Origin: a virus
Lineage: Duplodnaviria > Heunggongvirae > Uroviricota > Caudoviricetes
Virus record (IMG/VR): IMGVR_UViG_2693429554_000020
Location: 1 to 35,812 of that record
Reading direction: 5' to 3' (one strand)
DNA length: 35,812 bases
In this document: positions 1 to 35,812 of the stretch, piece after piece
Layout: each line of letters begins with the position of its first letter
How positions within the stretch are numbered: the stretch's first letter is position 1
Program-made: the position numbers and the translations under genes
The notes under the pieces: model-generated
What the model was told of the DNA's origin: nothing
Seen by the model: the letters and a program-made list of their open reading frames with translations, nothing else
Database searches by the model: none

Positions 1-681
1 TACAGAATAATCATCAAAATCAAGTGGGCTATCAGCACCCGGCGTCAGGCTTGCAATATATCCTCTTCCCATAACTTCTGATGCTGGTATTTCTTTTGTA
101 CGATAATCACTAACTCTGAAGAGCTGCCCTTGGTGGGTGTGTAATTCCACTCCTCCATTCTGAAGACTTAGCAAGGCACGTACAGCATCAATACCACGCC
201 CGTCATCCCAGCCACGAATAAACTCACCACGTAAATCAGGCAATTTATTTGTCGGATAAGCCTTTGCCAGTTCCGGGTATTCTTCAGCAGAAAAAGCGGC
301 ACCGTTGCATTTCAGCCAGCCTGTTGGCGGAGTGGCTGAAGGCCACGGAACAGGCACCCCAACCGGTAATGCAGAGCCTTCTCCCAAACCAAGGTTTTCG
401 AGAGCCGTTTTCACCGTGCCATCCGATTTGATATCACCAAACGGATTCTTGCGGCTTAACAGCAGAGCACGAAGCGCGGTAAGCAACTGGTCGTGCCGCG
501 CCTTCTCCAGACTGGCACCGGATGCCTCAACAACGCTACAAAGTTCTTCCTGCAACATGTCAAAGTAGTCATCATCCAGATCGGTGGCAGGCGTGCCAGT
601 CTGGGGGTTACCACGGGTAAAACCGTTCTTACCCGCGCCGAACTTATCCTTCTGCGCGGTTTTCGTGTCTATACGATGCAT
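1..681 (-). CDS. Tail fiber protein, N-terminal part (gene runs off window start)
   Basis: Hand translation of the minus strand from ATG at 681 gives 227 codons with no stop to position 1 ([20 protein letters not shown]...). It contains a tail-collar-like segment ([34 protein letters not shown]...[17 protein letters not shown]) and follows the baseplate genes. Absent from the ORF track because it lacks a stop in the window. Confidence 0.6.
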
Positions 682-684
682 GGA

Positions 685-1269
685 TTACTCCGGATATTTA
701 AAAATTACGTAGGTATGCGACGGGCAGAGTTTGTTAAGCACACACTCGACAACGGTGTCGCCCCAGATACGCAGTGCGGAATCACAGGGATCGCCACATG
801 TCATCCAGGTGGTGTTGGTGGCGGCTGGCATGTTGACCTGCCAGTAATACCGCCATTCCGGCGCATTCACCGCGTCAGTACAGGCCGATGAGCAGGTGAA
901 AGTGCTTTTGTCGTATCGCGTGATGGTGGCATCTGGTCTGCCCAGGGCAGCAAGCTGTGCAAGATAAAAATCCTCGTTGATGCCGCCCGCCAGGTTAACC
1001 TTCGCATCCAGCCGTTGCTGACGCTGGCGAAGGGTCTGTGTCCCTGCGGGAATACATTCATCCGGCAGACCGCACAGACGCTCCCAGCGGTTTATCAGTT
1101 CATTGGTGGTGCGCGGATCCAGCTCCCGCATAAGGGCATCCGCACGCTGATGAACGCGGGTTAATGACGGTGCCGCACCGGCAATCGCCGGATCGCTGGC
1201 TGACCACGCCGGACCGGGGGGCAACAGTGCCGACAACAGACGGATGTAATCATCGTTTGTCACGTCCAT
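685..1269 (-). CDS. Baseplate/tail protein (Mu gp48 / P2 gpI-like, DUF2313-type)
   Basis: 194-aa ORF between baseplate J-like gene and tail fiber; assignment by synteny and recalled similarity to e14 YmfQ-type proteins. Confidence 0.5.
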
Positions 1270-2318
1270 GAAATCGTCCCCAGTACCGCCAGTTCATTTT
1301 TTGCAATGGAGATATTGTCTGCCGGTGCAAGCAACTGATGGCTGTATTCCCCGTTCGCACCGGAAATCGCCTCACTGATACGCGATACCTTCAGTTCTCC
1401 CTGCGGATAACCATCACGCAGCAGGAACGAACGCAACTCCGCGGTAATGGCAGCCCGTATTTCCGGTGTGTCCGGCGTCACACGGATATGAAAATCCACC
1501 GTATGTGCCACCGGCCTGAACACATACAAATCAGAGCCTGCCACCGGGGCCAGTGGCCCGATATGTTGTCTTGCCGCCGTTTCCGTTGATTCTTCCGGAA
1601 TGGGATTAATCAGGTCACTGCCGGCAATCATCACACCGACAGTCCCCGTTCCCATCCAGTGTCGGTATGTCCATGCGCGGGTAATGCCGGGCACTTCTTT
1701 AGCCCAGACAACATAGTCCCCGTCAGCCCCGCCCTGAGGCGTCCAGTAATATCGCTCAATGACGCGGGCGCGCCACGTTTCCAGATCTTCAGTATCGAAT
1801 CCGCCAGTCAGGGTATCTGCCACACCGGAAGACGGCAGACCATTCACCGGCGTGACCAGGATTAATGACATACCGTCGTCAGCGTTACCGACCGCACCTG
1901 CACTTGAGCAGGCGATCGGCACGCGCAGGACACCACCGGAGCTGGTTGCATCGGCAGTTGCCGTGTACTGAACCAGGTCATCGCGTTGAATAACACTCCC
2001 GGCGGTCACCTTCAGCCCATCGCTGACACCTTCCCAGCGCATATACCCGCTGGCAGCAGTGGCCCCCTTGCGCGGACACCGTTTCATCGCAGCATGTCGC
2101 GCCAGCCAGGACTCATCGCACAGGTCAGGCAGCATGTTCATTGCCAGATAATCGATGTAACCGTAAACCGTATGCAGCGCCGCCGCATACACCTTTGCCC
2201 GCACGTCTTCATCCATGCGCCGGAGCGTGTCGCTGACGTCCAGCCTGGCGAATAAATCGTTACGGAGCATACTGATATTTTCTGCCAGCGTCGGGCGCTG
2301 AAATTCACTGTCCGCCAT
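1260..2318 (-). CDS. Baseplate J-like protein
   Basis: 352-aa ORF, overlapping start/stop with neighbours, in the canonical baseplate position of Mu/P2-type contractile tails. Confidence 0.6.
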
Positions 2319-2733
2319 GCGTTATCGCACTCCACAGATCATCAAAAGAAATCATTACCGGTCCGTCACGACGCCAGAGAGTGATACTGTTACCCAGTTC
2401 ATTAATCCCGGTGCGGCGGATATCCAGATCAATACGGGACACCACGCCGTCATCAGTCATCCATTGCAGGCATTCACGGATATATCCCCTTACCGTCTGC
2501 ACCAGCTGATTGGTCAGTTTGCTGCGCTGAAGCAGCCACAGCCGGGAGCCGTAACGGTCATTCTGTACCGCAGGCCAGGTATCCCCCCACCATCCCATCG
2601 GGACGTCGGCGTTGTCATCAGGCTCCGCCCGCCGCCAGGTAAACAGGGAAATCACCACGGCGCGGGTCAGCGGATCCAGCGGTGCGCTGGCGCAGGTGCG
2701 TTTACCGTTCACCGTCAGCCACAGTTCCATCAT
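2305..2733 (-). CDS. Baseplate protein (Mu gp46-like)
   Basis: 142-aa ORF in operon with baseplate J and V-like genes; synteny-based. Confidence 0.5.
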   Translation of the reverse strand: MMELWLTVNGKRTCASAPLDPLTRAVVISLFTWRRAEPDDNADVPMGWWGDTWPAVQNDRYGSRLWLLQRSKLTNQLVQTVRGYIRECLQWMTDDGVVSRIDLDIRRTGINELGNSITLWRRDGPVMISFDDLWSAITHGGQ

Positions 2734-3224
2734 GCCTCCATCGCTTTATCAGGTTTGTCGGTGTTACTGCCCTGACCGTTCTCTCTGTGACGATGCCCGT
2801 TATAGGCAAGCCGCATCGCTGACATGGTGGTGCCGCCGGAGTCGCACAGGTCTTTCACCTGTCCGGTCACTTCCAGGTCCATTTCAAAACGTGCTTCAGG
2901 TGAATTGCGAAACGTGATCGTTTTACCTGCACCGTCCACCACGATCCCCTCCCGGGTCAGCGTCACGGACTGCCCCTGATCGTCATAGACAGCCACCTCA
3001 CCCGTCTGCAGCCCTTTCAGGCGGTAGCGCCGGTCCGACACCGTAACAACCACCGCATGAGAACGGTCGCCATCCGGAAACAACACCACCGCTTCCGCAC
3101 CGCTGTTTGCCCTTGCGGTAAAACCGTAGGGTTCAAGATGTTCAACCCCGGCTTTGGGTTCACCGGCAATCAGGGACACATCCACGGTCTGACATTTCGT
3201 GGCGGCACTGATGCTTTTCACCAC
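2730..3224 (-). CDS. Baseplate assembly protein V-like (spike)
   Basis: 164-aa ORF between hub-like and gp46-like genes; synteny-based. Confidence 0.5.
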   Translation of the reverse strand: MVKSISAATKCQTVDVSLIAGEPKAGVEHLEPYGFTARANSGAEAVVLFPDGDRSHAVVVTVSDRRYRLKGLQTGEVAVYDDQGQSVTLTREGIVVDGAGKTITFRNSPEARFEMDLEVTGQVKDLCDSGGTTMSAMRLAYNGHRHRENGQGSNTDKPDKAMEA

Positions 3225-3277
3225 TGCCCGCCCAATCAGGCCGAGAAGTTGTCGCTGTATGGTTTCAATCGCCCTAA

Positions 3278-4357
3278 TCAGAACGGGTCCTCCTGTACTC
3301 TGGCTTTTTTCTTTTTCCGCGCGCCGGGATCTTCGGGTTCAGGCAGATAAGCATCAGGCGGGCCGACACGGATTTCCGTCAGGGTTCCGTTCTGGTCCTG
3401 AGTAAACGTGACTTCCGAAACAAGCAGTTCGGTATTGTCGAAACCACAGACCGGATCGAAGACAATCACCCGCTGGTTGGGCTGCCACAGCGTACCGTTA
3501 CCCTGTCGCCAGCCCTGCACCACATAGGTGGTTTCATCCGTCCGCGCCGCCCGTTGTCGGGCTTCAAAGTCAGCACGCGCAATACAGCCTGCCCCCGTGG
3601 CCTGCCCTGTCTGCCTGATATACATCGGACGGTAACGGGCAATAAATGCGTCCTCTGTGCGGGCCCGCAGCGCGGTGGTGGTGGCCTCACCGAAATCATC
3701 GTCGTTTCCGGCACGCTGCCCCGCCACCTGGTAAACAGAAAACCGCTCCCGGATACTCTTCTCCGTATCACAGGAAAGGATGTTTTCCCCAAGTACCAGC
3801 GCGGTATGTGCCCGCGTTGAGCCAATACCGCCAATCACCAGCCTGCCGTGCGGGTCGTCGTAAGCCAGCGCCTGCTGCTGACCGAGTATTTTGTTGATTA
3901 CCTCAATCACCGTTTCACCGTGATCAGGCTGAACATCAGGAATAACACCCGACGGCGCACCGCTGTTCACCACCTCAATGCCAAAAGGCGCAGCAAGCGC
4001 CTGCACAATCTGCACCAGCGAGCGTCCGTTAAACTGTGTCGGTTCGGCTGCACAGTCAATCAGGTCAGCCGTCAGACTACGTCCGGCAATACCGGTGCTG
4101 ACCGAACGGGCATCGTAACGAACGGGAGTCGCCTCCACCCAGCCGGTGATCACCAGCTCATCACCAATCAGCACTTCCACTTTTGAACCGTTTTTAATGC
4201 GCGGCTGAAGCGTGGTGATACCCTCATCTCCCGGCCACTGGCGAGTGATCTCCACACTGAAATCCCGCGCCAGCCGTTCAATACCGGCACCGATGCGCAC
4301 CGATGTCCAGCCATTCCACTCCCGGCCATTTACCCGTAGCGTGACATTGTCGTTCAT
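3278..4357 (-). CDS. Baseplate hub / tail protein (Mu gpP / P2 gpD-like)
   Basis: 359-aa ORF immediately downstream of the N-like gene; size and position fit the late-control-D/hub family. Confidence 0.55.
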   Translation of the reverse strand: MNDNVTLRVNGREWNGWTSVRIGAGIERLARDFSVEITRQWPGDEGITTLQPRIKNGSKVEVLIGDELVITGWVEATPVRYDARSVSTGIAGRSLTADLIDCAAEPTQFNGRSLVQIVQALAAPFGIEVVNSGAPSGVIPDVQPDHGETVIEVINKILGQQQALAYDDPHGRLVIGGIGSTRAHTALVLGENILSCDTEKSIRERFSVYQVAGQRAGNDDDFGEATTTALRARTEDAFIARYRPMYIRQTGQATGAGCIARADFEARQRAARTDETTYVVQGWRQGNGTLWQPNQRVIVFDPVCGFDNTELLVSEVTFTQDQNGTLTEIRVGPPDAYLPEPEDPGARKKKKARVQEDPF

Positions 4358-5682
4358 TGCACTGGCACCTTCAGAGGGATCACCGGCACAAAGCCGGGAT
4401 GCGTAATGGCATTACGCCGGATAATGTCCGCGTCACGCGCCGCGTTATCAAACCAGGTCGCCGCCAGCACCAGCGCGGGTAAAACCTCATCCGGCGTGCG
4501 CTGAATGATCCGTGCAGACTGTTCAAGGCGCGTGTTGATATCCGCATTCAGATCTGCTTTCACCCGGCGCAGCGCCAGAAACAGCGCATCACTGGTTGTA
4601 CGGGACAACTCCTTATCAATTGCCGTATTCAGTGTGTCGCGAATGTCGGTCAGTTCTTCCCACGTTGGCAGGTCAACCGTGTTTTTCACCGCCGGTGCAT
4701 TGTTCAGTGCCGGATGCGTGACAGAAGGCCAGCCGGTGCTCTGCGCGGGTGTTGTTGACTGCCCCACTGTGGCATTCTGCATCACCGCGGAAGTTGTGGG
4801 CGCAGGCAATCGTGTGACGGCATACGCCGCTTCGCTGATTGCGGTCGTACGAAGGGTGCTGGCAACCACGTTACGCTGCTGCGTCGCCGTGGCGGTGGTT
4901 TTACTGTCCGTTTTCCAGACGCCGCGCGGTTGCAGATCGCTGCCGAGGCTGACACCGGAAAGCGTTTTGATCATGGTGACCAGGTCGCTGGCGTTACCAT
5001 AAAGGCGTTTCCCGGTACGCCACATTTTCTGCACCTGCTCAACGAAATTTTTGCCTGACGATGGCGGCGGCAGAAGTACCGAGATATCCCCCTGCAACAG
5101 CCTGGCGGCATCCGATACGGCAGAATCCACCACTTTCATCGCATCAGAAACATACCCAAGCATTGTGCTGGCATTACCGACGACGTCGTTCTGCACAAAA
5201 TCTGCCACGCCATCGATACTGAAACCACTGAAGCTGTCACTGATGCAGTCATCCAGTGCAGAACAGGATGACATCAGCGTCTGCGCCGTCGCCGCACCTG
5301 AAGTGGGGTAAGAGAGTTCTCCCGCTTCGACAAACTTCAGGTCAAAGCGGACAATACGCCCTTCACTCTTCGATGTGCTGACCCGAACTTCCCCGTCAAC
5401 ACAGACTTTCAGCTCACCGTAAGTCGGATGGACAAGCGTGCCGGGACCGGGTTTATTCAGCGCGTCAATCAGGCGATCGCGCTGGTCAAAGCAGTCATCT
5501 CCCACCACATAAGCTGTGATGGACGGGCGGAAAGTGATTTTCCCCAGGTCTTCGGTATAGGGTTTGTCGCGGTTCGGGTATTCGTGCGTTTCCACACGAC
5601 GACCGGTTCCCGCACTTTCTTCTTCAACCTTAAATGGCACACCGCGAAATGACGCGTCCTGAAGTCTGTCTTTCCACGTCAT
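4354..5682 (-). CDS. DNA circularization protein N-like tail protein
   Basis: ORF 4354..5724 in the track; start placed at the internal ATG (MTWKD...) because GGAG lies 6 nt upstream. Sits between tape measure and hub. Confidence 0.5.
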   Translation of the reverse strand: MTWKDRLQDASFRGVPFKVEEESAGTGRRVETHEYPNRDKPYTEDLGKITFRPSITAYVVGDDCFDQRDRLIDALNKPGPGTLVHPTYGELKVCVDGEVRVSTSKSEGRIVRFDLKFVEAGELSYPTSGAATAQTLMSSCSALDDCISDSFSGFSIDGVADFVQNDVVGNASTMLGYVSDAMKVVDSAVSDAARLLQGDISVLLPPPSSGKNFVEQVQKMWRTGKRLYGNASDLVTMIKTLSGVSLGSDLQPRGVWKTDSKTTATATQQRNVVASTLRTTAISEAAYAVTRLPAPTTSAVMQNATVGQSTTPAQSTGWPSVTHPALNNAPAVKNTVDLPTWEELTDIRDTLNTAIDKELSRTTSDALFLALRRVKADLNADINTRLEQSARIIQRTPDEVLPALVLAATWFDNAARDADIIRRNAITHPGFVPVIPLKVPVQ

Positions 5683-5697
5683 ATAAACTCCGTACAT

Positions 5698-5719
5698 AAA
5701 AAATCCCACCGGAGTGGGA
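5698..5719 (-). terminator. Intrinsic terminator-like hairpin between tape measure and N-like gene
   Basis: On the minus strand, TCCCAC-tccg-GTGGGA (perfect 6-bp stem) is followed directly by TTTTTT, then the SD/ATG of the next gene. Confidence 0.45.
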
Positions 5720-5742
5720 CTCATTAACAGATTAATTTTTCA

Positions 5743-7578
5743 TTACCTGCCAAAGCGCGTATAGCCAACATCATGGCTGACATCAAAACCGCTGGATCGC
5801 GTTTCCATAACCCGCATACCCGGAGGCGAATTCACAAAAGAGACCTTGATCTCACCATCAACTTTTGGCGCAGAAGCTTTGTTAATCATGAAGGGATTCG
5901 GGCCTGTGGCATCGGAGGCGTTGTTTGACTGAGCCGGATCCACCGCCTGATAAGGTGTGTATCCCCGTGCCGGTATTCCCGTCCCATAAGCATCATAAGC
6001 ACCCGCGCCCCACTGCGCAGAGTTAATGGCATCGACCGTGTCACCGGAACTGTCGGTAAACCACTCAATAATTGGCTTCAGCTTGTCCCACATATCCTGA
6101 AACCACTTAACAACCGGTCCCCAGTTATTGATCACCATCCCCAGCGGCGACCAGGCAAAAACCTTCTTCAGAAGTTCCCAACCTGCCTCAAAATAAGGAC
6201 CAATGGTTTCCCAGAGCTTCTTGAAATAAGGTCCGACAACATCCCAGTTAGTGATAATTAATCCCGCAGCCAGAGCAATCGCCGTCGCAATCATGCCAAT
6301 CGGCGTCATCGACATAATCCTGCTGACAATACTGATGGCACTGCCCACGCCCATCAATCCCAGTTTCAGAATCGCAAGACCGGCAGCAAGCCCGACGACG
6401 CCGCGAATAACCCGGGGATTTTCATCCGCAAACTTCGTGAATTTCTCCCCCAACTCCCCCAGCCATTGTGTGATATTTTTAGCGTCACCAGAAAATGCGC
6501 CGCCAATAGCCGCAAGGCCGTTAGTTGCGGTCCCTGTCATTGCCTCCCACAGGTTGGACAGCGTACCAAGCTGTGCCTGAACACGTTTATTCAGGCTGGC
6601 CTGTTTATTCATCTTCTGCTGGATCTGATCGTAGCCATCCTTTCCTTTATCGATTAGTGCATTGACCACCTGAAGGGTTTCGGCATCATCACCAAATATT
6701 GCCTTAAGTACACCTGTTCGCTTAACGTCGGTCAGTTTTCGCAGCTTTGCCAGTTGCCTGAACATGTTATCAAGACCGCCAAAACTTCCTTTGCCGTCAG
6801 TAAAATCGAGCTGTACCCCGAGTTTCTGGCGGGCCATAACTTTATTAACGTCCCTGATTTTCTTAACGCTTAATCCGGACTGGATAACTTTTCGCAGGGC
6901 ATTACCTGCCGACTCCCCGTTCATCCCCATCTGATCCATCATGACGCTGATGGGGGCAAGGCTCTGCGCAGCCTGAAGACCATCCTTGTTCACCATCTTC
7001 AGAACAGAACTGGTTTTAGTGAAGAAGGACAACATGTTGGTATCGTCAACGCCCAGATAAAACGCCTTCTGGATAGTGTCGAACAGCCCCATCATGTCTT
7101 CTGACGCCGTTCCGGTAGCATCCTGCATCTTTGCAGCAAACTCAGCAGCCGCTTCCGGTGTTTTTTTCAGTTGTACCGCAAGATAAGCTGTCGCTTTACC
7201 CACACCACCCAGAATGTTTTCTGCCGGGATCCCCTGACGCACCAGCATCTGCATCATGTTCTGGAAATCAGCCGTTGTACCAGGTAGCTGGTTACCCAGG
7301 CCAATAGCCAGTTTATTGATGTCCTGAAAGCTCTTTCCAACCTCGCCGTTCGCATCCATCATGGCGACTTTCAGCCCGGTGGCGGCGTTTTCCTGATCGG
7401 CATAAGATTTCAGGGAAAGCGTCAGACCCGCTGCCAGTCCGCCACCAAGCGCCAGCCCACCCTGTGACGCTTCTTCCGCCTGGCGTTTAAATCCCCGGAT
7501 TTTCTTTTGCATTTTCGACAGCGCGGGAGAAAGCCTGTCGACACCGGTGATCAACGCCTTAAGCTCAAATTCAGCCAT
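5743..7578 (-). CDS. Tail tape measure protein
   Basis: 611-aa ORF downstream of the frameshifted chaperone pair, with an Ala/Gly-rich hydrophobic central segment; canonical position. Confidence 0.7.
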   Translation of the reverse strand: MAEFELKALITGVDRLSPALSKMQKKIRGFKRQAEEASQGGLALGGGLAAGLTLSLKSYADQENAATGLKVAMMDANGEVGKSFQDINKLAIGLGNQLPGTTADFQNMMQMLVRQGIPAENILGGVGKATAYLAVQLKKTPEAAAEFAAKMQDATGTASEDMMGLFDTIQKAFYLGVDDTNMLSFFTKTSSVLKMVNKDGLQAAQSLAPISVMMDQMGMNGESAGNALRKVIQSGLSVKKIRDVNKVMARQKLGVQLDFTDGKGSFGGLDNMFRQLAKLRKLTDVKRTGVLKAIFGDDAETLQVVNALIDKGKDGYDQIQQKMNKQASLNKRVQAQLGTLSNLWEAMTGTATNGLAAIGGAFSGDAKNITQWLGELGEKFTKFADENPRVIRGVVGLAAGLAILKLGLMGVGSAISIVSRIMSMTPIGMIATAIALAAGLIITNWDVVGPYFKKLWETIGPYFEAGWELLKKVFAWSPLGMVINNWGPVVKWFQDMWDKLKPIIEWFTDSSGDTVDAINSAQWGAGAYDAYGTGIPARGYTPYQAVDPAQSNNASDATGPNPFMINKASAPKVDGEIKVSFVNSPPGMRVMETRSSGFDVSHDVGYTRFGR

Positions 7579-7753
7579 GTGTGCGTTTCTCCTGCTCTAT
7601 CCTGTTTGCCTGACTGACCAGTAAGGGAATTTCACTGATCGGCATATTCAGCAATTCGAAAGGATTAATGCGCCAGTAACTGGCGCAGTCAAAGAAGCGA
7701 TCAGTGAGGTATTCAGCCGTCAGGCCTGGAGGAAAAAACCGGCCACAAGCCAC
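7571..7753 (-). CDS. Tail assembly chaperone, frameshift extension (T-like part)
   Basis: Overlaps the 3' end of ORF 7720..7989 in the -1 frame; slippery T_TTT_TTC at 7738..7732 (minus) would fuse ...VAGFF to PPGLTAEYL.... Confidence 0.55.
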   Translation of the reverse strand: MACGRFFPPGLTAEYLTDRFFDCASYWRINPFELLNMPISEIPLLVSQANRIEQEKRTHG

Positions 7754-7989
7754 GCCGCTGCATTCAGGTCTGCCGGAGACATCTGGTCGACAGAGCTTTG
7801 CGGCACTTTCGCCAGCCGCACGATGTATTTCGATACCACATGCGCCAGAAGTCTGACGGACTCATCCTGATTCATCTGGTAGGGATACCCCAGCTCGCGG
7901 ACATCTTTCCCGGTGGGCTCATCAAACTCCAGTACGGAGAGTGTCTCGCCATGAGCAGTAATCGGTTTCTTTAACTCAAGCTCTTTCAT
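7720..7989 (-). CDS. Tail assembly chaperone (G-like part)
   Basis: 89-aa ORF between tube and tape measure genes, ending 4 codons after a slippery heptamer. Confidence 0.6.
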   Translation of the reverse strand: MKELELKKPITAHGETLSVLEFDEPTGKDVRELGYPYQMNQDESVRLLAHVVSKYIVRLAKVPQSSVDQMSPADLNAAAWLVAGFFLQA

Positions 7990-8345
7990 TACTGGTAATC
8001 CCCTTCTTCACCGTGGAACTCAAGATCGACCGTGCCTTCTTCGGCATTATGGTTCGCTTCGCCGTGCAGCCAGGCAGACGACAGTACATAGACCTGACCG
8101 TTCGCCAGCTCGGCAGTGATGGTCATCTCATCAGACGAGGTGATTTTGCTCACCGGAAAATTCTTCGGCACCTTGAAGGTCCCTTTGACATAGGGCGCAC
8201 GGTGAGTTTCCTTGCGGTCCACTGAACCGTCCAGGCCGATGATGTCATCATTGACCGTCCTGTTCATGGGCACCTCAATGCCGCCGGTCAGCGATAGCTG
8301 CTGACCGTCAATTTTGAAATAACAGGTTCCCCCGATACGTGCCAT
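7989..8345 (-). CDS. Tail tube protein
   Basis: 118-aa ORF immediately after the sheath gene with overlapping stop/start. Confidence 0.6.
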   Translation of the reverse strand: MARIGGTCYFKIDGQQLSLTGGIEVPMNRTVNDDIIGLDGSVDRKETHRAPYVKGTFKVPKNFPVSKITSSDEMTITAELANGQVYVLSSAWLHGEANHNAEEGTVDLEFHGEEGDYQ

Positions 8346-9730
8346 TATGCAGACTCCTCTGAATACTGAAGACGGAACTGGTTAACCACGGCAAAGACAC
8401 GCAACTGGTTAACATAGTCAGGCGGGAACAGCGTGTTCAGGCGGTTCGGATCGCTGGCATCACGCTCCACAACCAGGTACTGCTTAAACAGTTCGTAGTT
8501 TTCCACGATCCCCGCACGCTCAAGCTGACGGTAGGTTGCCAGCAGTTCCCCTTTGATCACCGCCGGGGTGACAATCGCCTGACCGGGACCAAAGCGGGTA
8601 CCGTCACTGGCAAGCTTGTGACGCCCGTACTTACTGGTAATGACGGATTTCAGTTTGCGCAGTACATACGCGCTGGTATGCAGTGTCTCACTGTCGAGGT
8701 AGCTGTTATCCGCAACCCCGTAAGCGTTTTTCCTGTACGTGGTGACATCACGCTGAATGCGTAGCACCCCGCTTTCGACATACGCCGTTGCCACGCCATG
8801 AGACAGCAGGGTCTGTTGTTCGGTCATCGTGAACCGTTTCCCCTTCGGCGCAGGCAGCATACCCACCAGCTCACCGGTCTGCGTGGGACGTGCCGGATCG
8901 TTGCGAATAAACACCGCTGCGCGGGCGGTACGGCTTGCCGCCAGCTCGTCAGCAGGCGTCTGGGTCTCTTTTTCGTACCCCGCCAGGGTAATGTGCTGCT
9001 GGTTAAACTGGTCACCTGCGGTCACCAGTTCTGACAGCGTGCCGATCTTTGCCGTATACACATGACCATACAGCTGACGCGCATAGCTCCAGCGACCGCT
9101 GGTATCGTTCATCTCGGTCACCAGCGTGTTAACGGAGGCCGTGTCGTTGAACGGCAGGCCGATATAATCAAACGGCTCATCCGCCATTGCAGCCACCGCG
9201 CCGGTGAGAACAGGAGAGCCCGTTCCGGCGGTCCCCGTCGCCACGGCAATCTGTACGCCCGCAGGCAGCACTTCGCCCCCACCAAAGCCGTAGTAATTGA
9301 GGCTGACAGGAATTTCATTCCCGCAAAGCCCCTTATGACGCGCGGTCAGTGTGACCACGCCAGCCGAAGATGAAGCTGTAAACGGCAGAGTCGGAACGGC
9401 ATTGATGGCATCTTTGATACTGCTGGCAATCGTCGTGACGTTATCGCCGCTGGTCACCGGAGCCTGCACGCGGGTACGTCCCACATAGACATTCACCGTG
9501 CCGCTTTCGGTTGCTTCCCCGGTCACCGTCAGCGTAACCGTTGCCGCCGCACCTGTGGCTTCCGGAACGGCAATCACATACAGCTCACCAAACGGGTCGG
9601 TCTGGCGATAAGCCTCGACCATACGCGCCAGCTGACTTCCCGCACCACAAATCTGGCGTGCATAGTCTGCCGACGGCATCAGCACCAGACTGTTGGCAAC
9701 AATCTCTGCACCGTATATTGGCATGACCAA
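8345..9730 (-). CDS. Tail sheath protein (C-terminal ~460 codons; N-terminus appears to lie in ORF 9585..9842, shifted frame)
   Basis: 461-aa ORF. The upstream overlapping ORF begins MTISFNTIPSNTLVPLFYAEMDN..., which looks like a sheath N-terminus, suggesting a +1 frameshift near 9713-9731. Total ~497 codons would match Mu-type sheath length. Confidence 0.65.
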   Translation of the reverse strand: MVMPIYGAEIVANSLVLMPSADYARQICGAGSQLARMVEAYRQTDPFGELYVIAVPEATGAAATVTLTVTGEATESGTVNVYVGRTRVQAPVTSGDNVTTIASSIKDAINAVPTLPFTASSSAGVVTLTARHKGLCGNEIPVSLNYYGFGGGEVLPAGVQIAVATGTAGTGSPVLTGAVAAMADEPFDYIGLPFNDTASVNTLVTEMNDTSGRWSYARQLYGHVYTAKIGTLSELVTAGDQFNQQHITLAGYEKETQTPADELAASRTARAAVFIRNDPARPTQTGELVGMLPAPKGKRFTMTEQQTLLSHGVATAYVESGVLRIQRDVTTYRKNAYGVADNSYLDSETLHTSAYVLRKLKSVITSKYGRHKLASDGTRFGPGQAIVTPAVIKGELLATYRQLERAGIVENYELFKQYLVVERDASDPNRLNTLFPPDYVNQLRVFAVVNQFRLQYSEESA

Positions 9731-10004
9731 TCAGCAGCGATGCTCCGCTGTCCTGTGCAGTATTCGCCGCCAAGTTATCCATTTCCGCATAAAACAGCGG
9801 AACCAGCGTATTCGACGGAATGGTGTTAAAGCTTATCGTCATCGGTGTTCACCTTTTTATTCACGCGCCGGATATCACCAGCTGCTTCACGGCGCAGCCA
9901 GTAGTTGTTCTCATCAACATTTCGCCCTTCGGCGGGCAAAAGGTCGCCGCGGGCAGGGTCAGGCACTGACCGCCCTTTAACAGGTTTCACAAACATGATG
10001 ATCC

Positions 10005-10565
10005 TCAGGAAGGAAGGGGTATTTCGGTGTGATGTTCGATATCGCCGTCAGGCCCGTTACCGGGATCGAGATAATCAACATCAATCGCCAGCGTTCGCAG
10101 TTCATCCAGACTGTTCAGGTCATCCTGCTGGCGGGTATCGTCTTCGGTCAGCTCGCTGATGACCGAAAAATCGAACTGATAAATCAGCTCATGACGATTC
10201 AGATCCAGCAGCGTGCCGCCGTCATAGGTAATCGGGTTACCGCACGCTTCCGGGTTCCAGCCCAGCAGGGCCTTAAAGAGCATCTGCCGGACATCGTCCA
10301 CCACATCATACGAAGCAAACTGACCGCGCTCATCACGCCCGTTACTCAGTATGACAACCACGGAGAAGCCCTCTTTCAGCTCCTGCCAGTAGTCGGTCTG
10401 GCTTTTGTTTTCTCCCGGAGAATCATCACCCGGTACAACATATGCCGCCGGGAGTTTCAGCTTTCCGACCTCCGGCAGATTTTTGAACTGGGCCGCGCCT
10501 GCAACCCGGTTTTCAAAATACGGACAGCGGGCACGCAGTGCAGCAATAACAGGCGTCAGTTTCAT
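10005..10565 (-). CDS. Putative tail completion / neck protein
   Basis: 186-aa acidic ORF between head-tail joining genes and sheath; position-based. Confidence 0.4.
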   Translation of the reverse strand: MKLTPVIAALRARCPYFENRVAGAAQFKNLPEVGKLKLPAAYVVPGDDSPGENKSQTDYWQELKEGFSVVVILSNGRDERGQFASYDVVDDVRQMLFKALLGWNPEACGNPITYDGGTLLDLNRHELIYQFDFSVISELTEDDTRQQDDLNSLDELRTLAIDVDYLDPGNGPDGDIEHHTEIPLPS

Positions 10566-11068
10566 CTGTGTCGTCGCTCCGGCTTCAGTGATTTACGCAA
10601 TTCCCGCGCCAGAAAATAGCGTGTCCAGCTGCGGTTCTTTTCAAGCGTTTCCACCATGAAGTTATTACGTGGAGCCAGTCGCCAGCCGCTGCCACCGGAT
10701 GCGCCACGATGATGGCTGCGACGACGCTTTGCCCCTCGCCTCACGCCATAGAACAAAAAAGCCGGATAAAAATCACCGGTGATACGGCGGTTTCCCTCTC
10801 CATTACGCTGGTTAGGGGCTATACGTGCCATAAAACCAGGGCGATGTTTACTGGCTCTGGGTACCATGTAACCAATCGAACGAGCCAGGCGTCCGGTCTG
10901 ATAACCGGGGTTTTCACCCGGTGCCGACCGCGCACGGCGCATCACCAGCCGACGGGCATCACGCATATGACGCTGACCAATCGTGACAAACGCCCGCCGG
11001 ACACGGGCGCGGTTAAAGCGCATCTCCGCGGGCTGCTGAAAATCAACGTGCAAAAAGGAAGTCGTCAT
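10562..11068 (-). CDS. Putative virion morphogenesis / tail completion protein (Arg-rich)
   Basis: 168-aa basic ORF, overlapping stop/start with neighbours in the head-tail joining block. Confidence 0.4.
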   Translation of the reverse strand: MTTSFLHVDFQQPAEMRFNRARVRRAFVTIGQRHMRDARRLVMRRARSAPGENPGYQTGRLARSIGYMVPRASKHRPGFMARIAPNQRNGEGNRRITGDFYPAFLFYGVRRGAKRRRSHHRGASGGSGWRLAPRNNFMVETLEKNRSWTRYFLARELRKSLKPERRHR

Positions 11069-11453
11069 TGTTGCCTCCGTGACTCTGCCTACATTCGCCC
11101 AGCTCCGTACACTCCAGCAGCAGAAAGCGCCGCGCCCCGTTCAGATCGCGCTGACGTTTCACCCGGTACACACTGTCACCGCAGACCACCTCATAATCAG
11201 CGGTGATCCCCCGGCGGTAACGAATGGTGATGTAATGGGTGATGGCGTCCCCGGTCTGCGCGGTTTCCTGCCAGGTGGTGGCACTGGTCTGGATAACCTT
11301 CGCCCATGTCCGGAACGTAACCGGGTATTGAGGCTCCACGCCAAAGTTATCCGCGGGCATATCCACCCGCAGGCGGATCAGGACGCATTTATTCAGTTCA
11401 CCGGGGTCCGGCAGAATGTAAGTTGCGCTGGTCTGCGCCTGACGAATTTTCAT
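11043..11453 (-). CDS. Head-tail adaptor / head closure protein
   Basis: 136-aa ORF downstream of the connector-like gene; recalled similarity to head-tail joining family. Confidence 0.5.
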   Translation of the reverse strand: MKIRQAQTSATYILPDPGELNKCVLIRLRVDMPADNFGVEPQYPVTFRTWAKVIQTSATTWQETAQTGDAITHYITIRYRRGITADYEVVCGDSVYRVKRQRDLNGARRFLLLECTELGECRQSHGGNNDDFLFAR

Positions 11454-11773
11454 TGCGGAAAGTACCTGTACGGGCCGACAAGCCAGCCAAAACTCTGCGG
11501 CATGTCGAGTTTCTCCACTTCCGTAACCGACGAGCGGTTTTCGTAAAAATGGCTGATAAGCATCAGCATCCCCAGACGAATATCATCCGGCAGGTGCAGC
11601 CCGTCCGGATCGCTGTCCGGAATGGATTCATCCGGTGCATAGAGCTTCCGGTTCAGATACGTTTCCGTCCGCTTTTGCGCCGCACAGGCCAGCAGTTGCA
11701 GATGGCGGTCATCAGCATCGAAATCCTCATCCAGCCGGAGTTGGGCTTTAATCTCTTCCATTGTCAGAAGCAT
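11450..11773 (-). CDS. Head-tail connector protein (gp6-like)
   Basis: 107-aa ORF; N-terminal MLLTMEEIKAQLRLDEDFDADD... resembles gp6-type connector proteins; sits after the capsid gene. Confidence 0.5.
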   Translation of the reverse strand: MLLTMEEIKAQLRLDEDFDADDRHLQLLACAAQKRTETYLNRKLYAPDESIPDSDPDGLHLPDDIRLGMLMLISHFYENRSSVTEVEKLDMPQSFGWLVGPYRYFPQ

Positions 11774-11775
11774 AC

Positions 11776-11976
11776 TCAGCTCTCTTTACTGGTCGTGGCT
11801 TTTTTCTCTTTTGCCGCTTTACTGCTTTTTGCACTGGTTCCGCGCTCAGCTAACCCGGCCTGAAGTGCAATCTCCTGCACCCGGGCAGGAAGCGCCCCGT
11901 CGTCATACTCACCGGCCCGAATGACCTCAACACGCATACCGTCCGGTGACCATTTCAGATCTTGTTTCAGGATCAT
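11776..11976 (-). CDS. Small hypothetical head-associated protein
   Basis: 66-aa ORF with Lys-rich C-terminus between capsid and connector genes. Confidence 0.35.
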   Translation of the reverse strand: MILKQDLKWSPDGMRVEVIRAGEYDDGALPARVQEIALQAGLAERGTSAKSSKAAKEKKATTSKES

Positions 11977-12025
11977 GATTCTTCACCCGTCAGAACAGGG
12001 GGCGCGGTTCCGCGCCCCTGAATGA

Positions 12026-13231
12026 TTACGCCGCTGCAATCTTCAGCAGTTTGATGGCCTGCGAATCGACCAGCATCCCGCCGGTGCGCTTGGTGGTATA
12101 AAAACCGACAAACGGTTTATTGGTGTACGGATCACGCAGAATGCGGGTGCCGATACGGTCAACGATGGTGTAACCCCGTTTGAAGTTACCAAATGCAATG
12201 GCTTTCGCATCAGCGGCGATATCCGGCATCTGTTCGTTTTCAGCGATACCGTAACCCGCCAGAGAGGACGGCTGCCCCAGTTCCAGCCCCGGACGCCACA
12301 GATAGTTACCCTCGGTGTCTTTCAGCAGACGGATGGCAAACAGGCTGTTGTTGTTCATCATGAACTTCGCGCCAGTGCGGTGTGCCTTTCGCAGCGTGTA
12401 AATCAGTTTGATAATGGCGTCTGCGGTCACCGCGGTCGCTTCGCCGGATACAATATGCTGAAGTTTGCCGAACGCCCGGACCTTATCGGTTTCATCAGTG
12501 GATTCATACGCCAGGAACCCTTTCGGCTTCTTGGTACCATCGCCGGTGGTAAAGGCAATTTCTTCCTGTTCGGCAAATTCGGTTGCCAGCTCGCTGTTGA
12601 TCCAGGCCTCCACGTTGAAGAAGGCATCATCCAGCATTTTCTGGGTGGCCTGCGGGTTGCCGTAGATTTCCCCCATGAGAGGTTCAATCAGCTCCAGTCT
12701 GGAGGTGGCAGTCTGGGATCGCGTATCCGTTTCCCCCACCCATCCGGAAGCCGTGCCGCCCAGATTCACCAGTTTTTTGTAGTCGGAACCGCCAACGGTG
12801 ATCACCGTGGCTTCCTGGCGCATCACCACTTCATCTTTCAGCAGGGTGAGAATGTTGCGATCCAGCGCTTCCGGCACGGCATAGCCACCGTCTTCATCGG
12901 TGCCCACCTGCAATGCCTTACGCTCCAGATCGCGCAGACCATCTTCACGGCCTTTACGCAAAAAGCCCACAAACGCTTCTTTATGCTCGGTGGCCAGTTT
13001 ATTTTGCGCGCCACCTGCCGGACGTTTCAGCTCAAGCAGCTCTTTTTCAAGATCGCTTTTGAGATTTTCCAGCTCGCTGAGTTTCCCGTTCAGGGTTTCC
13101 ACCTGCCCGGCAAGCTTGCCTTTTTCCTGCTCAATCGCATCCACGCGCTTGTCGTTCTTTGCTTTGAAGTCGTCAAACTTCTGCTGCAGCTCCTGCGCGA
13201 CCTGTTCGACATCTTTAATATCTACCGCCAT
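12026..13231 (-). CDS. Major capsid protein (HK97 fold family)
   Basis: 401-aa ORF with N-terminal coiled-coil (delta-domain-like) region, directly downstream of the prohead protease. Confidence 0.7.
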   Translation of the reverse strand: MAVDIKDVEQVAQELQQKFDDFKAKNDKRVDAIEQEKGKLAGQVETLNGKLSELENLKSDLEKELLELKRPAGGAQNKLATEHKEAFVGFLRKGREDGLRDLERKALQVGTDEDGGYAVPEALDRNILTLLKDEVVMRQEATVITVGGSDYKKLVNLGGTASGWVGETDTRSQTATSRLELIEPLMGEIYGNPQATQKMLDDAFFNVEAWINSELATEFAEQEEIAFTTGDGTKKPKGFLAYESTDETDKVRAFGKLQHIVSGEATAVTADAIIKLIYTLRKAHRTGAKFMMNNNSLFAIRLLKDTEGNYLWRPGLELGQPSSLAGYGIAENEQMPDIAADAKAIAFGNFKRGYTIVDRIGTRILRDPYTNKPFVGFYTTKRTGGMLVDSQAIKLLKIAAA

Positions 13232-13245
13232 CGTATTTCTCCTGA

Positions 13246-13932
13246 TTAGAAGTTCAGATTTTTCAGTGCATTCAGTGCAGAGCCCACATCCTCAGCGTCG
13301 CGCAGGGACAGTGCGCCATAGCCCCCGGCCATGAATGCTTTGGCCTGGGTACGGGAGAGTCCGACATCACGCAGGACTCTTTCGATTTTTTTCTGTTCGG
13401 GGATTTCCCCGCGGGCCAGCGCGTTCTTGACGTCGCTTATCCGCGCCTCGTCGTTAGACGGAAACGTCACCAGACTGACTTCCCAGAGGTCGATTTCTTT
13501 CAGCAGAAAGGCTTCTTTCGTCCGGTCGTATTCCCAGTCCTTCAGGACGTACCCAATAGAAAGGCCGGTTAACGAACCGGCCTTCATGTGTGCATGTGCG
13601 CGTTTTGCCAGGGGATCATCATCAATGAGCAACCGCCCCCTGACGTAAAGCCCGACATCGTCTTCCTTCATTTCGGTGTAAACACCGATGGGTTCATCCA
13701 TGCGGTGCTGCCAGAGCAGCGCAGGTAACGCTTTTCTGTCACTCCACGCCCGCAGGGAAGCAGCAAATGCCCCGGACATCACCACATCATCGTGGCTGTC
13801 CTTTACACCAAAGACGGAGCCATACCCTTCAAACTCACCGGAGTCACTGACAGATTTCAGACTCAGCGGTACATCAAGACGTTGTTTCGTCTGCATTGGC
13901 GTTATCCTTCTGCTTACCGGCTTTACTGCCAT
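13246..13932 (-). CDS. Prohead protease (HK97 family)
   Basis: 228-aa ORF between portal and capsid; GYGSVFG...D...GAF region typical of the family. Confidence 0.7.
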   Translation of the reverse strand: MAVKPVSRRITPMQTKQRLDVPLSLKSVSDSGEFEGYGSVFGVKDSHDDVVMSGAFAASLRAWSDRKALPALLWQHRMDEPIGVYTEMKEDDVGLYVRGRLLIDDDPLAKRAHAHMKAGSLTGLSIGYVLKDWEYDRTKEAFLLKEIDLWEVSLVTFPSNDEARISDVKNALARGEIPEQKKIERVLRDVGLSRTQAKAFMAGGYGALSLRDAEDVGSALNALKNLNF

Positions 13933-15115
13933 CGGAGGGTTTCGTGGTCATGTTCATCGGTGTGAGATAGACATCACCACCGGGACGCGGATTCATATCT
14001 TCCAGGTCGCGGCAGTCATTGGGAGAGTAAATTCCCCAGTTGATCCCGGTGGCGTAGGCTTCAAAACGGGACTTCATATCCCCGCGCAGTAACGCCCCGG
14101 CGTTAAATTTGGCGTAATAAACGCCCTGCTTACTTTTTCGTACCAGTCCGGTGTTGATCCGCTGTTCGATGCGGGTCAGATACGGCACCAGTGAATAGTT
14201 GATAAATCCCAGCCCCAGCTCTTCGATATTGTTGAAGGTGGCGCGATCGGTGTTCTGCACCATGTGCAACGGCACCCGGAACAGACGACAGATTTCTTCA
14301 AGCTGAAACTTGCGGGTTTCCAGGAACTGGCTGTCCTCGGCGTTCAGCGCCATCGACTTCCAGTCCAGCCCCATCTCAAGGATCATCGGGCGGTGAGCAT
14401 TGCCAAGCCCGGTGTGACGCTCCTCAAAATCTTTCTTCAGGCGCTCATAAGCCTGATCTGACAGCGTCTGCTCTGTACGCAACACACCCGACGTCACCGC
14501 GCCATTGCTGAACAGTCTGGCCCCGTGCTCTTCGGTCGCTGCCGCCAGCGATATTGCCTCGCGGGCATAGGCGATGGGATTCAGCCCCACCAGTCCGTCC
14601 AGCGTCAGCGTGCGCACATGCCAGATATCCTCCTGGCTCAGTACATCCGTGGAGCCATCCGGGAATGTGACCTGATAGACCGGCTCCCAGCTACTGTTAA
14701 GCTTCGGTACCACACAGCCGGGATCGACGGGCAGCAGTTCAGCCACTTCGCCAAATGCTTTCACTTTGTAGGCGTAAAAGTTTCCCCGCAGGCACAGACA
14801 GGTGACCACCAGCTCCCAGAACTCCTGCGGCGTCATATAGCCATTGGGATGCGTGGAGATCAGCTTATGCAGACGTTCGCCAGTGGCTCTCTGCTTCAGG
14901 CTGCCGTTCAGGTGATACAGGTTGCAGGGCAACATCCCGACCGACTCCGCCAGCACCCTGACACAGGAAAAAACCGCCGTCAGTCGCATGGCCCGCTGGC
15001 TGCTGATCTGCTTTCCGGTATAGGTGTCGTAGGACAACCCGATAGCATCCGCCAGCTCTGCTGGCGTGGTCACCGGTGCGTCACTTTTTCGTTGAAATAA
15101 TCCCGAAAAGAACAC
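13874..15115 (-). CDS. Portal protein (HK97 family)
   Basis: 413-aa ORF downstream of terminase large subunit; size and order. Confidence 0.75.
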   Translation of the reverse strand: MFFSGLFQRKSDAPVTTPAELADAIGLSYDTYTGKQISSQRAMRLTAVFSCVRVLAESVGMLPCNLYHLNGSLKQRATGERLHKLISTHPNGYMTPQEFWELVVTCLCLRGNFYAYKVKAFGEVAELLPVDPGCVVPKLNSSWEPVYQVTFPDGSTDVLSQEDIWHVRTLTLDGLVGLNPIAYAREAISLAAATEEHGARLFSNGAVTSGVLRTEQTLSDQAYERLKKDFEERHTGLGNAHRPMILEMGLDWKSMALNAEDSQFLETRKFQLEEICRLFRVPLHMVQNTDRATFNNIEELGLGFINYSLVPYLTRIEQRINTGLVRKSKQGVYYAKFNAGALLRGDMKSRFEAYATGINWGIYSPNDCRDLEDMNPRPGGDVYLTPMNMTTKPSDGSKAGKQKDNANADETTS

Positions 15116-15297
15116 TATTTACCTCCGCCGACAGACGACTGTGTACGGTCGAGATATCGCGCCACCAGCCACGACCAGAACAGACACAACGCCCCGGCAA
15201 CAACAAACCCCGCCGGGGGATAAATCAGCCAGGCACCATACGCCAGCAAAAGCGCCCCCAGCACGCCCACCAGAGGCGCGAGAATCAGCATGATCAT
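15115..15297 (-). CDS. Small hydrophobic protein (two predicted TM helices)
   Basis: 60-aa ORF filling the gap between terminase and portal; hydrophobic composition only. Confidence 0.3.
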
Positions 15298-15308
15298 AAT
15301 TACCTCAG

Positions 15309-17042
15309 TTAAAGCGAGCGGATCCCATAGGACTCAATGTGGTCAGACAGCGTGTCTTCTTTCTCGTACAGCATGGCTCTGCCAACCGCCATAATCAGCG
15401 CAACTGCACCATCGATTTTGTTTTCCGCCTGCTCTTTGACGGGCTTCACCACATCATCGTTACCCGGAATGGTTTTGCCGACCACGTTGCCGATACACCA
15501 GGTCATGATGGGATTGCCATCATGATGAAAGCGCCCCGATTCAATTGCCGCTTCCAGCTCTTTCATCGGGTCGGACATGTTGGTGTAGTTCTGAATGATA
15601 GTGATGGGGTTCAGGTCTTCATCAGCAAGGTCATGTGACAATCCGGTCGCCCCGAAGGGGTCGATGGGTGACTCACTGACCGGGCTGATTTTGTTCGCCG
15701 CTTTGGCCTCCTCGAGGATGTAGCGATAATCCACCTCCGCACCATCGGTAACGGTCAGAACGCCCATTTCCACCCATTTCTGAAAGCGTTCGGCTGTCCG
15801 TCGATCTTCATTTTTCTCGACGCTGTACACCGTGTCATACGGTACCCAGAAACGCGGGGCCACACTGTAGTAATGCGTTTTACCGTCAATCTCGCGGGTA
15901 TAAAGTCGCGCCATGCTGTTCATATCCAGCTTACGCGCCAGGTCAAAGGCCAGAATGCACGGCTGCCCCTCGAACTGCTCAAGGGTCAGTGATTTATCCT
16001 CGCAGCTCTGCCAGCTCACCTGGTTGAAATACGCCGAACGCGCCGACACCCAGATATTGAGGTGTTTTGTTTTAAAGACGTTTGCCAGACGGGCGTTATT
16101 TTTCGCACGCTGCTGCTGACTTAACAAAAATTCGCGATAAACCGACACGCCAATATTTGGATTGGCTTTTTCCAGCACCTGCGGGTCGGTCCAGTCGTCA
16201 CCTTCATCAACGGTATAGATGATCCCGAACAGTTCATCGTTGGGTACCGACCCGTTGAGCATCTCGATAACTTCCCGCCGCTTGTCGTAGCACGGCCCCT
16301 CAATGTTGTACCCGGCAGTAGTAATGGCCCACATCAGTGGCTGACGTCGCGCCCCCATCCCGGTAAGCATCGTGGTGTAAAGCGCATCGGTGGCGTGCTC
16401 GTGATATTCATCCACCACCGCACAGTGGGGTGATGATCCATCACCGGGGTTACCGATCAGCGGTTCAAACCGCGCGCCATCCTCCGGACGGTTCATGTTT
16501 GAGGCGTTAACCTCAATCCCGAACGCTTCCGTCAGCATGGGTGTGCGTTTACACATCAGTCGCGCCGGGCGAAAGACTTCCCACGCCTGTTTCTCTGTCG
16601 TGGCACCGGAATACACTTCCGCGCCAAACTCGTTATCACAGGCAAAACAATACAGGGCGACACCGGCAGAGATTGCCGATTTGCCGTTCTTACGGGGGAT
16701 TTCGGTATACACCTCCCGGAAGCGGCGCAGCCGGGTACCTTTATTGACCCAGCCAAACGCACAGCAGATCACAAAGAGCTGCCACGGCTCCAGCGTGATG
16801 GGCATCCGTTTGAATGCCCACTCACCCTTGGTATGCGGCAACAGCTGAATAAATTTGGCGGCCCGTTCAGCCAGGTCCTTGTCGAAGCGGTAACGAAACG
16901 ACTTACTTTTTTCCGCCATCAGGTCATCAAGATGGCGCTGGCAGGCCTGAATCACAAACTGGCAGGCCACAATCTTTCCGCGCACGACATCACGGGCATA
17001 CTGATTGGCTGCATTTACGTTGGGGTAAGATTTCCGGCTCAT
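15309..17042 (-). CDS. Terminase large subunit
   Basis: 577-aa ORF with P-loop-like PRKNGKS motif; follows the small subunit gene. Confidence 0.8.
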
Positions 17043-17055
17043 GATTCGATGATTT

Positions 17056-17550
17056 TCAGATTGTCAGAAACGGGTTAGTGGCTTTCTTCTTCCCCGCCAG
17101 GCCAATCAGACGCTGGCGGCTGCTGGGGTCGAGTCCGAGCATTGCCCCCGTGCTGCTCATCTCGGACTCCTGTTCTTTTTTGGCGGTCAGCTCCGGATTT
17201 TTGACCATGCCGCCCATTGCACCGGTGATGGTGTTGCCCTGTCTGGCAATATTTTTCACGGCACGTCGCCAGAATTCATAGGCCACACACCACCGCTCAA
17301 GTACCGCCAGGTCAGTCACGCACAGCAGGCCCTGACCGCAGAGTTCTTTGGTTGTCAGTTGCCACATGATCGTGGCGAGAGGGAGATCTTCTTCAGCGAA
17401 CCACTCCGGTGGCTCAACACCTTTGATGGGCGTAAAAACAGGTTCATCTTTATTCAGGGCTCGCTTGCCGGGGTTTCCGGCCAGCGCCTTGCGCGCCGTT
17501 GGCTTGGGGCGACGCCCGGAACGCCCCGCCGTTCCAGCCATATGCGGCAC
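17056..17550 (-). CDS. Terminase small subunit
   Basis: 164-aa ORF immediately upstream of the large subunit; basic N-terminus. Confidence 0.6.
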
Positions 17551-17666
17551 TCCTGGTTAAATTTCATTTTTCGCGGGTATAAAAAAACGATGGGGCGGGC
17601 AGTCCGGAAGACGTCAGGTCACAGGGATTTGACCCGCCCCTCCCCTCTGGCAATGGGAACTGGTTC
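17551..17666. other. Candidate cos / packaging-recognition region
   Basis: Intergenic between HNH and terS, the HK97-type cos location. Contains GGGGCGGG...CCCGCCCC inverted repeat (17593-17640) with a GACGTC palindrome in the loop and a flanking A7 run. Confidence 0.4.
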
Positions 17667-18017
17667 TTACTTCAGCCGTTCACGGGCCGTCTTCGCCTTA
17701 TGACACGGCCAGCACAGACTCTGCAGGTTACTGTCGGCATCGGTGCCGCCATGCGCTTTGGGAATGATGTGGTCAACGGTTTTCGCCTCACGCACCACAC
17801 CGGCACGCAGACATAACTGACACAGGCCTTTGTCACGCTTCAGCACACGTTCACGGATGGTATCCCACTTCGAACCGTAACCGCGCTGATGACGTGACAG
17901 GCCTGGTTTGTATTGCTTCCAGCCTTCGCTTTTGTGGCTTTCGCAATAGCCTGACGGGTCAGTAGTGGTATTGCGGCAACCGCGAACGCGGCAGGCTTTT
18001 GGTGTACGTGGTGGCAT
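17667..18017 (-). CDS. HNH endonuclease (terminase-associated)
   Basis: CQLC...DHIIPKAHGG...N...CWPCH motif. Start placed at ATG 18017 (MPPRTPK...) with AAGGAAA SD; the track ORF extends to 18104. Confidence 0.75.
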   Translation of the reverse strand: MPPRTPKACRVRGCRNTTTDPSGYCESHKSEGWKQYKPGLSRHQRGYGSKWDTIRERVLKRDKGLCQLCLRAGVVREAKTVDHIIPKAHGGTDADSNLQSLCWPCHKAKTARERLK

Positions 18018-18096
18018 TAATTGTTTCCTTAAGCCATTACGATGCGTCTGAAAATGAGTTAATCTGAAAATTCCTTCACTATGCGAGAGCATGACA

Positions 18097-18396
18097 ATGG
18101 TCATAGGACAAGAAGATCAGAAATGCTGCCCGGCTTGCAATTCAGATGCGACCTGGCAGAACCGTGATACCGCTTGGTTAATTAGATGCCCGATGTGTGA
18201 AACATTTCTCATCAGGAATTCCACCATTGAAATTTTGCGAAGTGACGTTGTGTATCGGACATTAGCTGGTGACCTTCTCAAACAAGAAGGTGGGTGTAAC
18301 TACATGCTTACAAGAGGAAGGCTTGCGAACTTCGCGAAAACCCAGCTCCCAAAATCAAAGTTTCAGGAATACTTCCCTGGTGACAACTACGAATAA
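18097..18396 (+). CDS. Small zinc-ribbon protein (hypothetical passenger gene)
   Basis: ORF 18091..18396 on the strand opposite the late genes; two Cys pairs (CCPAC...CPMC). Start at second ATG preferred on SD spacing. Confidence 0.35.
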   Translation: MVIGQEDQKCCPACNSDATWQNRDTAWLIRCPMCETFLIRNSTIEILRSDVVYRTLAGDLLKQEGGCNYMLTRGRLANFAKTQLPKSKFQEYFPGDNYE

Positions 18397-18436
18397 GCCA
18401 TTACAAAGCCCACCCGCAGATGAGCTTTGTAATGGC
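18397..18436. terminator. Perfect 13-bp inverted repeat hairpin between convergent genes
   Basis: GCCATTACAAAGC (18397-18409) and GCTTTGTAATGGC (18424-18436) with a 14-nt loop, between the zinc-ribbon ORF and the Rz1 3' end. Confidence 0.4.
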
Positions 18437-18693
18437 TACTGTGAGTTGCGTGACGTTTCTATCTTCCTGATACTGGCCTTGTCGATGTTGCACTGGCCCA
18501 GCGCCGAAAGCAGGCTCACATTCAGATCCAGACTGGCCCCATAGGTCAGCGGGTCGGGAATGACTGGCTGGGGCGTTTCAGTGGTCAGGCTTGTTGGCAG
18601 CGGTACCGCCGGAACCGGCACGTAAACTGTTCGCGTACTTCCGCAACCGGTCAGCAGCGGCAGCAGGCACATGACGTGAAGCACAATCATCAT
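18436..18693 (-). CDS. o-spanin (Rz1-like outer-membrane lipoprotein)
   Basis: Alternate-frame ORF overlapping the 3' end of Rz; start at internal Met gives lipobox LLTGC followed by a Pro-rich segment. Confidence 0.55.
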   Translation of the reverse strand: MMIVLHVMCLLPLLTGCGSTRTVYVPVPAVPLPTSLTTETPQPVIPDPLTYGASLDLNVSLLSALGQCNIDKASIRKIETSRNSQ

Positions 18694-18970
18694 CCGCAAC
18701 AGCCACTTTGATATCTTCCTGGGTTCTCTGTGACTCCAGTGCGATCTGCTGTTTTGCATGCTGGTTAGCCTCTATAACTGTATTGATGATTTGCAGTGAT
18801 TGCAGAACGTTACGGGTAATGGCAGTTGCTGATTCAGCATTTCGTACAGCCTCATCAGCACGCTCCTTTTCGTGCTGATATTTGCTGTAGTAATGTCCAG
18901 CAGACCAGATGAAGGAACCAATGACGCTAACAACGAAGGCAACAATAACCAGCTTATATCTCAGCTTCAT
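18578..18970 (-). CDS. i-spanin (Rz-like)
   Basis: 130-aa ORF with N-terminal TM helix, immediately after the endolysin gene, overlapping the Rz1-like ORF. Confidence 0.65.
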   Translation of the reverse strand: MKLRYKLVIVAFVVSVIGSFIWSAGHYYSKYQHEKERADEAVRNAESATAITRNVLQSLQIINTVIEANQHAKQQIALESQRTQEDIKVAVADDDCASRHVPAAAADRLRKYANSLRAGSGGTAANKPDH

Positions 18971-19430
18971 TTACTACCCCACCAGCTTTTTTAAATCGGG
19001 CAATCAGGTCACCGATTTTATGTTCATACTGACCGTAACCTGCACCAGGTAACGACGCCCAGATATTGCTGCAACGGTCGATTGCCTGACGAATACTGCC
19101 GCGGTCAATCATCGGTAAAGCACCACGCTCTTTAATCTGCTGCAGAGCTACAGCGTCCTGGCTTTCTGGAGAAAAATCTTTCAGGCCAAGCTGTTTACGG
19201 TAAGCATCCCACCAGCGTGAAAGAAGCTGGTAACGTCCGGCAGCTGTTGATTTGAGTTTGGGGTTTAGCGTGACAAGTTTGCGAGGGTGATCGGAGTAAT
19301 CAGTGAACAGTTCGCCACCAACAATAACATCATAACCGTGGTTACGTGTCGGTTGTCGCCCGTTATCCGTTCCTTCTGACCATGCCACCATATCCAGGAA
19401 AGCTTTACGCTGGGAATTTAGTGCCTGCAT
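18954..19430 (-). CDS. R: Endolysin, lambda R-type lytic transglycosylase
   Basis: 158-aa protein closely matching lambda R as I recall it (QRKAFLDM.AWSEGTDNGRQ.TRNHGYDVIVGGELFTDYSDHPRKLVTLNPKLKST...). Confidence 0.85.
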   Translation of the reverse strand: MQALNSQRKAFLDMVAWSEGTDNGRQPTRNHGYDVIVGGELFTDYSDHPRKLVTLNPKLKSTAAGRYQLLSRWWDAYRKQLGLKDFSPESQDAVALQQIKERGALPMIDRGSIRQAIDRCSNIWASLPGAGYGQYEHKIGDLIARFKKAGGVVNEAEI

Positions 19431-19433
19431 AAA

Positions 19434-19769
19434 TTACTCCTTCGAGCTACCAAATTTGTTACCGATTACTCGCATTGCAGCCCCACGAATAGCATCGACA
19501 CCGATCAGCCCCACGCCACCACCAATGGCAACAGAAAGCGATTTAGGCCATCCGACATATTCAAGAGCGGATGCAAAGGTCAGCGTCAGAGCGCCACATA
19601 GCAAAATCTCGAGCGTTTTTCGCTTCCAGCCACCACCACCGCCAAAATAGGCGATGCGCAAACCAGCCATAACGATCGACATAATCACTGCACCCAGCGG
19701 TGTGTCTCCACGCCACCAGCTCTGAAACAACTCCAGCCAGTCCGGCCAGGTATTTGGGTTATGAGGCAT
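19434..19769 (-). CDS. Holin (divergent lambda S-like)
   Basis: 111-aa ORF with about three hydrophobic segments directly upstream of R; loose pattern similarity to lambda S. Confidence 0.55.
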   Translation of the reverse strand: MPHNPNTWPDWLELFQSWWRGDTPLGAVIMSIVMAGLRIAYFGGGGGWKRKTLEILLCGALTLTFASALEYVGWPKSLSVAIGGGVGLIGVDAIRGAAMRVIGNKFGSSKE

Positions 19770-19815
19770 TTAGTCATCTCTCACCTCGCGATATTTGCGG
19801 GTGCTGTGTTGGAAA

Positions 19816-19838
19816 TAAAAAGGCCACGCAACGTGGCC
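19816..19838 (-). terminator. Intrinsic terminator downstream of methyltransferase gene
   Basis: On the minus strand GGCCACG-ttg-CGTGGCC (perfect 7-bp stem) followed by TTTTTATTT, 8 bp after the MTase stop and before the holin. Confidence 0.55.
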
Positions 19839-19845
19839 ACCAGAA

Positions 19846-20898
19846 TTATTTCCCCACCAGTTCACTTACCTCTTTCACCGTCTGATTAAACCGCTCTGAC
19901 TCAAGTTCAACACCTAACGCCCGACGCCCCAGCGCCATTGCTGCTTTTATTGTGGAACCGGATCCCATAAAGAAATCAGCAACCAGATCACCAGGTCGAC
20001 TACTGGCATTGATTATTTGCCGGAGCATATCCGCCGGTTTCTCGCACGGATGTTTACCCGGGTAGAACTGAACGGGCTTATGCGTCCAGACATCGGTATA
20101 AGGCACGGAGACTGATACGGAGAAATAGCGCCGGAGAGATTTAAACTCATCCAGCAATTCAGAATATTTGCGATTCAGTGAATCATAAGATGCCACCAGC
20201 TGGTGGTGTGGTTGTTCCAGTTGTTGTTCCTGAAACTTCTCTGCCGCTATACGGGAAAACAGTGCCTGTAACTTCCGATAGTCAGCCTCATTCGGCAACT
20301 GCCACTGACTGGCACCAAACCAGTGGGAAACCATATTTTTCTTACCTGTGGCTTCGGCAATTTGTTTTGCCGTTATACCCAGTTCGGCACGAGCATCCCT
20401 GAAATACGATATCAGCGGTGCCATTATGTGCTGTTTGAGTTCCCTTTCTTTTGCCGCATAGCCGTCACTTTTGCCGCGATATGGCCCCTGGTAATGTTCA
20501 GCAAACAGAACGCGCTCTGTGGCAGGAAAATATGCGCGCAGACTTTCTTTATTACACCCATTCCAACGTCCGGACGGCTTCGCCCAGATGATATGGTTAA
20601 GCACGTTGAAACGTTCACGCATCATGATCTCAATATCAGATGCCAGGCGATGCCCACAGAACAGGTAAAGGCTTCCGGCAGGTTTTAACACCCGCCAGAA
20701 CTGGGCCAGACAGTGGTCCAGCCACTTAAGGTAATCTTCGTCCCCTTTCCACTGATTGTCCCAACCGTTAGGTTTCACCTTGAAGTAAGGCGGATCGGTA
20801 ACAATCAGGTCAATGGAATCATCAGGCAGGGACTGAATAAAATGCAGGCAATCAGCGTTGATTAAATCAACACTGTTTATTTTTACAGTATTTTTCAT
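19846..20898 (-). CDS. DNA methyltransferase, N6-adenine/N4-cytosine type (DPPY motif), orphan
   Basis: 350-aa ORF with IVTDPPY catalytic motif and C-terminal SAM-binding-like FFMGSGST; no adjacent restriction endonuclease gene. Confidence 0.8.
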   Translation of the reverse strand: MKNTVKINSVDLINADCLHFIQSLPDDSIDLIVTDPPYFKVKPNGWDNQWKGDEDYLKWLDHCLAQFWRVLKPAGSLYLFCGHRLASDIEIMMRERFNVLNHIIWAKPSGRWNGCNKESLRAYFPATERVLFAEHYQGPYRGKSDGYAAKERELKQHIMAPLISYFRDARAELGITAKQIAEATGKKNMVSHWFGASQWQLPNEADYRKLQALFSRIAAEKFQEQQLEQPHHQLVASYDSLNRKYSELLDEFKSLRRYFSVSVSVPYTDVWTHKPVQFYPGKHPCEKPADMLRQIINASSRPGDLVADFFMGSGSTIKAAMALGRRALGVELESERFNQTVKEVSELVGK

Positions 20899-21048
20899 GG
20901 ATCAGTAAGCGTAACTCTGGTAGGCTCACTCTGCTTTTGCGCTAAAGCAGTGGGCCGTGGTTCGCTTGTGACCAGTAAGCATGAGCGAATGGCTGGCAGG
21001 TGCTACCAACACCCACCAGCCGCCCATTTTCACAGCAGGAAACCGCCA

Positions 21049-21251
21049 TTACTGGCAGCGTCTGAATTTATTCCCGTACCCGCCGTTATCCTTCGCCAGA
21101 CCCGCCAGAACTAACTGAGTCAGTATTAACTGGCACCTGGCTTCGCTTACTCCGGTAGTTCTCGTCATCATGCGTGGCGTTACCCACTTGTCAGCAGGTA
21201 AGAAATGAAGGACTGCGGCGGCGGTTTCTGTCATATCTTGCTGTTTTAGCA
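21049..21251 (-). CDS. Small hypothetical protein (late-region)
   Basis: Track ORF 21049..21360; start at ATG 21251 favoured because the upstream part overlaps a terminator-like hairpin and an SD-like GAAGGG precedes it. Confidence 0.3.
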
Positions 21252-21370
21252 TGTCTTTTCCCTTCTGGTTAACATGACATACCAATAACTCTTGTCTAAA
21301 AAGCCAGCAAGATAAAAAGCCAGTATTCACGACCACCAGCGTGTTTACTGTACTGCACAAGGTTTACAGG

Positions 21371-21398
21371 TACAAAAAAACCGCTCAGCGGCGGGTTT
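21371..21398 (-). terminator. Terminator-like hairpin with T7 run (minus strand)
   Basis: Minus strand AAACCCGCCGCTGAGCGG followed by TTTTTTT; lies between the AT-rich cassette and the late genes. Confidence 0.35.
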
Positions 21399-21516
21399 AA
21401 GTTGTGTGGCGAAGTAACCACTCTTAACACGATATAATACTTTTTGCGTACGCGTTAGGATTTTTATAAACTATGCGTCCCCATTCTCGCTAACTTTAGT
21501 CGGTCCTGGAATACAC

Positions 21517-22443
21517 ATGAAAGTTAGAAGCATAGGATTTACAATAAATAACAATAACAAAAATATTAATACCGTTGACGTAATGAATGCTTTTATCAAC
21601 GCATCAAACAGAGAACACAGTCGCACAGACTATACTCGTAAAATTCTCATTTCGGATGTGAATGATTTCTATTATGGATTAGTTGTCACATTCAGAAACC
21701 AAAAAAAGAACTGTAAGTCGCAATTTGTTGATGGTAAATTCCAGCTTAAAATTGAAGATCTTCAAGGAAGTGACAAACTTGCTAATTTCAACTTTTTCTT
21801 AATTAAAAAATCTAATCTTTCTGGTCTCTATATGTATCACCACGGGTCATGCAGTCTGAACACTCTCTTTTCTCATTTAGAAACAATAAGTAATGAATTT
21901 ATCAGAAATCAAAATAAAGAAGAAATAAAAAAACTTGGTGATAAACCAAAACAAAAAGAAGTAACTGCAATAAATAAAAAATACAAAGAAAGACTGACTT
22001 TCAGCCTTATGACAAATAAAAACAACATTCAGAGTGTTTTATGTCAATTCAAAGAGATTAAAAGCACAAGCTTTAAATTTAATTATATAGATTTTAAAGG
22101 TGGACCAATGACTGCGCTTGAACAATTTGTTAACACCACCACAATAGATATGAATTTTAATTCTAGCGACAGAACAAAAGTGCAACAACTATCTCAGAAT
22201 CTTTCAAATATTTATAATTCTATGAGTGGAGTTGCTAAAGCACAGGTTATTGCAGTAAACCATGCAGGAATAGAAAAAACCATTGATTTTATGAACTGCC
22301 CTGTTTTTTTTGAAACATACGATTTCGATATAATTGCCGATAAAGTCAATGGATTGACAAACGATAATTATACAACAAACCCTGTTTTTGATATGATAAA
22401 AGAAGAAATGCTGAACGGGACGAATAAAAATGCCTTTATATGA
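21517..22443 (+). CDS. Hypothetical protein, AT-rich cassette gene 1 (no family recognised)
   Basis: 308-aa ORF in roughly 30% GC DNA with Asn-rich N-terminus (TINNNNKNINT), opposite strand to the flanking phage genes, 14-nt overlap with the next ORF. Confidence 0.6.
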   Translation: MKVRSIGFTINNNNKNINTVDVMNAFINASNREHSRTDYTRKILISDVNDFYYGLVVTFRNQKKNCKSQFVDGKFQLKIEDLQGSDKLANFNFFLIKKSNLSGLYMYHHGSCSLNTLFSHLETISNEFIRNQNKEEIKKLGDKPKQKEVTAINKKYKERLTFSLMTNKNNIQSVLCQFKEIKSTSFKFNYIDFKGGPMTALEQFVNTTTIDMNFNSSDRTKVQQLSQNLSNIYNSMSGVAKAQVIAVNHAGIEKTIDFMNCPVFFETYDFDIIADKVNGLTNDNYTTNPVFDMIKEEMLNGTNKNAFI

Positions 22444-22978
22444 ATGGCTAATAAATAAAAGGTTGAGGTATCAGTACCTTACACTGCTTGCATTCTCGAT
22501 CCTGGCATTGCTTGCACTTTACCTATTGTACAGAAACACACCTAAAGTAAGTGTTAACTTTTTTGATTTTTATCATAAAAACTTACGAGGCTATCTCTTC
22601 TCCGGTTTTATTTCCGTGGGCTCATTTTTATTGAGCCTGCATACCTTTGTCATAATAAATTTACGCGATAAGGTTTTTGCAACTCAGGAATATAAGGAAA
22701 TTTATAGCATTGCCACTGGTATACCTATTGACAAAATCAATGATAGTGCACTTTATAAACCTTTAGACAATTTATCCTCATTTATTAATACATCAATATT
22801 ATGTTCTATCACAACAGCAATTGCACAATTCACTATTGGACTTTCAACTAATTTATATGCATGCTTATTTTGCGTATGGCTTGCAATACTAACGGTATTT
22901 CTTTTATTACATTGCCTCATCATAATCAGACAAAATATTAAAATTTTATTAAAGCAACAGAGAAAAAAAGGGGGGTAA
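22430..22978 (+). CDS. Hypothetical membrane protein, AT-rich cassette gene 2 (about four TM helices)
   Basis: 182-aa ORF with four hydrophobic segments, translationally coupled to gene 1 (ATG inside ...ATGCCTTTATATGA...), basic C-terminus. Confidence 0.6.
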   Translation: MPLYEWLINKRLRYQYLTLLAFSILALLALYLLYRNTPKVSVNFFDFYHKNLRGYLFSGFISVGSFLLSLHTFVIINLRDKVFATQEYKEIYSIATGIPIDKINDSALYKPLDNLSSFINTSILCSITTAIAQFTIGLSTNLYACLFCVWLAILTVFLLLHCLIIIRQNIKILLKQQRKKGG

Positions 22979-22985
22979 TTCCCCC
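22970..22985. terminator. Bidirectional terminator hairpin between convergent cassette gene 2 and Q
   Basis: GGGGGG-TAATT-CCCCC flanked by A8 on the plus side (T-run on minus strand), occupying the 12 bp between the two stop codons. Confidence 0.6.
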
Positions 22986-22990
22986 TAATA

Positions 22991-23332
22991 TTACAACATT
23001 GAAAGCACACCATCCAGAAAACCAAGAGCTGTTTGCAACTCTTTTCTTATTGTCCCATCAGAACACTTCTGCTTCTTTGCAATAGTTCTTAGTGAGATGC
23101 CGATAACAAAATGAGCAATAACCAACTCATACTCTTCGGGCTTATATTTCCGCAATCGCGCAACACAGCTGTCAATCATGATTCCTTCATCATCATCGCA
23201 TTGTTGGCGTGTTTTCTTTCCATGAGGTAGTAAACCTTTAAACCCTGCAGCAACAGGCTGCCAGTCCACACCACTGTTATCTGCTGCAGCCCATGCACCC
23301 CAGCGGTCCAATACTTCATACATATCACGCAT
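22991..23332 (-). CDS. Late-gene antiterminator Q (QuuD-like)
   Basis: MRDMYEVLDRWGAWAA...GFKGLL...CDDDE...CSDG matches the Q-family pattern as recalled; start at ATG 23332 with GGAGAAAG SD (track ORF begins at 23347). Confidence 0.7.
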   Translation of the reverse strand: MRDMYEVLDRWGAWAAADNSGVDWQPVAAGFKGLLPHGKKTRQQCDDDEGIMIDSCVARLRKYKPEEYELVIAHFVIGISLRTIAKKQKCSDGTIRKELQTALGFLDGVLSML

Positions 23333-23349
23333 CAACTTTCTCCACAAAA

Positions 23350-24345
23350 TCAGGCCAGCACGCCAATTGCCAGTGCACGATCGATAAAACGAAATATCAG
23401 CTCCAGCTGGGAGCCATACTTCTCTTCAAATGCCACGGTATCCGCATGCAGCTCGTCGTGATGCTTTCTGCACAAAGGCAACACAAAGAGGTCATGCGCT
23501 TTTGTAGCCATTCCACCCTGACCGTGACCTATCAGGTGGTGGGGATCATCAGCAGGTTTTCCACAACATGCGCACGGCTGCGTCTTAACCCATCGCGTGT
23601 ACTTTTCATTAACCCAGCGGCGACGTTTGGGGCGTAACATAAAAGACTCCGGCGACTCCGGATCCACTTTCAGCGCCAGCACCTTTTTCGCCTTATCCTG
23701 GATGATGCTGGTGGCAGGAACCGAAGGCACAAGGTCACTTTCCCGGGTAACAGACGGCACAACAGGCTTCGGTAATCTCAGTGCCTTACGGGCTGCACTT
23801 TCCGGTAAGGCATCCGCCAGATCATTACGAATCAGCCACCAGCACAGTTCCGGCATTGTCACAACATGACTGTCATCAAAACCGAGATCCCGACGCACAA
23901 CAGACAACACCCAGCGGGCACTGTTATCCGTTGCCATTGATTCCAGCCGTTCCGTGAACTGATCGCGCAGCTGGTTATCGCAGTGCCAGCACAAACGGAT
24001 TGCGCCCGGAGCGTGTCGCATTGTTGTCATGTTCTCGCTGTGCCAGTCGGAATGAGGCCACTGGCAGCCTTTTTCACGAAGTAACCAGCTTTCAAGACAT
24101 TCCACGCCACCAGCACGACGGATCACTGCCTCATTGCGGAACACGGCCCGAACGGCAGGATCATCCGCCAGCGGTTGTGATGCCGCCGGAACGGCACCAC
24201 TGGCGAAAGATGAATAACGTTCCGGCTCAGGCTCCAGCAAGACACGCCCCTGCATAAACAAGGGCATCAGCTCTGAACCGGGTCTGAACAATACGATCCC
24301 CATACGCGGGGCAATTTCAGGGGTCAGTAGTGCTCTCACGGTCAC
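23350..24345 (-). CDS. Conserved lambdoid nin-region protein (DUF968/YdfU-like) with C-terminal Cys/His zinc motif
   Basis: 331-aa ORF between KilA-N and Q; C-terminus CACCGKPADDPHHLIGHG...CRKHHDELH. Family name from memory; start codon uncertain. Confidence 0.5.
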   Translation of the reverse strand: MTVRALLTPEIAPRMGIVLFRPGSELMPLFMQGRVLLEPEPERYSSFASGAVPAASQPLADDPAVRAVFRNEAVIRRAGGVECLESWLLREKGCQWPHSDWHSENMTTMRHAPGAIRLCWHCDNQLRDQFTERLESMATDNSARWVLSVVRRDLGFDDSHVVTMPELCWWLIRNDLADALPESAARKALRLPKPVVPSVTRESDLVPSVPATSIIQDKAKKVLALKVDPESPESFMLRPKRRRWVNEKYTRWVKTQPCACCGKPADDPHHLIGHGQGGMATKAHDLFVLPLCRKHHDELHADTVAFEEKYGSQLELIFRFIDRALAIGVLA

Positions 24346-24346
24346 C

Positions 24347-25144
24347 TCAATGAACGGTATCGAGCAGCTTTAACAGCTCAGGGAATCGGGATTCGAAGAA
24401 ATGCGGCTGCGTCTCGCGCGGATTTGCGGGACTGGTGATGTTCTTGCCGAACATGCAGCCTTTCGCCGTCAGCGACCAGAATTTTTTGATGTTGTTAATC
24501 GCGGTACGGCTGTATCGTTCGCGCTGCTCGACGATCCCCAGTTTCACCATCTGGTGATATGCCTGATTAGCCGTCAGGCGGATACCATACTGCTTCAGCA
24601 GTGCACTCAGTGACAGCGTGGGGCGGCTTGAGCCATCAGGCGCGTCAGCAGGAGCATCAATGGCATAGCGCGGTGCCAGATTCGGTAAGCCAACAGCCTC
24701 CTGGAGTTTCTGACAGGCACCAAGCACTGAAGAGTTAGACAGGTTTAATTCCCGGCGCATAAAGTCCAGCAGAATCACACCAGCCTGCATCTTGTCAGCA
24801 GCCTGTCCGGATAATTTTTCCGGTACGCTGGTTACCATGTCGAAAGTACGGATCACCTTCAGATGGAATGACGGGCTGATCCACATTGCATAGGCATACA
24901 CCAGTTCTTTGCAGACATACGTCCCCTGGTTATTTCCGCCACGAATAACGTTAACTGACTCTATATTGACCGAGTTGCAAATCTGCAACTCGCTTATTAA
25001 ACGTTCAGTTTGCTCATTGCGGAGCCAGAATGCAGGCTTATGCTTATCCAGAGAACCAGCAGCCCTGTGCAGATCGTTCAGGCTGTAACGCCCATAAGCA
25101 TCACGACGAACTTCAATACCATCAATGACCATCAGATTATTCAT
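24347..25144 (-). CDS. KilA-N domain protein (antirepressor-like)
   Basis: N-terminal MNNLMVIDGIEVRRDAYGRYSLNDLHRAAG... typical of KilA-N; strong SD AGAGGAGA upstream. Confidence 0.7.
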   Translation of the reverse strand: MNNLMVIDGIEVRRDAYGRYSLNDLHRAAGSLDKHKPAFWLRNEQTERLISELQICNSVNIESVNVIRGGNNQGTYVCKELVYAYAMWISPSFHLKVIRTFDMVTSVPEKLSGQAADKMQAGVILLDFMRRELNLSNSSVLGACQKLQEAVGLPNLAPRYAIDAPADAPDGSSRPTLSLSALLKQYGIRLTANQAYHQMVKLGIVEQRERYSRTAINNIKKFWSLTAKGCMFGKNITSPANPRETQPHFFESRFPELLKLLDTVH

Positions 25145-25163
25145 ACTTCGTTTCTCCTCTTAA

Positions 25164-25553
25164 TCAGGCGGCTGCACCCGCCGTTTTCTCGTACTTACTG
25201 ATAGTGATCTCGACCTTCCCTTCCGGGATAACCGGTCCCCACTCCACCAGCATTCTTTTCACCTGACTGTCGTCTTCCCACACACCCGCGTGGGTCAGGG
25301 CGTCAAACAGCGCCTTGTTATAGTTGTCCAGATCACGGATCCGGTTATCCGGTGGAAACAACACGATCTCCACTGCAGCAGGTGCCGACGTTGGTTTCGG
25401 CAGACGACGTAACTGCTCAACTATTGCTGCGCACGCCGCGCTCTGGAATTTGCGCCCCGCCGCGCTTATCAGGCTTTTACCAGCAAACGCCCCTTTGTTA
25501 GGGTGTCGCCAGTACGTATTCACGCTGGGCGGGAAAGGCAGGATCAGTTTCAT
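25164..25553 (-). CDS. rusA: Holliday junction resolvase RusA
   Basis: 129-aa protein with RusA-like PPSVNTYWRH and RDLDNYNKALFDALT motifs; ATGA overlap with the upstream gene. Confidence 0.8.
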   Translation of the reverse strand: MKLILPFPPSVNTYWRHPNKGAFAGKSLISAAGRKFQSAACAAIVEQLRRLPKPTSAPAAVEIVLFPPDNRIRDLDNYNKALFDALTHAGVWEDDSQVKRMLVEWGPVIPEGKVEITISKYEKTAGAAA

Positions 25554-25876
25554 ACTTTCAGGCCTCTCTCATGTAGCCAGTGGGTTGCACGCAGCCTTGC
25601 GTTTTCCTCATCGGCAAGCAGTGAGCGGATAATCCCGACAGCCTCGCTGTCGTCGTCCTTCACCGCGGTATGAAGCGTTATCCCCCGGGCCACGCCACGC
25701 TTTATCGTGATGACGCCTTTTTTCTCCAGTGCGCGAAGATGCTCCACCGCTGCATTCACCGAACGGTATCCCAGCATGGTTGCCACCTCCTGATTGGTTG
25801 GCGGGAAGCCACGTTCTTTCTGGTAAGAAATCAGCATATCCAGCACCTGCTGCTGGCATTGAGTTAACGTCGTCAT
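25550..25876 (-). CDS. LexA N-terminal DNA-binding-domain-like protein (no S24 peptidase domain)
   Basis: LTQCQQQVLDMLISYQKERGFPPTNQEVATMLGYRSVNAAVEHLRALEKKGVITIKRGVARGITL parallels the LexA winged-helix domain; start at ATG 25876 in a TAATG overlap with the upstream gene. Confidence 0.6.
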   Translation of the reverse strand: MTTLTQCQQQVLDMLISYQKERGFPPTNQEVATMLGYRSVNAAVEHLRALEKKGVITIKRGVARGITLHTAVKDDDSEAVGIIRSLLADEENARLRATHWLHERGLKV

Positions 25877-26364
25877 TAAGCCCCCACGTAATTCCCTGAC
25901 AGATACCACTCTTCACCCGATGCAGCACGCTTGCTGCTTTTCCGTAAGCACCGCTCACGACGCGCCAGAAAATTGTTTCGTTCTGGCTGGGAGTGGCTTT
26001 CACGGAATGCCGCCATCCACACGGTTGCAGCACGACGGTATAAGCCCCTGGACTCCAGTTCTTCAGCCTGGCGGGTCAGGCACAAAATCACACGGGGATC
26101 GTTAGTGCCGACATAGAAATTGCGCACAGGTCTGGTTTCTCGAACTGGTTGTGGTTCCGGTTCCTGCGCTCTCTCAGTCAGGCGCGGGAAATGTCTGCGT
26201 GTATCTCCTTCACAACGGTGAGCCACACGCCCACTCTGACGTAACTTGCTTGCTGACTGCAGAACGCGCTGCCGTGAGTAACCTGCAAAAGCATCCGCAA
26301 TGTCTCCGGAAGTACATCCCGGATGGGCTTCAATGAATTTCTGAACTTCATTCAAAAGACTCAT
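25876..26364 (-). CDS. PerC-like transcriptional activator family protein (putative)
   Basis: C-terminal QAEELESRGLYRRAATVWMAAF resembles the PerC signature as recalled; start at ATG 26364 with GGGGG SD. Confidence 0.4.
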   Translation of the reverse strand: MSLLNEVQKFIEAHPGCTSGDIADAFAGYSRQRVLQSASKLRQSGRVAHRCEGDTRRHFPRLTERAQEPEPQPVRETRPVRNFYVGTNDPRVILCLTRQAEELESRGLYRRAATVWMAAFRESHSQPERNNFLARRERCLRKSSKRAASGEEWYLSGNYVGA

Positions 26365-26366
26365 GA

Positions 26367-27308
26367 TCACCCCCTGAATCCTGCCGGGATCTGGCTGTAG
26401 TCCACGTTGTCGTAACTGGATTTGAAGTACGGGTCTTCGCGTTTTTCGGTGTACGTGCTGACGGACGGTGATAAGCGCAGGGAAAGCTCATCCCATTTTT
26501 CCCGCAACTTCGACGGGCTGAGCACGTTACGGCACCAGAACGGATCGCGGCTGACGCGGCTGTACATCTCGCAGATTTGTTTGTGAGTACGACCATCCTG
26601 CACACACATCAGGCGAATTTCGTTTGCCCAGGCTGTCCAGTTCGGTTCTTTGGGACGAACCACCTCGCCGTCACATTCAGCGGCTTGCTCGTACAGGGCG
26701 ATGATTTTTTTCCAGAGCCACTGTGCGCAGGTCAAATCATCCTGCGTTCCCCACTGGCGCTTTTTAGGGCTGAATACAACCGCATCAGGATGGCGAGTTA
26801 AAAAATCCTGTTCATCCGTCTGCGCGTCCGGTTGCGAAGCGTCCGGACGAGAAGGTTTTTTATCTGACGGATCATGTTTTGATTTTACTGACGGATCCCC
26901 GCCAGATTCTGACGGGTGAAAACCCGCTTTTTTGCCAGATTTCGACGCATCAAATTTTGACGGGTCAGATTTTGATGCGTCAGATTTTGATGGGTCAGAA
27001 TCTGACAGTTGAGAAAATGCCGCTGCCTGAAGCTTCGCAACGTTAAGCTGATAAACATTCGACGCATTGCGGTTACCCTGGCGACGCGCCTTACGCGTTA
27101 ACCAGCCTTCTGCTTCCAGCCGTGCGATAGCCGTCCTGACGGTACTCATCCCCGCGCCAATCTGACGGGCAATAGTTTCAATTGATGGCCAGCACACACC
27201 TTCGTCATTACTGAAATCAGCCAGGCGGGCCATAATTGCCACGCTGGATAATTTCATGCCTGACGCAGCACAACCATCCCATACATAGCCGGTTAATTTA
27301 GTGCTCAT
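26367..27308 (-). CDS. Replication initiator (lambda O-like, N-terminal HTH) with internal origin iterons
   Basis: 313-aa ORF after the cII-like region; repetitive SDSDPSKSDASKSDPSKFDASK linker encoded by DNA iterons; position equivalent to lambda O. Confidence 0.6.
   Translation of the reverse strand: MSTKLTGYVWDGCAASGMKLSSVAIMARLADFSNDEGVCWPSIETIARQIGAGMSTVRTAIARLEAEGWLTRKARRQGNRNASNVYQLNVAKLQAAAFSQLSDSDPSKSDASKSDPSKFDASKSGKKAGFHPSESGGDPSVKSKHDPSDKKPSRPDASQPDAQTDEQDFLTRHPDAVVFSPKKRQWGTQDDLTCAQWLWKKIIALYEQAAECDGEVVRPKEPNWTAWANEIRLMCVQDGRTHKQICEMYSRVSRDPFWCRNVLSPSKLREKWDELSLRLSPSVSTYTEKREDPYFKSSYDNVDYSQIPAGFRG
26860..27015. repeat. Iteron array (candidate origin of replication inside the initiator gene)
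   Basis: About eight direct repeats of a GATTTTGA(T/C)G(G/C)GTCA-like unit at roughly 15-18 bp spacing. Confidence 0.5.
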
Positions 27309-27317
27309 GACCGACCT

Positions 27318-27656
27318 CTATTTCCCTGAATTTACGACGAAACTGTTCGAGCGGGCTGAAGCACTCATGCTCATAGCCTTCACGGAGGTAGATAACCCGT
27401 TGTGTTTCCGGCTCCCAACGAATGACTCTGACGGGCACTCCGTAGTGATCTTTGAACCAGCGGTTAACTTGTCGCAAAGGACTGTCTCCTTCTGCCGGTT
27501 GAAATCACCCACAGCCCACTCTGCAAAGCTGTGGGTTACAATTTCCCTGTCACCTGGTACATTTACTGCATAGCAATACTCCACCTTCGCTTTTCCACCC
27601 GGTACAGGAAGCGCAATCAGTTGCGAGCGACGGTAGTGTGTTGTTAAACTGTTCAT
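27318..27656 (-). CDS. Hypothetical protein (early-right operon)
   Basis: 112-aa ORF ending 7 bp before the initiator start. Competes with overlapping ORFs 27550..27801 (-) and 27301..27573 (+); weak call. Confidence 0.3.
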
Positions 27657-27906
27657 GCGTTAGTTTCTCCACAGTCACGACACGCCACGGCGCCCGGAGC
27701 TGCACACTCGCGGGCGTCACTCTTTTCTGGAGCGCAAAAGATTTTGTAGACCAGTGCTGCATGCTCCTGGAGCTTCGAAATTGACAGATACAACTCATCA
27801 TTAATTGCTGTCTGCTCGTGTGGCTCCACTACCCCATCTTCGATTGCCGAACGAATCTGCTTTGAGTAACTCCCGATCTGTTCGATGACTTCCAGCAGGC
27901 GCTGGT

Positions 27907-28272
27907 TTATACTACCTCCTCAATTTCAGGAAGCGATACGAACACCCCACCAGCAGACTGTGCGACAGCATCCGCAATGTAGTGAGTGCCAGCTGCGCGC
28001 TGTAAAACCATTGCCCATCCCAGCGGGAAAATCTGATCGCCATCGGCACGAAGGCGGTTAAATAATGCGTTCTCTGTTACATCCAGCCAGTCAGCAGCTT
28101 CAGCGTAACCACCCGGCAACGCCGCGATAGTTTTTCTGACAGCTTTCACGTACCACTCAGGCTGTTTTTCTACTTTCCAGTGATGCTTACCCACGGTTAA
28201 CTCCTCGTTTCTGTGGTTACGTTTACGCAACTGAACCGCTAACTTTTGAATAGCACTCTGGTAATCCATCAT
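27907..28272 (-). CDS. CII-analogue regulatory protein (YdaT-like)
   Basis: Follows the Cro-like gene as in Rac-type immunity regions; start at internal Met (MMDYQ...) to limit overlap. Confidence 0.45.
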   Translation of the reverse strand: MMDYQSAIQKLAVQLRKRNHRNEELTVGKHHWKVEKQPEWYVKAVRKTIAALPGGYAEAADWLDVTENALFNRLRADGDQIFPLGWAMVLQRAAGTHYIADAVAQSAGGVFVSLPEIEEVV

Positions 28273-28486
28273 TTGGATTTGGATAAATATCAGGACGCAG
28301 CTCATGGGGGGTTACGGACCAGTTCCCCAGCTCACAAAGTTGTAAAACTCGTTCCGACGGGACTTGATTGTTAATTACCCAATTAGCGACAGATTGAGTA
28401 GATTTAAAACCAAAGCGACGAGCTACTTCAGATAAAGACTTTCCCGCATCCTTTACTGCTTTCTCGGTGTAGTTTTGAGATGACAT
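28223..28486 (-). CDS. Cro-like HTH repressor (YdaS-family)
   Basis: HTH segment SLSEVARRFGFKSTQSVANWV...PSERVLQLCELGNWSVTPHELRPD; divergent from the CI-like gene; AGGAG SD 7 nt upstream. Confidence 0.6.
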   Translation of the reverse strand: MSSQNYTEKAVKDAGKSLSEVARRFGFKSTQSVANWVINNQVPSERVLQLCELGNWSVTPHELRPDIYPNPNDGLPECYSKVSGSVA

Positions 28487-28602
28487 ATCTTTCTCCTCTG
28501 AAATCCAGAGGGGATAATGCTACTTAAAGTAGCGAATTGCAACTACTTAAAATAGAAATGACGAGCGTATGTGATGTGAGTAATCTTCTACCTATGGTAG
28601 AA
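28487..28602. promoter_or_regulatory. OR-like operator/promoter region (three CTAC-N5-GTAG palindromes, candidate pR and pRM)
   Basis: Operators at 28520-28532 (CTACTTAAAGTAG), 28543-28555 (CTACTTAAAATAG) and 28588-28600 (CTACCTATGGTAG, centred on the cI ATG). Candidate pR on minus: TTGCAA-17-CATTAT. Candidate pRM on plus: ATGACG-17-TAATCT, giving a near-leaderless cI mRNA. Confidence 0.5.
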
Positions 28603-29298
28603 GAACAGAAGTATCCAGATTTCGCCAAGAGACTAAACGAGTTAATGACAAACAAGGGAATTTCTGTCACCCAACTCAAAAGTCTTGTTGGCGTTACATA
28701 TGAAATGGCGCGGCGATACACAATCGGCGCAGCGAAGCCTCGTGCCTCTGTCATGAATAAACTTGCGTTGGCTCTGGGGGTATCGGCTTCATATTTAGAA
28801 TATGGTGTTGGCGAGAGAGAAGGATGTAAGGAAATGGCAAGCATCCCCAATCCAACAAAACCCGACGTATACAGGATAGAAGTTTTAGATCTTAGCGTTA
28901 GCGCAGGACCTGGAACCTATATGCTTTCAGACTATGTTGATGTGCTCTACGCCATTGAGTTCACAACAGAACATGCCCGTTCTCTTTTCGGTAACCGTTC
29001 TCAGGATGATATTAAGGTTATGACTGTAAATGGCGATAGTATGTCCCCTACTCTCGTTTCCGGAGATCGACTGTTTGTCGACATTTCTGTTCGTCACTTC
29101 CAGACTGATGGAATTTACTCTTTCGTTTACGGTAAGACTTTTCATGTTAAACGTCTTCAAATGCAAGGTGACAAGCTAGCCGTTCTTTCGGATAACCCTG
29201 CCTATGAGAAATGGTACATCGATGAAAAATCGCAGGATCAGCTTTATGTAATGGGCAAGGCGTTGATTCATGAGTCAATAAAATACAATCGGTTATAG
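28594..29298 (+). CDS. CI-type prophage repressor (HTH plus S24 LexA-like peptidase domain)
   Basis: N-terminal XRE-type HTH and C-terminal GDSMSPT (Ser) with downstream HVKRL (Lys). Start at ATG 28594 since the longer ORF (28537) would cover operator sites. Confidence 0.8.
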   Translation: MVEEQKYPDFAKRLNELMTNKGISVTQLKSLVGVTYEMARRYTIGAAKPRASVMNKLALALGVSASYLEYGVGEREGCKEMASIPNPTKPDVYRIEVLDLSVSAGPGTYMLSDYVDVLYAIEFTTEHARSLFGNRSQDDIKVMTVNGDSMSPTLVSGDRLFVDISVRHFQTDGIYSFVYGKTFHVKRLQMQGDKLAVLSDNPAYEKWYIDEKSQDQLYVMGKALIHESIKYNRL

Positions 29299-29313
29299 TT
29301 CTAAGGGCATATA

Positions 29314-29661
29314 ATGGCTAGTGAGCAGGGATTCGAAAAGATTAACATGGATATGTTGGTCTCTTATTTCTCAGAAAAGAATATATATCTAAAATGTACA
29401 CTATGTGGACACGACAGATTGACTGTGCCTCAAGTCAGCGCGAATGTGGGCATGCCATGTACTATGAAACTTGGTAGTTATGTGAATGTTTTTACTGAAA
29501 AAAGCATTTATTCTGATACTGCTAACCAGTATTACTTTTCACTAATATGCAACAATTGTGGAAATGAAATTCATATAAATGCGTTTTCAGTTTTGAACTG
29601 GGTAAATGAAAAGTTCCCAGCAAAAACGGAAGATGAAAAAAATGCCGACGCCGCAAAATAA
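29314..29661 (+). CDS. Zinc-ribbon protein co-transcribed with cI (hypothetical)
   Basis: 115-aa ORF 16 bp after the cI stop with AAGGG SD; CxxC pairs (CTLCGH..., CNNCGN); AT-rich. Confidence 0.5.
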   Translation: MASEQGFEKINMDMLVSYFSEKNIYLKCTLCGHDRLTVPQVSANVGMPCTMKLGSYVNVFTEKSIYSDTANQYYFSLICNNCGNEIHINAFSVLNWVNEKFPAKTEDEKNADAAK

Positions 29662-29728
29662 TGTAGTACCATTTAATAGTGAACTTCCCACAATTAGAAG
29701 ACACGGTGGAGATGGCGGAGGTGATGAC

Positions 29729-30013
29729 ATGCTTGAAGCCCGAGTCGCTAAGTTAGAAGCGAATGTTGAGGATATAAAAACAAATCTCGCAGAGATGAGA
29801 GCTGACATTCGTGATTTGCGAAACGCTCTCTCCGACACCCGACGCGATGTCGCTGTTATCCTTCAAAAACAAATAGATATAGATGAAAAGTTGTCAAAAA
29901 AACCTAGCCTAAGTGAAGTCAACAGCGCTATTTCATCAGCCGTAAATAAACAGATCGCATGGACTGTTGCAACAGGCTTGGCGATTTTAGGTCTCGCCAA
30001 ATTTATGTTTTGA
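29729..30013 (+). CDS. Coiled-coil protein with C-terminal transmembrane anchor (hypothetical)
   Basis: Track ORF 29606..30013; start at ATG 29729 preceded by GGAGGTGA SD (7-nt spacing). Heptad-like LEARVAKLEANVEDIKTNLAEM, then IAWTVATGLAILGLAKFMF. Confidence 0.45.
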   Translation: MLEARVAKLEANVEDIKTNLAEMRADIRDLRNALSDTRRDVAVILQKQIDIDEKLSKKPSLSEVNSAISSAVNKQIAWTVATGLAILGLAKFMF

Positions 30014-30319
30014 TAAGTTTTTGACTATGACCTGCCCTAGTTTTCTTACTATCGAGGCTAAATCACACAATCCATTGAGTAGTAAATTCCCTACCGTTTT
30101 ACACTTAGCCTCCAAAAACTCAACAATACTCTCATGATTGACTTCTCCCCACTTGATGATTAACTAGATCACATACTGATCTCAGCCACAATGAAACAAT
30201 CCATCACGTTCTACAACTCAGCTAACTTCACAATATAATTTTTTGATCATAGCCCCCAAAATATTTTACCTGTAAATTCAATGAATTAATTTCAAAATGC
30301 GTTTTTATGCCCTTAGCTT

Positions 30320-30361
30320 CTACTTTTTGTAGTTGATTTTTGCAACTTTAAGTAGCAATAT
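30320..30361 (+). promoter_or_regulatory. OL-like operators and candidate pL
   Basis: CTACTTTTTGTAG (30320-30332) and CAACTTTAAGTAG (30343-30355), with the same 23-bp centre spacing as the OR pair; TTGATT-17-CAATAT on the plus strand overlaps them. Confidence 0.45.
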
Positions 30362-30633
30362 CATTTTACCGACAACGAACAGGCAGGACGCCCACGAAGT
30401 AGCCGCCTGGGGCATATGAAGTCCAGGATGATTCGTTAGCAACAAAAAAGCGCCCTACCGGACGCTTCGCTCTTTAAAAATCAGTAACCCTCACTTTGGG
30501 CCTGGATCTGGTGGCCTGGGACGAGGTGGAATATGAAAAGGCTCTATTGGTCGACTCATTATCCAATCCTATTATGTCTCATTTCTTCGGTTTCGGTGGT
30601 TTCGGCTTCGGAGGTACATGTCCGTGAACTGGA

Positions 30634-31128
30634 TTATGCTTGTTGGTCATCATTAATATCCGTTAGTTCATTCTCTAGAGGTAGATCTCCCGCACACCAA
30701 GCAATAAATTTTTCTTTGGTTGTTAGATCGTACTTAGTTGGAACACCAGCAAAAATGCAGGCCCGAATGAAAGCCGCTCGTTCAAGTGATTTCCATGGAT
30801 TACTATCGGTATCTTGGATTTTTAAATACCTAGCTTGCAACTGATCTTCAGAAAGAGTATCAGACTCAATCAGCAGTCTTTTGTAATGCCTCGCTTGTTC
30901 TTTAGACATCCCAGCCTCCTGGCCGAACTGATAGACCAACTGAAGAACCGAAAGTACGGCAACAAACAAACCGAAAATAAATAAATTACTGTACGGGGCG
31001 AAAACTGAAAAACCGAGAACGATTAACATCAACGTTATTAATTTATCAATACGAGTTAACAACGTGTAATTCATCTTCTCCAATACATAAGAGTAGTGAA
31101 TATAAAATTTATAATCGTCTCTGGTCAT
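30634..31128 (-). CDS. Hypothetical membrane protein (two N-terminal TM helices), AT-rich
   Basis: 164-aa ORF in AT-rich DNA, antisense to the expected pL transcript; conflicts with plus ORF 30533..30844, which has a strong SD. Confidence 0.4.
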   Translation of the reverse strand: MTRDDYKFYIHYSYVLEKMNYTLLTRIDKLITLMLIVLGFSVFAPYSNLFIFGLFVAVLSVLQLVYQFGQEAGMSKEQARHYKRLLIESDTLSEDQLQARYLKIQDTDSNPWKSLERAAFIRACIFAGVPTKYDLTTKEKFIAWCAGDLPLENELTDINDDQQA

Positions 31129-31511
31129 ATTAGTCTCAGTTTTCCTTGGGTGGTTTTGGAGGAACTGGAGGCTTTTGTCTTAACGGCACATGCCTCTCCT
31201 CATACTTATCTACACATCGTTCCATATAAATCCTTATCGTTGTTGGGGAGGGTTACATAATAACCAAATCCTTGTTGTTGGGGAATAACTAGGTCCACCT
31301 CGCCTGATGTGGCTAAAAGCAGGCACATAACAGCTAAGTATTTTCAACCAGAGAGAATCCTTAGCGTTGTGGTGAATGCGGCTCAGCGCACGCGGGTAAA
31401 GGTTGAGGCTGACAGTCGACCTTCTGTGGATACCCACCCGCCTGGTGTGCAACCTTCGCCAGGCACCGGGAGGCGCCCGGCACCACAACTTTATGCTGTG
31501 TGTAGTCTTGG

Positions 31512-31556
31512 CGGTACCAGCTTGTACCCTTGCTTCCGGCTGGTACCGTCCTTTTT
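31512..31556 (+). terminator. Plus-strand terminator-like hairpin upstream of HD-domain gene
   Basis: CGGTACCAGC (31512-31521) pairs with GCTGGTACCG (31539-31548), 17-nt loop, followed by TCCTTTTT. Confidence 0.4.
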
Positions 31557-31769
31557 ACAAAACAGAGAAGAGCATCACCGGACGACGGGCTCATAACCCA
31601 ATCCATCCGGGCGGCTGCCACCGCAGGTGTTCTTCTCTGTTTTGTGGAGAAACTAACCGCCCCTACGGGGGCATTTATGGAAATGTAATTGACTCAATAA
31701 TCGCCGGACGGTGAGGGCTTCCTTTTACCAGAATTCAGCGCGGTGCAGCGCATATACGTGGAGAACAAA

Positions 31770-32306
31770 ATGTCATTTATTAAAACTTTTTCCGGGAAGC
31801 ATTTTTATTATGACAGGATAAATAAAGACGACATCGTTATTAACGATATCGCGGTTTCCCTTTCAAATATCTGTCGCTTTGCAGGACATCTTTCACACTT
31901 CTACAGTGTCGCCCAACATGCGGTGCTTTGCAGCCAGCTGGTGCCGCAGGAATTTGCTTTTGAAGCTTTAATGCATGATGCAACAGAAGCATATTGCCAG
32001 GACATCCCCGCACCACTGAAACGACTTCTTCCTGACTATAAACGGATGGAAGAAAAAATAGACGCCGTAATCCGTGAGAAATACGGGTTACCTCCTGTTA
32101 TGAGCACGCCAGTGAAATATGCCGATCTCATTATGCTGGCAACCGAACGCCGCGATCTCGGGCTTGATGATGGCTCTTTCTGGCCTGTACTGGAAGGTAT
32201 CCCGGCAACAGAGATGTTCAAAGTGATTCCACAGGCACCGGGCCATGCCTACGGGATGTTTATGGAACGTTTTAACGAGTTATCGGAGTTACGCAAATGC
32301 GCATGA
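31770..32306 (+). CDS. HD-domain phosphohydrolase (YfdR-like 5'-deoxynucleotidase family)
   Basis: H..H...HD motif (FAGHLSHF...AQHAV...LMHDATEAY); start at ATG 31770 with GGAG SD (track ORF begins at 31743); 178 aa. Confidence 0.65.
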   Translation: MSFIKTFSGKHFYYDRINKDDIVINDIAVSLSNICRFAGHLSHFYSVAQHAVLCSQLVPQEFAFEALMHDATEAYCQDIPAPLKRLLPDYKRMEEKIDAVIREKYGLPPVMSTPVKYADLIMLATERRDLGLDDGSFWPVLEGIPATEMFKVIPQAPGHAYGMFMERFNELSELRKCA

Positions 32307-32659
32307 ATGTTTTCGAAATGGAAGGGTTTCTTCGTGGGAGATGTGTACCGCGAGATCTGAAAGTGAATGAAACAGATGCTGAATACCTGGTGCGTAAATT
32401 CGATGCGCTTGAAGCTAAATGTGCAGCACAGGAAAACAAAGTAATACCAGTGTCAACTGAACTGCCACCAGCAAATGAAAGTGTTTTGTTATTCGATGCT
32501 AACGGAGAAGGCTGGCTAATTGGCTGGCGTTCTCTCTGGTACACCTGGGGACAAAAAGAAACCGGAGAATGGCAGTGGACATTTCAGGTCGGGGACCTTG
32601 AAAACGTCAATATCACTCACTGGGCAGTAATGCCAAAAGCACCGGAGGCTGGAGCATAA
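32297..32659 (+). CDS. Hypothetical prophage protein (Trp-rich)
   Basis: 120-aa ORF, GGAG SD 8 nt upstream, coupled to the HD-domain gene. Confidence 0.5.
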   Translation: MRMNVFEMEGFLRGRCVPRDLKVNETDAEYLVRKFDALEAKCAAQENKVIPVSTELPPANESVLLFDANGEGWLIGWRSLWYTWGQKETGEWQWTFQVGDLENVNITHWAVMPKAPEAGA

Positions 32660-32964
32660 TGACCACTTTTACCGACAAAGAACTGATTAAAGAAATTAAA
32701 GAGCGTATCAGCAGCCTTGACGTGCGAGACGATATTGAGCGCCGTGCTTATGAAATCGCACTCCTATCTCTGGAAGTAGAACCAGATGAACGCGAAGCTT
32801 ATGAATTATTCATGGAAAAGCGTTTCGGTGACTTAGTAGATCGTCGGAGAGCAAAAAACGGCGATAACGAATACATGGCATGGGATATGACTCTCGGTTG
32901 GATCGTCTGGCAGCAACGAGCTGGTATCCATTTTTCAACAATGTCACAACAAGAGGTGAAATAA
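32659..32964 (+). CDS. Hypothetical prophage protein
   Basis: 101-aa ORF with GGAG SD; stop overlaps the next start (TAATG). Confidence 0.5.
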   Translation: MTTFTDKELIKEIKERISSLDVRDDIERRAYEIALLSLEVEPDEREAYELFMEKRFGDLVDRRRAKNGDNEYMAWDMTLGWIVWQQRAGIHFSTMSQQEVK

Positions 32965-33314
32965 TGGAGCCATACAGCCTCACACTCGATGAGGCCTGTC
33001 ATTTTCTCAAGATATCCAGACCGACTGCCATTAACTGGATACGCACAGGGCGTCTTCAGGCAACACGCAAAGATCCCACTAAGAATAAATCTCCTTACCT
33101 CACAACACGACAAGCCTGCATTGCGGCTCTTCAGTCTCCGCTGCATACTGTCCAGGTGAGCGCGGGTGATGGCATAACAGAGGAAAGAAAATGTCACTCT
33201 TCCGCAGAGGTGAAATATGGTACGCCAGTTTCACATTGCCGAACGGTAAAAGATTTAAACAGTCTCTTGGAACAAAGGACAAAAGGCAGGCGACAGAACT
33301 CCATGACAAGCTAA
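32964..33314 (+). CDS. Excisionase-like HTH protein (AlpA/Xis-type)
   Basis: [33 protein letters not shown] motif; GAGGTG SD 5 nt upstream; 3' end overlaps the integrase start by about 124 nt. Confidence 0.5.
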
Positions 33315-34354
33315 AGGCTGAAGCATGGCGGGTCAGCAAACTTGGTGAAATACCTGATATAACGTTCGAGGAAGCGTGTGTCAGGTGGCTTGAAGAGAAA
33401 GCACATAAAAAATCACTGGACGATGACAAAAGCCGGATCGGATTCTGGCTTCAACATTTCGCAGGAATGCAACTAAGAGACATTACTGAATCAAAAATTT
33501 ATTCAGCAATGCAGAAAATGACGAACCGGCGTCATGAGGAAAACTGGAAACTCAGGGCAGAAGCATGCAGAAAAAAAGGGAAACCTGTTCCAGAATACAC
33601 GCCAAAACCAGCGTCCGTTGCAACGAAGGCTACGCATCTTTCATTTATAAAGGCCCTACTAAGAGCCGCAGAGCGTGAATGGAAAATGCTGGATAAGGCA
33701 CCAATTATTAAAGTGCCTCAACCAAAGAATAAACGGATCCGCTGGCTGGAGCCCCATGAAGCACAAAGGCTGATTGATGAATGTCCGGAGCCATTAAAGT
33801 CTGTTGTTGAATTTGCACTGGCAACAGGCTTAAGACGCTCGAACATCATCAACCTTGAATGGCAACAAATAGATATGCAGCGCCGGGTGGCATGGATAAA
33901 CCCGGAAGAGAGTAAATCAAACCGCGCAATTGGCGTTGCGCTGAATGATACTGCATGTCGCGTATTGAAAAAACAAATCGGGAATCATCACCGTTGGGTA
34001 TTTGTGTACAAGGAAAGCTGTACCAAACCAGACGGAACGAAAGCGCCAACAGTAAGGAAGATGCGGTATGACGCAAACACAGCCTGGAAAGCGGCGCTGA
34101 GACGGGCTGGTATTGATGATTTCAGATTTCACGACTTGAGACACACCTGGGCAAGTTGGCTGGTTCAAGCCGGAGTCCCGTTGTCAGTGTTACAGGAAAT
34201 GGGAGGCTGGGAGTCTATCGAAATGGTTCGTCGATATGCTCACCTTGCACCTAATCACCTTACCGAACACGCACGGCAAATAGACTCGATCCTGAACCCA
34301 TCGGTCCCAAATTTGTCCCAGTCAAAAAATAAGGAAGGTACTAATGATGTGTAA
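33191..34354 (+). CDS. int: Tyrosine integrase
   Basis: 387-aa ORF with arm-binding-like N-terminus ([15 protein letters not shown]) and C-terminal [11 protein letters not shown]...VRRYAHL catalytic motif; ends 15 bp from the tRNA 3' end. Confidence 0.85.
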
Positions 34355-34368
34355 CTTATTGATTTAAA

Positions 34369-34444
34369 TGGTGCCGATAATAGGAGTCGAACCTACGACC
34401 TTCGCATTACGAATGCGCTGCTCTACCAACTGAGCTATATCGGC
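34369..34444 (-). tRNA. thrW: tRNA-Thr (anticodon CGU)
   Basis: 76-nt cloverleaf read on the minus strand: GCCGATATAGCTCAGTTGGTAGAGCAGCGCATTCGTAATGCGAAGGTCGTAGGTTCGACTCCTATTATCGGCACCA; anticodon loop TTCGTAA. Confidence 0.9.
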
Positions 34445-34558
34445 CCTGAAAGGACATGTTCACGAACGTGAATCACGGTGGACAAGGTTAAAACTAACCG
34501 GGCGATGCGTCAATGGCCTTGTGAATCAAATGGCTACTTTTGCATCACCCGGTTTTAT

Positions 34559-35812
34559 TTACGCACGAATGGTGTAATCACCAATGCCGATCCACTTGTA
34601 AGTGGTCAGTGCTTCCAGCCCCATTGGGCCGCGCGCGTGGAGTTTTTGTGTGCTTACCGCCACTTCCGCCCCCAGTCCAAACTGGCCGCCGTCGGTAAAA
34701 CGCGTAGAGGCGTTAACGTAAACAGCGGAGGAATCCACTTCGTTAACAAAACGCTGGGCGTTGCGCATATCGCGGGTCAGGATCGCATCGGAGTGTTGCG
34801 TGCCGTGTTCACGAATATGGGCAATGGCGTCATCCAGATCGCTAACGATTTTGACGTTCAAATCTAATGACAGAAACTCATCGTCATACTCTTCGGCTTT
34901 AACAGCCACCACCTTCGCGGGGCCTGCCTGCAACTGCGCCAGCGCGGCTGCATCAGCGTGTAACGTCACGCCGCTTTCCGCCATTTGTTTGCTTAATGCG
35001 GGCAGGAAGCTATCAGCGATGTTTTTATTCACCAGCAACGTTTCTACCGTATTACACGTGCTCGGACGCTGAGTTTTCGCGTTGACAATTACTTTCAGGG
35101 CTTCAGCGATCTCTGCGCTTTCATCAACGTAAATATGGCATACGCCTATACCGCCTGTGATCACCGGGATTGTCGACTGTTCGCGGCACAGCTTATGCAA
35201 GCCAGCGCCACCACGCGGGATCAGCATGTCGATGTATTTATCCATACGCAGCATTTCACTGACCAGCGCACGGTCAGGATTATCAATTGCCTGCACGGCA
35301 CCCGCCGGTAAGCCGCAGGATTTCAGGGCGTCCTGAATCACCGCTACCGTTGCAGCGTTAGTGCGACAGGTTTCTTTGCCGCCGCGCAGGATCACCGCGT
35401 TACCGGTTTTCAGGCACAGGGAAGCAACATCAACCGTCACGTTCGGGCGCGCTTCATAAATCACGCCAATCACCCCCAGCGGTACGCGACGACGCTCAAG
35501 ACGCAGGCCGCTGTCCAGTACGCCGCCATCGATTACCTGCCCCACCGGATCGGCGAGGTTGCACACCTGGCGCACATCATCGGCAATGCCTTTCAGCCGT
35601 GCGGGCGTCAGTGCCAGACGGTCAAGCATCGCTTCGCTAAGGCCATTGGCACGCGCGTCAGCAACATCCTGGGCGTTAGCGTTGAGGATGATTTCGCTTT
35701 GTGCTTCCAATTCATCGGCGATTTTTTCCAGCACACGATTTTTTTCGCGGCTGGAGAGTTGCGCTAATTTATACGAGGCTTGCTTTGCGGCAATGCCCAT
35801 TTGTTCCAGCAT
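34559..35812 (-). CDS. proA: Gamma-glutamyl phosphate reductase ProA
   Basis: Complete 417-aa ORF recognisable as enterobacterial ProA; start codon is the last three bases of the window. Confidence 0.9.

What the first reader, a model, noticed from the sequence alone, without database searches (positions are those of the whole stretch)
31200..31700. GC-rich, highly structured non-coding stretch upstream of the HD-domain gene
About 500 bp has only short mutually overlapping ORFs on both strands with Cys/Arg-rich translations. It holds a perfect 10-bp GC-rich hairpin followed by a T-run (31512-31556), then an 18-bp near-perfect inverted repeat enclosing 53 nt (31557-31645, ACAAAACAGAGAAGAGCA versus TGTTCTTCTCTGTTTTGT), then a third GC hairpin (about 31660-31675), plus direct repeats of TTGTTGGGGA near 31236-31285. 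It lies on the presumptive pL transcript before the first obvious pL gene. It could be a terminator/processing cluster (RNase III-type long helix), a cis-acting antitermination RNA, or a small RNA gene.
Basis: seen in the sequence. Interest (0 to 1): 0.5.

Follow-up and report, generated by a model that had tools for sequence, protein, structure and literature searches.

The report
Composite structured RNA leader in prophage
The GC-rich stretch is a real non-coding RNA cluster at the head of a prophage's early-left operon: a divergent copy of a known prophage small RNA with a DicF-like terminator, followed by an apparently undescribed RNA junction carrying a look-alike of the methionine tRNA anticodon arm.

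Summary
The window is an SfII/SfV-like prophage at tRNA-Thr. The region is non-coding RNA on the + strand, downstream of pL (operators at 30320-30355). It has four modules.

A (31366-31489) is a pseudoknotted core of the STnc100/PasD prophage sRNA family (Rfam 42.2 bits, gathering score 47, E 1e-7).

A conserved linker and B (31490-31556) form a DicF-like intrinsic terminator. In E. coli K-12, dicF sits in the same position after a core-like element.

C (31557-31645) is a three-way junction. It is closed by a 20-bp helix of the length RNase III cuts. One arm is GGG-CUCAUAA-CCC, the methionine tRNA anticodon arm. It matches no Rfam family.

D (31659-31672) is a small hairpin at a junction where yfdP/yfdQ were deleted.

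Covariation supports A, its pseudoknot and C. The composite recurs across Enterobacterales prophages.

Most likely it is an sRNA unit plus a terminator barrier plus a processing or 5'-UTR element ahead of yfdR-xis-int. A put-like antiterminator and a protein-coding gene are not supported. Expression and mechanism remain inferred.

The parts
30320..30361 (+). OL operators (30320-30332, 30343-30355) and the predicted pL promoter (-35 TTGATT 30333-30338, -10 CAATAT 30356-30361). This is the likely source of lytic transcription through the region.
   Evidence: The operator search gives the same 23-bp spacing as at OR (28520/28543); sequence read. The promoter is inferred from consensus only.
31229..31284 (.). 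Direct repeats: GTTGTTGGGGA twice (31239-31249, 31274-31284), each inside AATCCTT(A/G)..GTTGT units. A third unit at 31356-31370 overlaps the 5' edge of module A. Function unknown; a protein-binding site or a recombination scar are both possible.
   Evidence: The same paired motif, about 35 bp apart, is kept upstream of the leader in Enterobacter and Mixta prophages (L239, L247).
31333..31365 (+). P0 leader hairpin (GCUAAG-UAUUUUC...GAGAAU-CUUAGC) just 5' of the core. It lies within the Rfam STnc100 match, which begins at 31336.
   Evidence: MFE folds; Rfam alignment.
31366..31489 (+). Module A, the STnc100/PasD-type core. P1 31366-31374/31481-31489. P2 31378-31393. P5 31440-31447/31457-31464. 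P6 31466-31470/31476-31480. Pseudoknot P3 31399-31405 pairs with 31450-31456, which lies in the P5 loop.
   Evidence: Rfam 42.2 bits, E 1.2e-7. P1, P2 and P6 covary, 7 of 17 pairs compensatory. The pseudoknot is supported by a table of 29 representatives and a permutation test, 0 of 5000.
31490..31509 (+). Single-stranded linker UUUAUGCUGUGUGUAGUCUU. It is a candidate seed and a candidate RNase E entry site. The motif UUGCUGUGUGUAGUCUU is conserved in diverged relatives.
   Evidence: conservation; alignment to the DicF 5' part. Seed and cleavage roles are inferred.
31510..31556 (+). Module B, a DicF-like intrinsic terminator: stem 31510-31521/31539-31550, loop 31522-31538, T-run 31552-31556.
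   Evidence: Weak DicF covariance-model hit, 19.4 bits. In 95 of 106 family contexts a terminator follows the core, mostly starting 23-36 nt after it.
31557..31645 (+). Module C, a three-way junction. Outer 20-bp helix 31557-31576/31626-31645. Arm 1 is 31578-31582/31606-31610 and carries GGG(31587-31589)-CUCAUAA-CCC(31597-31599). Arm 2 is 31611-31614/31621-31624.
   Evidence: Fold z -7.3. Alignment A2: 94% of cells paired, 9 pairs with changes on both sides, slid controls 36-49%. A conserved U-G pair points to a + strand RNA. No Rfam family matches.
31659..31672 (+). Module D, a small GC hairpin (GCCCC-UACG-GGGGC) ahead of the ribosome-binding region. It sits at the junction of a yfdP-yfdQ deletion relative to SfV.
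   Evidence: Window 31659-31770 matches the SfV yfdQ-yfdR spacer, while 31295-31670 matches the SfV leader. Equivalent GGCGG..GCCGCC hairpins occur in relatives.
31770..32306 (+). yfdR-like HD-domain 5'-deoxynucleotidase. It is the first gene after the leader and is followed by xis and int.

Best explanation
The region is a conserved, non-coding, multi-module RNA leader of the early-left (pL-side) operon of an SfII/SfV/ST64B-type temperate phage.

Shown here: its anatomy, its strand, its covariation, its family links and its recurrence.

Inferred: how it works. Transcription enters from pL on induction, and perhaps from a weak promoter near 31316-31344 in the lysogen. It first makes module A, a compact pseudoknotted fold of the STnc100/PasD family. 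It then makes a conserved single-stranded linker and stops at terminator B. This would give an sRNA of about 190-220 nt. Cleavage in the AU-rich linker, as RNase E does for DicF in K-12, could release a DicF-like RNA of about 65 nt.

Terminator B would also keep stray transcription out of yfdR-xis-int. Transcripts that read through continue into module C. Its 20-bp closing helix is a likely RNase III site that separates the leader from the mRNA. C and D would then form the structured 5' UTR of the first gene.
For: Family membership: full-length STnc100 match, E 1.2e-7. The motifs UGGUGAAU and CACCGGGAGGCNCCCGGCACCA are shared with 127 elements in viral contigs.

Structure: P1, P2 and P6 covary. 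The pseudoknot covaries, permutation test 0 of 5000.

sRNA-like architecture: in 95 of 106 contexts a terminator follows the core, mostly 23-36 nt after it. Many members have a TTGACx-18-TAAATT promoter ending 9 nt before the core.

Published expression of relatives: PMC5331693 (Northern blot), PMC8550237 (Hfq-dependent PasD), bioRxiv 10.64898/2026.05.13.724894.

DicF link: K-12 dicF lies 3' of a core-like element that is homologous to the Erwinia tracheiphila module A, and it is immediately followed by a second core. DicF and B align colinearly around UUGGCGGUAyCAG.

Processing precedent: 53-nt DicF arises by termination plus RNase E, and 72-nt DicF by RNase III (PMC9438474). The 72-nt end, computed at L236 position 2954, falls inside the 17-bp helix that closes the K-12 core.

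Module C: strong covariation and a strand-specific U-G pair. It always lies between terminator B and the first early-left gene. In Mixta it lies directly after pL.

Non-coding.
Against: No expression data exist for this variant. The Rfam score is below the gathering threshold. No convincing sigma-70 promoter lies just upstream of module A in the window type (best 6 of 12), so independent transcription in the lysogen is doubtful. The DicF covariance model gives only 19.4 bits. No ftsZ complementarity beyond shuffled controls was found. RNase III and RNase E cleavages are inferred by analogy only. An sRNA scaffold does not obviously need a fold as conserved as module A or an arm as conserved as the tRNA-like one, so a further function is probably missing. 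How pL transcription gets past terminator B is unexplained, since no N-like gene is visible.
Confidence: 0.55

Rival explanations
1. Module A is a cis-acting sensor, riboswitch-like or protein-binding. Its folding would set the efficiency of the terminator placed a fixed distance downstream, or the translation of the next ORF. The terminated RNA would then be a by-product.
For: The fold is complex and pseudoknotted, with near-invariant junction and loop nucleotides. Core-to-terminator spacing is regular at 23-36 nt. In P1 phage and in K-12 Qin the core sits 25-35 nt before the start codons of tciA and dicB, with no terminator. In P1 the tciA Shine-Dalgarno sequence can pair with sequence overlapping the P1 3' strand (read; inference).
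Against: No consistent anti-terminator pairing was seen across subfamilies. The P2/terminator similarity in the canonical subfamily is absent in the window type. No ligand or binding partner is known. Relatives are reported as stable Hfq-dependent sRNAs.
Confidence: 0.2
2. It is a put-like processive antiterminator RNA that makes RNA polymerase resistant to terminator B and to later terminators, replacing an N protein.
For: No N-like ORF lies between pL and yfdR. In some phages the core starts at +1 of a strong promoter just after a Q-like gene, much as putL follows pL. A terminator always follows.
Against: There is no sequence similarity to HK022 putL or putR. The architecture differs: 105-140 nt with five helices and a pseudoknot, against two stems in about 70 nt (PMC9378689). 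Here module A lies about 1 kb from pL. Family members accumulate as terminated RNAs of about 200 nt (PMC5331693).
Confidence: 0.05
3. It is a recombination scar or mosaic boundary, with a tRNA-Met gene fragment left from an old attachment site. The structure would be incidental and the spread due to horizontal transfer.
For: Homology breakpoints at 31231, 31295, 31508 and 31670 coincide with module edges. A yfdP/yfdQ deletion ends at module D. The 16-mer of arm 1 also occurs in true tRNA-Met genes. Partial duplications of the 5' edge of module A are present.
Against: Compensatory changes keep the helices of A and C while their sequences diverge. The order A-B-C-D and its position before the first early-left gene are kept across many genera.
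Confidence: 0.1
4. It is a protein-coding gene, as annotated in SfII (SfII_35) and as the 'frameshifted hypothetical protein' that PGAP calls in strain UMNK88.
For: ORFs of 95-103 aa exist, and annotations exist.
Against: No Pfam family matches. PGAP needs a frameshift to call it. No frame is consistently open in 195 contexts; the best frame reaches 80 codons in only 53-57% of them. Substitutions follow base pairing, not codons.
Confidence: 0.02

Closest known systems
STnc100 (Rfam RF02076) and PasD prophage sRNAs
   Same: It gives a full-length covariance-model match. It shares the core motifs, P1, P2 and P6, and a Rho-independent terminator about 25-35 nt after the core. It is prophage-borne in Enterobacteriaceae.
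   Different: The score is below the gathering threshold (42.2 against 47). The P2 sequence and the middle of the core differ. It lies in the pL-side early operon ahead of yfdR, not in the late region after Q, stx or a methylase gene. It has no strong promoter of its own. The pseudoknot found here is not mentioned in the one comparative paper checked for it.
DicF and the ydfABC-dicF-dicB operon of the Qin prophage (E. coli K-12)
   Same: Both lie in the early-left operon of a lambdoid prophage. Both have a core-like element, then a linker, then a UUGGCGGUAyCAG hairpin with a U-run. A long helix lies next to each, and in K-12 it coincides with the RNase III end (PMC9438474).
   Different: The DicF model gives only 19.4 bits against a gathering score of 48. 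The loop and the 5' sequence differ. No ftsZ complementarity above chance was found. In K-12 the terminator is followed by a second core and dicB rather than by module C.
HK022 putL/putR antiterminator RNAs
   Same: Both are structured phage RNAs in early operons of phages with no visible N gene, and both are followed by terminators.
   Different: There is no sequence or structural similarity (PMC9378689). Module A is not promoter-proximal here. Relatives terminate efficiently.
RNase III sites in phage leaders (lambda N leader, sib, T7 R sites) - named from general knowledge
   Same: Module C has a helix of about 20 bp between an upstream regulatory RNA and the first coding sequence.
   Different: The helix closes a three-way junction with conserved inner arms. 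Cleavage has not been shown.
tRNA anticodon-arm mimics in mRNA leaders (the E. coli thrS operator) - named from general knowledge
   Same: Arm 1 of module C is GGG-CUCAUAA-CCC. The same 16-mer occurs in real tRNA-Met(CAT) genes. Three G-C pairs next to a CAU loop are the initiator-tRNA hallmark; this last point is from general knowledge, not a test.
   Different: No binding partner is known. ARAGORN and the Rfam tRNA model do not call it a tRNA. The CAU triplet is not absolutely invariant: CCU occurs in 3 of about 122 elements.

Membership tests
STnc100 (RF02076) | Covariance-model score at or above Rfam's gathering score (47 bits) | tested here: not met
   42.2 bits, E 1.2e-7 for a 901-nt search and 5e-6 for the whole window; the match covers model positions 1-206.
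STnc100 (RF02076) | Conserved core motifs and helices: UGGUGAAU, the P2 hairpin with its UNNGC loop, and CACCGGGAGGCNCCCGGCACCA closing P6 and P1 | tested here: met
   All are present at 31370-31393 and 31464-31485. They covary with 29 representatives.
STnc100 (RF02076) | Intrinsic terminator a short, fixed distance 3' of the core | tested here: met
   The stem starts at 31510, 20 nt after the P1 helix ends at 31489 (24 nt from the search-motif end at 31485, the measure used). The family mode by that measure is 23-36 nt.
STnc100 (RF02076) | Own promoter, and accumulation as a discrete Hfq-associated RNA of about 200 nt | not testable with these tools
   Only a weak promoter-like site was found (6 of 12; 8 of 12 in SfV-like variants). 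No transcript data are available.
DicF (RF00039) | Covariance-model score at or above 48 bits | tested here: not met
   19.4 bits, E 0.17 at 31497-31551. K-12 dicF scores 76.7 bits with the same tool.
DicF (RF00039) | Position inside a prophage early-left operon, 3' of a structured element, ending in a terminator | tested here: met
   pL upstream; K-12 and Erwinia synteny.
DicF (RF00039) | Complementarity to the ftsZ translation start region | tested here: inconclusive
   The duplex energy is no better than shuffled controls for module B, and only marginally better for DicF itself, so the test lacks power.
HK022 put antiterminator RNA | Two-stem RNA of about 70 nt with the conserved put sequence, just downstream of an early promoter | tested here: not met
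   No BLAST similarity to HK022. putL was read at L001 28320-28250. Module A differs in size and topology and lies about 1 kb from pL.
HK022 put antiterminator RNA | Promotes read-through of downstream terminators through the RNA polymerase beta-prime zinc-binding domain | not testable with these tools
   This needs transcription assays.
RNase III processing site | About two turns (roughly 20 bp) of largely uninterrupted double helix | tested here: met
   The 20-bp helix 31557-31576/31626-31645 is 92% paired over 15 sequences, with 5 compensatory pairs.
RNase III processing site | Cleavage by RNase III | not testable with these tools
   Only an analogy is available: the computed 72-nt DicF end lies in the helix closing the K-12 core (PMC9438474).
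tRNA gene or tRNA-like element | Cloverleaf recognised by tRNA detectors | tested here: not met
   ARAGORN finds only tRNA-Thr at 34369-34444. There is no Rfam tRNA hit in 31000-31900 even at E up to 10.
tRNA gene or tRNA-like element | Anticodon stem-loop identical to tRNA-Met | tested here: met
   The 16-mer GACGGGCTCATAACCC also lies inside ARAGORN-called tRNA-Met(CAT) genes in L207 and L162.
Protein-coding gene (SfII_35-like) | A conserved open reading frame with family support | tested here: not met
   No Pfam hit. No frame is consistently open. PGAP needs a frameshift.

The most novel reading that the evidence does not exclude
Module C would be an undescribed class of phage cis-acting RNA. 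It is a three-way junction at the 5' end of early-left operons across Enterobacterales, and its nearly invariant arm copies the initiator-tRNA anticodon stem-loop. It would work by engaging a factor that reads that arm. Candidates are the 30S P site or IF3, MetRS, or an anticodon nuclease such as the VapC toxins that cut tRNA-fMet (the VapC point is from general knowledge). The outcome would be control of early gene expression, or a decoy function.

In parallel, module A would not be a mere sRNA scaffold. It would be a pseudoknotted element with tRNA-like topology (P1 stacked on P6, like an acceptor stem on a T arm). It would be a general processing or regulatory 'punctuation' module shared by STnc100, PasD and the DicF precursor.
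Probability: 0.2. Interest if true: 0.75.

Novelty: new variant of a known kind. Interest (0 to 1): 0.55.

Why it matters
Pieces of this region occur in 3015 of 5426 complete E. coli genomes and in prophages of at least a dozen Enterobacterales genera. Most records leave it unannotated or call it a hypothetical protein.

The analysis ties three things together that are usually treated apart: STnc100/PasD sRNAs, the DicF precursor in K-12, and the leader of the phage early-left operon. All share one pseudoknotted core. This gives testable ideas about how prophage sRNAs are made from operon transcripts.

The region sits just ahead of xis and int, so its terminator and processing helix probably influence excision control in phages that lack an obvious N protein.

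The tRNA-Met anticodon look-alike, kept almost unchanged while the surrounding helices covary, is an unexplained feature that points to a specific binding partner.

Tried and rejected
1. HK022 put homology. BLAST of the region against the HK022 genome found nothing, and putL was read directly for comparison. The key paper on put-like RNAs (King 2011, PMC3187212) is not held, and the put alignment in PMC9378689 is only an image.

2. A second copy in the window. An Rfam E-value scan of the whole window found only this one.

3. A riboswitch-style anti-terminator. The P2 3' strand equals the terminator 3' strand in the canonical subfamily, but this does not hold in the window type or in other subfamilies. 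Dropped.

4. ftsZ targeting by module B. The duplex energies were not informative.

5. The pL-proximal leader 30371-30446 as a put-like RNA. It is shared with SfV and contains CAGGAUGA, but its fold is weak (z -1.1) and it is absent in mEp460. Left as a side note.

6. MAFFT plus RNAalifold could not align the variable middle of module A. The pseudoknot was therefore tested with a custom anchor-based permutation test.

7. A full-text search for the conserved sequences found only a PCR primer.

8. Protein-coding readings were rejected.

Full report
**Setting**

The window carries a lambdoid prophage inserted next to tRNA-Thr(CGT) at 34369-34444. The integrase gene is at 33191-34354 and a LexA-like repressor gene at about 28600-29298. 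The region is 99.8% identical to E. coli UMNK88 and 97% identical to Shigella phage SfII.

The repressor operator CTACTTAAAGTAG occurs twice between the repressor gene and the cro-like gene (28520, 28543). It occurs twice again, with the same 23-bp spacing, at 30320 and 30343. There it overlaps a TTGATT-17-CAATAT promoter that points to the + strand. This is the expected pL.

Between pL and the finding lies a convergent 164-aa ORF (30634-31128, minus strand) with its own terminator at 30447-30468. No N-like ORF is present. The finding therefore lies on the pL transcript, about 1 kb from its start and ahead of yfdR, xis and int.

**Observation**

The evidence comes and is itemised in the observation check.

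**The region is not protein-coding**

- The four overlapping ORFs have no Pfam family.
- PGAP can only call a 'frameshifted' pseudogene here.
- Across 195 distinct homologous contexts no reading frame is consistently open.
- Substitutions follow base pairing rather than codons.

**Module A (31366-31489)**

An Rfam E-value scan gives a full-length match to STnc100 (RF02076) at 31336-31559. The score is 42.2 bits and E is 1.2e-7, just under the gathering score of 47.

A scan of viral contigs with the motif CACCGGGAGGCNCCCGGCACCA returned 127 elements in 56 sequence clusters. Thirty representatives below 88% identity show one architecture:

- a closing helix P1
- the junction AAU
- hairpin P2 with a UNNGC loop
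- a variable insert
- hairpin P5
- hairpin P6
- the P1 3' strand directly abutting P6

RNAalifold recovers P1, P2 and P6, with 7 of 17 pairs showing compensatory change.

The loop of P5 is complementary to the stretch right after P2. In the window this is 31399-31405 AAGGUUG pairing with 31450-31456 CAACCUU. At least a dozen different sequence pairs keep this complementarity. Matching each loop to its own partner gives a mean of 6.6 bp, against 4.5 bp for swapped partners. None of 5000 permutations reached the observed sum. The core is therefore pseudoknotted. The one comparative paper checked for the term, a preprint on PasD and STnc100, does not mention a pseudoknot.

**Context of the family**

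Of 106 unique contexts, 95 have an intrinsic terminator after the core, mostly starting 23-36 nt from it. One subset has a strong TTGACx-18-TAAATT promoter ending 9 nt before P1, so the RNA would start at the core.

Neighbouring genes put the canonical members in late regions. Upstream lie Q-like genes, a DNA methylase gene or stxB. Downstream lie the NanS-p esterase gene or holin-like genes.

Published work reports family members as discrete RNAs: a Northern blot of STnc100_4 (PMC5331693) and Hfq-dependent PasD (PMC8550237). PasD and STnc100 have been proposed to share an ancestor (bioRxiv 10.64898/2026.05.13.724894).

The window type differs. It lies in the early-left operon, and its best upstream promoter match is only 6 of 12.

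**Linker and module B (31490-31556)**

The terminator stem begins UUGGCGGUACCAG. The DicF covariance model gives a weak hit of 19.4 bits.

In E. coli K-12 the Qin prophage has the same layout. A core-like element lies 5' of dicF. It is recognisable because an Erwinia tracheiphila prophage has the same variant in the module A position. A short linker follows, then the DicF hairpin and U-run. Immediately after dicF comes a second, well-formed core, 25 nt before the dicB start codon (STnc100 model 34.4 bits; P6 is CCUGG/CCAGG, a compensatory change).

Phage P1 has a full core 35 nt before tciA in the ban operon. Its P1 helix is GUUGCGGUG/CACCGCAAC, compensatory to the window's GUUGUGGUG/CACCACAAC.

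DicF is known to arise in two ways: by termination plus RNase E cleavage (53 nt), and by RNase III cleavage of the read-through RNA (72 nt) (PMC9438474). The 72-nt end, computed as L236 position 2954, lies inside the 17-bp helix that closes the K-12 core.

The linker motif UUGCUGUGUGUAGUCUU is conserved among diverged relatives. That is what a seed region would look like. The target is unknown, and an ftsZ test was uninformative.

**Module C (31557-31645)**

This is not a simple hairpin. It is a three-way junction with three parts:

- a 20-bp outer helix
- an arm closed by CCGGA/UCCGG that carries GGG-CUCAUAA-CCC
- a short variable arm

On a 15-sequence alignment the structure is 94% paired. 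Nine pairs changed on both sides (1 of 500 shuffles reached this). Twenty-six cells changed on both sides (0 of 500). Slid controls gave 36-49% pairing. A U-G pair kept in 13 of 15 sequences would be an A-C mismatch on the other strand, so the RNA is read from the + strand.

The 16-mer of the arm also occurs inside genuine tRNA-Met(CAT) genes of unrelated phages. When relatives are retrieved by their flanks only, the arm is identical in 95 of about 122 elements. The variants are CUCAUUA (14 elements) and CUCCUAA (3 elements).

The exact 21-mer occurs in prophages of Escherichia, Shigella, Citrobacter, Enterobacter, Kosakonia, Mixta, Buttiauxella, Raoultella, Leclercia, Phytobacter, Pseudescherichia, Pseudocitrobacter, Erwinia and Pantoea.

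Module C always lies between terminator B and a small GC hairpin (module D), which is followed by the ribosome-binding site of the first early-left gene. That gene is YfdP-like or RdgC-like in relatives. In a Mixta tenebrionis prophage that has the same operators as this window, module C follows pL directly, with no A or B. In a Klebsiella phage a module C-like element follows Q, tRNA-Asn and tRNA-Arg. No Rfam family matches module C.

**Module D and the local rearrangement**

Window 31295-31670 matches the SfV leader. Window 31659-31770 matches the SfV yfdQ-yfdR spacer. The window and SfII have therefore lost yfdP and yfdQ, and the junction is at the small hairpin.

**Mechanism**

Shown: the anatomy, the strand, the covariation, the family links and the conserved order A-linker-B-C-D ahead of the first early-left gene.

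Inferred:

- A plus B form an STnc100-type sRNA unit whose 3' part is DicF-like and may be released by RNase E.
- B is a barrier in front of yfdR-xis-int.
- The 20-bp helix of C is an RNase III site.
- C and D together form the regulated 5' UTR.

Unexplained:

- what the conserved fold of A binds
- what reads the tRNA-like arm
- how pL transcription passes B without a visible antiterminator

**Rivals**

- A sensor or attenuator role for module A is compatible with its position directly before dicB and tciA, but no alternative pairing is general.
- A put-like role is unlikely (PMC9378689).
- A pure recombination scar is contradicted by the covariation.
- Coding is excluded.

**Verdict**

The feature is real. 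It is a new variant, and a new combination, of known prophage RNA elements (STnc100/PasD and DicF-like). It is joined to a three-way junction that has no Rfam family and was not found in the literature searched here. Interest is moderate to fairly high, mainly for three points: the pseudoknotted core shared with the DicF locus, the tRNA-Met anticodon mimic, and the position in front of the excision genes.

Noticed in passing
window 30374-30437: The roughly 65-nt sequence just downstream of pL (CAGGCAGGACGCCCACGAAGUAGCCGCCUGGGGCAUAUGAAGUCCAGGAUGAUUCGUU) is nearly identical in SfV, although the two phages have different operators. It shares ACGAAC..GGC and CAGGAUGA with HK022 putL, but its fold is weak (z -1.1). 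It could be a nut- or put-like site.
   Followed up: partly
window 30634-31128 (minus strand) and 30447-30468: A 164-aa ORF with no Pfam family, probably a membrane protein, is transcribed against pL and has its own strong terminator. It looks like a moron inserted between pL and the leader. pL transcripts would be antisense to it.
   Followed up: no
window 29314-30013: Two + strand ORFs (115 and 135 aa) lie between the repressor gene and OL, in the position lambda rexAB occupies. They are absent from UMNK88 and SfII.
   Followed up: no
window 26933-27007: A strong palindrome inside the replication-gene region gives spurious microRNA-family hits on both strands. It may be the replication origin.
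   Followed up: no
L236 (E. coli K-12 NC_000913) 2947-3090, i.e. 1649446-1649589: The dicF-dicB spacer of K-12 holds a complete STnc100-type core closed by a 17-bp helix. The computed 3' end of the RNase III-generated 72-nt DicF falls inside this helix. A degenerate core also precedes dicF (L236 about 2755-2870).
   Followed up: partly
L005 (phage P1 NC_005856) 1502-1625, i.e. 70078-70201: P1 carries a full window-type core in the ban operon, 35 nt before tciA and with no terminator. The same operon holds an annotated 'dicF-like region' and three tRNA genes.
   Followed up: partly
L130 (phage mEp460) 3307-3441 and 775-963: mEp460 and Stx2a_WGPS2 have a third core variant (P6 is CCGG-AGAUCAGCA-CCGG) followed by the same B and C modules. 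mEp460 also carries C4 antisense RNA and isrK near its antirepressor gene.
   Followed up: partly
L020, L037, L051, L072 (viral contigs): Some contigs carry two STnc100-type cores in tandem, exactly 484 bp apart.
   Followed up: no
L239 (Enterobacter) and L247 (Mixta), upstream of the leader: The paired GTTGT(T/A)GGGGA repeats, about 35 bp apart, are kept in other genera even where module A is missing. This suggests a binding site rather than a chance duplication.
   Followed up: partly
L035, L090 and related viral contigs: In some phages a strong promoter and the core at +1 lie directly after a Q-like gene and before tRNA genes and a holin-like gene. There the core would be the first part of the late (pR'-type) transcript.
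   Followed up: partly
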